NCBI GenBank assembly: GCA_977020255.1
Contig: CDROCS010006288.1
Span: 1-64,000, forward strand
Reading direction: 5' to 3'
Origin: Obrimoposthia wandeli
Lineage: Eukaryota
DNA length: 64,000 nucleotides
The translations under genes were made by a program, and so were the position numbers. Each line of letters opens with the position of its first letter. The stretch's first letter is position 1. Shown one piece after another: positions 1 to 64,000 of this stretch. The notes beneath the pieces are model-generated. The model was not told the origin of the DNA. It did no database searches and was given only the letters and a program-made list of their open reading frames with translations.

Positions 1-191
1 ATGCGCTGAGCAATAACCTCTCTTGAAACCAACGAACCGGCATCGTTCATAAGTACAGCCAGTAGATTAAACTCTAATCCAGTCGTCGTAACCGACTTAC
101 CTAAAAACAGCACAGAACGATTTAAAAAATTTAACTCAACTTGGGCAATGAGCATTTTGTCTGGGGTTACGTGTTTTTCTGTTGTTAACAT
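1..191 (-). CDS. Winged-helix (OmpR/PhoB C-terminal type) DNA-binding protein, 3' end runs out of the window
   Basis: Hand translation from ATG at 191: MLTTEKHVTPDKMLIAQVELNFLNRSVLFLGKSVTTTGLEFNLLAVLMNDAGSLVSREVIAQR. The 'T..EFNLL..LM...G..VSRE' pattern is typical of Trans_reg_C. Not in the ORF track because it is truncated by the window edge. Confidence 0.7.
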   Translation of the reverse strand, partial: MLTTEKHVTPDKMLIAQVELNFLNRSVLFLGKSVTTTGLEFNLLAVLMNDAGSLVSREVIAQR

Positions 192-196
192 GCGGC

Positions 197-1818
197 TTAC
201 TCTGATTCTTGTTCTTGATCAGGAGTTTGAGTAAACATTGTTGTTTTATAGCCCGTGGGCGAATCTTCACTTGTTTCAAGTATTAAAAATTGTTCTTTGG
301 ATTGCTCATTCAGTATTAATTCAAATGAACTTAAAATGATTGAACTACCATTGTCCTCAGCAACAACAAAAACTTGATAACTGTTGTTTTTTAAAAAGAT
401 TGAATTGGTGCTTTTGTAGTTTATTTCACGGTTATAAGTGGCAGAGTCTATGATTTCATCTTGTCTAACAAAATAAACAGCTACTTGGGAGAAATCATCA
501 GATTGAATTAAGTTAACTATTTCAATTTCATGCTCGTAAATACTGGTCAGTGAACTATTTTCAACCATTAAAGAGAATAGGTTAACTTCAATTTCATCAA
601 TAATGCCATCACCATTTTCATCGATGTTACCATCGTTATCGGTATCGATATATTCTTGCTCAGCATAGAAAAACAGGGTTTTATTGGTGTTTTCAACTAA
701 AGATAATAAATGATTACTGAGTAACGGGATATTGTTCTCAGTATTGGTGAGATCTACGCTGTAGTCACCACTTGCTAAGATTAGTGCATTACTCACTTCA
801 CCATAGGGCAGAAAAGCAATCGCAGGGTTATCATCTACACCGTTAATATGTAATGCAAAAGCTTGTTGGTAGTTACTTAGTAACTCATGATTAGCAACGG
901 CATTATAAGCGGCCAAATGTGCTCCAGCTTATCGTTCATATTAAGTTAATAACGTAGAGTTCGACATTTATCTTAAAGCACATAAGGCAGATGTGCCCGC
1001 AATCAGCTGCGTTATCTCTCAAGCATCATAATATTCTGAGAGCTATAAGCAAAAGGGATACTACTTGATGTGAATAACACCTCATCGCTACCTGCCTTTG
1101 TGATATAAAAAATATAATCATCTTGGTCAAGTTTTTGATTATCGGATAATTGCTGATAACTGTATTGACCAACTAAAGTGGCTTCAGTAAAACTTTCATT
1201 GTCCTTAGAGAGATAAAAATCTACAGCTTGCTGGTTTGAATGCATATTTAGCACCCTAAGATTAAAAAAAAGATCAAGCCAATAGTGTCATCGTCATCAT
1301 CGTAATTTCAACAGGGATACCAAAGAGATGAAATGCTGACGCCAAGTACTCATCATGGCGGATAGTATCTTCAGCTAAAACGATGCTGTCATCTCATATA
1401 AACAACGATGTAGATCACGGTCGCAGAGCTGTCATCATCTTGCCAAGCTAACTGATAGTAATAATCTTGGCTTGTTAAGTTTGATACATTATGGGTAATA
1501 GATACAGCCGAAAAGCGTTTGTTCATAAAAAATGGTCATCATCGTTATCCCTAAAGGGGCGGTTTTCTTACTTCCATGGTCAAATAAATACTGGGTGGGA
1601 GTCTTTCTGATACCAGAGTTTAATTCAGCCCTTCGTCAGCCTTGTGAACTGTCAGTAAGATAAATAATAATAATATGCCTGGCAGCAAAAGCAGCCTTGG
1701 CGCTTCTTGTAGGGTTTATGTCGTCATTTGTTTTCCATAATGTAAAGTTGCAACAATTTGTTGGCGAATGTTATGCAGCAATAGATAGCCACTTTAGGGA
1801 AGTTATTCCCATTCTCAT
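197..1818 (-). pseudogene. Fragmented acidic secreted/lipoprotein gene (DUF4397-like); multiple frameshifts
   Basis: ORF pieces 197..916 and 1012..1254 are joined by protein-like segments in shifting frames. An N-terminal signal-like start (MRMGITSLKWLSIAA*) lies at 1818. The DUF4397 assignment rests on recalled resemblance only. Confidence 0.55.
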
Positions 1819-2022
1819 TAATGTAACCTTTACTTTTCTTTTTTATTTTAGAAAGCAATATGAGTGGCCTCGCGCTTTATTGGTAATAAAGCCTTTTCAG
1901 CAACCTTTTTGTATACGCACTATTTGCATAAAGATTATAATAGGGCCGAAATTTTCAAAGTCCTCTTTGTAGAGAGCGCCGAATAAGCGTTCTTATAAGG
2001 CTTTTATTCTTAAGGTGTAGCA

Positions 2023-3231
2023 GTGATCACAACAGACGTATTAATAATTGGTGCCGGCGCGGCAGGCTTAATGTGTGCAGCTCAAGCAGGCTACCGCGGT
2101 AAAAGCGTTGTTGTGGTTGATATGGGGAAAAAACCCGCTCGAAAAGTATTAATCAGTGGTGGCGGTCGTTGTAATTTCACCAATGAAAATACAAGCCCTG
2201 AAAATTATCTTTGTCAGAATCCACACTTTGCCAAATCTGCATTAAGTCGCTATAGCGCGCAAGACTTCATTGATTTAGTGGATCGCCATGGTTTGAAGTA
2301 TCACCATAAAACACTAGGGCAATTATTTTGTGATGACAGTGCGCAAGACCTAGTTGATATATTGATGACCGAATGTGATTGGGCAGGCGTAAAGCTAGAG
2401 TTGCGCACTGAAGTATTATCGGTCAGCAAAGTAGAAAGCAAGGTTACTGGTGGTGAGGAGCTGGGTTATTTAGTGACTACGAATGACAAAAGCTATCAAT
2501 GTAAATCATTAGTTGTGGCTTCTGGCGGCTTAACTATGCCTAAATTAGGCGCAACACCCATAGGTTATAAAATTGCTGAGCAATTTGATTTAAACGTGCT
2601 GGAAACCCTAGCGGCATTAGTGCCGTTCACCTTGCATGAACACGATAAACAACGTTTTGATGGTTTATCTGGTATTAGCCTATTGACCGAAGTCACCAGT
2701 GAAAATGGTACCTCTTTTAAAGAAAATATTTTATTTACTCACCGTGGTTTATCAGGGCCTGCGATATTACAAATATCGTCTTTTTGGCGTGCAGGACAGG
2801 CAGTTACCATTAACTTATTGCCGGAAACTAACCTTAGTGAAACCTTAATTCAGTGGCAAAGCGATCAAGGGCAGAAGTCGGTGAAAAACCTGCTAGCGAC
2901 CTTATTACCTAAACGCTTTGTTGAAGTTTTGGTTAAAGATGGTGTTATTGCAGATAAACCAATCAAACAACTTAATCATCAAGATATTTCAGCACTAAGT
3001 GACTATTTACATGCGTGGCAGATAAAGCCAAACGGTACTGAAGGCTACCGAACAGCCGAAGTTACTTTAGGTGGTGTCGATACGGATGAAATTTCTTCAA
3101 AAAGCTTTGAAAGTAAAAAACAGCAAGGGCTGTTCTTTATTGGGGAAGTCATTGATGTAACAGGTTGGTTAGGCGGCTACAATTTCCAGTTTTGCTGGGC
3201 TAGTGGATATGCTTGTGGTCAAGCGGTCTAG
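2023..3231 (+). CDS. yhiN: HI0933/YhiN (BaiN-like) family FAD/NAD(P)-dependent flavoprotein
   Basis: GAGAAG dinucleotide motif, KVLISGGGRCNFTN, FTHRGLSGPAIL, AEVTLGGV, GWLGGYNFQ motifs. Confidence 0.9.
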   Translation: MITTDVLIIGAGAAGLMCAAQAGYRGKSVVVVDMGKKPARKVLISGGGRCNFTNENTSPENYLCQNPHFAKSALSRYSAQDFIDLVDRHGLKYHHKTLGQLFCDDSAQDLVDILMTECDWAGVKLELRTEVLSVSKVESKVTGGEELGYLVTTNDKSYQCKSLVVASGGLTMPKLGATPIGYKIAEQFDLNVLETLAALVPFTLHEHDKQRFDGLSGISLLTEVTSENGTSFKENILFTHRGLSGPAILQISSFWRAGQAVTINLLPETNLSETLIQWQSDQGQKSVKNLLATLLPKRFVEVLVKDGVIADKPIKQLNHQDISALSDYLHAWQIKPNGTEGYRTAEVTLGGVDTDEISSKSFESKKQQGLFFIGEVIDVTGWLGGYNFQFCWASGYACGQAV

Positions 3232-3347
3232 TTTGGTTTTAGTAGATGAATTTATTGGAATATTTTTTCGTTAGTTAACGTTTGAAGATATTTTATAAAA
3301 AATTGTAAATAGGCAGATTTAGTCAACAAATTTTTAGGAGAAATAGT

Positions 3348-4196
3348 ATGAAAGTTATACACCTAAATCATCCAATCGATGATCAAGAAAGATCAGAGTT
3401 GCTATTTTCTGGCCATTTATTAGTTTATACCCAACGTGAATCCATGATTGAACTCATTGAATTTACAAAAGCTTTATTAAAGGAACACTTGGGCGAATTA
3501 GATCCAACTCTTGCCCAGCATCAACTGAGTAAAGAATGTTTTTTAAAAGCGACCGGTGCTGCTCAGACCCAATTTCGTCGCAGTGATAAAGCACGACAGT
3601 TATTTTTTCGTGCACTCATTGAATGCGGTATAGACCCAAAGACTTGCTATTATGACCATTTCCCGTTGAGAGTTGTCCCCTTTGCAGAACAACACAAAGG
3701 GGCAGACCGTGCTGCGATTGGTCATCATAGAGATACTTGGGGTAGCAATATTAATTGCCAACAAAATTGGTGGGCCCCTATTTTTGATTTAACAACAGAA
3801 CGTACTATTGCCATCTACCCAGATTACTGGGAAAAACCACTCGCTAATACAACTGCAACGTGGTGTTTTGATACCTTGTTAGAAAAACGAAATGAAGCTC
3901 AAAGGGAGCGTAGTTTCAATTATCCCAGTGCCCCTTCACCCATAGAAAAAGTTAACGAGGACGGGGTATTAAAGCTGATAATCCAGCCAGGAGATGTATT
4001 AAATTTTGCTAGCGCACAGTTACATGCAAGTGTACCAAACACGTCTAGTTCGACACGCTTTAGTGTAGAAATGCGTACTATAAGCGTAGAAGATTTAAAT
4101 ACCAAGCGCCAAGCTCCCAATCTAGATAACGCAGGGACAATACCTATGTATTCATGGTTTAAAAATATTGAAACGAAAAAAGCGCTAGTCTACTAG
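3348..4196 (+). CDS. Hypothetical protein, probable Fe(II)/2-oxoglutarate-dependent dioxygenase fold
   Basis: HRD (HxD) motif, distal His in PGDVLNFASAQLHAS, and C-terminal RFS (RxS); clear RBS (aggag). Confidence 0.55.
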   Translation: MKVIHLNHPIDDQERSELLFSGHLLVYTQRESMIELIEFTKALLKEHLGELDPTLAQHQLSKECFLKATGAAQTQFRRSDKARQLFFRALIECGIDPKTCYYDHFPLRVVPFAEQHKGADRAAIGHHRDTWGSNINCQQNWWAPIFDLTTERTIAIYPDYWEKPLANTTATWCFDTLLEKRNEAQRERSFNYPSAPSPIEKVNEDGVLKLIIQPGDVLNFASAQLHASVPNTSSSTRFSVEMRTISVEDLNTKRQAPNLDNAGTIPMYSWFKNIETKKALVY

Positions 4197-4239
4197 AAGC
4201 GCATATAGTGTAGGTTGCAAGATAGCTCCACTGGTGTGG

Positions 4240-4845
4240 CTAAGAAAAAAAACTTAAAAAAGGCTTACCTTGAGTCGTCATCAACCAGCCTAGCGTTGCG
4301 GTATTAACAAATACAGTGAACCAAAATGCGATCCTAAACTCCTTCTTTTTAGATTTATGCCTAAGTATTTGTTGCGCAATGGCTGCGCCAGGCCATCCTC
4401 CAATTAAGGCTAACAGGTGTAAAGTGCTTTCTTGTGTACGCCATTCGCCTCGCTGTGCTTTTGACTTATCAAAGGCATAGGCGAGAAAAGTAATAATACT
4501 AACGCCTATGTAAATCAGTAATATTTTCTGGGGCAGGTAACCAAGAAAAAAAGCAACAGCTACAAAAGTAATAAATATCAGGGATAGATAAATCGAGAAT
4601 GTACTTATGTTTTTGGTTTGCTTGCTATGTGATTTTTCACCAGAAAAAATAGCCTGATCTGCGCAATATCTACCTTGGTTGTCTTGTATTACTGAGAAGG
4701 TAATAACATCATTGATTTTGGGTATTCTATTTCGATTTTTTAAAGCCGTTTTGTGTATGAAAATAGCATCACCGCCGCCATTTGGCGTAATAAAGCCAAA
4801 GGCTTTGTCGGCATTCCATTTAACGAACTTTCCTTTCAAACGCAT
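4240..4845 (-). CDS. Cold-shock domain + DUF1294 membrane domain fusion protein
   Basis: N-terminal KGKFVKWNADKAFGFI...FIH (CSD RNP motifs); C-terminal AYAFDKSKAQRGEWRTQESTLHLLALIGGWPGA...RHK (DUF1294). Confidence 0.85.
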   Translation of the reverse strand: MRLKGKFVKWNADKAFGFITPNGGGDAIFIHKTALKNRNRIPKINDVITFSVIQDNQGRYCADQAIFSGEKSHSKQTKNISTFSIYLSLIFITFVAVAFFLGYLPQKILLIYIGVSIITFLAYAFDKSKAQRGEWRTQESTLHLLALIGGWPGAAIAQQILRHKSKKKEFRIAFWFTVFVNTATLGWLMTTQGKPFLSFFS

Positions 4846-4879
4846 ATTATCTTCCTTGATTTAGTGTGCAGTATTTATT

Positions 4880-6126
4880 TTATGAGATGAGACCTTTCAG
4901 CGCGATAAACACTGTACTTGTTCTATCTTGCTCAGCACAAATACTCAGTAAGTCGTCGATAAAGTGGTTTAACGCTCTGTGCTCTATTTGTTGAACATTT
5001 TCTTGCTGTGCGGGGGTGAGCATTTGATAGCTAGTCGCAGCACCAAAATCGCCAAAAATGATATTACCTTGAGCATCAAATAAGGTGTTATGAGCGTATA
5101 AGTCACCGTGACATACCTGATTTTTATGTAAGTGCGCGAACACATCTTGCATCTGGCTAACGATGTTACTAATAAGCGTAATGGGTAAACTGAAACCTTG
5201 CGGGAAGGTATCTCGAGTGCAGCTATTAAAGCAAGGAGGTAAACCAAGGTTTTGGTAATTTTCAGGGATCAGAGTCATGATTAACGCAAGGTAGTTTTCT
5301 TCATTTACTTGCGCTAATGATTCTACTAGATTTGAGTGATAGCCTACTTGTAAGCAAGCTTGTAATTCATCTTGCGGGTAACCATCACTGGTAATTTCAC
5401 CTTTAAATACTTTTACTGCAATATCTTCAGGAAATTGTGATTGTGGTGTATTCCAATGTGCCTTTGAAATAACACCCGAAGCGCCCTGACCTAATACATT
5501 TAAGGTGTGCTTGTTGATGATGTTCAATAGAACGGACTTAACTTTTGGCGTTAGTTTGCCAGCAACTGCTTAAATGGGTTGCCAGCAGTTAAAAACCGGC
5601 CACCTGGCAGGTTCAATAATTGTTCAGGGCATTGTGTTAGTTTATTAGCAGAAATACGTACGAGCTCCAAATTATGGGCTTGCGCTAATGTTTGCGGTAA
5701 ATGTGTTAACTGGTTCCCCGCCAATGCTAACTTTTGTAATCTCGGTCGCTCACCTAAACTATTTGGTAAAGTTTCAATTAAGTTATCTGTTAAAATCAAC
5801 CAACGCAATTGAGTAGGTAATGAATGTTCCGCTACTTGTTTTATTTGGTTCGATTTAAAGCCAACCATTTCAAGGTTTGGTAACTGTCCTAATACTTCGG
5901 GCAAGTGTTCAAATTTATTCTGTGAAGCGAAAATAATTTTTAGTTTTGTCGTGCTGCGCCAACTCACTTGGTAGTATGATAAAAAGCATTATTAGGATAA
6001 GTTTTGATTCAAGCTGCTTCAGCAAGTTAAAATTTCAATGGGAATGTGTCAGATTTTCGATAATTTTAATTGCCACGCCAGCGAGTTCGCCAAGCGAAGT
6101 TTGAGAAAAAGCGGGTAGCGCAACAT
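4880..6126 (-). pseudogene. Leucine-rich-repeat + Ser/Thr protein kinase-like gene, frameshifted
   Basis: 5551..5967 holds LRRs (LPEVLGQLPNLEMV, LRWLILTDNLIETLP). 4880..5527 holds kinase motifs LGQGASG, IAVK, HGDLYAHN, DFG. Further LRR-like fragments run in shifting frames up to an ATG near 6126. Confidence 0.7.
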
Positions 6127-6259
6127 AAAGCGTCCGTAGATATGATTAAAAACGGCGCTAGTGTACAAGAAATTTTTCGTTAAAGCTTGGGCTATTGATC
6201 AATGGTTTTAATCAATTTACATGTGGAAATAATTTCTTTTGACAATGAAATTAAGGATT

Positions 6260-6562
6260 TTACTTCTTTTGGTATTTAGGATGTAATCTCAAATAATCAC
6301 ACCAAACACTAAAATTAGTATGGTTGTAACGGATATCTGTTGCGGTAAACCATCTTGAATATCCAATGGCTTGGAGACGAAACAATACTTTATTACCATC
6401 AATGGCAACATGACAAATTAAGTTTTCCATTGTGTCGTTGCTTACTTGAACTTGGGTAAAACCGTTGGCGTTACGTTGATGTTTCACTGTTATTTTGGGC
6501 ATAGCTAATGCACTAACAGAAAATAATAATGCAGTGATTAAAGCGAATACTTTTATAACCAT
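6260..6562 (-). CDS. Small secreted hypothetical protein
   Basis: 100-aa ORF with Sec signal peptide (…SVSALA|MPK) and two Cys. Confidence 0.65.
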   Translation of the reverse strand: MVIKVFALITALLFSVSALAMPKITVKHQRNANGFTQVQVSNDTMENLICHVAIDGNKVLFRLQAIGYSRWFTATDIRYNHTNFSVWCDYLRLHPKYQKK

Positions 6563-6728
6563 CGTTGTATTTTTTGTATCATTTAGAAAATAATGTGAAG
6601 TTTAGCATTGAAAGCTAATTAAGTGTCTCCATAACTTATAACAACGCAGTAATTTCATTCTAGTTATTGCAATTCAATAACAATATTAAAAAAGATGCTC
6701 CATAAAAGCATTTACAAGAGATAAAGTA

Positions 6729-7508
6729 ATGGCTAATTTCGTCCCTGTTAGAAAAGAACAACATCAAAATCTTAAACTTGCTAGCAAGCGCGATCTTGCA
6801 CATGTTGCTGGTCAACACATTGTTTCATTAACCGCTGCTGAATATGCGCAAGCATCAGCAAGTTTTCCTGTAGTGTTGGTTAAAAACCCAGATTCACCAC
6901 GTTACCGTAGTGTTGCTATGTTGGGTTTAGAAGCAGGCGAGAACTTATATTATAAAGATGATAAATGGAGTGCTTTATCATTACCACAAAGTGTTGGTAT
7001 GGCACCATTTGCTTTAGGTCTAGATCCTGACAAAGAAAATACTCTAACAGCCTGTGTTGATATAGATAGTACTTTAGTTGCTGAAGATAAAGAGCTTGCA
7101 TTATTTGAAGCAGACGGAAAAGAATCAGAGTTATTAGCTAACGTACAAAATTCATTAGGTCGTTTATATGAAAATGAAAAAATGACTGAAAATTTTATTA
7201 AAGAACTTGAAGAAAATGATTTATTACAAGAGCTTGAATTAAATATTGATTTGAGTAATGGCGAAAAGAAAAAACTTACCGGTATCTTCACTGTTAACGA
7301 AGACAAAGTGAAAACATTAGCCGATGATAAAGTACTAGATTTCCATAAACGTGGCTTATTTGTCCCAATTTATGCGATGTTAGGTTCTTTAGGTCAAATC
7401 AACCGTTTAGTTCAATTGCGTAACCTAACAAGTAACGCTCCAATTACCAGTATCCAAATCGCACCATTAGCTAAAGAAGAAGTACAAGAAGGCGTTGCAG
7501 AGAGTTAA
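6729..7508 (+). CDS. SapC family protein
   Basis: HQNLKL, EYAQASASFPVV, AMLGLEAGENLY, YAMLGSLGQINRL pattern typical of SapC (PF07277-like); RBS and terminator present. Confidence 0.8.
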   Translation: MANFVPVRKEQHQNLKLASKRDLAHVAGQHIVSLTAAEYAQASASFPVVLVKNPDSPRYRSVAMLGLEAGENLYYKDDKWSALSLPQSVGMAPFALGLDPDKENTLTACVDIDSTLVAEDKELALFEADGKESELLANVQNSLGRLYENEKMTENFIKELEENDLLQELELNIDLSNGEKKKLTGIFTVNEDKVKTLADDKVLDFHKRGLFVPIYAMLGSLGQINRLVQLRNLTSNAPITSIQIAPLAKEEVQEGVAES

Positions 7509-7549
7509 TTTACCTGTCGTTTTGACCGTAAAAAATTATAAATAATAAT

Positions 7550-7573
7550 AAAAGGGGCTTTTGCCCCTTTTTT
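7550..7573 (+). terminator. Rho-independent terminator
   Basis: aaaaggggc-tttt-gcccctttttt. Confidence 0.85.
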
Positions 7574-7670
7574 GTTGCTTTTTTGTTAAAAAAAATTACT
7601 TTTCATATTCCTGTGATGATGTACCTGTGATAATTTAGAAGCAGTAGCGATTTATAATAATGAGAATAAT

Positions 7671-9599
7671 ATGGTCGATAAAAGTACATTTTCTAAGGAT
7701 GTTGAAGAACAAATCCAAAGTTTGGCTAGTGACATTTACATTCAAGTGGAAGATAAATTAACTCACTTGATAGCTTCTGCAGTTAAGACGGAAATGAGTA
7801 AAAATACTGATCAACAAAGCCAATATCTATCAGAGAAAGAACAATCATTACAAAAGAACTTTGCTGAAAAACAACAATCACAACTGAATGAAGTTACACA
7901 GCTTAAACACGCGTTAGCTGAGAAACAGGCAGATGAAGCAACAAATAAGCAAAATTTCCAGGTAGAACTCACTCAAAACACTATTAATTACAGTGAGACC
8001 ATAGAGTGCTTGGAAAAAGAAATTGTTAATTTAAAGCAGCAAGAAACACAACAACAAGATAAAAAGCAAAGCAGTAATAATAAGTTAGACGAAAAGCTAC
8101 TGGAAACAGAACAAAATCTTAATGATAAAAATCAAGAGATTGACGGCTTAAATGGTCGGATTATGGTGTTAACTGAACAAGAGCAAAGTTTAACGACACA
8201 ACTTACGGTTGCTAAAGAAAAAATTCATCTAAACGAAAAGCAACAGAGCGAAGCGGTAACAGCTATTAAAAGCCAAGCTGAAGCGACAGCCAAACAACAA
8301 ATTGATGCGTTAACTAAAAAATTACAACTAAATGAAAAACAGCAGAGTGAAGCGGTTATAGCTATTAAAAGCCAAACTGAAGCGACAGCTAAACAACAAA
8401 TTGATGTGTTAACTGAAAAATTACAGCTAAATGAAAAGCAGCAAAGCGAAGCGGTAATAACGATTAAAAGCCAAACTGAAGCGACAGCCAAGCAACAAAT
8501 CGATGTGTTAACAGAAAAACTTCGGAAACTCGAAAATGATAGTGCTCGTATTCAAGCTGAAGCGCTGCAAAGTAGTGACAGTAAAGTCAAAGGCTTAGAA
8601 CAGAAAATATCTCAGTTAGCAGAGCAAGCTCAACAGGAACAGAGCGGCAAAGCTGAGTTACAACAGCAATTATCAGCACAACAAAAATCAATTGATACAG
8701 AGCAAGATAAAAACAAACAAGCAGAACAAAAAAGCCAAGACTTTCAAGCACAAATTATTAAGCTAACTGAACAGGCATCCATTGATAAACAGCGACTTCT
8801 TGATGAAATAAAGTCAATCAATGAAAGTGCAGAACAAATTAAACAACAACACCTTGATGAGAAAAAAGCAATCAATGAAGGTGTAGAACAAATTAAACAA
8901 CAACACCTTGATGAGAAAAAAGCAATTAATGAGGGTGCGGAACAAATTAAACAACAACACCTTGATGAGAAAAAAGCAATTAATGAGGGTGCGGAACAAA
9001 TTAAACAACAACACCTTGATGAGAAAAAAGCAATTAATGAGGGTGCGGAACAAGTAAAACAGCGACACCTTGATGAGATCAAAGCAATTAATGAGGGTGC
9101 GGAACAAGTAAAACAGCGACACCTTGACGAGATCAAAGCAATTAATGAGGGTGTGGAACAAGTAAAACAGTTACATCTTGATGAAATAAAAATAATTAAC
9201 GAGAATGCTGAACAAACGAAACAATTGCAAGCAACCGCGCAGCAAAACATTATTGAACTAGAAAAAACTAACGAGCAACTTAGCAGTAAATTAGCAATTG
9301 AACAAAATGATATAAAATTATATCAGCAAGAAGTTACAGTGCTTAATGAGCAAGTGAAGGTTGCCCAAGAAGGGCAAGAAAATATCTTGCAACGCTTTAA
9401 TAAGAATCGAGATAAACAAGAAACAGAAAATAATAAAGTGCGAGAAACTATTAAATTCTTACGCGATGAGAATCATCAGTTAATCACTGATCACGGTGAG
9501 CAAAAGACTCAGTTTGACGATCAAACAAGTGAGTTGGAGCATAAGTTGACCGAATATCGATTGAAATTCGAGTATGCTCAGAAGCAATTAACCAGTTAG
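7671..9599 (+). CDS. Long coiled-coil protein with internal tandem repeats
   Basis: 642 aa, Q/E/K-rich, almost no Pro, no signal peptide or TM segment; 33-aa and 18-aa repeat blocks. Confidence 0.8.
   Translation: MVDKSTFSKDVEEQIQSLASDIYIQVEDKLTHLIASAVKTEMSKNTDQQSQYLSEKEQSLQKNFAEKQQSQLNEVTQLKHALAEKQADEATNKQNFQVELTQNTINYSETIECLEKEIVNLKQQETQQQDKKQSSNNKLDEKLLETEQNLNDKNQEIDGLNGRIMVLTEQEQSLTTQLTVAKEKIHLNEKQQSEAVTAIKSQAEATAKQQIDALTKKLQLNEKQQSEAVIAIKSQTEATAKQQIDVLTEKLQLNEKQQSEAVITIKSQTEATAKQQIDVLTEKLRKLENDSARIQAEALQSSDSKVKGLEQKISQLAEQAQQEQSGKAELQQQLSAQQKSIDTEQDKNKQAEQKSQDFQAQIIKLTEQASIDKQRLLDEIKSINESAEQIKQQHLDEKKAINEGVEQIKQQHLDEKKAINEGAEQIKQQHLDEKKAINEGAEQIKQQHLDEKKAINEGAEQVKQRHLDEIKAINEGAEQVKQRHLDEIKAINEGVEQVKQLHLDEIKIINENAEQTKQLQATAQQNIIELEKTNEQLSSKLAIEQNDIKLYQQEVTVLNEQVKVAQEGQENILQRFNKNRDKQETENNKVRETIKFLRDENHQLITDHGEQKTQFDDQTSELEHKLTEYRLKFEYAQKQLTS
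8229..8525 (+). repeat. Coding tandem repeat, 3 x 99 bp (33 aa)
   Basis: Units start at 8229, 8328 and 8427: LNEKQQSEAV.[AT]IKSQ.EATAKQQID.LT.KL. Confidence 0.9.
8775..9206 (+). repeat. Coding tandem repeat, about 8 x 54 bp (18 aa)
   Basis: AEQIKQQHLDEKKAINEG units at 8829, 8883, 8937, 8991, 9045, 9099 and 9153, plus a degenerate unit at 8775. Confidence 0.9.
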
Positions 9600-9614
9600 T
9601 TGATTCGATATCTA

Positions 9615-9881
9615 TATACCCAAACCACTTGAAGATGAGTATTTCAGGATGCTTGAGCGATTCATGATCAAGACGCCTCTTTTTATTAAGGGTTATTTCC
9701 TTAAAAAAGGAGGCAACGAAGAGCGTGGCTTGCTCACACGTCCCCGCAGGGCTGGTTTAGAAACGCTTTATACTGCGTTATTGATTTCGACAATAGAATA
9801 ACTATTCTCTTCAATCAATGCCTTGCCTAAAGGCATTTCTAATTCCAGCTGAAACCTGCATCTTCAGGTCGTTTGGGTATA
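9615..9881. mobile_element. 267-bp ERIC-like MITE (family A, full length)
   Basis: Terminal inverted repeats TATACCCaaaccacttgaagatg…gcatcttcaggtcgtttGGGTATA; colinear with an equal-length copy at 47242..47508. Confidence 0.85.
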
Positions 9882-9895
9882 CAATACAGCCATAA

Positions 9896-9936
9896 TAAAA
9901 CCAAGCTTATTCGCATTTTGAATAGGCTTGGGTATA
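9896..9936. repeat. Short palindromic element with a GGGTATA-type end
   Basis: taaaaccaagcttattc-gcatttt-gaataggcttgggtata imperfect hairpin immediately after the MITE. Confidence 0.45.
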
Positions 9937-9971
9937 ATCCAGTTAATTATCTCAACTGAGTATATATCTAA

Positions 9972-10607
9972 GTGGCTATTCATCTCCCTTTTGCCAAGTT
10001 AAGTCATTGGCATCAAATTGCTTTCTCTGCAGCGTTACTTGAACGTATGTTACCTAATTATCAAATGTTTAGTGAAGCCGCTGACTTTGGTAATGCTAAA
10101 GTATTACGTAATCAACTCGATATTATTTGGCAATGGCTTGATAACAGTAATACGGTAAAAATTAATAGCGACGCCCAATTACTCAAATTAGAAGCTGAAA
10201 CCCCTGACCCAGAAGCGTTTGATTCTTTTGGTGTATTTCCTGCTCTTGATGCGTGTATGGCATTTTCGGCTTTGTGGCAATTAATGCAAGTTAAGCCATC
10301 GAAGAAACAAAAAACAGCAGAAATTGATATTGACGATATCCAAAGCATCAGTCGTCTATCTCATAATAGTGTCAGTTATTATGTCGAGCTGCTTTTACTT
10401 GAAGAAGTTGAAGAGTCCGCCGATGAAGAACTTACGATCACTGCCGAGCAAATGGATGAACATCCACTCATGCAATGGGAAAAGGACACGCAAAATGAGC
10501 TGTTCGATTTTCTAAAGTTTGCCGCCGCCGATAAACGTACGTGTAAACTAGCTAAGCAGATGAGCTTATCTGAAGGTTTATCTAATTTAGGCATAGAGAT
10601 CGTTTAA
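9972..10607 (+). CDS. yjaG: YjaG family protein (DUF416)
   Basis: WHQIAFSAALLERMLPNYQMF…LDIIWQWL…DSFGVFPALDAC signature; start codon GTG. Confidence 0.85.
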   Translation: MAIHLPFAKLSHWHQIAFSAALLERMLPNYQMFSEAADFGNAKVLRNQLDIIWQWLDNSNTVKINSDAQLLKLEAETPDPEAFDSFGVFPALDACMAFSALWQLMQVKPSKKQKTAEIDIDDIQSISRLSHNSVSYYVELLLLEEVEESADEELTITAEQMDEHPLMQWEKDTQNELFDFLKFAAADKRTCKLAKQMSLSEGLSNLGIEIV

Positions 10608-10682
10608 TGGTTAACTGTGGCCGTGTAAAAGCTATGCTAAGCCATAGACTCAAATAATAAGAATCTAATACAGGAAACCCAT

Positions 10683-12263
10683 ATGAAGTTACTTAGTGGT
10701 GCATTGATTTCACTCACCTTGATTTTGTCTCTCGTTATTCCAGTGCAAGCAAGCAGTGTTGTTGATAAAAATATTAAAATTGAACAGGCTATCACTCAAG
10801 CCATGAGTACCTTTCAAGTGCCTGGTGTAGCCGTAGCCATCATCAAAAATAATAAAGTGGTTATGAGCAAAGGTTTTGGTGTTATTGAACACGGGAAGTC
10901 AGCCAAAGTCACCTCTGATACTTTATTTGGTATTGCTTCAAACACTAAAGCGATGACCGTTGCTTTATTAGCTAATTTGGTCGATGAAGGTAAGTTGACT
11001 TGGAAAACTAAAGTCATTGATATCATTCCTGAATTTCAAATGCCAAATGCTTATGTTACCAGTCAATTTACTATTACTGACTTATTAGCTCACAACTCGG
11101 GTTTAGGACTCGGTGCCGGCGATTTGATGATATGGCCGCATACTACGACAACAAATGATGATGTTATTAAGGGGATTAAGCACCTACCTGTGGTATCAAG
11201 TTTTCGTAGTGAATTTGCTTATGACAATTTGTTGTACATTGTTGCTGGTGAGGTTATTGCACGTATTACTGGCCAGCCTTGGAATGAAGTTATTCAAGAG
11301 CGTATATTTACGCCGCTTGGTATGAATAACACCAGAGCAGCCTTTTCATTGATTGAAAAGAAAAATACCAATGTAGCCAGAGCACATGTACCACTTAATG
11401 GTAAATTAAATGTTGTGGGTGGTAATTTTATCGAAAGATTTGGCGCAGCGGCTTCAGTTGCTTCTAGCGTTAATGATATGGGATTGTGGTTGCAGGCTCA
11501 GTTAAATCAAGGCGCATACGGCGCTAAACTAGATGAAAAATCTCCTCGACTATTTTCAGCTAAGCAAAGCCGTACCATGTGGAAAGCGCAAACTTTGCGA
11601 TCTGTTTCTGAAATGGAGACTCAGCAAGATAAGACGCATTTTTCAGCTTATGGTTTGGGCTGGTTTATGAAAGATTATCATGGGGTGAAGCTACTTCATC
11701 ACGGTGGTGGTATTTTAGGTATGATCTCTAAAGTGGTATTGGTGCCAGAAGAAGATCTTGCTATGGTGATTCTAACTAATCAACAGTCGAGCTTCGCTGT
11801 CGATGCAATTTATCATCAAATTTTAAATGAGTACCTTGAATTACCTAAAAAAGATTGGATTGCTTATTATCATACAAAACAGACAACGAAGACTGCTAAA
11901 GAACAAAGTCGCCTAGCGAAAGCGGCAGATTCAGTTCATAAAAACTCAGCACATTCTTTAGTATTACGTGAATATGCGCAGACTTATGTTGATGATTGGT
12001 ATGGCGAAATTCATATAACATTTAAAAATAATAAGCTCCATATGCAGTTTGGTAACACCCCAGAATTAAAGGGCACCTTAGAGCACTACCAACATAATAC
12101 CTTTATTGTTCGCTGGCATGATAAAACGCTTAAGGCTGATGCTTTTGTTAACTTTAATTTAAATGAAGATGGTGGAATTAATTACGTCACTATGAAAGCA
12201 GTATCACGGGCGACTGACTTTAGTTTTGATTTTCATGACTTAAAATTAGTGCCGAAAAATTAA
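10683..12263 (+). CDS. Secreted serine hydrolase (beta-lactamase/AmpC-like family) with C-terminal DUF3471
   Basis: Signal peptide, SxxK (SNTK), YxN (YDN), HGG motif, C-terminal YVDDWYG…LEHYQHNTF. Confidence 0.85.
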   Translation: MKLLSGALISLTLILSLVIPVQASSVVDKNIKIEQAITQAMSTFQVPGVAVAIIKNNKVVMSKGFGVIEHGKSAKVTSDTLFGIASNTKAMTVALLANLVDEGKLTWKTKVIDIIPEFQMPNAYVTSQFTITDLLAHNSGLGLGAGDLMIWPHTTTTNDDVIKGIKHLPVVSSFRSEFAYDNLLYIVAGEVIARITGQPWNEVIQERIFTPLGMNNTRAAFSLIEKKNTNVARAHVPLNGKLNVVGGNFIERFGAAASVASSVNDMGLWLQAQLNQGAYGAKLDEKSPRLFSAKQSRTMWKAQTLRSVSEMETQQDKTHFSAYGLGWFMKDYHGVKLLHHGGGILGMISKVVLVPEEDLAMVILTNQQSSFAVDAIYHQILNEYLELPKKDWIAYYHTKQTTKTAKEQSRLAKAADSVHKNSAHSLVLREYAQTYVDDWYGEIHITFKNNKLHMQFGNTPELKGTLEHYQHNTFIVRWHDKTLKADAFVNFNLNEDGGINYVTMKAVSRATDFSFDFHDLKLVPKN

Positions 12264-12281
12264 TTGCTAATTTAGATAGAT

Positions 12282-12313
12282 AAAAAAGGAGTACTTATAG
12301 GTACTCCTTTTTT
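12282..12313. terminator. Bidirectional Rho-independent terminator
   Basis: aaaaaaggagtac-ttatag-gtactcctttttt between convergent genes. Confidence 0.85.
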
Positions 12314-12351
12314 GTTTTCAATATTGACGTTTTTAGATCAGTAGCAATATA

Positions 12352-12900
12352 TCAACGTAGGAATTGCGTTTTTTCTTGGCGCTTATTAATAACATTCTTG
12401 ATATCTAAATTGGCATTGTTATTGGTTTGCTTTACCTCAACCCCTTCATGATTTAATAACCATAATTTACGCTCAATACCACCGGCATAACCTGTTAATG
12501 AACCATCACCACCAATAACGCGATGACAAGGTACAATCAACGTAATGGGATTTCTACCATTAGCGCCACCAACAGCCTGGGAGGCTTTTGGTTTATCGAG
12601 CATCTTGGCTATTTCGCCGTAGGATTGTACAGTACCAAATGGAATCGTTGCTAAACAACCCCATACGGATTGTTGAAATTCAGTACCTTGAGGGTCTAAT
12701 GGTACGGTAAAAACTTGGCGCTGCCCGGCAAAGTATTCTATTAATTGCTGTTTACAAAGTTCAGTGATGTCATTAGTTTTACTTTCACCTCTTTGATCAC
12801 CGCAAGCTTTATCACCGCAAAAAATAGCTTGGCAAATACCTTTCTCGGTTGCCATAAATTCAAACAAGCCCAATGGCGTGTCGAGATAATCAGTAAACAT
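12352..12900 (-). CDS. ogt: Methylated-DNA--protein-cysteine methyltransferase
   Basis: GTEFQQSVW, AVGGANGRNP, PCHRVI active site. Confidence 0.92.
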   Translation of the reverse strand: MFTDYLDTPLGLFEFMATEKGICQAIFCGDKACGDQRGESKTNDITELCKQQLIEYFAGQRQVFTVPLDPQGTEFQQSVWGCLATIPFGTVQSYGEIAKMLDKPKASQAVGGANGRNPITLIVPCHRVIGGDGSLTGYAGGIERKLWLLNHEGVEVKQTNNNANLDIKNVINKRQEKTQFLR

Positions 12901-12932
12901 ATTAATTGTCTCCTTAAATGAACGTAATGAAA

Positions 12933-13571
12933 TTAGACCTGATATTGATAGAGTTGATAAACAACCTGACCAGAAATCTTTTCTTTAATTAATTGCCAGT
13001 TAGCTGGGATAACTTGGGTGCTCTCTGCTTCCATCTCTACATAAATGAGTGCCTGATCAGCCAAACCAAAGTGATTTAGTAATTGTGCGGCTTGTTCGAC
13101 CAATTGTTTTCTAAAAGGCGGATCGAGAAAAACCAAATCAAAAGGCTTGTGTGTACTTGCCGTCAATTCTGATTTAAGAGGATCATTTTTTAGAAAAGCC
13201 AGAGCGTTATCATTAATAACGTTAATGTTATCAGCCTTGAGTAATTCTTTATTCGCGAGTAGTTGGTTCGCTGCTGCTCTATTTAATTCCACCAAGGTTA
13301 CTTTATCAGCGCCACGTGATAACGCTTCAAAACCTAAACTACCAGAACCAGCAAAACAGTCTAAGCAGTTGGCTTGTGCGATATAGGGCATGAGCCAGTT
13401 AAAGACAGTCTCTTTAACTCTATCGGTTGTTGGGCGTAATCCCTCAGCCATTAATACCGGTAATTTTCTGCCTTTGTATTTACCTGCAATAATGCGGATT
13501 TTACCGGCAGATTTACCCTGTCCTCTCCCAGAAAGGATTTTTTTACTTAGTTGTTTTTTTGCTTGATTCAT
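12933..13571 (-). CDS. rsmD: 16S rRNA m2G966 methyltransferase
   Basis: RIIAGKYKGRKL, LRPTTDRVKETVFNWL, DCFAGSG, FLDPPF; divergent from ftsY. Confidence 0.95.
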   Translation of the reverse strand: MNQAKKQLSKKILSGRGQGKSAGKIRIIAGKYKGRKLPVLMAEGLRPTTDRVKETVFNWLMPYIAQANCLDCFAGSGSLGFEALSRGADKVTLVELNRAAANQLLANKELLKADNINVINDNALAFLKNDPLKSELTASTHKPFDLVFLDPPFRKQLVEQAAQLLNHFGLADQALIYVEMEAESTQVIPANWQLIKEKISGQVVYQLYQYQV

Positions 13572-13676
13572 ATCACTGACAATTTTGCTATTAAGTGCTA
13601 ATATAGCGCCAATTTTATCCTTGTTTGGTTCTTATACCAAACAATTTCATACTGAAATATATTTAGGTAGCTAAAA

Positions 13677-15143
13677 GTGTCGAAGAAAAAAGGTATGTTG
13701 TCTTGGTTAGGCTTTGGCAAAAAAGAAAAGCAACCAAGCACTGAAGAAAGTAACAATGAAACTCTCTCTGCTACTGAAGCTGAACAAGCGACGGTAACAG
13801 AACCGGTTGAACAACTTGACGAGAAAATTGTTGAGTCAGTTGTCAATGAAGCAGAAGAATCAATAACAGAACATGCAGTAGAGCAAGAAGCTACTGCTGA
13901 TGTTGTTAACGACGATGCTAATGTGCTTGAGGATTCCGCAGCTGAAACTACAGAAGCAGTAGCGATCGAAGCGGTCACTGTAGCCTCTGTAACTGAAGAC
14001 AGTTCTCAGCTTGTTGACGCTGAATTGACCAGTGATACTGTGAGTGAAGAGCTACCAGAGGCGAAATTATTAGCCGAAATGGAAGCTGTTGAGCAACAGG
14101 TTGAATCAATTGATGATGTTGAGGTTGTAGAAGAAGCATTAGAGGATGTATCGCAACAACAAGCCGATACAGCTGAAGACGCTGAACCGAAAGTCGAAGA
14201 GATTGTTGAAGCCAAAGCTGAGAGTAAGCTTGGTTTCTTTGCCCGCTTAAAACAAGGTTTAAGTAAAACAAGACAAAACTTAGGTGGCGGCTTAATTGAC
14301 TTGTTTCGCGGCAAACAAATTGATGATGACTTATTTGAAGAGTTAGAAACTCATTTGCTGTTGGCGGATGTTGGTGTTGAAACCACCATGAAAATTATCG
14401 ATTCTTTAACGAAAAGTGCTAATCGTAAGCAGCTAAAAGATGCCTCTGCTTTGTACGACTTGCTGAAAGTAGAATTAAAGAAAGTTATTGAAGATGTGAG
14501 TCAGCCGTTAGTTATTCCTGAAGGGGAAGGGCCTTTTGTTATGCTTATGGTTGGCGTTAATGGTGTGGGTAAAACCACGACCATTGGTAAGTTAGCTAAG
14601 CAATTTCAAGCAGAGGGAAAATCTGTAATGTTAGCAGCAGGCGATACTTTTAGAGCGGCTGCGGTCGAGCAATTACAAGTATGGGGTGACCGTAATAATA
14701 TCCCTGTTATTGCTCAACATACGGGTGCGGATAGTGCTTCTGTTATTTTTGATGCTATCAGTGCTGCAAAAGCACGTAAAGTTGATATCATCATTGCTGA
14801 TACAGCAGGACGTTTACAGAATAAAGCCCACTTGATGGAAGAATTGAAAAAAGTTGTGCGGGTAATGAAAAAGCTAGACGTTAATGCACCTCATGAGGTG
14901 ATGTTAACGCTTGATGCTGGCACAGGTCAAAATGCCTTAAGTCAAACTAAGCTGTTCGACGAAGCTGTTGGCTTAACGGGTTTAACTATTACTAAATTAG
15001 ATGGTACCGCCAAAGGTGGTGTTATTTTTGCTGTTGCAGATAAGCATAGTATTCCTATTCGATATTTAGGTGTCGGTGAAGGCATCGATGATTTAAGACC
15101 TTTTAACAGTGATGATTTCATTGAAGCGCTTTTTAGCAAGTAG
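13677..15143 (+). CDS. ftsY: SRP receptor FtsY
   Basis: Acidic N-terminal region, GVNGVGKTTT, DTFRAAA, DTAGR, TKLDGTAKGG. Confidence 0.97.
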   Translation: MSKKKGMLSWLGFGKKEKQPSTEESNNETLSATEAEQATVTEPVEQLDEKIVESVVNEAEESITEHAVEQEATADVVNDDANVLEDSAAETTEAVAIEAVTVASVTEDSSQLVDAELTSDTVSEELPEAKLLAEMEAVEQQVESIDDVEVVEEALEDVSQQQADTAEDAEPKVEEIVEAKAESKLGFFARLKQGLSKTRQNLGGGLIDLFRGKQIDDDLFEELETHLLLADVGVETTMKIIDSLTKSANRKQLKDASALYDLLKVELKKVIEDVSQPLVIPEGEGPFVMLMVGVNGVGKTTTIGKLAKQFQAEGKSVMLAAGDTFRAAAVEQLQVWGDRNNIPVIAQHTGADSASVIFDAISAAKARKVDIIIADTAGRLQNKAHLMEELKKVVRVMKKLDVNAPHEVMLTLDAGTGQNALSQTKLFDEAVGLTGLTITKLDGTAKGGVIFAVADKHSIPIRYLGVGEGIDDLRPFNSDDFIEALFSK

Positions 15144-15177
15144 CTGCAAATAAATATTCAAGCAGCTTATGACTAGA

Positions 15178-15233
15178 TAGACCCGTTCCACTTCAAAATG
15201 CATGAATATGCATTTTGAAGTCGTTTGAGTATC
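15178..15233. mobile_element. 56-bp minimal MITE derivative (terminal inverted repeats only)
   Basis: tagacccgttccacttcaaaatgca-tgaata-tgcattttgaagtcgtttgagtatc matches the ends of the 267-bp copies. Confidence 0.7.
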
Positions 15234-15287
15234 ACAGGGTAGTTGTGCTAAGTTAGCCTGCTTATTCGTACCAAATATTAAAGTAAT

Positions 15288-15995
15288 ATGATTAATTTCA
15301 ATAAGGTAAATAAAACCTATCCAGGCGGTTTTCTGGCATTAAAACAAGTGAGTTTTAGTCTAGAAAGTGGTGAAATGGCATTTTTAACTGGCCATTCAGG
15401 AGCAGGTAAAAGTACCTTGTTAAAGTTAATTTCATTAATGGAAAAACCCAGTTCTGGTAGTATCCAAGTAAATCACACCGAACTCTCCGATATTCAATAT
15501 AAGCAAGTGCCTTATGTACGCCGTGGTATCGGGATGATCTTTCAAAGTCATAACTTACTTAAAGACCGTACTGTTTTTGATAATGTAGCCTTACCGCTAA
15601 TTATTGAGGGTGTTAGTCACAGTGAAATTAAAAAGCGTGTGGCGACTGCATTAGACAAAGTGCATTTAAGCGCTAAGTTGAAGTGTTATCCACACATGCT
15701 CTCTGGCGGTGAACAACAACGCGTTGGTATTGCTCGTGCGATAGTTAATAAACCCCCTATTCTCCTTGCTGATGAGCCTACCGGAAATTTAGACCCCAAA
15801 TTATCGTTAGATATTATTAGTTTGTTTGAAGAATTTAATGCCGCTGGCGTAACCGTACTCATTGCAACTCATGATCTAGGTTTAATTGCGCGCATGAAAT
15901 ACCGTACACTGACGCTGAAAGAGGGCACCATGATTAATGATGGCATTGTTGATGGCCTACAAGCACAGGGGAGATCTGATGAGCAATATTCATAG
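15288..15995 (+). CDS. ftsE: Cell division ABC ATPase FtsE
   Basis: [29 protein letters not shown]; ftsY-ftsE-ftsX-rpoH synteny. Confidence 0.97.
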
Positions 15996-16953
15996 TAGTG
16001 GTTTAAAAGCGCGTTCAAGTTTATTGGCACGCCTTTTAACTCTACCCATTCGACATTTTCAGCAAGCGGTAGGCAGTTTAGGTAATTTATGGCGAACGCC
16101 TTTTACCACAGTGATGACAATTTTTGTTTTAGGCATCAGTTTAGCATTGCCAGCAACCTTACATCTTTTTGTTAAGAACGCCGAGCAAGTCAGTGAACAG
16201 TGGGATAGTGCCTCGCAAATCACCTTATTTCTAAAATTATCAACCAGTGAGAAGAGCGCACAAAATTTAATAAAGCGCATTAGTCTTTATAACGATGTAG
16301 CAGAGGTGCGCTACATCTCTGCTAAACAAGCATTGAAAGAATTTAAAATTTTATCTGGTTTTGGTCAGTCACTTGAATACCTAGATAAAAACCCATTGCC
16401 AGCAACGTTATTGGTAACGCCAACGCAAAGAGCTAGCCAAGCACAAGCGGCTAATGCCTTGTTAGCAAAATTGAGTAAAGAGCGAGAAGTTGAGCAAGGA
16501 AAACTTGATTTAGAGTGGTTAACGCGATTAGAAGCTATGGCCCGTTTAATTGAAGATATTGTGCTAGGTGTAGCCTTGTTATTGTGTTTATCGGTGGTTC
16601 TTATTGTGGGTAATACTATTCGATTAGCTATTTTAAATGAAAAAGATGCTATCGCTATTATGAAATTGGTTGGCGCGACAGATAGCTTTATCCAGAGACC
16701 ATTTTTATATTCTGGTATTTGGTACGGTATTTTTGGTGGCATACTTTCTTGTATTGCTGTGACTCTTCTTGCTTGGTACTTAGGTTACGCTATTAGTGAT
16801 TTAAGTGAGCTTTATCAAAGTAACTTTCAATTGCAGGGATTATCCGGCAGCGAAGCACTGATGTTGATCGGGTTTGCTGTTGTGCTTGCTTTAGTTGGAA
16901 GCTATATCTCGGTCAGCCAGCATATTAAAGCGATAGAGCCTAATGCAGATTAA
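15979..16953 (+). CDS. ftsX: Cell division permease FtsX
   Basis: NPLP, GNTIRLAI, IMKLVGATDSFIQRPF; start moved to the ATG at 15979, which has an RBS. Confidence 0.95.
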   Translation: MSNIHSSGLKARSSLLARLLTLPIRHFQQAVGSLGNLWRTPFTTVMTIFVLGISLALPATLHLFVKNAEQVSEQWDSASQITLFLKLSTSEKSAQNLIKRISLYNDVAEVRYISAKQALKEFKILSGFGQSLEYLDKNPLPATLLVTPTQRASQAQAANALLAKLSKEREVEQGKLDLEWLTRLEAMARLIEDIVLGVALLLCLSVVLIVGNTIRLAILNEKDAIAIMKLVGATDSFIQRPFLYSGIWYGIFGGILSCIAVTLLAWYLGYAISDLSELYQSNFQLQGLSGSEALMLIGFAVVLALVGSYISVSQHIKAIEPNAD

Positions 16954-17166
16954 AGTCTTTTAAAGCCCATCTGAAAGGGAACAGAGAATAATATTACTTG
17001 GTTTTACAGCAATTTTTAAGGGAATGCCTGATTTTTTTGGTGCACTTAGCAGTGAAATTCCCCAGTGTTCCCGAACTTTCCCCTCGAAATTTAACATGTA
17101 TAACCAACTGTTTATTATTGATAATTCCTTAAGCTTACAAATCGTCACATTTAATTCACAAAAAAT

Positions 17167-17195
17167 TTGAAAGATCGCCTTGTGCCACCCTATCT
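17167..17195 (+). promoter_or_regulatory. Possible sigma32-type promoter upstream of rpoH
   Basis: TTGAAA-N15-CCCTATCT versus consensus TTGAAA-N13-15-CCCCATNT. Confidence 0.3.
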
Positions 17196-17287
17196 ATTAA
17201 GCTAATGTTCATGTCCCCGCTATCGCAAATAGTGTCGATATATGTTATTATCGCGGGCGAATTCAAAGAGAGAAGGAGAGGGTTTTT

Positions 17288-18145
17288 ATGAGTCAAGCAA
17301 TGCAACTTACCTTACCAAAGAGTGGTAGTATCGAATCATACATGCAATCTGCGTACAGCATACCTATGCTAACCGCAGAAAAAGAGCATGATCTAGCTAC
17401 TCGCCTCTACAATGAAAATGATTTACAAGCGGCGCAAGAGTTAATTATGTCGCACTTACGTTTTGTTATTCATGTTGCTAAAGGTTATTCTGGTTATGGT
17501 TTACCACATGCTGATTTAGTACAAGAAGGCAACGTGGGTTTAATGAAAGCCGTTAAACGTTTTAATCCTGAAGTAGGTGTACGTTTAGTTTCTTTTGCTG
17601 TTCATTGGATCAAAGCAGAAATTCATGAATTTGTGCTTAAAAACTGGCGCATTGTAAAAGTTGCGACAACGAAAGCGCAACGTAAATTATTTTTTAACCT
17701 ACGTAAAAATAAAAAACGTTTAGGTTGGTTCAGCACTGAAGAAGTAAATACGGTAGCGGAAAACCTTGGTGTAACAACAAAAGATGTTATGGAAATGGAA
17801 TCTCGTATGAGTAGCCATGACCAATCATTTGAATTATCGAAAGATGATGATGATAATCTTGGCGCCAGTAGCTTTTCACCTGCTCAATACCTTCAAGACA
17901 AACAATCAGATTTAGCAGTTGAAGTTGAAAATGATAATTGGGATAACCATGCTAATAAACGTTTATCAACAGCATTAGTAACGCTTGATGAGCGTAGTCA
18001 AGATATTATAAAGACACGCTGGTTAACCGAAGATAAAACAACGTTACAAGAGCTAGCTAATAAATACCAGATATCAGCGGAACGTGTAAGGCAGTTAGAA
18101 AAAAATGCTTTATCTAAACTTAAAAACACCATGGTTTTTGATTAA
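17288..18145 (+). CDS. rpoH: RNA polymerase sigma-32 factor
   Basis: [14 protein letters not shown], RpoH box [18 protein letters not shown]. Confidence 0.98.
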
Positions 18146-18171
18146 CGTTCAGTAATATATCTTGTTCAAAT

Positions 18172-18196
18172 AAACCGACGCTATGTCGGTTTTTTT
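18172..18196 (+). terminator. rpoH terminator
   Basis: aaaccgac-gctat-gtcggtttttttt. Confidence 0.85.
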
Positions 18197-18214
18197 ATGC
18201 CTGTAAAAAACTCA

Positions 18215-18344
18215 TCAACTTTTAAACGCTTATATGCGGCGTTATTGATTTTGAGAATGGAATAACCATTCTCTTCAAGCAATGCCTTGCCTCTAAACCT
18301 TTTAACTCTCGCTAAGTGATCAATAAGTTAGTCCGATTGGTATA
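18215..18344. mobile_element. Partial MITE (family B, TTGGTATA end) sharing an internal core with family A
   Basis: aaacgcttatatgcggcgttattgattttgagaatggaataaccattctcttcaagcaatgccttgcct core; its reverse complement aligns with 30240..30365. Confidence 0.7.
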
Positions 18345-18530
18345 ACAAGCTAAAAAACAACCAATAAATATACAGTTAATCACATCTTTATGTATGAAAG
18401 TAACTACATCGTTACAGGTTTAACTAAGTTACAACACTTGAAAACGAACTTCTTCTATTAAATCCAGCAGTATTGATGGCAATTGATAAACATCAGTTAC
18501 CAACAAACTAACGATAAAAAGGTAGAAGTA

Positions 18531-21005
18531 ATGAGCCTAAGAACAGCCAGAAAGAACATAGTAAACCGTGCAGTGATGATTGCACTTGCCGCAACATCAG
18601 TCACCTCAGTACAAGCATTTGCCGAAGAAGGCGCTGAAGAAGTAGAACGTATTGCAGTAACAGGTTCACGTATCAACAGAACTGATATAGAAAGCGCAAG
18701 CCCAATAACCGTTATCTCTTCAGACTTTATCACTAAGAGTGGTTTTACTTCCGTCCAAGAAATATTATCAATGCAACCGGCGGCTGCAGGTATGAGCCTA
18801 GGTTCAACCTCCAACAATGGCTCCGGAGGTTCTGCAACAGTAAACTTACGTGGTATGGGCGTGCAACGTACTTTAGTCTTAATGAATGGTCGCCGAATGG
18901 TTGCTTCGGGGACAGGCGCTGACTCTTCAGTAGATTTAAACACTATCCCGGTATCAATGATCCAATCCATTGAAATCTTAAAAGATGGCGCCTCTGCTGT
19001 TTATGGCTCAGATGCTATTGCAGGCGTAGTTAACATTATTACCAAAAAAGACTATGTGGGCACGGAAATATCTGTTGACGGTAGCATTACCGATAAAGGT
19101 GATGGCGAAAGTGGCGGTATTAGTATTCTACATGGCAGTGAAGTTGCCGGTGGTAACTTAGTTGTTGGCGTGCAATATTCGAATCGTGGTGAGATCATTC
19201 AATCAGATCGTGATTTTGTGCCACCAGGCGAATCTTCATTTGTACCGGGAGGCTCTTTAGGTGGTATGGTGCCAGATGGCTCGGGTGGTTTTGTTACCCG
19301 TGAAGAATCTTATGATTATACTGATGACAGCTACGCACAAACACCAAACGAGCTATTTAGTTTGTTTAGTAGCTTTAACACAGAAATTGCTGATGATACT
19401 GAGCTTAATGTTGATTTTATGTATACACGCCGTGAATCAAACCAACAAATGGCGCCACAACCGGCAGATATTGAGTTAGACCGAAGTAAACTTGATGATG
19501 GATATAACGATCAGTTTGATAAGTTTGACAAAGATGGCAACCCGGTCGATACCTTAACTTATAAACGTCGTATGACAGACGCCGGTCCTCGTATTTATGA
19601 ACAAGAGACCGATACCTACCGTGCTTCTGTCGGTTTGACGGGTTTATTAAGTAATGATTCACAGTGGGATATGTCAGCGACTTATGGCCGTAATGACTCA
19701 AAAGATAGCGTGGCTAATTCAATTCATGCGGGCAATATGGAAAAAAGCATTTATCAATATCAAGATGATTGGTTTAGTGGTGACCCAATGAATAGTGACT
19801 TCTTAGCGAGTGAAGGCATTATGTATACTGAACAAAATGAAGGTGGTAATGAACAATTTACTTTAGCCGCGGGTTTTAGTGGCGTTAATGATTACGATAT
19901 TGGTTACGCTGTCGGCGTCGAAACCCGTTATGAAAGTGGTTATTACACACCCGATTTAATTACTCAAGCTGGTGAAAGTACCGCAGCACAACAATTCGCT
20001 ACAGAAGGTAACTACTCGGTACAATCACTTTATGGTGAAATTTCTTTACCGGTAACCGATTCTTTCACTATTGAAGCCGCGACCCGTTATGATAACTACT
20101 CAACTTTTGGTGGCGCAGCTACGTGGAAGTTAGGTGCAACCTATAGTATTACTGATAGCTTGATGGTCAGAGCCGTTGCGGCAACTGGTTTTAGAGCACC
20201 AAGTGTTAGTGAATTATATGGTGGTGACTCTGGTTCTTTTGATTATTTAACGGACCCATGGAAAAACGAGGAAGATCCTCAAATTAAAGTTAATTATACT
20301 AGTGATGCAGACCTAAAGCCGGAAGAAAGTGAGTCATTTACTGCCGGTGTAGTATGGGAAGTTACCGAAGGCCTTTCTACTACTATGGATTACTGGAAGT
20401 TTGATATTACCAACGCTATTAGCCGCGTGAATGTACAGAACGAAATGAATCAGTGCTTTAGTGGTAATAACCCAGCAGCCTGTGAAACCATTAATATTAC
20501 CCCTGAGGGTGATTTATCCGACATGACGTCAACTTTAACTAATATTGGTCAACAAAATACTTCAGGTATTGACTGGAATGTCAGCTATGCTGCTGGCATA
20601 TTTAAAGTGATGCTTGATACTACTTATTTACTTGAATTTGAAGAAGATGGTGTAAGTTATGAAGGCACCATTGATGGAAACATGGGTGGTTACTCGCAAT
20701 TAAAATCTAACTTAACCGTTAGCGCCGATTTAACTGAAGATATAAACTTACTTTATACAGCAAATTATATCCAAGGTATGGAAGGTAATGCTTGGGGTGA
20801 CGAATACACTACAGATGATGTGATTTATCATAATATTTCTGCTGCATATCATATTAATGATGACTGGCAGGTTACCGGCGGGATTAAAAACTTGTTTGAT
20901 ACGGAGCCTGAAGAAGTTCCTGATGGCAATGACATGAATACAGTGCCAAACATCTATGATGTAATTGGTCGTACTTTCTTTGTAAATACTTCGTATAAGT
21001 TCTAG
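18531..21005 (+). CDS. TonB-dependent outer-membrane receptor
   Basis: Signal peptide, EVERIAVTGSRI TonB-box region, plug motifs (NLRGMGVQRTLVLMNGRR, IEILKDGASAVYGSDAIAGVVNI), C-terminal YKF; the ATG at 18531 has an RBS. Confidence 0.93.
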   Translation: MSLRTARKNIVNRAVMIALAATSVTSVQAFAEEGAEEVERIAVTGSRINRTDIESASPITVISSDFITKSGFTSVQEILSMQPAAAGMSLGSTSNNGSGGSATVNLRGMGVQRTLVLMNGRRMVASGTGADSSVDLNTIPVSMIQSIEILKDGASAVYGSDAIAGVVNIITKKDYVGTEISVDGSITDKGDGESGGISILHGSEVAGGNLVVGVQYSNRGEIIQSDRDFVPPGESSFVPGGSLGGMVPDGSGGFVTREESYDYTDDSYAQTPNELFSLFSSFNTEIADDTELNVDFMYTRRESNQQMAPQPADIELDRSKLDDGYNDQFDKFDKDGNPVDTLTYKRRMTDAGPRIYEQETDTYRASVGLTGLLSNDSQWDMSATYGRNDSKDSVANSIHAGNMEKSIYQYQDDWFSGDPMNSDFLASEGIMYTEQNEGGNEQFTLAAGFSGVNDYDIGYAVGVETRYESGYYTPDLITQAGESTAAQQFATEGNYSVQSLYGEISLPVTDSFTIEAATRYDNYSTFGGAATWKLGATYSITDSLMVRAVAATGFRAPSVSELYGGDSGSFDYLTDPWKNEEDPQIKVNYTSDADLKPEESESFTAGVVWEVTEGLSTTMDYWKFDITNAISRVNVQNEMNQCFSGNNPAACETINITPEGDLSDMTSTLTNIGQQNTSGIDWNVSYAAGIFKVMLDTTYLLEFEEDGVSYEGTIDGNMGGYSQLKSNLTVSADLTEDINLLYTANYIQGMEGNAWGDEYTTDDVIYHNISAAYHINDDWQVTGGIKNLFDTEPEEVPDGNDMNTVPNIYDVIGRTFFVNTSYKF

Positions 21006-21054
21006 CAGGCAATAATTGCTGATTTTATTGTAGATAATTACAGCACTTCATATT

Positions 21055-21080
21055 AAAGGCGACTGCAAAGTCGTCTTTTT
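21055..21080 (+). terminator. Terminator after TonB-dependent receptor
   Basis: aaaggcgact-gcaa-agtcgtcttttt. Confidence 0.75.
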
Positions 21081-21268
21081 GGATCTCATTATCTTATTGA
21101 AAGGTGCTTACCCATAAAATAAATATTGTTTTAGCTCATCATTTACCAATTCATTTACCGTTTTTACTCGTTTCCCTGCATTATTTAGGTATATAATGTT
21201 GTTACATAAAGCATGAACTAACACATAGGTTAGTCATGTGAGCATCAAATATCAGGAGTTAAATTATT

Positions 21269-21526
21269 ATGGGTGGAATCGGAATTTGGCAGCTAGTTAT
21301 TGTTGCCGTGATCGTAGTGTTATTATTCGGAACTAAAAAATTACGTAATATAGGTGGTGATTTAGGTTCAGCGATTAAAGGCTTCAAAAGTGCTATAGGT
21401 GAAGAAAAAGAACAAAAAAATAGTGCAGAAAAAACTTCAGATACTTTAGCTGATAGCTCAAAGAGCGCTACAGAAGAAGTGGTCAAAACAAAAGAAAGTA
21501 AGACTAAAGAAACTGATCAGGCCTAA
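21269..21526 (+). CDS. tatA: Twin-arginine translocase TatA
   Basis: [40 protein letters not shown]. Confidence 0.97.
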
Positions 21527-21529
21527 TAT

Positions 21530-21997
21530 ATGTTTGATGTTGGCTTTTGGGAATTAATCCTCATAGCAATTATGGGCTTAGTTATTTTAGGTCCTGAACG
21601 CTTACCGGTTGCAATCCGTACTCTTCGTGGCTGGATGACAGGTGCTCGAAAGTTTAGTGACACGGTTAAATCTGAGCTTACAGAAGAATTACGCATACAT
21701 GAATTACATGCTAACTTAAAAAAAGCAGAACAAAGTAACTTAGAAAATTTAAGTCCCGAGGTTGCCGCGTCATTGAAATCGTTGCGAGAAGCCGCGGACT
21801 CTGTCTCTGAGCCTTTCAAAAAGGTCGACAGACAACCATTAGAATCAATGATTGCTTCTTCATTAGCTTCAGCTCCGCATGTTAAAGTTGAGCCGGAGAC
21901 GGAGCAAGATATTGAAGAGCCAAAGATATCAAGTGCTCCAACAGAAAATGCAGAAAAACCAGATAAACTAGTTAATCCAGAAAGTGATAAACTTTAA
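21530..21997 (+). CDS. tatB: Twin-arginine translocase TatB
   Basis: [26 protein letters not shown]. Confidence 0.97.
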
Positions 21998-21999
21998 CC

Positions 22000-22770
22000 A
22001 TGAGTACTCCCCCAGCACAAGTTGCCAGCCTGTTTGATCATCTTTTAGAACTGCGTAATCGTTTATTGCGAGCAATTCTCGGAGTAATGATAGTTTTTTG
22101 TTGTTTAGTCTATTTTGCACAAGATATATATCAATACGTGGCGCAGCCATTATTAGCTACCATGCCAGAAGGGTCACAAATGATAGCGACCGATGTCGCT
22201 TCTCCATTTTTTGCACCCTTTAAGTTAACTTTGGTTTTATCCCTATTTATTGCGATGCCATTCGTTTTATATCAAGTGTGGTCATTTGTTGCACCTGGTT
22301 TGTACAGTAATGAAAAGCGTATGATTGCTCCGTTAATGTTTGGTTCTACACTGTTGTTTTATAGTGGTATCGCTTTTGCGTATTTTCTTGTATTTCCTGT
22401 GGTATTTGCCTTTTTTACTTCGGTCGCACCAGAAGGTGTTGTTATTGCCACTGATATCAGTAGTTATCTAGATTTCATCTTAAAACTATTTTTCGCTTTT
22501 GGTGCCGCATTTGAAATTCCTATCGCAATTATTTTAATGTGTTGGACAGGTATAACGACACCTGATAGCTTAAGAGAAAAGCGACCTTATGTGGTAGTAG
22601 GTGCATTTGTCATTGGTATGTTGTTGACACCACCTGATATTATTTCACAAACTATGTTGGCCGTGCCAATGCTAGTTTTATTTGAAGTGGGTATTATTAT
22701 TGCTTCGTTTTATCATAAAGAAGATGAAGATGAAGACGAATCGAATAATATAAAGGAAAATGAAAAATGA
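22000..22770 (+). CDS. tatC: Twin-arginine translocase TatC
   Basis: [40 protein letters not shown]. Confidence 0.97.
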
Positions 22771-23258
22771 CAAGTAGCATTAAACTCACTTATTTTACCG
22801 TAATTACTAGCTTATTATTATCACCAACGGTGTTAGCCAAAGAAGAAAACCTTTCGGATAGAATTCAAGATTGTGTAAAAATAAGTCAAGATACGGCAAG
22901 ACTTACTTGTTTTGATCAATTGACAAGTAAAAGCAGTACCATAAGTGCGGAGCCTGAAGTAACTGACTTGACAGCCGAACAAGTTGATTCCTTTTCTAAA
23001 GGGCAGGTGAAAAAAACGAGTGAAGAATTAGCTAACGAAATAAATTCTATTACCCTAACGATTAGTAAATTAAGCAAAACACCTTACGGGCAATGGAAAA
23101 TTACCTTTGAGAATGGTCAAAAATGGCAACAAAAAGATAGTTATAAACTGAGTCTAAAAACAGGCCAACGCGTGGTTTTAACTAAAGGGGCGATTACCTC
23201 TGTGTTTTTGCAAAAAGAAAATACTAAGAAACGTATTAAAGTAAAAAGGCTTAAATAG
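22767..23258 (+). CDS. Secreted hypothetical protein
   Basis: Signal peptide; C…D.ARL.CFD motif; [13 protein letters not shown]; overlaps tatC stop (ATGA). Confidence 0.75.
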
Positions 23259-23270
23259 ATCGAGATTAAT

Positions 23271-24098
23271 TTGAATAAAAGCACTTTGATAGATATTGGC
23301 GTTAACTTAACCAATAAGCGCTTTGAGAAAGACCGCGAAGATGTTATTCGACGGGCTCAAATGGCTCAATTAGATGGTTTGTTGATTACCGGTACTAGTG
23401 TTGAAGAAAGCCAGAAAGCATTAGCTTTGTGCCAGCATTATCAAACAAGTTTTCCTGACTTTTTATATAGCACTGCAGGAGTGCACCCCCATGATGCTGA
23501 TCATGTAAGCGCTGACTACTTAGATCAACTCAAGTTATTAGCGAAACAAGAGCATGTTAAGGCAATTGGTGAGTGTGGTTTAGATTTCAATCGAAATTTT
23601 TCAGCACCAGCACAACAACAAAAGATATTTAGCGAACAAGTTACTTTAGCTTCAGAACTGCAAATGCCACTATTTTTGCATCAAAGAGATGCTTTTGACC
23701 CATGGTTTACTACGCTATCACCCTATTTCTCTAAAGTTCCTGCTATGGTTGCACATTGTTTTACCGGCTCTAAAGCTGAACTCACTCAGTGTATAGCAGC
23801 GGATATGTATATAGGAATCACAGGTTGGTTATGTGATGAGCGTAGAGGTCAGAGTTTACGGGATATTGTTAGTCTAATTCCTATAAATCGATTACTCATT
23901 GAGACTGATGCTCCTTATCTAACACCTCGAACAATTCGACCAAAACCTAAAAGTAGCCGTAATGAACCGTGTTACTTACCATTTATAGTCAAAGAAATTG
24001 CCAGTATTACAGGTCTTGACCAAGAAGAGATTGCTTGGCAAACTAGCCGTAATGCCGCAAAGGTGTTTGATTTTCCTTCAAAGAAAGAAATGATATAA
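23271..24098 (+). CDS. tatD: TatD family metal-dependent nuclease
   Basis: IDIGVNL, GVHPHDA, AIGECGLDF, FLHQRDA, HCFTG, ETDAPYL. Confidence 0.93.
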   Translation: MNKSTLIDIGVNLTNKRFEKDREDVIRRAQMAQLDGLLITGTSVEESQKALALCQHYQTSFPDFLYSTAGVHPHDADHVSADYLDQLKLLAKQEHVKAIGECGLDFNRNFSAPAQQQKIFSEQVTLASELQMPLFLHQRDAFDPWFTTLSPYFSKVPAMVAHCFTGSKAELTQCIAADMYIGITGWLCDERRGQSLRDIVSLIPINRLLIETDAPYLTPRTIRPKPKSSRNEPCYLPFIVKEIASITGLDQEEIAWQTSRNAAKVFDFPSKKEMI

Positions 24099-24980
24099 AT
24101 GAAGTCATTGGTTAGAGCAAAAATTGCAGGTTTTACTTCTTTGTTGATGACATATTCACCTGTAAGTAATGCTATGACTGAACAAAATGCTGAGCACCTA
24201 TGTTTGGGCATGGGAGTTTTCTTAGGGTGCTTAATTACCATCTTATTAGGTTTATATTTAACTCGACATTTTCGAAGAAGATACCAAAAAATGTTACAGC
24301 AGCTTCAGCTTGCAAAAAGTAATGCTAAAATCGCTGAGCAAACGATGAAAACCTTGGCAAATGAACAACAAGATAGCCAAGACTTATTAGAAGAAAGGGT
24401 ACAAGAGCGTACATTAGAACTGAACATTGCCTTGCAAGAGTTGGAAAGTGCTAATCAAGAACTTGAACGTAAAAATGTTTTAGATGAACTAACGGGTCTA
24501 CATAATCGCCGATTTTATGATCAAAAAATAGTAGCCGAATACCGACGTAGTCGTCGTAACCTTACCGCGTTAAGTTTAGTGTTAATTGATGTCGACCTTT
24601 TCAAAGCAGTTAATGATACTCATGGACACCTAGCAGGTGATCAATGTTTAATTTGGTTGGCCAATCATATAAAGCAAAGTTTAAAGCGAAGCACCGATAA
24701 AGCATTTCGTTACGGAGGAGAAGAGTTCTGCTTAATCTTACCTAATACCGATGCCAAAGGAGCCTTACTCTTTGCTGAACAATTACGCGTAAAGGTACAT
24801 GAGCAAGCTTTTCAATTTCGAGATGTCGAAATTCCACTGACAATCAGTTGCGGTATTTCTACTTATCAACAACAAGTTGATATTGGTCCCGAGCAAATAT
24901 TTTCAGGTGCAGACAATGCTTTATATCAAGCTAAGCACAATGGCCGAAATCAAACCAAACAACACATTTTCACAGAATAA
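24099..24980 (+). CDS. Diguanylate cyclase (signal/TM + coiled coil + GGDEF)
   Basis: DELTGLHNRR, DVDLFKAVNDTHGHLAGD, RxxD I-site (RSTD) and RYGGEEF. Confidence 0.92.
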   Translation: MKSLVRAKIAGFTSLLMTYSPVSNAMTEQNAEHLCLGMGVFLGCLITILLGLYLTRHFRRRYQKMLQQLQLAKSNAKIAEQTMKTLANEQQDSQDLLEERVQERTLELNIALQELESANQELERKNVLDELTGLHNRRFYDQKIVAEYRRSRRNLTALSLVLIDVDLFKAVNDTHGHLAGDQCLIWLANHIKQSLKRSTDKAFRYGGEEFCLILPNTDAKGALLFAEQLRVKVHEQAFQFRDVEIPLTISCGISTYQQQVDIGPEQIFSGADNALYQAKHNGRNQTKQHIFTE

Positions 24981-26039
<1,059 letters not shown>

Positions 26040-26087
26040 GCGCGTTTTACGATAAACAAGCTGCAGGCAGCAGTGTGAAAATATAAT

Positions 26088-26116
26088 AAAAAAGCGCGAT
26101 TTAATCGCGCTTTTTT
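26088..26116. terminator. Bidirectional terminator
   Basis: aaaaaagcgcgat-tta-atcgcgctttttt. Confidence 0.85.
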
Positions 26117-26160
26117 ATGGGTAAATATTGAATCTATTTTAAAGACTTACTGTATTTTCA

Positions 26161-26817
26161 CTATAATTTCTTAGCGGTAAGAATTTTTTGACATGATGGC
26201 CTTGTCATTAAATCAGCTAAGTATTGCTCTACTTTTGGGTAGTCACCTATTAAGTTAAAACCAGCGGGTAAGCAGGAGATATAATGCAACATAGGCGCTA
26301 GTAAGGCATCTGCTATGGTGAATTCTTGAGAAGATAAGGCTGTCTTTTCAGTTAGCAGTTGTTCAATAATGCCAAAAGTAGCAGCTGCTTTTGGTTGTAC
26401 TTCTTTAACGACGTCAAAACGGATACTATTATTTTCTCCCTTTGGAAAAGCAAATTCTAGTAAATATTCTCGAACTAATACCTTATCTATGTCTATTGAA
26501 ATAAGTGCACAAAGCGCGTCATGCCGTGCATAATCGTGATTGTTGTTAGGCTGTAGCTGCTTGTCTGCATCAAGATAGCGGCAAATACTGGCTGTTTCAG
26601 GTAAAGCTAGTTCCTCTTGTGGCTTACTTTCAAGTAACACGGGTATTTTGCCAAAAGGGTGCCAATTGAGATGTTGTTCGCCTTTAAAAGTAACATCGTT
26701 ACCATCTACTTCAAAACCCACAGTGTAAGCAACCTGCTTTTCTTCGCATACAAGCATGACGGAACGAACAAAATTTGAAAAACGTGGTCCGTAAATATGT
26801 ACTGGTTTTACTGTCAT
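26161..26817 (-). CDS. Glutathione S-transferase family protein
   Basis: HPFGKIP, ETASICRYLD, FTIADALLAP. Confidence 0.85.
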   Translation of the reverse strand: MTVKPVHIYGPRFSNFVRSVMLVCEEKQVAYTVGFEVDGNDVTFKGEQHLNWHPFGKIPVLLESKPQEELALPETASICRYLDADKQLQPNNNHDYARHDALCALISIDIDKVLVREYLLEFAFPKGENNSIRFDVVKEVQPKAAATFGIIEQLLTEKTALSSQEFTIADALLAPMLHYISCLPAGFNLIGDYPKVEQYLADLMTRPSCQKILTAKKL

Positions 26818-26875
26818 ATATTTCTCCCTTATTTATATAAATAACTTTATTAGGCAATAATCTAGTCTCATTGAC

Positions 26876-26895
26876 AATATGTTCAAGAACATATT
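26876..26895. promoter_or_regulatory. Perfect 9-2-9 palindrome, probable TetR operator
   Basis: AATATGTTC-AA-GAACATATT next to TTGACA (26871) between divergent GST and TetR genes. Confidence 0.6.
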
Positions 26896-26963
26896 TTAAA
26901 AATGTGAAATACTGGTTTGATGATTAAGTTTTTAATACCAACCGAAATAATTGGAGTTTTGTG

Positions 26964-27533
26964 ATGGCGTGGCAAGAAACTCATAAAGAGCAATCAAAAG
27001 ATAGGATATTAAAAAGCGCTGCGATGCTTTTTACTCATCACGGTTTTGAAAAGATATCGATAGACCAAGTGATGAAAAATGCCGAACTCACCAGAGGAGC
27101 ATTTTATAGCCACTTCAGTTCGAAAAGTGATCTATACGCGCAAGCAATAAGCAAAGCTGCAAAAGTAGCCTACAAACGTAAGCCAGTAAATTGTCCCCAG
27201 AATATGAAAGACTTTGCTCAATACTATTTAAGTAGTGAACATAGGGATAATAATTATGAACAGGCATGTCCATTAGCTTTTTTGGTTTCAGATATTAGTC
27301 AACAAGATAATCAAGTTAAAGAGACTTATACCAAGACATTGAAAGCCTTTCTAGAGCAAGCTCAATCATTAACCGTCAGTCGAGAAAAAGCACTACAAAG
27401 CGCAGTGCTGATGATTGGTGGACTCGCTATATCAAGGGCTTTAGATGATAAAGACTTTAGCAATGAACTGTTAGCTGCTTGTCAAAAAGGGGTAATTTCA
27501 TTATCAACAGAAGAGGACACTGATGTCAGCTGA
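26964..27533 (+). CDS. TetR/AcrR family regulator
   Basis: ILKSAAMLF…ISIDQVMKNAELTRGAFYSHF HTH; CPL motif. Confidence 0.9.
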   Translation: MAWQETHKEQSKDRILKSAAMLFTHHGFEKISIDQVMKNAELTRGAFYSHFSSKSDLYAQAISKAAKVAYKRKPVNCPQNMKDFAQYYLSSEHRDNNYEQACPLAFLVSDISQQDNQVKETYTKTLKAFLEQAQSLTVSREKALQSAVLMIGGLAISRALDDKDFSNELLAACQKGVISLSTEEDTDVS

Positions 27534-27825
27534 ATGGAGCATAATACTACTAAACGCTGTGATTATCGTTGTTGCTTATGCTTGGGTGTATCCCAAATTG
27601 GCAGGTAAGAATATCAATAAAGTGGCGGTATTTGACTGCGTAACTTCTGGTTTAGCACTGGTTATTGTGGCAAATAAATATTGGGGAAAGGGCGTTGAAT
27701 TTTCTTTTCTATTGTTTGAGTTAAATTGGTTTTGGTTTACCTTGTTAAGTTACAGTGTCATTGAAATACCTATTGCACTTTGGTATTTCAGAGCTTCACT
27801 ATGTAAAGATAACCCTGGTAAGTAA
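27523..27825 (+). CDS. Small membrane protein, hypothetical
   Basis: Three hydrophobic segments; overlaps the TetR stop codon. Confidence 0.7.
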   Translation: MSAEWSIILLNAVIIVVAYAWVYPKLAGKNINKVAVFDCVTSGLALVIVANKYWGKGVEFSFLLFELNWFWFTLLSYSVIEIPIALWYFRASLCKDNPGK

Positions 27826-27868
27826 AGGTGAATAAAAAGAAATAGCTAAAGGTAATATGGGGTTACGG

Positions 27869-28861
27869 CTAGATAATCTTAGCGTCAGGGACTAATTCAA
27901 AGAGTAAACCTTCACGCAGTGCGCCACTTGAAAGGCATAGTGTTTCAATATGCAGACATTGAAATAAAGCGATTAAAATGCTTAAACCGCTGGCTAATAC
28001 CGCCGTACGATCAGCTCTTAGCCCTGCTATCTCAATATTATCTATAGTTTTACAATCGATCAGTATTTGCTGAATCTCATAAAGAAATTCTAAGGTGATA
28101 ACTGGTGTTTGCTGACGTTGGATAAGTATCTCAGCCATGGCTTGCATAGTACCAGAGCTTCCAACCGCAGATTGCCAACCAAGTTGAATGAACTCTGCTT
28201 TCACGGTGTTGATAATATCGGCAGCACCGGCAATACATTGATTAAAATTTTCTTTTTTTAATAGATCATCAGTAAAGTACTTGCCAATAAAACTAACGCA
28301 ACCAATGTTTAAACTAACCACTTTTTTCGCAGTACAACCTAAACCAACGATAATTTCGGTACTAGCACCGCCAATATCGAGGACTAATTGCTTAGCAGAA
28401 GATTGCTGGATATTTGATATAGAGGTATGGGCAACACCAGCATAAATTGTTTTGGCCTCTTGTTCTCCGCTCAGTAATTTTATTTCTTTGGGTAAAATTT
28501 TCTTAGCGGCATCAAAAAATACCTGATTATTCTTAGCAATGCGTAATGCAGCTGTTGCGACAATAAGAATATTATTTACTGGAATACTATTGAGATATAA
28601 AGCGAAGTTTTTAATACAATCAAGACCGCGTGTTATGGCCTCATCTGTAAGTAGATTATTACTAGTTAAACCCGCAGCTAAGCGAACTTTTTGCTTAACT
28701 TTGTTAACGGTTTTTATAGATTTACCCGTTGGTGTTGTCACTAATTGGGTAATAAGGAGGTGGAAACTATTAGAGCCTAAATCGACCACAGCATAATGAT
28801 TTTTATCATACTGTGGAATTGCCATTTTTGTGGCTTGATTTTGGCTCACTAGATCAGTCAA
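27869..28861 (-). CDS. gppA: Ppx/GppA family phosphatase (short form)
   Basis: VDLGSNSFHL, VATAALR, LSGEQEA, DIGGASTE, ALREG; downstream of rhlB as in enterobacteria. Confidence 0.85.
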   Translation of the reverse strand: MTDLVSQNQATKMAIPQYDKNHYAVVDLGSNSFHLLITQLVTTPTGKSIKTVNKVKQKVRLAAGLTSNNLLTDEAITRGLDCIKNFALYLNSIPVNNILIVATAALRIAKNNQVFFDAAKKILPKEIKLLSGEQEAKTIYAGVAHTSISNIQQSSAKQLVLDIGGASTEIIVGLGCTAKKVVSLNIGCVSFIGKYFTDDLLKKENFNQCIAGAADIINTVKAEFIQLGWQSAVGSSGTMQAMAEILIQRQQTPVITLEFLYEIQQILIDCKTIDNIEIAGLRADRTAVLASGLSILIALFQCLHIETLCLSSGALREGLLFELVPDAKII

Positions 28862-28893
28862 TGTGCTTTATATCCAAGGCTGCAGCTAATTAG

Positions 28894-30180
28894 TTAGCTA
28901 CGAGTGCCGCGGTTAGGATTACCACCACGGTTTCCTTGTCTAGGGTTTGCACGACCGCCTTGTCTGTTAGCGCCTGTTCTAGGGCGGCGTTGACGAGGTT
29001 TAGGTCTTGGTAGATCAGTCAATAAAGCATCATGATCATACTTTGTTACTGGCAGTTCATGGCCAATATACGTTTCAATTTCTGGTAAATTAAAAACATA
29101 TTGTTCACAAGCTAAGCTGATTGCATGACCTGTTTCACCAGCACGACCTGTACGACCAATACGGTGAACATAATCTTGACAATCGTCAGGCAAATCATAG
29201 TTAAACACATGAGTAACACTAGGAATATGTAAACCACGTGCAGCAACATCAGTTGCCACTAGAATATCTACCGTACCTTCAGTAAATTCTTCTAATATCT
29301 TTAGGCGTTTCTTTTGTGGCACATCGCCAGTTAGCAAACCAACACGAATTTTATCGGCATTTAGATGGTCAAAAACCTTTTCACAAACGTGTTTAGTATT
29401 TGCAAAAACAATAGCCTTTTCTGGCCAATCTTCTTCAATTAACGTTTGCAGTAAAGTCATTTTATCTTCGTTTGATGGATAAAATAGTTCTTCACTGATA
29501 CGGCTGTTGGTTTTTTGCTCTGGCTCTACTTCTACGCTGGTTGGATCGTTCATGTGGTCAAAGGCAAGCTCTTTAACACGGAATGATAAAGTAGCAGAGA
29601 ACAGCATGCTTAAACGTTCTGTAGCAGGAGGCATTTTATCAAACATATAACGTATATCTTTAATAAAGCCTAAATCAAACATTCTGTCAGCTTCATCAAG
29701 TACAATAACTTCGATATTTTTTAAGTTGTAAATACCTTGCTTCATGTAATCAATCAAACGACCACAAGTACCAATAAGAATATCAACACCAGCTTCTAGT
29801 TCTAAACGTTGACTTTCATAACCTTCGCCCCCATATACAACACCAAGGCGTAATCCGGAACTTTTCGCCATTTCAGTTGCATCACGATGAATTTGTATTG
29901 CTAATTCACGTGTAGGAGCCATGATCAAGGCACGTGGTTGATTATGTGTAGGAGCTTCTTTTTGAAGCAAATGATGGAAAGTAGCGGCTAAAAAGGCAAT
30001 GGTTTTACCTTCACCAGTTTGTGCTTGGCCAGCTAAATCTGTGCCTTGCAAAAGAACGGGTAAAGATTTCGCCTGAATAGACGTACAATAATCGAAGCCC
30101 ATGGCTTCTAATCCGGTCACTACTTGCGGAGCAAGATTTAGGTCAGCGAATTTAGTTTCAGTTAAGTGTGTTTTTTTCAT
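28894..30180 (-). CDS. rhlB: DEAD-box RNA helicase RhlB
   Basis: [31 protein letters not shown]; divergent from trxA. Confidence 0.95.
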
Positions 30181-30239
30181 GGCGCTAGCTTAACAGTTTT
30201 GTTAACAAAATAGTTGCTTAATAAATAATTAATTAGATT

Positions 30240-30424
30240 TATACCAAGTCCATTAAGTTATTTCCCTCTGAGCGAGAATTAAAAGCTTTAGAAGCAAGGC
30301 TTTGATTGAAGATAATGGTACTTCCTTATCAAAATCAATAACCCTTTATATAAGCCTTTTAAACTCGTACTTTGGGAACTTGTCAGAAAAGTGATAACGA
30401 CATAAGTTTGTTTGACTTAGAATA
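30240..30424. mobile_element. MITE family B copy (TATACCAA end)
   Basis: Aligns with the reverse complement of 18215..18344; degenerate second end gacttagaata. Confidence 0.65.
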
Positions 30425-30609
30425 ACTAGATCTACACTAACTTTATTTGTTCTAACTTCCCTGACATAGCTCTGAGCTGGAAACTAACTTATTAGAATTG
30501 CTATTACTGCTTAATTAATACCAATGTTACATAAAACAGTATTGGAAAAGCAGTGAATCACGGTATAATTACCACAAAGGCGTTTTCGCCATAACAAACG
30601 GAGAATATG

Positions 30610-30936
30610 ATGAGCGATAAAATTGTTCAGCTAACTGATGATAGTTTTGAAGCAGATGTATTAAAAGCATCGGGTTTAGTATTAGTTGATTTTTGGGCTG
30701 AATGGTGTGGTCCTTGTAAAATGATTGCCCCAGTACTTGATGATATTGCCACAGAATACGATGGCAAAGTGACTGTTGGTAAATTAAACATAGATCAAAA
30801 CTCAGCGACACCACCTAAATATGGTGTACGTGGTATTCCAACATTATTACTTTTTAAAGATGGTGAAATTGCTGACACTAAAGTGGGCGCACTGTCGAAA
30901 ACTCAATTAAAAGAGTTTTTAGATAAAAACTTGTAA
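30610..30936 (+). CDS. trxA: Thioredoxin 1
   Basis: WCGPC; precedes rho. Confidence 0.98.
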
Positions 30937-30946
30937 GTGTATAATT

Positions 30947-30986
30947 AAAAGCCTGATAACTGATACCTAAGTTATCAGGCTTTTTT
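30947..30986 (+). terminator. trxA terminator
   Basis: aaaagcctgataact…agttatcaggctttttt. Confidence 0.85.
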
Positions 30987-31182
30987 GTTTTTAGTTGATA
31001 GAATATTTACTTACATTTTTATTCTGGCTTTACCTAATCAAATTTTAGTGCTAAATTTACCACCTGAGTACAAAATAACATCGCTTTATCATCTCTATTC
31101 TCATTATAAATAATATTGAAAACATACTAGTGTCGGCAATCGCCAAAGGCACTGTCACTTAAAATAGTTTAAGAAACCCCCT

Positions 31183-32442
31183 ATGAACCTTACCGAACTG
31201 AAAGAAAAATCCATTAATGAATTGGTTGAGCTTGCCGCGACAATGAAGCTTGAAAACCTTGCTAGAACACGCAAACAAGACATAATTTTTGCTATTTTAA
31301 AAGCACATGCTGAAGGCGATAATGATATTTTCGGCGGCGGTGTTTTAGAGATTTTACAAGATGGTTTTGGCTTCTTACGCTCTGCAGATTCTTCATACTT
31401 AGCAGGCCCTGATGATATTTATGTATCACCAAGCCAGATTCGCCGCTTTAGTATGCGAACGGGTGATACTATTCAAGGGAAGATTCGCTCACCGAAAAAA
31501 GGTGAACGTTACTTTGCCTTATTAAAAGTGACTGAAGTTAACTTTGATCGTCCTGAAAACACACGTAATAAGATTTTATTTGAAAACCTAACGCCTATTC
31601 ACCCAACCGATCGTTTTTCGTTGGCGCGTGGTAATGGTTCAACAGAAGATATAACGGCACGAATATTAGATTTAGCATCACCAATTGGTAAAGGGCAACG
31701 TGGTTTAATCGTTGCACCACCTAAAGCCGGTAAAACGCTATTATTACAAAACATTGCTCAAAGTATTGCACACAATAATCCTGACGCAGAGTTAATGGTA
31801 TTGTTGATCGATGAACGTCCGGAAGAAGTTACAGAAATGCAACGCCTTGTAAAAGGTGAAGTTATTGCTTCAACATTCGATGAACCAGCAAGTCGTCATG
31901 TTCAAGTCGCTGAAATGGTCATAGAAAAAGCTAAGCGTTTAGTTGAACATAAAAAAGATGTTGTTATCTTACTAGATTCAATCACTCGATTAGCACGTGC
32001 GTACAACACGGTTATTCCATCATCAGGTAAAATATTAACCGGTGGTGTTGATGCCAATGCTTTACACCGTCCAAAACGCTTCTTTGGTGCTGCGCGTAAT
32101 ATTGAAGAAGGTGGTAGCTTAACTATTATAGCAACTGCACTTGTTGATACTGGCTCTAAAATGGATGAAGTTATCTACGAAGAGTTTAAAGGTACGGGTA
32201 ACATGGAACTACATTTATCACGCAAAATTGCTGAAAAACGTGTTTTCCCTGCTATTCACTTTAACCGCAGCGGTACTCGTCGTGAAGAGCTTATTACTAA
32301 GCCTGATGAATTACAAAAAATGTGGATTTTACGTAAAATCGTTCATGAAATGGATGAAATAGGTGCGATTGAATTCCTAATCGACAAACTTGCAATGACC
32401 AAAACCAATGATGAGTTTTTTGATTCAATGAAGCGTAAATAA
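31183..32442 (+). CDS. rho: Transcription termination factor Rho
   Basis: [29 protein letters not shown]. Confidence 0.99.
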
Positions 32443-32474
32443 TCGCGACATTAATTGCATAACTTTAATTGATG

Positions 32475-32501
32475 AAAACCAGTCTAATGACTGGTTTTTT
32501 T
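32475..32501 (+). terminator. rho terminator
   Basis: aaaaccagtc-taat-gactggttttttt. Confidence 0.8.
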
Positions 32502-32531
32502 ATTTAATCTTACCTCCAATTGGTAACTTGT

Positions 32532-34013
32532 ATGAAATATAGTGATTTAAGAGACTTTATCAGTCAGCTTGAAAAAATAGGCCAACTTAAACGTATTACT
32601 CAGCCTATATCTACTCATTTAACAATGACAGAAATCAGTGATAGAACATTAAGAGCAAAAGGACCGGCATTACTTTTTGAAAATGCAGTAAATGAAAGTG
32701 GCGAACCATACGATATGCCAGTCCTAACCAACCTTTTTGGCACCCCTGACAGAGTTGCTTTAGCTATGGGACAAAAAGATGTTGGTGCTTTACGCGATGT
32801 TGGCAAGTTATTAGCTATGTTAAAAGAGCCTGAACCGCCAAAAGGTTTTCGTGATGCTTTAGGTAAAATACCTGTATATAAGCAAGTGTTGAATATGCCG
32901 GTGAAAGTTATTAAAAAACCGTTATGCCAGCAAATCGTGCTTTCAGGTGATGACGTCGATTTGACTAAAATGCCGATACAAAGTTGTTGGCCTGGCGATG
33001 TAGCACCATTGATCACTTGGGGGTTAACGGTTACTAAAGGACCACACAAAGAACGTCAAAATTTAGGTATATATCGTCAACAAGTACTGAGTAAAAATAA
33101 AGTCATTATGCGCTGGTTATCACATCGTGGTGGAGCCCTTGATTTTCAAGAATTTAAAAAAGAAAATCCAGGTGAAAAATACCCTGTCTCCGTTGCTTTA
33201 GGTGCAGATCCGGCCACAATTTTAGGTGCAGTAACACCGGTACCAGATACGCTGTCTGAATATGCTTTCGCGGGTTTATTACGTGGAGCCAAAACCGAAG
33301 TAGCTAAATCAATAAGTAATGACTTAGAAGTTCCAGCTACAGCAGAAATCATTTTAGAAGGGTATTTAGATCCTGAAGAAATGGCACCAGAAGGACCTTA
33401 TGGTGATCATACGGGTTATTACAATGAGGTAGATAACTTTCCTGTTATGACAGTAACGCATATCACTATGCGCAAAGATGCTATCTACCACAGTACCTAT
33501 ACCGGCAGGCCGCCTGATGAACCAGCAATTTTGGGTGTTGCCCTTAATGAAGTATTTGTACCTATTTTACAAAAGCAATTTCCTGAAATTCAAGACTTCT
33601 ATTTACCGCCTGAAGGGTGTTCTTATCGTCTAGCTGTCGTGACTATTAAAAAGCAATATGCGGGTCATGCCAAGCGAGTAATGATGGGCGTATGGTCATT
33701 TTTACGACAATTCATGTATACCAAGTTTGTGATAGTATGTGATGATGATATTAATGCCAGAGACTGGGAAGATGTCATATGGGCAATGACAACACGTATG
33801 GATCCGAGTCGTGATACTGTTTTGATAGAAAACACCCCAATTGATTATCTTGATTTTGCATCACCTGTGTCTGGTTTAGGTTCTAAAATGGGCATGGATG
33901 CGACCAATAAATGGCCTGGTGAAACAAATCGAGAGTGGGGCGAACCCATTGAGATGACGCAGGAAATAAAAAACCAAGTTGATGAACTGTGGGATGAATT
34001 AGATATTTTATAA
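32532..34013 (+). CDS. ubiD: 4-hydroxy-3-polyprenylbenzoate decarboxylase
   Basis: [33 protein letters not shown]; precedes fre. Confidence 0.97.
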
Positions 34014-34023
34014 AATTGCTAAT

Positions 34024-34114
34024 AATACCCGTCATCATCAAGATACAAGTTTTAGAGTGTTCGAGCTATCTCAAATATCACTGAAATCCTGCATTTTGTT
34101 TGGTAACGGGTATA
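34024..34114. mobile_element. 91-bp internally deleted MITE derivative (family A ends)
   Basis: aatacccgtcatcatcaagatacaag…cctgcattttgtttggtaacgggtata. Confidence 0.65.
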
Positions 34115-34210
34115 TAATTAATTACACTAGCAATTTTAGCTTATTACCTCTTGGCACAATGAATTTGTTTGCTGACGAGAAATCACCAATAAAGTAGAAA
34201 AGGTTAAAAA

Positions 34211-34927
34211 ATGAAAACAGTTAGTTGTCAAATACAGTCGTTATCATCGTTAACGCCTCATGTGTATAAAGTATTATTAAAGCCCGATGAAAAAGTTGAC
34301 TTTATTGCTGGCCAATATTTGAACTTTGTTATGAGTGATGAGGATAAACGTCCGTTTTCAATTGCTAGCTCACCAAATAGTGAGGTAATTGAATTGCAAA
34401 TTGGTGCTTTTGCTGCCGATAGTTATCCTATGCAGGTTATTGAGTGTATTAAAGCTAGCCACGCGAGTGGTGAGAAGGTAACCATTGAAATTCCTTTAGG
34501 CCATGCGCAATTGCGCACTGAAAGCGAACGACCGTTATTATTACTTGCGGGTGGAACTGGGTTTTCGTATATCAAATCCATGTTTGAGTATTTAGCAGAG
34601 CAAAAATCGCAGCGTCATATCATGGTCTATTGGGGATTACGTGAAGAAAGCGCGGTGTATGAGCTCGAAAAAACTATTGCCACTATTGCCAAGCTTCCTC
34701 ATGCCAACTTTATTCCCGTTATTGAAAATACCGATGGGAGTGAGAATTCATGGCAAGGTAAAACGGGCTTAGTTCATCAAGCCGCTATGCATGATATTGT
34801 AAGTTTTGAACCTTACGATATTTATTTGGCAGGCCGTTTTGATATGGTTGGTGCTATTCGTAGTGATTTTGTTGAACATGGCGCATTGTTAGAGCATATG
34901 TATGCAGATGCCTTTGCTTTCATTTAA
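34211..34927 (+). CDS. fre: NAD(P)H-flavin reductase
   Basis: AGQYL, RPFSIAS, AGGTGFS, YLAGRFDM; ubiD-fre synteny. Confidence 0.93.
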   Translation: MKTVSCQIQSLSSLTPHVYKVLLKPDEKVDFIAGQYLNFVMSDEDKRPFSIASSPNSEVIELQIGAFAADSYPMQVIECIKASHASGEKVTIEIPLGHAQLRTESERPLLLLAGGTGFSYIKSMFEYLAEQKSQRHIMVYWGLREESAVYELEKTIATIAKLPHANFIPVIENTDGSENSWQGKTGLVHQAAMHDIVSFEPYDIYLAGRFDMVGAIRSDFVEHGALLEHMYADAFAFI

Positions 34928-34942
34928 CAATTAAAAGTCAAT

Positions 34943-34983
34943 AAAAAAGCACATCAATGAGTTGTCATTGATGTGCTTTTTTT
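34943..34983. terminator. Bidirectional terminator
   Basis: aaaaaagcacatcaatga-gttg-tcattgatgtgctttttt. Confidence 0.85.
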
Positions 34984-35041
34984 ATATTTAAAATATAGAG
35001 TTAGTAAGAGTAACTCTATTGAAATAAGTTAGGTAAATTTA

Positions 35042-35701
35042 TTAACCTTGCTTAAATCCAGCTTCAGTTAAACTTAGCTGGGCGATTGCAATAACGGCTT
35101 GTGTGCGATTGCGGACGTCTAGTTTTCTAAAAATAGCGGTAGCATGTGCTTTAATTGTTGCCTCAGATACATTTAAATCATAAGCAATTTGTTTGTTTAG
35201 CATGCCTTGAGCGAACATCATTAAGATACGATATTGCTGCTGAGTTAAACTGGCAACACGTTCTGCAATGTCGCCGTCACTATTATCTCTTTGTTTTTGT
35301 TCAAAAGAATCAGGTAACCAGGTACCTCCTGATAACACAGCAACAATAGCTGAATAAATGTCATCAACAGGCGTTGATTTTGGCACAAAACCAGCAGCAC
35401 CATAGGACATTGCTTTGCTTATGGTGACATGATCTTCATGAGCGGATACGATAACAACAGGAATTTGAGGGAAGTGATTACGTACATGGATTAGGGTATT
35501 AAAGCCATGAGCGCCAGGAATATTTAAATCCAGTAACAGCAAGTCACTATCATTATTATTGCTAAGTTGTTGCTCAAGCTCTTCAATTGTCTGCGCTTCA
35601 AGCCATACTGTATAAGTTAGCTTAGCTTTTAATGTCCCTAATAAAGCTTGTCTAAATAAGGGATGATCGTCAGCTATTATTATTTTTTCTGGCTGAATCA
35701 T
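35042..35701 (-). CDS. NarL/LuxR-family response regulator (ErdR/CrbR-like)
   Basis: IADDHPLFR, LLLLDL phospho-Asp, FVPKS, NKQIAYDLNVSEATIKAH HTH; no cognate kinase in the window. Confidence 0.9.
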   Translation of the reverse strand: MIQPEKIIIADDHPLFRQALLGTLKAKLTYTVWLEAQTIEELEQQLSNNNDSDLLLLDLNIPGAHGFNTLIHVRNHFPQIPVVIVSAHEDHVTISKAMSYGAAGFVPKSTPVDDIYSAIVAVLSGGTWLPDSFEQKQRDNSDGDIAERVASLTQQQYRILMMFAQGMLNKQIAYDLNVSEATIKAHATAIFRKLDVRNRTQAVIAIAQLSLTEAGFKQG

Positions 35702-36002
35702 AACAAGTATCCTAAGGAGTGATTAATCCATTCTAACGGAAAAAATTTTAATAACAAAGCATAGTTGTGAATAGTTAGTATAGGGTGCTAAAGGATAATA
35801 CGGTAATACTTCTTATTAACTTGTGTGCCGTTGATAATGCTCAGGGTTGTTGATCTTAAAGTATTAAAATTTATTCAATTTAAAGCGGCATTAATAGAGA
35901 AAATTAGTAACGGCCAAATTCTTGCTGCATCGTTAATCTAAATTGAAATGGTAAAGTCGCTTTAAATGAACTTATAGGGCAATTTTTATTGAAAGGAACA
36001 CT

Positions 36003-36116
36003 ATGTATCGAAAAATTCATTTAGCATGCTTAATGAAGCGAATTGAAGATATTAGAGATGCACTAGAACACTTGGATGACTATTTTTATATTAGGAGAAG
36101 AGTAATAGTACTTTGA
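36003..36116 (+). CDS. Candidate 37-aa small protein
   Basis: AAAGGAA RBS, then ATG: MYRKIHLACLMKRIEDIRDALEHLDDYFYIRRRVIVL*; no homology recognised. Confidence 0.3.
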   Translation: MYRKIHLACLMKRIEDIRDALEHLDDYFYIRRRVIVL

Positions 36117-36251
36117 GGGATTATTGATTACTGCTAAGTAAAATATAGCGCTAGAAAGAGACCGAAATTACTTTGTCAGGTAAAAATTAGGTAGTCAACT
36201 TAACATTAGAAACTGATAGCCTAGACTAACAGTTTCTAATTTATTGGTATT

Positions 36252-37715
36252 TTATTTTCTTGGGATGTTCGCTAATACAGCAATTAATAATTGCCAATAT
36301 TGCTCAACAGTCGCAATTTCAATTTTTTCGTCTGGCGAATGAGGGAACTTAATCGTTGGCCCAATAGACACCATATCCCAATGTGGATACGCTGTTTTGA
36401 ATAAGCCACATTCTAAGCCGGCATGAATTACCATTACCGCGGGTACTTTATTAAATATGCTTTGGTAAGTATCTCGAACCGTCTGCATAATGGCAGAGTC
36501 AGGATTAGGCTTCCAGCCTGGGTAAGCGCCTGAAAAAACAACGTTAGCACCGGCAAGTTCAAAAACAGACTGCACCATTCGTTGAGTTTCTAAACGACCA
36601 TCGTCATGCAAGCTACGTATTAACACCATGGCATTAAGTTTGTTGCCACGAGTATGAATTACGCCTAAGTTTAGTGATGTTTCTACAATGCCTTCAATAT
36701 CATCACTCATTCGAATGACACCATTAGGACAAGCATTTATCGCACGTAGAATTGAAGCTTGCGTGGCTTTTGTCCAACACTGATCAAAGTCTTCAGGTGA
36801 AATTAATAACATATCGATATCAGTTTCAATTGCACCTAAATTAGTACTAATAGTTGAGAGATAATCTGCCAAAGCTATCTTTAATGCCTCGACTTTATCT
36901 TTTGCAACAACAAAACTAGCGTTAGCTTCTCGAGGGATAGCATTACGTAAACTGCCACCATTTAGCTCAGTAAGGCTGATATCAAAATCAATGCTAGCAC
37001 TTAATAAAAATCGTACTAATAACTTGTTAGCATTTGCACGCCCAGTATGAATATCGACACCAGAATGGCCACCTTTTAGGCCTGAGATAGATAAGTTAAA
37101 AGCTTGGATATCGCTAGGAACATCTTCAAATGTTAGCGCGAAAGTGGCATTACCATCAATACCACCAGCACAGCCCATGTAAACCTCACCTTCTTGTTCT
37201 GAATCGGTGTTAATTAAGATATCACCATCAAGCCATCCAGCTTCTAGGCCAAAAGCGCCAGTCATTCCCGCTTCTTCATCAATGGTTACTAGTACCTCTA
37301 ACGGTCCATGTGGAATATCATCACTGGCTAAAATCGCTAATGCTGAAGCTAAGCCGACACCATTATCTGCACCTAATGTTGTTCCTTCTGCCGTTACCCA
37401 ATCCCCAGAATCAATGACATAAGGTTTAATTGGATCGGTTATAAAATCATGGTCAGTGTCATTATTCTTCTGTGGCACCATATCCATATGAGCTTGTAAA
37501 ATTATGCCTTTACGGTCTTCCATACCAGCGGTTGCTGGTTTTTTAATAAATAAATTGCCAACAGCATCTTCTTTAATGGTCAAGCCAAGTTCTTTAGCCC
37601 AATCTTGGATCCATAACGATATCTTTTGCTCATGCTTAGACGGGTGTGGAATACTGCATATTTTTTCAAATAATTGCCATAAGCTGGCAGGTTTTAACTG
37701 TGAGAGAGTACTCAT
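36252..37715 (-). CDS. pepD: Aminoacyl-histidine dipeptidase (M20C)
   Basis: QAHMDMV, LGADNG, DEEAGM, DSE, HAGLE, HSPDE; start at ATG 37715 with RBS. Confidence 0.95.
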   Translation of the reverse strand: MSTLSQLKPASLWQLFEKICSIPHPSKHEQKISLWIQDWAKELGLTIKEDAVGNLFIKKPATAGMEDRKGIILQAHMDMVPQKNNDTDHDFITDPIKPYVIDSGDWVTAEGTTLGADNGVGLASALAILASDDIPHGPLEVLVTIDEEAGMTGAFGLEAGWLDGDILINTDSEQEGEVYMGCAGGIDGNATFALTFEDVPSDIQAFNLSISGLKGGHSGVDIHTGRANANKLLVRFLLSASIDFDISLTELNGGSLRNAIPREANASFVVAKDKVEALKIALADYLSTISTNLGAIETDIDMLLISPEDFDQCWTKATQASILRAINACPNGVIRMSDDIEGIVETSLNLGVIHTRGNKLNAMVLIRSLHDDGRLETQRMVQSVFELAGANVVFSGAYPGWKPNPDSAIMQTVRDTYQSIFNKVPAVMVIHAGLECGLFKTAYPHWDMVSIGPTIKFPHSPDEKIEIATVEQYWQLLIAVLANIPRK

Positions 37716-37802
37716 CGTTTTCCTCAAGAAATTGTAATTTTTGTTACTATAAGCAGTATAGGTGATCGCTGCTTATATTAGATGATGACAGTGTTATTGT
37801 GA

Positions 37803-38399
37803 TTACTTGTTGGCCATTAAAAACTGCCATTGTTCATTAAAGTCAGTACTTGGCTTTTTACTGTAGCCGGATCGAACGTATTGACTGATTTTACCTTCAG
37901 CGAACGAGACTAATAGGCTAGCTAAAGCTGCTTCATTAATCGTAAAGGTTTTACCTTCACGTAATTTTCGTTCTCTTAATACTTGTTTAAATTGAGACTC
38001 TAGTTTTTCAAAAAATTGATGAACTCTGCCGCGTAAACGCTCATTTTCTCCCATTAATGCATCACCTGCTAATATTCGGCACATTCCAGGATTGCGCTCA
38101 GCAAAAACCACTAAAACATGCAATATGTGATGGCAACGTACTAACGCTTCTTTATGGTCCGTAAGAATCAAATTGATACGTGAAAAAATAGACTCTTCGA
38201 TAAAGTCGATTAAGCCTTCAAACATACGTGCTTTTGATGGGAAATGACGATACAGAGCCGCTTCTGAAAAACCGACTTCAGCTGCTAGCTTTGCGGTAGT
38301 GATACGCTGCCCAGGACAGTTCTGTAACATTAACGCTAAGGATTCTAATATTTGGTGTTTACGGTTTGGCTTCAGGTTTTTATTTTGTGTGGCGACCAT
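37803..38399 (-). CDS. slmA: Nucleoid occlusion factor SlmA
   Basis: [33 protein letters not shown]; downstream of coaBC. Confidence 0.96.
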
Positions 38400-38477
38400 A
38401 TAAAAATATTCTCTACTGTTATTGTTCTATCCATCAAGCTTGTAAATCAACTTGTTCTAAAGGTAAATATAATTACC

Positions 38478-39689
38478 TTATTTCTCGGTGTTTTTAGCTA
38501 AATAATGTTGATTGATTAATGAAACTAGCTGTTTAGCAACTATTTGCTTATTAGCTAGAGGAATTTCAATTTTATCAATCGCACTATAGAGGGTTAAAGC
38601 ATTATCATCACTATTAAAACCTTGTCCTGCTTTAGCAACATCATTAGCGGCGATTAAATCTAAGTTTTTACGCATTAACTTACCGCGTGCATAGTGTTCA
38701 ACGTTTTGTGTTTCTGCCGCAAAGCCAACGATAAAAGGTTTATTGGCTAAATTTGCTACATCCGCAACGATATCATGGTTCTTGATGAGCGAAATTTGCA
38801 TGCGTTCGTTATCTTTTTTGATCTTCTCATCGGCAATATTAGCAACTCTATAATCAGCTACTGCTGCGCAGGCTACAAAGGTAGTAGCTTTTGGAACATA
38901 AGTTAGCGCTTGTTGATGCATTTGTTCGGCACTAGTCACTTGGATAAGCTCACAACCTGCGGGAGCAGGTATATTTACGGGACCAGAAATTAACGTCACC
39001 TGAGCGCCAGCACGTAATGCGGCATGAGCAATGGCATAGCCCATTTTTCCTGAACTATGATTCGATATATAACGCACCGGATCTATCGCTTCACGTGTTG
39101 GTCCAGCGGTAATCACCCAATGTTGGTCTTGCAAATATTTGTCGACAAAAAAATCGCTGCTAAGAGTAACTAATTCATTAACGTCTAACATGCGACCTAA
39201 ACCGATATCACCACAAGCCTGTTCGCCAGCACCAGGGCCCCAAATATGGAATCCCCACTGCTTTAATGTGCCGATGTTAACTTGTGTTGCTTTGGCATGC
39301 CACATTTGCTGATTCATTGCAGGGGCAATAGCAATTGGCGCACTAGTTGCTAAGCATAATGTTGAGAGTAAATCATTAGCCATACCCGCGGTAATACGAG
39401 CAATAATATCCGCAGTGGCTGGAGCGATAATAATTAAATCAGCCCATTTAGCCAATTCTATATGGCCCATGGCAAGTTCGGCTTGGCTATCTAATAAGCT
39501 ATCAGAAACATGGTTACCCGACACCGCTTGAAGCGTTAATGGCGTGATAAAGGCTTTTGCACCTTCGGTCATAACTACGCGTACATCTGCGCCATGATCT
39601 TTAAGTCGTCGCACTAATTCTGGTGTTTTGTAGGCAGCGATACCACCTGTAATACCCAGTACTATTTTTTTGTCCTGAAGAATTTGCAT
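38478..39689 (-). CDS. coaBC: Phosphopantothenoylcysteine decarboxylase/ligase
   Basis: [31 protein letters not shown]. Confidence 0.97.
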
Positions 39690-39823
39690 AAGCTGCTAAT
39701 ATTAAAGTAAACAATATGGTCAATAAGATAACATTTATTGCCTTTATTTAGAAATAAGAGTTGCTAAATAAACAAAATCTCCAAGTGATAATAAATACAA
39801 AAATGTAAAGCAAGGATGCACTT

Positions 39824-40561
39824 ATGTTAAAAGAATCAAGGTTCAAGGAATCCCCACTAAATGAATCACCGATTAAAAATAACTCCTTAAAAAACTGGCC
39901 GGAAATGGAAAGGCCACGAGAGAAATTAGTCAGTTTAGGTTCGTCAAGTTTAAGTGATGCTGAGTTGTTGGCCATATTTCTTCGCACAGGAGTAAGAGGG
40001 TGTAATGTAGTCGATCTAGCGAGGCAACTATTGACTAGTTTCGGTAGTCTGAGTGCTATATTTTCGGCAAGCCAAGAAGATTTCTGCGCAAGGCATGGAC
40101 TCGGGACGGCAAAGTATGTGCAATTACAAGCCTGTTTAGAAATGTCTAAACGTTATTTGGCAGAGACTATTAAAGAGACAGATTGTTCTTTAACTTCTTC
40201 ACAAGCCACAAGAGATTACTTACTCAGTGAGTTGCGCTTAGAAACTCGTGAAATATTTGCTGTGCTTTTTTTAGATAATCAGCATCGAGTATTAACATTT
40301 GAACGATTGTTTTTTGGTACCCTTAACGCCGCAGCAGTGTACCCTCGAATTGTGGTAGAACAAGTCCTAAAACATCATGCGGCAGCGGTAATTTTAACTC
40401 ATAATCATCCCTCTGGTGTCGCTGAGGCGAGTCTCGCCGACAAGCAAATAACAGATAAATTAATTCAAGCGCTACAATTGATTGATGTGCGTGTATTAGA
40501 TCATATTATTGTAGCAGGACATCAGTGTTATTCGTTTGCTGAGCATGGAGAGCTTATATAA
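39824..40561 (+). CDS. radC: RadC/YicR family JAB-domain protein
   Basis: [26 protein letters not shown]…D JAMM motif, LDHII. Confidence 0.93.
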
Positions 40562-40581
40562 TTTTTTGTGATAAGTATAAA

Positions 40582-40603
40582 AACAGGCAGATAACAGGCA
40601 GAT
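40582..40603 (+). repeat. Perfect 11-bp tandem duplication upstream of PilZ gene
   Basis: aacaggcagat x2. Confidence 0.8.
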
Positions 40604-40692
40604 AGGTTGCTAAAAAGCTTAAAGGCAATTACTGTTAATAGAGCAAGTTAATAATATTAAAAGTAATAACTAAGAAAAATAAGGATTATCTG

Positions 40693-41004
40693 ATGACAGA
40701 AAGTAGTAGTGATGAGCCGGATCGTCGCCAATCATTTCGTTTAGATATGGAAAAAGAGTTAGTTGATATTATCTGGTCAGATGAACAAGGTAAAGAGCAC
40801 AGTAAGAAAATAGCTTGTCTTGATTTTTCTCGTGGTGGGTTAAAGATTGATTGTGATCAGCTTTTACCTTTGCAATCCCCAGTAACAATCGTGTTTAAAT
40901 CGGCTAGCGCCAGCAGTCAAAAACTTTATGGCAAAGTGTTGCGATGCATTAAGCAAGAAAATGGCTGGTATGAAGTTGCATTGACATTAGATCGCAATGA
41001 CTAG
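40693..41004 (+). CDS. Single-domain PilZ (c-di-GMP-binding) protein
   Basis: RxxxR (RRQSFR) and DxSxxG (DFSRGG) motifs. Confidence 0.85.
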   Translation: MTESSSDEPDRRQSFRLDMEKELVDIIWSDEQGKEHSKKIACLDFSRGGLKIDCDQLLPLQSPVTIVFKSASASSQKLYGKVLRCIKQENGWYEVALTLDRND

Positions 41005-41137
41005 TGTTACCAACAGAACTGATGCTTATATCAAGTGAAATAATAGTTCATTGAAATTGACCATAACTTGGTAAATCGTAGATTGCAGCTATAGCGCTGC
41101 AGCACGTTAATTTGATAGTAGTAAAGGATAAAAGGGT

Positions 41138-41806
41138 ATGATGATTTTAGTGGGTGGCGAAAAAGGTGGCAGTGGCAAAAGTTGTTTGGCACAGAATCTA
41201 GCCGTATATTTCGCCCGAAATAAGAAAGCAATTGTCTTAATGGTTGATTGTGATCCTCAAAGAACAACGTCTGATTGGATACAAGCAAGAAATGGTGACC
41301 CATCTCTACCCGCAATTAATTGTATTCAACTGTATGGAAAAATTCGTAATGACTTACTGAGTCTAGTGCAACACTATGATTATGTAATTGTCGATTGTGG
41401 TGGGCAAGATAACCTCGCCTTGCGAGCAGCTATGTCAGTTGCTGATCATGTAATTATCCCCTTAAGACCCAAAAGACGAGATTTAAAAACAGTGCCCCAT
41501 ATGGAAGATATGCTCAGTACTTGCAAAATGGTGAACCCGAAAATGATAGCTTCTTTTGTTATCACTCAATGCCCTTCATTACCAAACCAAATGGGTAGGA
41601 TACTTGAGGCAAAAGAGGTCTGCAGATCTTATGGGATTAATGTTTTAGATGCCATAACCTATAATCGTAATATTTATGATGATAGTGAAGAACAAGGTTC
41701 TTCTGTTATTGAATTAGACCCTACAGGTAAAGCTGCCCAAGAGATGTTCAATATTGCCGAGGAATTACTGGCGATGGAACCGGATAATTCTCATGAGTTT
41801 AACTGA
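41138..41806 (+). CDS. Short ParA-family ATPase (type Ib/ParF-like, no N-terminal HTH)
   Basis: Deviant Walker A KGGSGKS, A' VDCDPQ, Walker B VIVDCGG. Confidence 0.9.
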   Translation: MMILVGGEKGGSGKSCLAQNLAVYFARNKKAIVLMVDCDPQRTTSDWIQARNGDPSLPAINCIQLYGKIRNDLLSLVQHYDYVIVDCGGQDNLALRAAMSVADHVIIPLRPKRRDLKTVPHMEDMLSTCKMVNPKMIASFVITQCPSLPNQMGRILEAKEVCRSYGINVLDAITYNRNIYDDSEEQGSSVIELDPTGKAAQEMFNIAEELLAMEPDNSHEFN

Positions 41807-42230
41807 TTTAAAGAAAGGTAAAGCTAACAAAGCAAAAAAGAGAAACTTCACCATTGATGAGTTTATTTCCGATGCTGAAAATTACGCAAAAGGTGCGCCT
41901 GAAATTGTTAGCGAGTTAGCCAACAATGGACACGCGGGTCATAAACTTAATCTCAAACAAGCGATTAGTGAAGCTAAGCGTTATGTTGAAATGACTGAAA
42001 TAGAACACCAGCAAGCGGGAGAAGTCAAAGCAGGTGTTAGAGCTAGAGTTGTTAAACCTTTTAGGCGAGCAACATTTACGCTAAGTGAAGAAGCGATAGA
42101 ACAGTTACAAGGTTTATCTGAAGGATCAGACTTAGCTAAGTCACATATATTGCGTATTCTGATTGATGAATTGTGTAATAAAGAACAAAATGAACAATTG
42201 AAGAAATTATTGCAATCAGGAATCGGTTGA
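41793..42230 (+). CDS. ParA partner with C-terminal ribbon-helix-helix (CopG/ParG-like)
   Basis: Overlaps the parA stop; basic N-terminus then TIDEFISDAE; C-terminal RRATFTLSEEAIEQL…KSHILRILIDE beta-alpha-alpha pattern. Confidence 0.75.
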   Translation: MSLTDLKKGKANKAKKRNFTIDEFISDAENYAKGAPEIVSELANNGHAGHKLNLKQAISEAKRYVEMTEIEHQQAGEVKAGVRARVVKPFRRATFTLSEEAIEQLQGLSEGSDLAKSHILRILIDELCNKEQNEQLKKLLQSGIG

Positions 42231-42489
42231 TTGTTTAAATTTTGTTGGCTTTTTACTCTTGAAATAGACAAAATTTAGTCGAAAGCTTACCATTCAAGTG
42301 AATTTTATCTTTGTATTCCCTACTTAACTATATGAAAAAATTTGATAAATACTGTTTTTTTAGTATTTTCTTATTAAGACTAGTATTCGTTATTCAGTTT
42401 CTCTATAATATGCCACCTTTTTCAGGATCCCGAGACGACGGTCTTGGGGAACAAATAGCTCGAGCTGAAATTAATATTGGAGTACTCAC

Positions 42490-42726
42490 ATGTCTAAAAT
42501 TTGCCAAGTAACAGGCAAAGTGCCAATGGTTGGAAACAACCGTTCTCACGCAAGAAACGCGACTCGTCGTCGTTTTTTACCTAACCTTCAATCTCACCGT
42601 TTTTGGGTTGAGAGTGAAAATCGTTTCGTTAAATTACGTTTAACTCCGAAAGGAATGCGTATTATCGATAAAAAAGGTATTGATGTAGTCTTAACTGACA
42701 TCCGTGCCCGTGGCGAAAAAGTTTAA
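42490..42726 (+). CDS. rpmB: 50S ribosomal protein L28
   Basis: [10 protein letters not shown]…TRRRFLPNL. Confidence 0.98.
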
Positions 42727-42750
42727 TAACTTTATTTTAAGGAAATTATT

Positions 42751-42906
42751 ATGCGCGATAAAATTCGTTTAGTTTCTAGTGCTGGTACTGGTCATTTTTA
42801 TACTACAGATAAGAATAAAAAGACTATGCCTGAAAAAATGGAAATCAAAAAGTTTGATCCAACCATTCGTAAGCACGTAATCTATAAAGAAGCTAAAATT
42901 AAGTAA
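42751..42906 (+). CDS. rpmG: 50S ribosomal protein L33 (missing from ORF track)
   Basis: Hand translation [51 protein letters not shown]. Confidence 0.98.
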
Positions 42907-42922
42907 TTAATTTTATTTTTAT

Positions 42923-42950
42923 AAAAAACCCGGTTTTACCGGGTTTTTTT
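42923..42950 (+). terminator. rpmBG terminator
   Basis: aaaaaacccgg-tttta-ccgggttttttt. Confidence 0.88.
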
Positions 42951-43062
42951 ATGTCTGAAAAAAAGTATTAAACACATATACCTTTGTATCATAGCTGTTA
43001 TTCGCGCTATTCAATGAAAATTTCAGTATGATATCTTTACTCGATTTATTGGAATTATTTGT

Positions 43063-43563
43063 ATGAAATTATCTCGGACTGGCTGGAACAACGTCATTAT
43101 TTTTTCAGTTATGACTATAATTTTATTAATCAATGCGACCAACGATAAGCTTTTTCCTAATGAAGAAAGCGGTAACAATGGTGAGCGATTAATTTTGCCA
43201 CAGCATGGTGTTATTTTAACGCTAGCGATTGATTTTTCAGAAAGCCAACGTGTGTTATTAGAACGCGTTGGTCGTAGTTGGCAATTAACCGCTAAAGGTA
43301 TAATGCTGGAAAAAACGGAACAGCAGATTGAGCAGATGATGTTTGCTTGGCAACAGAGTAGCGGCTTAGTACAGGCAGCTGAAATTATGATTGATAGTGC
43401 TCAAGGTGTTGCAGTAAAAATTGCATTGGCTGGTGAATCACAGGTAAGAACCTTTATATTATACCCATTAGACGATCAATTATTAGTTTATCAGCAACAA
43501 GATAATATTTGGTTAGCACTACCTGCAACCTTAGCCCAACAACTATTACCTGTTAGTTTGTAA
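43063..43563 (+). CDS. Membrane-anchored hypothetical protein
   Basis: N-terminal TM (WNNVIIFSVMTIILLINA); upstream of mutM. Confidence 0.75.
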   Translation: MKLSRTGWNNVIIFSVMTIILLINATNDKLFPNEESGNNGERLILPQHGVILTLAIDFSESQRVLLERVGRSWQLTAKGIMLEKTEQQIEQMMFAWQQSSGLVQAAEIMIDSAQGVAVKIALAGESQVRTFILYPLDDQLLVYQQQDNIWLALPATLAQQLLPVSL

Positions 43564-43626
43564 CGTTCTGATTCAAAGTAATACCAATTGAAATAATAGT
43601 TACAATTGTATCGACGAGAAGAGATT

Positions 43627-44442
43627 ATGCCAGAATTACCAGAAGTAGAAGTGTGCCGCTTAGGTATAAGCCCTCATGTGATTGCTCAGGAAGTCAGTGA
43701 GGTGATTATTCGTAATGGACGCTTACGATGGCCTATCCCAGAAGAAGTCTGTTCTGTTGTTGGTTTACCTGTGCTTAAAGTTGATCGGCGTGCAAAGTAT
43801 CTGTTATTACGTTTTTCAACAGGAACTTTATTATTGCATTTAGGTATGTCTGGTACCATTAGGGTAATTGAACAAGATACCCCTGTAGCTAAACATGACC
43901 ACTTCGATCTAGTTTTTAAACATGGCAAGAGTTTGCGATTGAATGATCCTCGGCGCTTCGGTGCGGTGTTATGGTTAGCGAATGATGAAGATGAACTCGG
44001 CTTATTAGCGAAATTAGGACCAGAACCATTAAGTGATGATTTTGCTGAGGGCTACTTGTTTAATAAAGCAAAAAATCGCAAAGTACCTATCAAAACTTTT
44101 TTAATGAATAACCATGTCGTGGTAGGAGTTGGTAATATCTATGCTAACGAAGCACTGTTTCAAGCGGGGATTTTACCTACAGCGAAAGCAAAAGATATTG
44201 ATGAAAGCCGGATGAACAGTTTAACGACTATTATAAAAAAAGTGCTGAATGCTGCCATTGCACAAGGCGGCACTACGCTTAAGGATTTCACCCAAGCCGA
44301 TGGTCGGCCTGGTTATTTTGCCCAATCACTTATGGTATACGGTCGAGCAGGAGAAGCCTGTGTGACTTGCCAAACAAAATTACAGGAAATTAGACAGTCT
44401 AATCGTAGCTCTGTTTTTTGTCCTAGCTGTCAACAAGATTAA
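43627..44442 (+). CDS. mutM: Formamidopyrimidine-DNA glycosylase
   Basis: PELPEVE N-terminus, HLGMSG, DPRRFG, GVGNIYANE, C-terminal Zn finger. Confidence 0.98.
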   Translation: MPELPEVEVCRLGISPHVIAQEVSEVIIRNGRLRWPIPEEVCSVVGLPVLKVDRRAKYLLLRFSTGTLLLHLGMSGTIRVIEQDTPVAKHDHFDLVFKHGKSLRLNDPRRFGAVLWLANDEDELGLLAKLGPEPLSDDFAEGYLFNKAKNRKVPIKTFLMNNHVVVGVGNIYANEALFQAGILPTAKAKDIDESRMNSLTTIIKKVLNAAIAQGGTTLKDFTQADGRPGYFAQSLMVYGRAGEACVTCQTKLQEIRQSNRSSVFCPSCQQD

Positions 44443-44445
44443 TCC

Positions 44446-44922
<477 letters not shown>

Positions 44923-45155
44923 TTATTATATTTTTAACGGTTGTTAACTGTCATTGTAATGGGATAAGTAACGAACTGACAAGTATTTATGCTTTCAATT
45001 TTGCTGCTAAGTCATCGATAATCAACAAAATTGAATAATTAATCACAAAAAAAAGCAAAAAAACCTAAAGTATTTACTCAAAACACTTTATATATACTGA
45101 ATTTTGATAGTATTATTGAGCTAGTTTTAATCAAATCAAATTAAGAAGTAGCTGC

Positions 45156-45812
45156 ATGAAAACCCGTGATAAAATAATCCAAGCCAGTATTGAATTATTT
45201 AATGAGCAAGGAGAGCGTAATGTTACCACTAATCATATCGCTGCTCACTTAGCCATTAGCCCTGGTAATCTGTATTATCATTTCCGTAATAAAGAAGACA
45301 TTATTTTATCTATTTACGAAGAGTATGCACGTAGCTTGCTATTAGAGACCTTGCCAAAGGTCTCTTCGGAAGTAAAACCATTAGATTCACTTGTTTTGTA
45401 TATGGATTCTGTTTTTCAAACTACAATGAAATTTCGCTTCTTCTATAGCAATCTACCTGTGCTATTGGATAAAAATCCGATTTTGCGGGAAAAATATGTT
45501 GAAGTGCAACAGTCTATCTCAGAGCGAGTTAGTCAATTGCTTATTTCATTAAGAGCTGCTGATTATATTGACTTTAGTGATGATGAATTGGCTGATATTG
45601 TCAGTATTTTACGTCTTATTAATACGTTTTGGGTTAGTTTTCATCAAACTCAGACCATAGTGAATGAAGTTAATGACTCAGTATTCTACCAGGGTGTACT
45701 TAAAATATTAGTTATCTTACGTCCGTATACTAAAGCACATGCAATTAGTGAACTGAATCACGCTCGTGATGTGTACCAGCAAAGATATCGTGAAGAGGTA
45801 GAAACAGCTTAG
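45156..45812 (+). CDS. TetR/AcrR family regulator
   Basis: VTTNHIAAHLAISPGNLYYHFRNKEDI HTH. Confidence 0.92.
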   Translation: MKTRDKIIQASIELFNEQGERNVTTNHIAAHLAISPGNLYYHFRNKEDIILSIYEEYARSLLLETLPKVSSEVKPLDSLVLYMDSVFQTTMKFRFFYSNLPVLLDKNPILREKYVEVQQSISERVSQLLISLRAADYIDFSDDELADIVSILRLINTFWVSFHQTQTIVNEVNDSVFYQGVLKILVILRPYTKAHAISELNHARDVYQQRYREEVETA

Positions 45813-45818
45813 TTGTTA

Positions 45819-46847
45819 TTAAGCTGTTATTTTGAATTGAAAGTTGTCAGGTTTTTCATAACCTTGGCTGACATTGAAGTAAAAGTTTCCGATTCGTTGT
45901 GCTCGCTGTTGTACCTCATTCGTTTGTACAAACTCTATACTTTGATTCGAAGCTAGCTTTTGATTTGATGAACTAGAGGTAATAGCTTCTTGTGCCGATA
46001 ATGTTTGATTAATTAATGCATCAAACTCATTACTTTTATCATTATGATTATCATAAGGTATGGTGGGAGTAGTTTTGATGTTCAGATTATTATCTGTCGG
46101 GTCTGATTGAGTTGTCTTATTACTTTTGAGTGCCAATAGCTCAGATTGTGCAGCGAGAATATTTTGTGCTGCACTAGCGGCTACCCGAGTATCTTGTGTT
46201 GATGGGTTCGTAGGAGCCAATGCTGCAGCGTGTATTTTTTGCATCTTAATTATAGTTGCTTGTGGGTCACCTGCTACGTTGCTTAAATCTACTGCAACCT
46301 CACCATCCGTTACATATTTTTTTCCGTCAGGGCCAATTTCAAAAGTATATGAAGGTGAGCCTGTGGCAGCACCACCTGCTGTTGCGTGAGCTAACTCATG
46401 CGTTCTGACTTCTTTATCTCTTTGTTGCAACTGAGTAATAATTTTTTCGTCAGCGTGTACTTGTTTGCTGTTTTTGTCAGCTATATCATTATCTGATGTG
46501 CTGCTGTTAGTGTTCGAATGTTGGTCTTCTTGGTTTTGCTGAGAGCTCTGTTCGTCTTGCTGAGATTTACCTTGTTGATTGCCTTGCTGGTTTTCTTGCT
46601 CAGAAATAGAGCTAGCAGCATGCTCTGCTTGTTTTCTTAAATTAGCAAAATCGACTTGTTCGTTTGCTTGAGCAGGTGTACGAGCTCGATCTTTATCTGA
46701 AGCGACACCTTTTTCAGCTGCGGATGGATTGGTCGCGGCAACTTGGGTGATAATTTCTCGTTGATGATTCTCACGACGTAAGCCTTCCGTAGGCGGATTG
46801 ACTACGGTGGCTAGGGGTAAGTTTGCTGTATGCGGGGTAATATTCAT
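45819..46847 (-). CDS. SprA-related (CJM1_0395-type) putative metalloprotease
   Basis: RDKEVRTHELAH (HExxH), GPDGKKY…GEV..D, ALAP..PS.QD..VAA; Q/S-rich linkers. Confidence 0.8.
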   Translation of the reverse strand: MNITPHTANLPLATVVNPPTEGLRRENHQREIITQVAATNPSAAEKGVASDKDRARTPAQANEQVDFANLRKQAEHAASSISEQENQQGNQQGKSQQDEQSSQQNQEDQHSNTNSSTSDNDIADKNSKQVHADEKIITQLQQRDKEVRTHELAHATAGGAATGSPSYTFEIGPDGKKYVTDGEVAVDLSNVAGDPQATIIKMQKIHAAALAPTNPSTQDTRVAASAAQNILAAQSELLALKSNKTTQSDPTDNNLNIKTTPTIPYDNHNDKSNEFDALINQTLSAQEAITSSSSNQKLASNQSIEFVQTNEVQQRAQRIGNFYFNVSQGYEKPDNFQFKITA

Positions 46848-46859
46848 GATGAAATATTA

Positions 46860-47162
46860 TTAGGCGGTTACATCAAGTAGGGTGCCGAGTGAATCATCAG
46901 CACTTTTAATTACTTCTGTTGAAGCTTTCGCTTGATACTCAGCCACTTTCAAATTGACTATCGCTTGGTTTAAATCAGGCAATTCTATATTGTTACTTGG
47001 ATTGCTTACCTCAGTGTTAACCTCACCATTATTGGCAGGGTTCTTTTGCGGCTCATCACTCAAAGTAGTACTGGCGACAATATCCGCAGCAGCTTGATCA
47101 GCTGTTGCTCTCGCATTTTGTAAACCTTGTAAACCTGAATTCATTGCAGATGGTATTTCCAC
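46860..47162 (-). CDS. Small protein resembling the fused N- and C-terminal helices of flagellar rod/hook proteins
   Basis: SAMNSGLQGL…AAADI N-terminal helix; DLNQAIVNL…YQAKAS.EVIKSADDSLGTLLD C-terminal helix; GTG start with agagg RBS. Confidence 0.65.
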   Translation of the reverse strand: MEIPSAMNSGLQGLQNARATADQAAADIVASTTLSDEPQKNPANNGEVNTEVSNPSNNIELPDLNQAIVNLKVAEYQAKASTEVIKSADDSLGTLLDVTA

Positions 47163-47241
47163 AGGTAAGCCTCTATTGTTAATAAGCTATTTTGGTTAAT
47201 TATTAATCTAAACAACAAAAAAGTAAAGGTGAAATTACCTG

Positions 47242-47508
47242 TATACCCGCTCCACTTAAAGATGCTCGTTTCAGGAAGTCTGAGCGACTCATAATCAAGG
47301 CGCATTTTTTTATTAAGGGTCATTCCCTTAAAAAGAAATGTAACGCAGAGTATGGTTTGCTCAGCCTTCCCCAAGGGGCTGGTTTATAAACGCTTTATGC
47401 TACGTTATTGATTTCGACAATAGAATAACTATTCTCTTCAATCAATGCCTTGCCTAAAGGCGTTTCTAATGCCAGCTGGATCATGCATCTTCAAGTGGAA
47501 CGGGTATA
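47242..47508. mobile_element. 267-bp ERIC-like MITE (family A, full length)
   Basis: TATACCCgctccacttaaagatgc…gcatcttcaagtggaacGGGTATA; colinear with 9615..9881. Confidence 0.85.
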
Positions 47509-47532
47509 TATAAGGCAACCTCGTTTATGATG

Positions 47533-48354
47533 TTAGTTAAAGTGTGAATCAAGCCAAACGACTAATACCTGATAAAAATCATCAAGGTGAGAAATAAATG
47601 GTGCATGGGAAGCATTAGCAAATAAGTGTTGGTCACTATTGGGCGCTAAATAACTAATTTTTTCGATCACTTCTTTGGGCACTAAGCTATCGTTATGTCC
47701 GTATAACCGTAGAAGAGGTTGCTTGATTTTTGATAAGTGTTGTCGGAGATCACAGTGACTTAATAAGGCGAGTGAGTCAGCTAAAGTTTGCTGACTAGGG
47801 AGAGTATGCGCCATTACTAACTGGGTAATTAGTTTTAAGTCTTGTCGGATATGAGGGCTGCCCATTGCTTGAATCTTTAAAAATCCACTAATTGTTTTCG
47901 CAGTATCTTGCGCCAATTGTTTATGAAAGCTCTCTAATACATTCTCTTTTATACCCGGCCAGTTATCTATCGGTTGTTCGACAAAATATGGGCTACTGGC
48001 AACAGTAATTGATGCTAATACTTTTCCTGGGTACTTAAAAGACATTTCCGTCGCAATTAAGCCGCCTAATGACCAACCAAGGTAAATGGCCGGCTGGTCA
48101 ATTACTTGGTCGATATGGTGGCAAATATTTGCTAGTGAGTAAGGTTTTATATCAACAGCACTATTGATACCAAAGCCTGGTAGATCAATGGTTATGAGTT
48201 GGTAGTTATTCTCGTTGTTTGCATGGAATAATTCTAACAGAGGTTGCCAAACACCTGAATTTAACCCCCAACCATGAAGGAGGACAATAGGAATTACATT
48301 TTTTTTGAGTGTATTATTAGGAGAAAATGTGGAAAATTTTAAGCTTTTTGCCAT
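47533..48354 (-). CDS. bioH: Pimeloyl-ACP methyl ester carboxylesterase
   Basis: LHGWGLNS, GWSLGG nucleophile elbow, DSLVP, SHAPF; divergent from comF. Confidence 0.93.
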   Translation of the reverse strand: MAKSLKFSTFSPNNTLKKNVIPIVLLHGWGLNSGVWQPLLELFHANNENNYQLITIDLPGFGINSAVDIKPYSLANICHHIDQVIDQPAIYLGWSLGGLIATEMSFKYPGKVLASITVASSPYFVEQPIDNWPGIKENVLESFHKQLAQDTAKTISGFLKIQAMGSPHIRQDLKLITQLVMAHTLPSQQTLADSLALLSHCDLRQHLSKIKQPLLRLYGHNDSLVPKEVIEKISYLAPNSDQHLFANASHAPFISHLDDFYQVLVVWLDSHFN

Positions 48355-48425
48355 GCTTATTACTGCACTATAATTATCATGGTATTAGTTTATATCATAT
48401 TGGATGATAGCAAAAGGTAAGCAAT

Positions 48426-49208
48426 ATGGCATGGAAGCTAGATTCAGATATCTTTAAGCGGTATTACACCGATGCACTCAAGAGTATTAGCTGTTGTGAT
48501 TTGTGTGGTGCAAACGTCAGTAATAGTTATCTACTTGGTTATTCGCTATCACAAGCACTACTCTGTCAGTCTTGTGTAAATGATTTACCCTATTTCAATC
48601 AAAGTCTAATCGCAGGTAATTTATTAAATTGGCCTGCGGTTCACCGTGCTTTACCCAATATTCATTTTGAACATCTTTTCGCATTATCACCTTATATTTA
48701 CCCCTTTAACAAATGGTTAGCTCAAATGAAATACTTAGGGCGTTTTGAGTTAGCAAATTTATTTAGTGCTTTACTCTGTGCTCAGTGGCAAGTAATGAAC
48801 AAAACCATTACCCCTATTGATTTAGTGCTATCAGTACCCTTACATATTAAGAAATGGCAGGTTCGTGGTTATAACCAAGCGCATCTCATTGCAAAGTCCT
48901 TTGCTGGGACATTGTCATTACCCTATGATGCCAACTTAGTGGTGAGAGTAAAAAATAATGATAGCCAGATGGGAAAAACGGGCAGTGAACGACGAAAAAA
49001 TTTAGCCAACGCCTTTGTTTTACAGGGAAAGCTAGTAAGCCATATCAAACATGTTCTGATTGTTGATGATGTGGTTACAACGGGCACCACAGCTAGTGAG
49101 ATAAGCAAACTGTTAAAACAAGCTGGTGTTGAAACCGTTACCTTAGTAACGGTTTGTTTAACGTTGCCTAACGCGAAGAAGAACGGAGGCGTACATGGTA
49201 AATTGTAA
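48426..49208 (+). CDS. comF: ComF/GntX family phosphoribosyltransferase-like protein
   Basis: N-terminal CxxC…CxxC, RGYNQA, R.KNL..AF, IVDDVVTTGTT. Confidence 0.88.
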   Translation: MAWKLDSDIFKRYYTDALKSISCCDLCGANVSNSYLLGYSLSQALLCQSCVNDLPYFNQSLIAGNLLNWPAVHRALPNIHFEHLFALSPYIYPFNKWLAQMKYLGRFELANLFSALLCAQWQVMNKTITPIDLVLSVPLHIKKWQVRGYNQAHLIAKSFAGTLSLPYDANLVVRVKNNDSQMGKTGSERRKNLANAFVLQGKLVSHIKHVLIVDDVVTTGTTASEISKLLKQAGVETVTLVTVCLTLPNAKKNGGVHGKL

Positions 49209-49210
49209 AC

Positions 49211-51787
49211 CTATTTATATGGCGCAGAAAAAGCTTTGCTAAAAAATAAACTGTTAGCTAGTAATTTTGCACTGCCATGCCAATAACCTCTAAATGCTAG
49301 TACCTCTGTTGTTGCTATTACTCGGCCTTTGCCGACATTGTGAGCAACAATCGCGGCATTATGTGCCAATCGATTAACTAAGTTTTTGTCAGTATAACCA
49401 CTTAGCAGTGGTGCTGGCGTATATTTTGCTAATGTTATAAACGGCTGTTGGGGATGCTCCATTATCAAATTACTATTACGAAATAAGGGCAACAAGCTTT
49501 GCTGGTAGCCATAAGCTAATGGATGGCTAATATCTAACTCTACTTGGAAAATAGCGCCGGCAATGCGTTTACGACTAGCTAGGCTTTCTTTATCTTGATA
49601 GTTGAGTTTTTCATGATCAAATAATTGGTTTATCTGCTCTTTAGTAACAAACCTAGCACGTAAAATTTCTTGTTTTGCTAACCAAAGAGACGCACGCTTT
49701 TGACTAATTATCACTCCCCCTTGTTTAACCCATGTTTTTATTTTCTTAGCCGTATGATCAGTAACATGCTGGTAATCACCATCAACGAGAATGATATGGC
49801 TATAGCTTGATAAGTCGACTTGTCTTAATTGGCTATGGTCGATAATAGATAGTGGGATATTAAGTGTTTCATCGAGATAGAAGCGGACTTCACCTGCTTC
49901 GTATTGCGATATGCCAGTCCCCCCTAATAAAAGTGTTTTAGTCTTACTAATTGGCTTTAACGAACTACTACCAATATCAACCCCTTTCATGGTCAAGCCG
50001 GTACTAATACTGCTCAACTTAATACCAGTACTATTACTGGCGGAAATTAAGGCCTCTTGCCAATTTTCGGTTTGTTGAATACCTGCGGGAATCACTATGC
50101 TACCCGCTTTAAAGTGCTTGGTTTCGCCATCGATTAAACTTGTGAAAGGCTTAGTTGCCACTTTTGCTTTGATATTACTGTTTAGAAGGTTATTGAGTAA
50201 TTTAGGAGCTAAAAAGTGATGCCATTCAAAGATATAGCCATAAGCGGATATGCTTTTACTGTTTGGTTTGGCCGTTGCAGGCATGGTCCAAACTTGTTTC
50301 GCTAGCTTTAGTCTACGAGTACGGTTTACTGGGATAGATTCAATATTCATAGCCAAAGGCATTGTCCAACCAGAAACATCATAAAAAGTATTATCTTTAA
50401 AGTTCGTTTGTTGATTAAACAAAGCTTGAATTAGTCGAAACTGAGGTTGAGCAAGAGGTACGTAATAGCTGTTATCTTTCTGATATTTAGTATCTTCAAA
50501 TTCAAAGTCAGCGATCAACGGATAAACCTTAATTTTATGCTGCGCTAGTTTGGACAACAAAGTATTGAGGCGAAATTTATCGCTACTTTCGTGCAATAAA
50601 TATCCTGTGAAATCTTCTTTTTTTGCTAGTTTATTACTTTGTTGATAAAACTCACTGCGGTATTGCTTCAATTTTTTTCTATTTTCCCAAGCACCATTGA
50701 TGGTAGAAAGTGAGGTGGTCACATGGTTTTCTATACTAAACTCTAAAGTCAGTAAGCCATTAATTGTTTCTTGCTGCATGCCTCTAGCACTAGCTTGTTC
50801 GAATAATATGCCTATGCTGCCATTAATATCAGGATAGGTTGAGCCCTTACCGTAGTAAAAATCATCGAAATTCTCTTCGCTATAATAAAGACGTTTCTGT
50901 TTATCTAATGCTGAAGCATGAAATTTTGACAATGTTGTTGTTAAGTCGACATTTCTTTTCGGGGTCAGTGGGTGAGTCCGACTTGGGACGCCAGGTTGAA
51001 AAAAGTAACTGCTGTTATGACCCATTTCATGAAAATCACCAACAACATGGGGTTGGTATTGATGGAAGTACTTTAATCGGTGTTGGCTTTCTTGTTGAGA
51101 GAGTAATAACCAGTCGCGGTTCAAGTCAAACCAGAAGTGATTGGTGCGCCCTGTAACCCAACTCTGGTGGTGCTCTATATGGTTGGCATCACTATTGTCA
51201 CTAGAGTTGCGATAAGTACTAACCCAATTAACAAACCTATCCATACCGTCAGGGTTAATACTAGGCTCCAGTACGATCACGGTATTGGCAAGTAATTCAA
51301 CCATCTTTTCATCGGTACTGGCTGCTAAATAATAAGCGACTATCATGGCTGCATTAGCACCACTTATTTCATCACCGTGTACGCTATAACCTAACCAAAT
51401 AACTAAGGGGGCTTTGTCGGATTTTTGGTTTTCAAGCTGATCTTTATTTTGAGAAAACATGTCACGTTCACTGAGAATATTAGACAAATTTGCTAAGTTT
51501 TTAGGGCTAGAAATGGTAACCAGTAACTGTTCTCGCTGCTGAGGTGTTTTCCCCATCGACGTAATATTTACACGCTCAGAATCCTTCGCCAACTGATAAA
51601 AATAGCTTTTTAGTTGATCATGTCTAACATGGCGTTGGCCAATTTCAAATCCCAAGCTGTTACTTGGTAAGGATATTTTGCTATTAAATTTGCTACCTGC
51701 AGGTAAGTAATCTTGCGCAGGCATGGCAATAATCCAGCTGGAGCAGAGCAGAGTAATGGATAAAATCAGAATTCGTAAAAGTAACAT
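49211..51787 (-). CDS. Secreted M14 zinc carboxypeptidase-family protein
   Basis: Signal peptide, SVHGDE, NPDG, DLNRD, DFHEM, FDDFYYGKGSTY. Confidence 0.88.
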   Translation of the reverse strand: MLLLRILILSITLLCSSWIIAMPAQDYLPAGSKFNSKISLPSNSLGFEIGQRHVRHDQLKSYFYQLAKDSERVNITSMGKTPQQREQLLVTISSPKNLANLSNILSERDMFSQNKDQLENQKSDKAPLVIWLGYSVHGDEISGANAAMIVAYYLAASTDEKMVELLANTVIVLEPSINPDGMDRFVNWVSTYRNSSDNSDANHIEHHQSWVTGRTNHFWFDLNRDWLLLSQQESQHRLKYFHQYQPHVVGDFHEMGHNSSYFFQPGVPSRTHPLTPKRNVDLTTTLSKFHASALDKQKRLYYSEENFDDFYYGKGSTYPDINGSIGILFEQASARGMQQETINGLLTLEFSIENHVTTSLSTINGAWENRKKLKQYRSEFYQQSNKLAKKEDFTGYLLHESSDKFRLNTLLSKLAQHKIKVYPLIADFEFEDTKYQKDNSYYVPLAQPQFRLIQALFNQQTNFKDNTFYDVSGWTMPLAMNIESIPVNRTRRLKLAKQVWTMPATAKPNSKSISAYGYIFEWHHFLAPKLLNNLLNSNIKAKVATKPFTSLIDGETKHFKAGSIVIPAGIQQTENWQEALISASNSTGIKLSSISTGLTMKGVDIGSSSLKPISKTKTLLLGGTGISQYEAGEVRFYLDETLNIPLSIIDHSQLRQVDLSSYSHIILVDGDYQHVTDHTAKKIKTWVKQGGVIISQKRASLWLAKQEILRARFVTKEQINQLFDHEKLNYQDKESLASRKRIAGAIFQVELDISHPLAYGYQQSLLPLFRNSNLIMEHPQQPFITLAKYTPAPLLSGYTDKNLVNRLAHNAAIVAHNVGKGRVIATTEVLAFRGYWHGSAKLLANSLFFSKAFSAPYK

Positions 51788-51877
51788 CTAGATGACCTCG
51801 GTATTTGACTTCTATAAAGTATCAAACAAAAGCGTAAAAATCATTAGCACATAACTAAATAGCAGCGTAAAATGATC

Positions 51878-51902
51878 ATACTTGAGTAAAACAGTCAGGT
51901 AT
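51878..51902. promoter_or_regulatory. IscR type-1 binding site upstream of nfuA
   Basis: ATACTTGAGTAAAACAGTCAGGTAT matches 24 of 25 positions of ATASYYGACTRWWWYAGTCRRSTAT. Confidence 0.8.
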
Positions 51903-51972
51903 TTTTTCAACTGATTACTTTAAAGTAATTTTAAAGTAATAAAAGTATCCGAGAGAAAAGAGAGCTAACACC

Positions 51973-52551
51973 ATGATCACTATTTCAGAAAATGCTCAAC
52001 AGCATTTTATTAAATTACTTTCGCAACAAGCTGAAGGTACCCATATTCGAGTTTTTGTTGTAAATCCTGGCACAGCGAAAGCTGAATGTGGCGTTTCATA
52101 TTGTCCGCCTGACGCGGTTGAAGCCGATGATATTCAACTGCCATTTGAAGGCTTTTCAGCGATGGTTGATGCTGACAGTAAAGGCTTTTTAGAAGACGCA
52201 GAAATTGATTTTACGACTGATCAAATGGGCTCACAGCTTACTTTGAAAGCACCAAATGCTAAATTACGTAAAGTTGCTGATGACGCGCCACTATTTGAAC
52301 GCGTTCATTATTTCTTACAAGCTGAAGTTAACCCTCAGTTAGCAGGTCATGGCGGCGAATGTACCTTAGTCGAAATTACCGACGATGGTTATGCTGTATT
52401 GCAATTTGGTGGTGGCTGTAATGGCTGTGCACAAATTGATGTCACGGTAAAAGATGGCATTGAAAAGCAATTGATTGAATTAATGGCTGGCGAAATTAAA
52501 GGCGTTAAAGATGCTACAGAGCATGAACGTGGTGACCATTCGTATTACTAA
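51973..52551 (+). CDS. nfuA: Fe/S biogenesis protein NfuA
   Basis: N-terminal degenerate A-type domain; [17 protein letters not shown]. Confidence 0.97.
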
Positions 52552-52563
52552 AATTTAGTTCGT

Positions 52564-52836
52564 ATGATTAAGTTACTAGAAAAAATAGGCCAAAACCCGC
52601 AGTACAGTTTAACGCTGTTCTTACGTGGGCTTGGCCTTTTTGTTATTGGTTTGCTCTTTGTTGCTTTGGGATATTTTTATCATCATCTTTGGCAAATTGT
52701 AGGCATCATAACACTAGCGCTTGCTTGCTTATTGGCAGCATGGGGGTATCTGGGGATTTTTGCCAATCGTTGGTTAAATATTCTTTATCGCACTCAACCC
52801 GCGAATAAACGACCGACCAACAAAAATACAAATTAA
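52564..52836 (+). CDS. Small two-TM membrane protein
   Basis: Two hydrophobic segments; co-directional with nfuA. Confidence 0.7.
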   Translation: MIKLLEKIGQNPQYSLTLFLRGLGLFVIGLLFVALGYFYHHLWQIVGIITLALACLLAAWGYLGIFANRWLNILYRTQPANKRPTNKNTN

Positions 52837-53199
52837 ATGAAATTAATGACTAATTTAATAAAAAAATATTGGCTTTTCATTTCTGTTTTTTTACTTACCG
52901 CTATTGCGACCTTGTCTTTATGGCCCGCAGAACATTTACCTCAAGTCCCGGGTAGTGATAAAACTCATCATTTCATCTCTTATGGCGCATTGATGTTTCC
53001 TGTAGCATTACGAAAACCCCAATACTGGCTATGGATTACCTTAGGTTTTGCTGGCTTTAGTGGCGCTATTGAGTTGATTCAGCCTTATGTTAATCGCTAT
53101 GGAGAATGGCTTGATTTGGCCGCCAATGTAGCAGGTTTAGCGTGTGGCATTATGCTCGCTCAGATTATTGAGTACTTCACTGTGGGTAACACTAAGTAA
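52837..53199 (+). CDS. VanZ family membrane protein
   Basis: SDKTHHFISYG, IELIQPYVNRYGEWLDLAANVAG. Confidence 0.85.
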   Translation: MKLMTNLIKKYWLFISVFLLTAIATLSLWPAEHLPQVPGSDKTHHFISYGALMFPVALRKPQYWLWITLGFAGFSGAIELIQPYVNRYGEWLDLAANVAGLACGIMLAQIIEYFTVGNTK

Positions 53200-53313
53200 C
53201 ACTTGATTACATAACACATACAGGCGATGAATTATTAGTTGACCGGTATCAAGCTTGATACCTATTGGCATGTTAGTATTCTTCTACTGTTACCTCATTA
53301 AGCCAATTATCTT

Positions 53314-53595
53314 ATGTCGAAAGAAACTCCTGCTCATCACCTTCCGGTAGCACATCCTCCAAAGCGATTATGGCAAAAAATATCGTCAATCATCGCAAAA
53401 GGAAGTTTTGGCTTGGCTGCTATTGGCGCAGTGGTAACAGTTATTTATGGCAATGATGTTGAAGCCGATATTAAAGCAGCGCTTGGCGCAACTACCTTTT
53501 TTTGTGTAGCTGTTGGTGTTGTCTGTCAAGCGATGGGTAGTACGAGTATTCCAAACTTAAAGCCGACCCCGAAAGAGTTTGATGATAAAAAATGA
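53314..53595 (+). CDS. Small two-TM hypothetical protein
   Basis: Two hydrophobic helices. Confidence 0.65.
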   Translation: MSKETPAHHLPVAHPPKRLWQKISSIIAKGSFGLAAIGAVVTVIYGNDVEADIKAALGATTFFCVAVGVVCQAMGSTSIPNLKPTPKEFDDKK

Positions 53596-53597
53596 TA

Positions 53598-53759
53598 TCA
53601 AGCACTTTCTTTTGTAGCGATGAGCATGGCGACAATGGAATTACCGCTCAAAGAATATGCATGTTCAAGCAGTCTTATTGCGGCCGTATCAACTAAGCCG
53701 TGCACAGTGGTATGGTAATATTTGATAGGATCAGCGGCAAGGCTAGGTAAGATAGACGT
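53598..53759 (-). pseudogene. Possible YbjQ/UPF0145-like gene remnant
   Basis: Startless open frame …HGLVDTAAIRLLEHAYSLSGNSIVAMLIAT… resembles the YbjQ 'A..R+…A..LG.N.+V.+…T' motif. Confidence 0.3.
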
Positions 53760-53867
53760 TTATGTTGATCGAAACGGCTAGTTTTAATCCAAAAAAAATC
53801 CTAAAGTTCTAGTGCTTTAAAGTAAAAAACGTTATTTTATCTCATCTGATTTTTAAAGGTATATACC

Positions 53868-54941
53868 ATGAAGTATATGTTGCGGACACTAGTTTCAGTT
53901 TCATTATTATTGAGCGTTGCGCTCAGCAGTCATGCAGCAGTAATTTTACAGTACCATCATGTTAGCGATAGCACCCCAGCAAGCACCAGTATTTCCCCAA
54001 AACAATTTGAAGTGCACTTACAATACCTTAAAGATAATAATTTTAAAGTGGTACCTTTATCTGAGTTAATTGAAGGCATTAAAAACCAACAAGCTTTACC
54101 CGATAAAAGCGTCGCTATTACCTTTGATGATGCTTATATTGATGTGTTAACGCAAGCTAAGCCCATTTTAGATAAATTTGCATTTCCGTATACCATTTAT
54201 GTAAACCCAGGCATTATCGCTCGTAATGAAAAAAATGATGCTTCACATTATTTGTCATGGATTCAACTCAAAGCACTTTCAGATGAAGGCGTGATTATTG
54301 CTAACCATGGTTATGAACATGATTCTATGGCGCGAATTACAGATGGATTAACGCAAGCACAATGGCTGCGTAAACAAACGGAATTATTATTAAAAGCGGA
54401 AGCGGTTATTAAAGAAAATACCGGTCAAAGCTGGCGATATTATGCATACCCTTATGGTGAATATGATATCGCTATTCAAGCATGGGCTAAAGAAAATGAC
54501 TTCGTTGCTTTTTCTCAGCAATCGGGCGCAATTGATTTATCGACAGACTTAACCAGCGTACCGCGTTTTCCAGCTTCAAAGCCTTATGATAAAATTTCTG
54601 GCTTACGTGATAAGTTAAACTCATTGGCGTTTAATATTCGTTTAGAAGGCGAACAAGCTGAAACTATCTTTAAACACAAAGAAGCTAAAAGTATCAATTT
54701 TGCTATTGAAACGGGGGACTTTTATAAATCAGCCCTCAATTGTTATATTTCAGGTTTAGGTAAGCAAAAAATCACCTGGAATGATGATAAAAGTTTTAGT
54801 ATAAATTTTAGTAAAGACCTGCCGATTGGTAGAGTTCGAGCTAACTGCACGGCTGCAAGTATTAGTAAGCCAGGTCGCTATTATTGGTATTCTAAGCCAT
54901 GGTTTATCTTAAAAGATGATGGCAGCTGGTACCATTTATAA
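53868..54941 (+). CDS. Secreted polysaccharide deacetylase (CE4/NodB family)
   Basis: Signal peptide, ILQYHHV, ITFDD, NHGYEH, YAYPYGE. Confidence 0.9.
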   Translation: MKYMLRTLVSVSLLLSVALSSHAAVILQYHHVSDSTPASTSISPKQFEVHLQYLKDNNFKVVPLSELIEGIKNQQALPDKSVAITFDDAYIDVLTQAKPILDKFAFPYTIYVNPGIIARNEKNDASHYLSWIQLKALSDEGVIIANHGYEHDSMARITDGLTQAQWLRKQTELLLKAEAVIKENTGQSWRYYAYPYGEYDIAIQAWAKENDFVAFSQQSGAIDLSTDLTSVPRFPASKPYDKISGLRDKLNSLAFNIRLEGEQAETIFKHKEAKSINFAIETGDFYKSALNCYISGLGKQKITWNDDKSFSINFSKDLPIGRVRANCTAASISKPGRYYWYSKPWFILKDDGSWYHL

Positions 54942-54981
54942 AAAAGTAAGCCGTTTACCTTTGTTTCCAATCTATTCTCAA

Positions 54982-55650
54982 TTATTGATAAAGCGCGACT
55001 ATTTTTTGATAGTCGCTTAATAACTTCTCATTATCAATACTAGGTACTTCACCTACTACTTGCTCAGGTCTAAATATTGCCGCTATCTTCCCCGCGGGAT
55101 TGATTAAGACTAATGAAGCGCTGTGATCAACCCAATAGTTTTCATCGCCAGCAGGCACTTCAACGTCTCCTTTACTTACCTCTTTACTAGTGATGGCATA
55201 CATCAACCCTAAATTTCGAGAAAAGGGAAAAAGCACATCGTGCTCTGCGCGGAGTGCTTTAAAGTTAGGATTAAAATATCCAATGTATTGCTCAAGCTTT
55301 TCTCTGCTGTCTCTTTTGGGATCAACAGAGACTAATAACACTTGGCTATTACTGGCAATGTTGGTTAAGTCCTCATAAATGAAATTGAGGTTTTGCAGGG
55401 TGGTTGGGCAGACATCAGGACAAGAAGTATAACCGAAGAATACCAGTGACCATTTGTCGCGTAACTGCTCATTATTAAAAGGCTGTCCTAACTCATCCGT
55501 TAAGGTAAAGGGTGATATTGGCCGAGCCTGTTGATAATGCAAAGCATATTCAGGTAGAGGTAATTGTTTTGTTTTATTCATAAGATAAAAACCAGCCGCG
55601 CCGGCACAGATTGAGATTAAGGCAATAATGCTATAGATATGTTTATTCAT
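54982..55650 (-). CDS. SCO1/SenC copper chaperone
   Basis: FGYTSCPDVCP, VSVDP.RD, VDHS. Confidence 0.93.
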   Translation of the reverse strand: MNKHIYSIIALISICAGAAGFYLMNKTKQLPLPEYALHYQQARPISPFTLTDELGQPFNNEQLRDKWSLVFFGYTSCPDVCPTTLQNLNFIYEDLTNIASNSQVLLVSVDPKRDSREKLEQYIGYFNPNFKALRAEHDVLFPFSRNLGLMYAITSKEVSKGDVEVPAGDENYWVDHSASLVLINPAGKIAAIFRPEQVVGEVPSIDNEKLLSDYQKIVALYQ

Positions 55651-55734
55651 CGAAATCCTGTGTTTAGTGCCATTGTTACGAAGTTACAGTTACGAAGTTA
55701 TTGCAGATAAACCTTCGTGGCTAAATTGTCGAAA

Positions 55735-56688
55735 CTAGCCCATTGGTAGCCAATAATGATCGAGCAGTAAAATTATGAAAAGTAACATTAAATGCACGAT
55801 AGAGAACTTAAATGTTGCCATTGCGGTCCCTTCTTTTGCATTAAACTTGAGCTGCCAAGCATAGCCAAAAAAGATCAAGTTCAAACTACACGCTCCTATT
55901 AAATACAACCAGTTACTCATACCAACTAAATAAGGTAGTAAACAAACTATAAAGAGTAAGACGGTATAAAGCAGTATCTGTGTTTTAGTGAAGCTCACGC
56001 CGTGAGTTACCGGTAACATAGGAATATTTACTTTGGCATAATCATTTTTACGGTGAATCGCTAATGCCCAAAAGTGTGGCGGTGTCCAAGTAAAAATAAT
56101 TAAAACTAATAATAAAGCGTTAGGTACCACTTCATTAGTCATAGCTGTCCAACCCAATAATGGCGGGATAGCACCAGCTAAACCGCCGATAGTGATATTT
56201 TGTGGCGTAGCACGCTTTAAATACATGGTATAGACAAAACTATAGCCAACTAAGCCAGCTAAGGTCAAAAAAGCCGTCAGTGGATTCACTAAAGCATAAA
56301 GAATAATAAAACCGAGCAAGGCTATGCTAGTGGCAAATACAATGGCATTGGTAACACTAATTTTACCTGCAGGCAAAGGCCTGTTATGGGTTCTGCCCAT
56401 AACAGTATCAATTTTTTCATCGACAATATGATTGATAGCGGCTGCCGCAGAAGATAATAATGCAATGCCAAGCATTGCAGGTATTAGCCGTTGCCACGGT
56501 AAAGCTCCAGGAACAGATAAACTCATACCAACTAATGCCGTCAATACCAATAAAGCAACAACTTTAGGTTTGGTAATATCGTAATAAGCACGCCAATTAG
56601 CAAAAATGCTACTAATGGAAAAATGATGGTGACTAGTATTAATCGCCGATGGCATAGGTGTTATCGTTTTATTCATTACTTTACTCAT
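55735..56688 (-). CDS. cyoE: Protoheme IX farnesyltransferase (heme O synthase)
   Basis: [36 protein letters not shown]. Confidence 0.95.
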
Positions 56689-57754
56689 AGAGAGACTCCT
56701 CGGAATTTTGTCGTAATTTATAAGTTAAGGCGATCAAGCTCAGCATTAAACCGGCGGCAACTAAGTTGTGTGCGACAGCCACTTTAAGTGGCAACGAAAA
56801 CCAGATATTACTAACCCCTAAACTTATTTGAATGACTAATAAGCTCAGTAAAATAGTGGCGGTGTTCTTTATAGAAGGAGTTTTTGCTTTGAGAAAAATG
56901 GTGATGGCTAACCAAGCGAGAAATGCGCCAGTAATGATTGCACCAAAACGATGACTAACATGAATAGTTACTCTTTCATTATGTGCTAAGTGACCAAATT
57001 CATAGCTCTCTTGGTTTTGGGGAATCAAATCAAAGGACTGCTCAAAACTTAAATCGGATAGCCAATCACCCTGACAAATGGGTAATTCTACACAACTCAT
57101 GGCGGCATAATTTGATGAGGTCCAACCGCCTAGGGCAATTTGTGCGGTTAAAATAGTAATACCTATTAATGCATAGCTACTGTATTTTTTAAGCTGTGAT
57201 TCAGCTAAGTTTTCTCCCTGAGTGTTTATTCTTCTAGCATTAATGCGCAAATATAATAAGAATAGTAAGCAAAGCGTGGTAAAGCCGCCGAGTAAATGCC
57301 CCATCACCACTATTGGCATTAATTTCAGTGTTACTGTCCACATACCTAATGCAGCTTGGAAGGTAACAATACCTAAAATACATAGGGGCAGAAATATTGG
57401 ATACCTAACTTTTGAGCTTTTTGAAAAGCGTAATTTTATTGAAACGAACGCTATTACTGCGATAAGCAAACCAAGACTGCCGGCAAAATAGCGATGAATC
57501 ATCTCATTCCATGCTTTAGCCGGTTCAACAGGTCGTTCAGGAAAAGCCTGCTCAGCAGCAGCAATTTGTATGCTCGTCTCAGGTACATCGATTAAACCAT
57601 AACAGGTTGGCCAATCAGGACAGCCTAAACCCGCATGAGTTAAACGTGTATAAGCACCTAAGCCAATAACAACAATGGCTAACAGTAAACTGGTCAGCAC
57701 TAAACGACGCAGTGTCTGTGTCTTTTTACTGTGTTCTGTCATTGAGTTAACCAA
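56681..57754 (-). CDS. ctaA: Heme A synthase (COX15/CtaA)
   Basis: [37 protein letters not shown]. Confidence 0.93.
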
Positions 57755-58382
57755 CCTTAGAATATTTCAAGAGTTTCTTCATATCGGCGACAATAGCTTT
57801 ACCAAAAGCCGCTTGAAGTTGTTCTTGTTCGGGTAGTTGATGTCTTAGAATAACGTTACCTAAAGGATCGGCGATAAGTACTTGAGGACCATGCAGTAAA
57901 TTGTTCATTTGTGGGGTTAAAGCAAGTATTTTCCACTGGCTTTTGGCAAGTTGTTTGCTTTGCTGGGCAGAGAAAATGTTTTCCTTGAGTAACACGGCAG
58001 ACACCCTTGGCATATCTTTTCCTAGGGCGACATAGCTGTTATGTACAGTTTCAATGCTATGTAAGCACATCTCAGGACATGTATTAGGTAGTCGATAAAT
58101 GATAAGCCATTGCTTGGCAAGTTCTGACTCATCTATTCCCAACTCTTGTAGTGTTAATGGCTGCGCTAATAACTTACCCTGATTTGTTACACCTAGGTTT
58201 AGCCACTGATTGTCTAAGGCTAATTTGGCTAATAATATTGGTAATATAAATACCGTAATTAATAAGAGTAAACTACGGCGGCTTCTCTTTTGTGAAGCAT
58301 GGTTTGAAGTATGGCCTGATTTATTGGTACTGGTTAAAGTACTGCTATTATTTGAATCATCTGTATTTATTGACCTAGCCAT
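57747..58382 (-). CDS. Conserved cox-cluster membrane-anchored protein (thioredoxin-like)
   Basis: N-terminal TM, CxxxC (CPEMC), [20 protein letters not shown]. Confidence 0.8.
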   Translation of the reverse strand: MARSINTDDSNNSSTLTSTNKSGHTSNHASQKRSRRSLLLLITVFILPILLAKLALDNQWLNLGVTNQGKLLAQPLTLQELGIDESELAKQWLIIYRLPNTCPEMCLHSIETVHNSYVALGKDMPRVSAVLLKENIFSAQQSKQLAKSQWKILALTPQMNNLLHGPQVLIADPLGNVILRHQLPEQEQLQAAFGKAIVADMKKLLKYSKVG

Positions 58383-58427
58383 ATTTTCACGCCTTATTTT
58401 TCTTTTATTATTGTTAATGTTGTTTGC

Positions 58428-59264
58428 TTACATATTCTGTAGAGCACCAGGTGAGTTTTTGGAAGAAATATGAGCAGAGTTTTTTGTTTTAATCCGCAAG
58501 CAAATCATTAATATCAACCATGCAGTAGCTAAAGCTGCCCATTGAAAAGCGTAGCCGAAATGTTTTTCTGCGGGCATCACCATAGGGTGCCAATTTTTTT
58601 TATAACCAAGGTTTTCTTCTTGGTCTACATAGATAACAAATGGTAGTAGTGGCTTATCTATTGACGGATATATTAGCGCAGAAAATTTATCGAGTTCAAT
58701 TTGCTGTACTCGTAATGGCCAATTTGGTTGAGTAAAGTCTTGTGCTGCAAGCATTATTCCTTGCTCAACAATACGTACATGGCCTCGAAAATCATGCTGC
58801 CCTTGCAAAGGAGTAACATCAGGAAGTATGCTTCGATCAATTGAGCCTTGTACCCAACCTAAATTGATTAAGACTGAGTTAGTCGGCGTTTGCACAACTT
58901 GTAATACGCGGTAACCTAGAGAGTTATTCTCGACTTGATTATCGAGTAAGAATACATAATTACCATTAAATTGACCGGTAATAGTGACCGGAAAATCATT
59001 AATACTTTCTTTACCGGTAAATTGCTCATCCTTTGAGAGTTTGACTATTTCGTCCAGGGTTAATGGTGACTGCTGATTAAGTTGCGTAATACGGATAGCG
59101 CGCTGTTCTTTCTCGAAGCCACGGTTATACTGCCAGAAAGACAATTTAATTAAACAAGCAAACACAATAATCGTTAGCCCTAACCAAAGGGCATTATGAA
59201 ATATTTTTTTTAGTTTATCGGCATACTGCAAAAATAAGACCTTATAAAATATAGACAAAAACAA
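58428..59264 (-). CDS. SURF1/Shy1 family oxidase assembly protein (start uncertain)
   Basis: LSFWQYNR, LLDNQ…GYRV, INLGWV, KHFGYAFQW. Confidence 0.88.
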   Translation of the reverse strand: MFLSIFYKVLFLQYADKLKKIFHNALWLGLTIIVFACLIKLSFWQYNRGFEKEQRAIRITQLNQQSPLTLDEIVKLSKDEQFTGKESINDFPVTITGQFNGNYVFLLDNQVENNSLGYRVLQVVQTPTNSVLINLGWVQGSIDRSILPDVTPLQGQHDFRGHVRIVEQGIMLAAQDFTQPNWPLRVQQIELDKFSALIYPSIDKPLLPFVIYVDQEENLGYKKNWHPMVMPAEKHFGYAFQWAALATAWLILMICLRIKTKNSAHISSKNSPGALQNM

Positions 59265-60126
59265 AAAGCATTACCCAAACGACATCGACAAAATGCCAAT
59301 ACCAACTTGCTGCTTGAAAAGCAAAGTGATTCTCTGGGGTGAAATGACCTTTTAATACTCTAAACCACATTACTATCAACATGATACAACCTAAAGTAAC
59401 ATGCATACCGTGAAAGCCAGTCAGTAAATAAAAAGTATTACCATAGACTCCGCTATCTAGAAATAGTCGCATTTCTTCAGAGTAACCGTGAGCGTATTCT
59501 TGTACTTGAAAGAACATAAATGCTAAGCCAAGTACTATGGTTAGACCAAGCCACACTTTAAGTGGTCCACGATTATTTTTAATTAATGCACTATGAGCAA
59601 AGTGAGCGGTAATTGAAGACGTTAATAATAAAACGGTATTAATTAACGGTAGACCAAACCAACCCATGGCGGTGGTAGTCGTGCCATCAGGGGTTGTTAA
59701 TAAAGGCCATTGGGCAACAAAGTCAGGCCAAAGTACGGCGCCCGTTGATACGTTGTTACCTGCACCGCCTAACCAAGGCACAGAAAATACCCGTAAATAG
59801 AGTAAAGCGCCAAAAAAAGCGGCAAAGAACATCACTTCAGAAAAGATAAACCAACTCATACCTTGACGGAATGAATTATCCATCTGATGTGAGTACTTAC
59901 CGGTTAGCGATTCACTAATTACATCACTAAACCAACCCACAAGCATATAGATCACAAGTGCAATACCAGCCAGAAGCAAATATCCACCGTAACCACTTGT
60001 TTCATTTGATAAGTCAGTTACATAGTTAGCTGCACCAAAGGCAATCATAAATAGTGCTACTGCGCCGACAATCGGCCAGTGGCTTTGGCTGGGTACGTAA
60101 TAACTTTCGTATTCTTTGTTAGTCAT
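59242..60126 (-). CDS. coxC: Cytochrome c oxidase subunit III
   Basis: FIFSEVMFF, LINTVLLLTSS, TGFHGMHV, WYWHFVDVVW. Confidence 0.96.
   Translation of the reverse strand: MTNKEYESYYVPSQSHWPIVGAVALFMIAFGAANYVTDLSNETSGYGGYLLLAGIALVIYMLVGWFSDVISESLTGKYSHQMDNSFRQGMSWFIFSEVMFFAAFFGALLYLRVFSVPWLGGAGNNVSTGAVLWPDFVAQWPLLTTPDGTTTTAMGWFGLPLINTVLLLTSSITAHFAHSALIKNNRGPLKVWLGLTIVLGLAFMFFQVQEYAHGYSEEMRLFLDSGVYGNTFYLLTGFHGMHVTLGCIMLIVMWFRVLKGHFTPENHFAFQAASWYWHFVDVVWVMLFVFVYIL
59889..59900. promoter_or_regulatory. Possible SlmA-binding sequence
   Basis: GTGAGTACTTAC, 11 of 12 match to E. coli SBS GTGAGTACTCAC; lies inside coxC. Confidence 0.25.
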
Positions 60127-60153
60127 TTTCTATCCCTTTTTTCGAGTAGAACC

Positions 60154-60723
60154 CTATGACGACTTCTCGGTTATGTCATACAAGGTATAAGATAAAGTTA
60201 AAGTATTTATATCTGCGGGCAGTTCTAAATCGACATAAAACTGTAAACTCATCTCAACATCTTTTCCCGCTGCTAGCGGTTGTTGAGTAAAGCAAAAACA
60301 TTCAATTTTATGAAAATAGTTTGCTGCCAAACCGGGTGACACTGAAGGTACTGCTTGACCGATAATGTCATGAGAAGCATTATTTTTTGCATAAAATGAA
60401 ACTAATTTCATTTCACCAGGGTGGACACTAATCTCATTAATTACCGGCTCAAACTCCCATGGAATACCTTTAGCATTTCGGGTAATAAACTGCACCTTAA
60501 CGGTACGTAGTTTATCTATGCCGCCAGCCTCATAAGTCGCCGCAGTATCATTTGTTTTGCCATTTAGGCCGGTAATATCACAAAACACATCGTATAAAGG
60601 TACCAGAGCAAAACCAAAGCCAAACATAGCAACAACGACAAGCAGTAATTTTCTTACTGTTTTATTGTTATTACTAATACCTGTACTGGTATTTATATTG
60701 GCTTTGTCATCATCAGTGCTCAT
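60154..60723 (-). CDS. ctaG: Cytochrome c oxidase assembly protein Cox11/CtaG
   Basis: VPLYDVFCDITG, KIECFCF, TLSYT. Confidence 0.95.
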   Translation of the reverse strand: MSTDDDKANINTSTGISNNNKTVRKLLLVVVAMFGFGFALVPLYDVFCDITGLNGKTNDTAATYEAGGIDKLRTVKVQFITRNAKGIPWEFEPVINEISVHPGEMKLVSFYAKNNASHDIIGQAVPSVSPGLAANYFHKIECFCFTQQPLAAGKDVEMSLQFYVDLELPADINTLTLSYTLYDITEKSS

Positions 60724-60728
60724 ACAAG

Positions 60729-62351
60729 TTAGTGCTCGTGTTGGTCAGCATTATCAATATCTTGCTGCGATGGTGGAGTACTAAACGTATGATATGGAGC
60801 AGGGCTCGCTACCGTCCACTCTAAGCCTATCGCACCATCCCAAGGTTTAGCGGGTGCTTTCTCGCCACCGCGAATACATTTTATTACTACCGCTAAGAAA
60901 ATAAGTTGCGATAAGCCAAATGCAAAGCCACCAATGCTGACCCACTTATTAAAGTCGGCAAACTGTAGTGCGTAATCTGGAATTCTGCGTGGCATGCCTG
61001 CTAAACCTAAAAAGTGCATAGGGAAAAACAGTAAGTTCACTGAGATTAATGAACACCAAAAATGCCATTTGCTCAACGTATCGTTGTACATGTGACCGGT
61101 CCATTTAGGTAGCCAGAAATAAGCGCCTGCATACAGGGAGAATAACGAGCCAGTAACCAGCACATAATGAAAGTGAGCGACAACAAAGTAGGTGTCGTGA
61201 TATTGAAAATCGACCGGTGTCATAGCCAACATCAATCCTGAGAACCCACCAATGGTGAATAAAATAACAAAGGCGATTGAAAACAGCATTGGTGTTTCAA
61301 AGGTTAATGAACCGCGCCACATAGTAGCGACCCAGTTAAATACTTTAACCCCAGTAGGTACCGCAATTAGCATGGTGCAATACATAAAGAACAGCTCACC
61401 AAATAATGGCATACCCGTGGTGAACATATGATGTGCCCATACGATAAATGACAATAAGGCAATGGATGATGTGGCATAAACCATTGAGCTATAACCAAAT
61501 AATCGTTTGCGTGAGAAAGCTGGAATAGTGGTAGAGACAATGCCAAAGGCTGGCAAAATCATGATATAAACCTCAGGGTGACCAAAGAACCAAAAAATAT
61601 GCTGGAACATAACCGGATCGCCACCACCAGCAGCATCAAAGAAACTGGTACCAAAATAAGTATCGGTAAGTAGCATGGTCACTACGCCGGCGAGCACAGG
61701 CATGACGGCAATCAATAAATAGGCCGTGATAAAAAAGGTCCAAACAAATAAAGGCATTTTCATATATGTCATGCCAGGAGCACGCATATTCATGATGGTG
61801 ACTACGATATTAATCGCGCCCATTATGGAAGAAATCCCCATAATATGAACGGCAAAAACGAAGAAAGCAGTACTGCCATTAGAGTAAGTCGTTGATAACG
61901 GCGCGTAGAAGGTCCAACCAAAATTAGGCGCGCCACTTTCCATAAAGAAAGAGCCAAGTAAAATAGCAAAGGCAAATGGAAGAATCCAAAAGCTCCAGTT
62001 ATTCATACGAGGTAGCGCCATATCTGGTGCACCTAACATCATAGGAAGCATCCAGTTAGCGAAGCCGGTAAAGGCAGGCATAATGGCACCAAATACCATA
62101 ACTAACCCATGGACGGTTGTTAATTGGTTAAAAAAGTCGGGCTCAACTATTTGCAGACCTGGCTGAAATAACTCAGCCCGGATCACCATAGCTAAAGCGC
62201 CACCAGTTAAAAACATGATAAAAGCGAACCATAAATATAGGGTACCGATGTCTTTATGGTTAGTGGTATAAAGCCAGCGTTTTATGCCTGTCATTTTATG
62301 GTCATAATGATGTTCGTCGTGCGAATCTTGTTCTATAACGTCTGTAGTCAT
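60729..62351 (-). CDS. coxA: Cytochrome c oxidase subunit I (A1 type)
   Basis: TNHKDIG, GHPEVY, WAHH, HFHY, PRR. Confidence 0.98.
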   Translation of the reverse strand: MTTDVIEQDSHDEHHYDHKMTGIKRWLYTTNHKDIGTLYLWFAFIMFLTGGALAMVIRAELFQPGLQIVEPDFFNQLTTVHGLVMVFGAIMPAFTGFANWMLPMMLGAPDMALPRMNNWSFWILPFAFAILLGSFFMESGAPNFGWTFYAPLSTTYSNGSTAFFVFAVHIMGISSIMGAINIVVTIMNMRAPGMTYMKMPLFVWTFFITAYLLIAVMPVLAGVVTMLLTDTYFGTSFFDAAGGGDPVMFQHIFWFFGHPEVYIMILPAFGIVSTTIPAFSRKRLFGYSSMVYATSSIALLSFIVWAHHMFTTGMPLFGELFFMYCTMLIAVPTGVKVFNWVATMWRGSLTFETPMLFSIAFVILFTIGGFSGLMLAMTPVDFQYHDTYFVVAHFHYVLVTGSLFSLYAGAYFWLPKWTGHMYNDTLSKWHFWCSLISVNLLFFPMHFLGLAGMPRRIPDYALQFADFNKWVSIGGFAFGLSQLIFLAVVIKCIRGGEKAPAKPWDGAIGLEWTVASPAPYHTFSTPPSQQDIDNADQHEH

Positions 62352-62362
62352 TTTATATCCCC

Positions 62363-63922
62363 CTAGTTCGCACTAGCAGCATCAACAGCTGCAGGTTGTA
62401 CTAAATCACCGGTATTATTTCCCCAAGCATTACGCTCATAAGTCACAACTGCGGCTATTTCGGTTTTAGTTAATTGACTACCGAAAGCAGCCATGGCAGG
62501 ATTTTTCTTACTACCGTTAAGCACCATATCTAAGTGCACAGTGATATCCCCCGTTGCAATCACACTGCCCTTAAGCGCAGGAAATGCTGGAGGTAACCCT
62601 GCACCTGTCGGTTGATGACAAGCAACACAAGCCGTCATATAAACTTTTTCGCCCATAGTCATTAATTCATCTTGGCTATACACTTTAGCTAAATCCTCTA
62701 CTGGTGCTTGTTCGGTCATTGTCTCTACCGCATCTTCAACGTTAGTTTCAATTGTTACGGCTCCTGTTGCATCTTGTGCTGTGTTATTAACAGCAGATTT
62801 CACATCAGATGCTTGCACTACATCACCAGTATCATTGCCCCAAGCATTTCTCTCGTAAGTGACTACTGCGGCTATCTCTTTTAAACTCAATTGTTTGCCG
62901 TAAGCTTGCATACCCGTGCCTGCTTTACCATTAAAGACAATATTGAGGTGATCTTCTATCGTACCCGTTGTGGCAACAGGGCTACCTTTTAAGGCAGGGA
63001 AGGCCGGCGGCAAACCTAAACCGGTTGGTTGATGACAAGCTGAGCAGTAGGCTGTGTAAGTTGTTTCACCTAATTGCATAAGCTCTTCTTTTGATATTGA
63101 AGCGTTTAATGAGTCTTGTTCGGCTCTTGCTGCGGCGGCGATACGTTGCTGTTGTTCATTGAGCCAAATGTCATAATCTTCAGCTGATTTTACCTCAACA
63201 ACAATGGGCATAAAACCATGATCTTTTCCGCATAACTCGGCACATTGACCGCGGTAAACACCAGGTTCATCAACTCTAGTCCAGGCTTCATTGATGAATC
63301 CTGGATTAGCATCTTGTTTAACGGCAAAAGCAGGCACCCACCATGAATGGATAACATCATCAGATGTTATTAAAAATCTAACTTTTTTATTGGCAGGAAT
63401 AACAAGTGGCTTATCAACCTCAAGTAAATAGTTTTCACCTTTGACGGCGCTAGTTTCTTGTTGATTTTGGTATTGTTCGCGTGGGGTTGAAAGGACAGAA
63501 TAATATTCAATATCTTGATCAAAGTATTTGTAATGCCATTTCCATTGTGAGCCCGTGATTTGAATCGTAACATCAGAGTTCTCATTGTCCTCCATCGCTA
63601 TCAGTGTTTGTGTAGCAGGCACTGCCATGGCGATTAAAATAACAATGGGTATTGCTGTCCATAAAATTTCTACTTTAGTACTTTCATGAAAATCAGCAGG
63701 TTTTGCACCTTTAGATTTTCGGTGAAAAGCAATCGACCAAAACATAGCGCCAAAAACTAAAATACCGATAGCAGTACAAATATAGAGCACAAGCATATGT
63801 AAATCATATACGTCTCTACTAACAGCAGTAACCCCTTTAGTCAGGTTTAACTGCGTCTCTGCCCAGGCTGAATTGGCAAATAGGCTGGCCAACACTAGCC
63901 AAATTAGCTTATGTTTCCCCAC
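62363..63922 (-). CDS. coxB: Cytochrome c oxidase subunit II with two fused cytochrome c domains
   Basis: CuA ligands HSWW…CAELCGKDHGFM; two CxxCH motifs (CSACH, CVACH); likely GTG start at 63922 with GAGGAG RBS. Confidence 0.95.
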   Translation of the reverse strand: MGKHKLIWLVLASLFANSAWAETQLNLTKGVTAVSRDVYDLHMLVLYICTAIGILVFGAMFWSIAFHRKSKGAKPADFHESTKVEILWTAIPIVILIAMAVPATQTLIAMEDNENSDVTIQITGSQWKWHYKYFDQDIEYYSVLSTPREQYQNQQETSAVKGENYLLEVDKPLVIPANKKVRFLITSDDVIHSWWVPAFAVKQDANPGFINEAWTRVDEPGVYRGQCAELCGKDHGFMPIVVEVKSAEDYDIWLNEQQQRIAAAARAEQDSLNASISKEELMQLGETTYTAYCSACHQPTGLGLPPAFPALKGSPVATTGTIEDHLNIVFNGKAGTGMQAYGKQLSLKEIAAVVTYERNAWGNDTGDVVQASDVKSAVNNTAQDATGAVTIETNVEDAVETMTEQAPVEDLAKVYSQDELMTMGEKVYMTACVACHQPTGAGLPPAFPALKGSVIATGDITVHLDMVLNGSKKNPAMAAFGSQLTKTEIAAVVTYERNAWGNNTGDLVQPAAVDAASAN

Positions 63923-64000
63923 ACGGCATCTCCTCTTTTCAATGATAGAGAACAGATGTGCAGCAATGTACTTCATAATTCACTGAACTGAATATCTGTT

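What the first reader, a model, noticed from the sequence alone, without database searches (positions are those of the whole stretch)
41005..42310. Plasmid-style type Ib ParA + RHH partner resident at the radC-rpmB locus: a positioning system with unknown cargo
A short ParA without an HTH overlaps a 145-aa partner. The partner has a basic, flexible N-terminus (KKGKANKAKKR…DEFI, like ParA-stimulating tails of ParG-type proteins) and a C-terminal ribbon-helix-helix. No rep, integrase, ParB or parS is in the window, and the pair interrupts the normally adjacent radC-rpmB genes. Orphan ParA/MinD ATPases are known to position non-DNA cargo (McdAB, ParC/ParP, PomXYZ), so this may be a domesticated partition module that positions a chromosomal locus or protein complex, possibly under c-di-GMP input via the adjacent PilZ. 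A weak direct repeat gctta-N2/4-TCAAGTGAA flanks the pair (41031, 42294) and is a candidate RHH site.
Basis: partly seen in the sequence, partly recalled or inferred. Interest (0 to 1): 0.75.

Follow-up and report, generated by a model that had tools for sequence, protein, structure and literature searches.

The report
Chromosomal ParA-RHH pair tied to c-di-GMP
A plasmid-type DNA-positioning gene pair (a ParA ATPase and its ribbon-helix-helix DNA-binding partner) is a fixed, strongly conserved and transcribed part of the chromosome in Colwellia and its relatives. It always sits beside something that senses or makes the signal molecule c-di-GMP, which points to an undescribed signal-controlled ParA system of unknown cargo.

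Summary
A 222-aa ParF-like ParA (41138-41806) overlaps by 14 nt a 145-aa partner (41793-42230). The partner has a basic N-terminal tail and a C-terminal ribbon-helix-helix (RHH). A single-domain PilZ gene lies just upstream, and the set sits between radC and rpmB.

It is not a decaying plasmid remnant:
- The order radC-PilZ-ParA-partner-rpmB is kept in all 80 Colwelliaceae species genomes fetched.
- ParA is 86-96% identical across the family (dN/dS about 0.03), tighter than the neighbouring housekeeping enzymes.
- G+C matches the flanks.
- Metatranscriptome contigs cover the genes.

Orthologous pairs on other Alteromonadales chromosomes form one clade (100/100 support), apart from plasmid ParAs (at most 56% identity). 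Wherever enough flank was available, they lie next to a PilZ gene, a c-di-GMP-I riboswitch and/or a TPR-GGDEF cyclase (70 of 70 assessable metagenome loci).

The downstream copy is the decayed 3' arm of the partner's terminator, and the upstream copy is missing in the closest species. No centromere-like repeats were found, so the cargo stays unknown.

This scan had already reported the same cassette and c-di-GMP link on other DNA of this genome (s1-234678). I reached it independently and added the riboswitch evidence.

The parts
40607..40635 (+). Promoter-like element of the PilZ gene (-35 TTGCTA at 40607-40612, 17-nt spacer, -10 TACTGT at 40630-40635)
   Evidence: The block TTGc.aaaa-N-TTA.tTTTaa is conserved in the radC-PilZ spacer of the Colwelliaceae loci. 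Its function is inferred.
40693..41004 (+). Single-domain PilZ protein (103 aa), the presumed c-di-GMP receptor
   Evidence: Pfam PilZ E=1.3e-7. RRxxFR is kept in 78 of 79 loci and DF[S/A][R/K]GG in nearly all. It lies directly upstream of ParA in 78 of 79 assessable Colwelliaceae loci and is homologous to the PilZ upstream of ParA in Agarivorans (32% identity, E=3e-18).
41024..41039 (+).
   Evidence: Present. It lies in a 46-bp block that is absent from the closest species L003 and is not conserved elsewhere.
41057..41068 (+). Promoter-like box of the parA-partner unit (TTGACCATAACT here; family consensus TTGaACTAyAAT)
   Evidence: This is the only well-conserved block in the PilZ-ParA spacer, 50-90 nt before the ATG. 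Metatranscriptome contig depth rises about 2-fold from PilZ into ParA in run X2. Its function is inferred.
41084..41101 (+). Inverted repeat TGCAGC-N6-GCTGCA in the 5' leader
   Evidence: Read from the sequence. It is shared only with the nearest relatives L003 and L019. Other lineages have different hairpin-like sequences at this place. Its role is unknown.
41138..41806 (+). ParA ATPase, 222 aa, ParF-like (type Ib) with a deviant Walker A
   Evidence: NCBIfam ParA_partition scores 142 bits (cut-off 180). PDB ParF 4dzz/5u1g E about 1e-14. PHROG ParA-like E=4e-44. It is 86-96% identical across 79 loci with dN/dS 0.027, and the first 18 residues are identical in 78 of 79 loci (one Leu-to-Ile change in L079).
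41793..41909 (+). Partner residues 1-39: basic tail MSLxDLKK...K..KK followed by the FT[IV]DEFIxDAxNYAKGxPxIV motif, the presumed ParA-contact and ATPase-stimulating module
   Evidence: Invariant or near-invariant in 40 family members. The same L-x-x-L-K-K ... [DE]-F-I-x-x-A pattern occurs in partners of orthologous chromosomal pairs and of plasmid ParAs. The role is inferred by analogy with ParG-type tails.
41793..42230 (+). Partner gene, 145 aa (tail, variable linker at residues 40-88, RHH)
   Evidence: ORF. 381 homologues, all Colwelliaceae-type among those listed. dN/dS 0.10.
42060..42173 (+). Ribbon-helix-helix DNA-binding domain (residues 90-127, FRRATFTLSE...LAKSHILRILIDEL)
   Evidence: The beta-strand residues R/H-A-T-F-T/S-L are kept across all partnered Alteromonadales lineages.
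42285..42308 (+).
   Evidence: It aligns with hairpin-plus-T-run terminators in relatives whose stems differ in sequence but still pair (AAAACTCAC/GTGAGTTTT, AAAACCCAAC/GTTGGGTTTT, AAACAGCG/CGCTGTTT). 29 of 74 loci have a hairpin of -6 kcal/mol or better followed by a T-run. No stable hairpin remains in this species.

Best explanation
This is a plasmid-derived type Ib partition cassette: a ParF-like ParA plus a ParG-like RHH partner. An ancestor of the Alteromonadales captured it, and it has since been kept as a host gene pair under strong selection.

The likely mechanism, inferred from the family:
- Partner dimers bind specific DNA through the RHH beta-ribbon.
- The lysine-rich N-terminal tail and the following DEFI helix contact ATP-bound ParA dimers spread on the nucleoid and trigger ATP hydrolysis.
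- The partner-DNA complex is therefore moved or held in place along the nucleoid. At the least, the pair represses its own promoter.

What sets the system apart is c-di-GMP control. In Colwelliaceae and Agarivorans a dedicated single-domain PilZ receptor is encoded directly upstream, and it probably acts on ParA or the partner at the protein level. In Alteromonas, Salinimonas and Paraglaciecola the same operon is preceded by a c-di-GMP-I riboswitch and/or followed by an active-looking TPR-GGDEF cyclase.

Shown here: gene anatomy, folds, ancestry, conservation, transcription and the genomic link to c-di-GMP. Inferred: nucleoid binding, ATPase stimulation, the PilZ target and any positioning. 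Unknown: the DNA site or cargo.
For: **Anatomy and folds:**

**Vertical inheritance.**
- The same gene order is found in 80 of 80 Colwelliaceae species genomes.
- Median ParA identity is 91% (minimum 86%), against 74-75% for coaBC, radC and mutM and 95% for rpmB. dN/dS is 0.027.
- G+C is 0.39, like the flanks.

**Transcription.**
- In four metatranscriptome runs of one study, contigs at least 99% identical cover PilZ-ParA-partner.
- Their depth is 4-25 times that of radC and about 1/70 that of rpmB. This stepped profile is what RNA gives, not DNA carry-over.

**Ancestry.**
- In a maximum-likelihood tree, all chromosomal Alteromonadales ParAs form one clade (100/100 support, stem length 0.62) apart from plasmid ParAs.
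- The nearest plasmid ParAs, on Acinetobacter Rep plasmids, are 54-56% identical. They have a small RHH partner and obvious centromere repeats.
- Partnered ParAs of different families are 71-75% identical.

**c-di-GMP link.**
- PilZ lies upstream in Colwelliaceae and in two Agarivorans lineages at a different locus.
- A c-di-GMP-I riboswitch scoring 64-80 bits (gathering scores: 35 for RF01051, 59 for the RF03167 variant found in two loci) lies upstream of ParA in 20 loci.
- A TPR-GGDEF protein with GGEEF and the RxxD I-site lies downstream.
- 70 of 70 assessable metagenome loci carry at least one such element.

**Partner and ParA depend on each other.** The three ParAs that have lost the partner sit on 4- to 40-fold longer branches.
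Against: - No iterated centromere-like repeats lie next to the operon, and no operator is shared between lineages. The only conserved non-coding blocks are promoter-like.
- PilZ is a pseudogene in one MAG where ParA and the partner are intact, so PilZ is not strictly required.
- About 28 loci have Ala instead of Ser in the DxSxxG motif.
- ParA falls below the NCBIfam equivalog cut-off.
- The metagenome loci are not phylogenetically independent, and only about six lineages support the c-di-GMP association.
- Transcription evidence comes from assembled contigs of one study, without strand information.
- No experiment bears on positioning.
Confidence: 0.7

Rival explanations
1. The pair is purely a regulator. 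The RHH protein is a transcription factor, with ParA as its ATP-dependent co-repressor (as in some type I par systems and the delta/omega pair of pSM19035). Together they control c-di-GMP-related or other target genes, and nothing is moved.
For: RHH proteins of type Ib systems autoregulate. The only conserved DNA near the operon is promoter-like. No centromere array was found. The operon itself is under a riboswitch in some lineages, which fits a regulatory cascade.
Against: ParA is kept at 86-96% identity, with an intact deviant Walker A and the full ParF-like fold. The partner keeps the N-terminal ParA-stimulating tail shared with true plasmid partition partners. A simple repressor would not need either. 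ParA diverges fast once the partner is lost, which shows the two work as a machine.
Confidence: 0.2
2. The cargo is not DNA. The pair positions a protein assembly, such as the c-di-GMP signalling proteins themselves (PilZ, the TPR-GGDEF cyclase), chemoreceptors or granules, in the manner of McdAB, ParC/ParP or PomXYZ. The RHH serves only for autoregulation or as a nucleoid tether.
For: The pair is constantly next to PilZ or a TPR-GGDEF protein. TPR domains are protein-protein adaptors. No centromere repeats were found.
Against: The partner has only two conserved modules. The N-terminal one is shared with plasmid partners and is therefore ParA-directed. The other is the DNA-binding RHH, whose base-reading strand is conserved across families. 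The linker between them varies in length and sequence, and no cargo-binding domain is visible. PilZ is dispensable in one lineage and absent from the Alteromonas branch.
Confidence: 0.15
3. The pair is a decaying remnant of an integrated plasmid or ICE, or a toxin-antitoxin or defence module, with no host function.
For: The closest non-Alteromonadales relatives are plasmid partition genes. One 52%-identical metagenomic relative lies next to an integrase.
Against: The pair is syntenic in 80 of 80 species genomes, with dN/dS 0.03-0.10, host-like G+C and transcription. No integrase or rep gene lies nearby, and there is no meaningful PADLOC hit: only a weak Csx3 P-loop match for ParA (E=7e-5) and nothing for the partner or PilZ.
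Confidence: 0.02

Closest known systems
ParF-ParG of plasmid TP228 (type Ib partition; PDB 4dzz, 5u1g, 1p94)
   Same: A small ParA with a deviant Walker A and no HTH. A small dimeric RHH partner is encoded just downstream, with a flexible basic N-terminal tail. ParF is the best solved-structure match of this ParA (E about 1e-14).
   Different: This pair is chromosomal, vertically inherited and has no adjacent repeat array like parH. The partner does not match the Pfam ParG family and is about twice as long, with a variable linker. The coupling to PilZ, a riboswitch or GGDEF has no counterpart in TP228.
parA plus small RHH gene of Acinetobacter Rep plasmids (for example pApiHUM1c, p94-2-p2)
   Same: These are the closest plasmid relatives. 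ParA is 54-56% identical over 213 residues, including the RPKRRDLKT motif. The partner shares the GLxxLKK...DEFIxGA N-terminus and the RHH.
   Different: They sit next to the replication initiator and are flanked by iterated AAGTTACGTAAGTTAA centromere repeats. They lack the ParA C-terminal tail and 17 clade-specific residues of the chromosomal clade, and have no c-di-GMP gene nearby.
Orphan ParA/MinD positioning systems (McdAB, ParC/ParP, PpfA, PomXYZ, MipZ)
   Same: A chromosomally encoded ParA-family ATPase with a dedicated small partner encoded beside it and no role in plasmid maintenance. NCBI names some orthologues 'MipZ'.
   Different: Those partners carry cargo-binding modules and no RHH. 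Here the partner is a classic DNA-binding RHH. None of those systems is known to me to be tied to c-di-GMP, and the literature searches found nothing of the kind.
CdbA/CdbS of Myxococcus xanthus (PMC7156744, PMC10313047)
   Same: An RHH DNA-binding protein involved in nucleoid organisation, linked to c-di-GMP and to a stand-alone PilZ protein.
   Different: CdbA itself binds c-di-GMP and has no ParA partner. It has no detectable sequence relation to this partner (not among the profile hits; only a weak fold hit at rank 42-47, as for any RHH).

Membership tests
Type Ib (ParF-like) ParA partition ATPase | Deviant Walker A xKGGxGK[ST] with the signature lysine | tested here: met
   GEKGGSGKS at residues 7-15, invariant in 79 loci.
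Type Ib (ParF-like) ParA partition ATPase | Small size (about 200-230 aa) with no N-terminal HTH, and sequence homology to ParF | tested here: met
   222 aa. It aligns end to end with ParF 4dzz/5u1g (E about 1e-14) and with PHROG ParA-like (E=4e-44).
Type Ib (ParF-like) ParA partition ATPase | Reaches the curated score of NCBIfam NF041546 ParA_partition (equivalog) | tested here: not met
   142 bits against a cut-off of 180. It is a relative of the curated equivalog, not a member.
Type Ib partition cassette (parA, centromere-binding protein gene, centromere) | A small centromere-binding protein gene directly downstream, often overlapping | tested here: met
   14-nt overlap. The arrangement is kept in all partnered loci.
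Type Ib partition cassette (parA, centromere-binding protein gene, centromere) | Iterated centromere repeats next to the operon | tested here: not met
   No arrays in the window or in the related chromosomal loci. They are plainly present in plasmid relative L092. Sites elsewhere in the genome could not be searched.
Type Ib partition cassette (parA, centromere-binding protein gene, centromere) | Serves a low-copy replicon (a rep gene nearby) | tested here: not met
   The context is core chromosomal, radC-rpmB.
ParG-type RHH centromere-binding protein | Ribbon-helix-helix fold | tested here: met
   (CopG overlay at 1.0 A, TM 0.86). The dimer was not modelled.
ParG-type RHH centromere-binding protein | Flexible basic N-terminal tail that stimulates ParA | tested here: inconclusive
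   The lysine-rich, low-confidence N-terminus is conserved and shared with plasmid partners. ATPase stimulation is not testable with these tools.
ParG-type RHH centromere-binding protein | Match to Pfam ParG (PF09274) | tested here: not met
   No ParG hit at E up to 1. 28 of 40 family members hit RHH_1 instead.
PilZ c-di-GMP receptor | RxxxR and [D/N]xSxxG c-di-GMP-binding motifs | tested here: met
   RRQSFR and DFSRGG in the window. RRxxFR is present in 78 of 79 loci. The second motif has Ala for Ser in about 28 loci.
PilZ c-di-GMP receptor | Binds c-di-GMP | not testable with these tools
   Needs DRaCALA, ITC or MST.
Orphan ParA/MinD systems for non-DNA cargo (McdAB and similar) | The partner carries a cargo-binding module and lacks a sequence-specific DNA-binding domain | tested here: not met
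   The partner's only conserved modules are the ParA-directed tail and an RHH.

The most novel reading that the evidence does not exclude
A second-messenger-gated ParA machine. c-di-GMP acts through a dedicated PilZ protein in Colwelliaceae and Agarivorans, and through a riboswitch and a cognate TPR-GGDEF cyclase in Alteromonas and its relatives. It switches on or off a nucleoid-based ParA/RHH system that places a specific chromosomal site, or a complex tethered to it, within the cell. This would link the motile-to-sessile decision to chromosome or cell organisation across the Alteromonadales.
Probability: 0.4. Interest if true: 0.85.

Novelty: new variant of a known kind. Interest (0 to 1): 0.7.

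Why it matters
ParA/MinD ATPases are the general bacterial device for placing things in the cell, and c-di-GMP is the main lifestyle signal. I know of no ParA system controlled by c-di-GMP, and four full-text searches found none.

Here three unrelated kinds of c-di-GMP element (a receptor protein, a riboswitch and a cyclase) have each become attached to one and the same conserved ParA-RHH pair. That is strong genomic evidence for such control.

The system occurs in abundant and culturable marine bacteria, among them Alteromonas, Colwellia and Agarivorans, so it can be tested directly. The ParA is conserved almost as tightly as ribosomal proteins, which suggests an important but unnoticed cellular role.

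Tried and rejected
- **The flanking repeat as an RHH or centromere site.** Rejected as a conserved site. The downstream copy is the terminator's 3' arm, and the upstream copy lies in a 46-bp block missing from the nearest species. A role in this one species cannot be excluded.
- **13-nt perfect complementarity between the ParA Walker-A codons (41159-41171) and the rpmB leader (42411-42423).** This is chance: the synonymous sites vary freely in 79 loci.
- **A c-di-GMP or other riboswitch in the window's own leader.** None was found, even at E up to 10.
- **Canonical parS.** Absent from the window.
- **The ACAGGCA tandem pair upstream of PilZ.** Not conserved.
- **A shared operator across lineages.** None. 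Colwelliaceae keep TTGaACTAyAAT, while Alteromonas keeps a different 45-bp block.
- **Fold search with the full-length partner monomer model (pLDDT 67).** It gave nothing. The domain-only model worked.
- **Defence system or toxin-antitoxin reading.** No meaningful PADLOC hit.
- **Literature.** No paper describes a PilZ-, riboswitch- or GGDEF-linked ParA pair. One search was a malformed query.
Full report
**What is there.** The window is 99.4% identical over 12.4 kb to Colwellia demingiae ACAM 459 contig NZ_VOLT01000008, so it is the same species but not the same sequence. All genes between radC (39824-40561) and rpmB (42490-42726) are on the + strand:
- a 103-aa single-domain PilZ gene (40693-41004);
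- a 222-aa ParA (41138-41806);
- a 145-aa partner (41793-42230) that overlaps ParA by 14 nt.

**ParA.** It has the deviant Walker A sequence GEKGGSGKS and no N-terminal HTH.
- It scores 142 bits on NCBIfam ParA_partition, below the 180-bit equivalog cut-off.
- Its best solved relatives are TP228 ParF (4dzz, and 5u1g in complex with a ParG peptide), E about 1e-14.
- It matches the PHROG 'ParA-like partition protein' at E=4e-44.

**The partner.** It matched no Pfam or NCBIfam family by itself. The evidence for an RHH came from other routes:
- An alignment of 40 family members shows two conserved modules separated by a variable linker.
- The C-terminal module matches CopG as a profile (E=0.003).
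- 28 of the 40 members hit Pfam RHH_1.
- A model of the last 61 residues (pLDDT 85) overlays CopG at 1.0 A with TM 0.86. The other top hits are almost all RHH proteins: ParD, PrpA, NikR, Arc, MatP and CdbA.
- The full-length monomer model was poor and found nothing.

**Not a remnant.**
- A genome scan with the partner profile returned 80 species-level genomes, all Colwelliaceae by name (Colwellia, Thalassotalea, Thalassomonas, Litorilituus, Cognaticolwellia, Pseudocolwellia, MAGs) except one labelled Endozoicomonas.
- Every locus with enough flank has the order coaBC / radC-PilZ-ParA-partner-rpmB-rpmG.
- Median ParA identity to the window protein is 91% (range 86-96%). The comparison values are 74% for coaBC, 75% for radC and mutM, 84% for coaD, and 95% and 94% for the ribosomal proteins rpmB and rpmG.
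- The partner (median 58%) and PilZ (median 64%) evolve faster but are clearly constrained. dN/dS is 0.027 for ParA and 0.10 for both the partner and PilZ.
- G+C (0.39) equals that of the flanks.
- No meaningful PADLOC defence model matches: ParA has only a weak Csx3 P-loop hit (E=7e-5), and the partner and PilZ have none.

**Transcription.** Four marine metatranscriptome runs from one study hold the stretch at 99% identity or more.
- Contigs cover PilZ, ParA and the partner. One 2,339-nt contig runs from the radC 3' end into rpmB.
- Contig depth steps from about 2-10 over radC, to 10-92 over PilZ/ParA/partner, to 2,400-6,900 over rpmB/rpmG.
- Such steps between adjacent genes are what RNA gives, not contaminating DNA.
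- These are assembled contigs, so strand, transcript ends and levels are not established.

**Transcription units.** Conserved promoter-like blocks precede PilZ (40607-40635) and ParA (41057-41068, family consensus TTGaACTAyAAT). After the partner, many relatives have a hairpin-plus-T-run terminator whose stem sequence differs between lineages but keeps pairing. The last 130 bp before rpmB are the nearly invariant rpmB promoter and leader.

GCTTA-N2/4-TCAAGTGAA occurs exactly twice in the 64 kb, on each side of the pair.
- The downstream copy aligns with the loop and 3' arm of the terminator, which has decayed in this species.
- The upstream copy lies in a 46-bp block that the closest species (L003, about 92% nucleotide identity) lacks altogether.

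It is not a conserved protein-binding site. No iterated repeats, no canonical parS and no operator shared across lineages were found.

**Where it came from.**
- A search of 1.8 billion cluster representatives found only 47 ParA relatives at E below 1e-30.
- The best plasmid matches are Acinetobacter Rep plasmids, 54-56% identical. There parA and a 95-aa gene lie beside the replication initiator.
- That small protein aligns with the RHH of the Colwellia partner (hhalign E=1.4e-4) and shares the N-terminal pattern L-x-x-L-K-K ... [D/E]-E-F-I-x-G-A.
- One such plasmid shows textbook AAGTTACGTAAGTTAA repeat arrays on both sides of the pair.
- Other relatives, about 44% identical, sit next to Rep3 genes on metagenomic plasmids or phage-plasmids.

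The cassette is therefore a true type Ib partition module by descent. The partner's conserved N-terminus is the ancestral ParA-directed part, not a new cargo adaptor.

**A chromosomal clade across the Alteromonadales.** Orthologues occur on chromosomes of Agarivorans, Alteromonas, Salinimonas, Paraglaciecola and Shewanella marina.
- In a maximum-likelihood tree, all of them together with the Colwelliaceae form one clade with 100/100 support on a long stem (0.62), apart from every plasmid ParA.
- Partnered ParAs from different families are 71-75% identical.
- The three ParAs without an RHH gene (Agarivorans sp. 1_MG, Alteromonas flava, S. marina; no remnant found by tblastn) are only 48-55% identical. 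They sit on branches of 0.74-0.91, against 0.02-0.20 for partnered ones. ParA's extreme conservation thus depends on the partner.

**The c-di-GMP link.** The pair sits at different chromosomal places in different families, but in the loci examined always beside a c-di-GMP element or, in one MAG, signalling genes.

| Lineage | Arrangement |
|---|---|
| Colwelliaceae | PilZ directly upstream in 78 of 79 assessable loci; a pseudogene in one MAG |
| Agarivorans | A homologous PilZ (32% identity, E=3e-18) directly upstream, at a different locus between an ftsN-like SPOR gene and hslVU |
| Alteromonas ponticola, Salinimonas | c-di-GMP-I riboswitch, then ParA, partner and a TPR-GGDEF protein |
| Paraglaciecola MAG | Riboswitch, then ParA, partner, and a hybrid histidine kinase plus response regulator |
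| Main Alteromonas group | ParA, partner and TPR-GGDEF, with no riboswitch |
| S. marina | A GGDEF gene four genes downstream |

- The cyclases have GGEEF, and three of the four checked also carry an RxxD I-site just upstream of it; the S. marina protein lacks it.
- Rfam found the riboswitch at 64-80 bits, 105-210 nt upstream of the ParA ATG on the same strand, in 20 loci in all. Eighteen match RF01051 (gathering score 35) and two match the RF03167 variant (64 bits, gathering score 59).
- It found none in the window, even at E up to 10.
- Of 80 metagenome loci, 70 have PilZ, a riboswitch and/or a GGDEF gene beside the pair. The other 10 end less than 1 kb after ParA.
- These loci are not independent. 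The association rests on about six lineages, but it involves three mechanistically unrelated elements.

The window's PilZ has RRQSFR and DFSRGG. The first motif is kept in 78 of 79 loci. The second has Ala for Ser in about 28 loci.

**Reading.** The simplest account is a domesticated ParF/ParG-like machine whose activity or synthesis is governed by c-di-GMP.
- The partner offers only a ParA-directed tail and a DNA-binding RHH, and the base-reading strand (R/H-A-T-F-T/S-L) is kept across families. Its direct cargo is therefore most likely DNA.
- The binding site is not visible next to the operon and could not be sought genome-wide.
- A purely regulatory role, or a protein cargo bridged by PilZ or the TPR cyclase, remains possible.
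- Four full-text literature searches found no description of such a system. The nearest thematic parallel, CdbA/CdbS of Myxococcus, has no ParA and no sequence relation.

This scan had already noted the same cassette and its c-di-GMP link on another piece of this genome (s1-234678). I saw that note after establishing synteny and the first PilZ and GGDEF contexts. I tested the claim independently and added the riboswitch, the tree, the partner-loss pattern, the selection figures and the transcription evidence.

Noticed in passing
L094:3788-3895, L095:3803-3893, L097:3759-3858 and 17 metagenome loci (for example L164:2293-2396): c-di-GMP-I riboswitch aptamers (RF01051; the RF03167 variant in L159 and L160) lie directly upstream of the orthologous parA-partner operon in Alteromonas, Salinimonas and Paraglaciecola. 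A conserved TTTTTCAGT follows the aptamer. Whether the switch turns the operon on or off was not worked out.
   Followed up: partly
L082:5001-5654, L081:5001-5693, L096:4001-4720: Three chromosomal ParAs without an RHH partner gene (Agarivorans sp. 1_MG, Alteromonas flava, Shewanella marina) have diverged far more than partnered ones (branches 0.74-0.91 against 0.02-0.2). They may have taken on another role or be decaying.
   Followed up: partly
L079:5046-5192: In one MAG (Alteromonadaceae bacterium DT_4), the PilZ gene upstream of an intact ParA and partner carries two in-frame stops, and the radC side is rearranged.
   Followed up: partly
L092:3780-4000 and 4933-5070: Acinetobacter indicus plasmid p94-2-p2 has iterated AAGTTACGTAAGTTAA palindromic repeats on both sides of its parA-partner pair. 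This is a likely centromere for this ParA subfamily.
   Followed up: no
window 42380-42489: The rpmB promoter and its roughly 80-nt leader (ATGCCACCTTTTTCAGGATCC...GCTCGAGCTGAAATTAA) are almost invariant across 74 Colwelliaceae loci but match no Rfam family. This is possibly an L28/L33 autoregulatory leader.
   Followed up: partly
window 43063-43563: A 166-aa ORF between rpmG and mutM has no Pfam or NCBIfam match. It is present, but fast-evolving (34-96% identity), in most Colwelliaceae loci.
   Followed up: no
L100, L113 and others: about 120-165 nt upstream of ParA (for example L113:2340-2385): The main Alteromonas group keeps a 45-bp block (CATTCGTTAATATCGATTTTGATGCTGA ... CTATGCTT) upstream of ParA. 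It contains an ATCGAT-centred near-palindrome and is a candidate promoter or operator of that lineage.
   Followed up: no
window 41159-41171 and 42411-42423: A 13-nt perfect complement between the ParA Walker-A codons and the rpmB leader. It was judged to be chance, because the ParA synonymous sites vary among 79 loci.
   Followed up: yes
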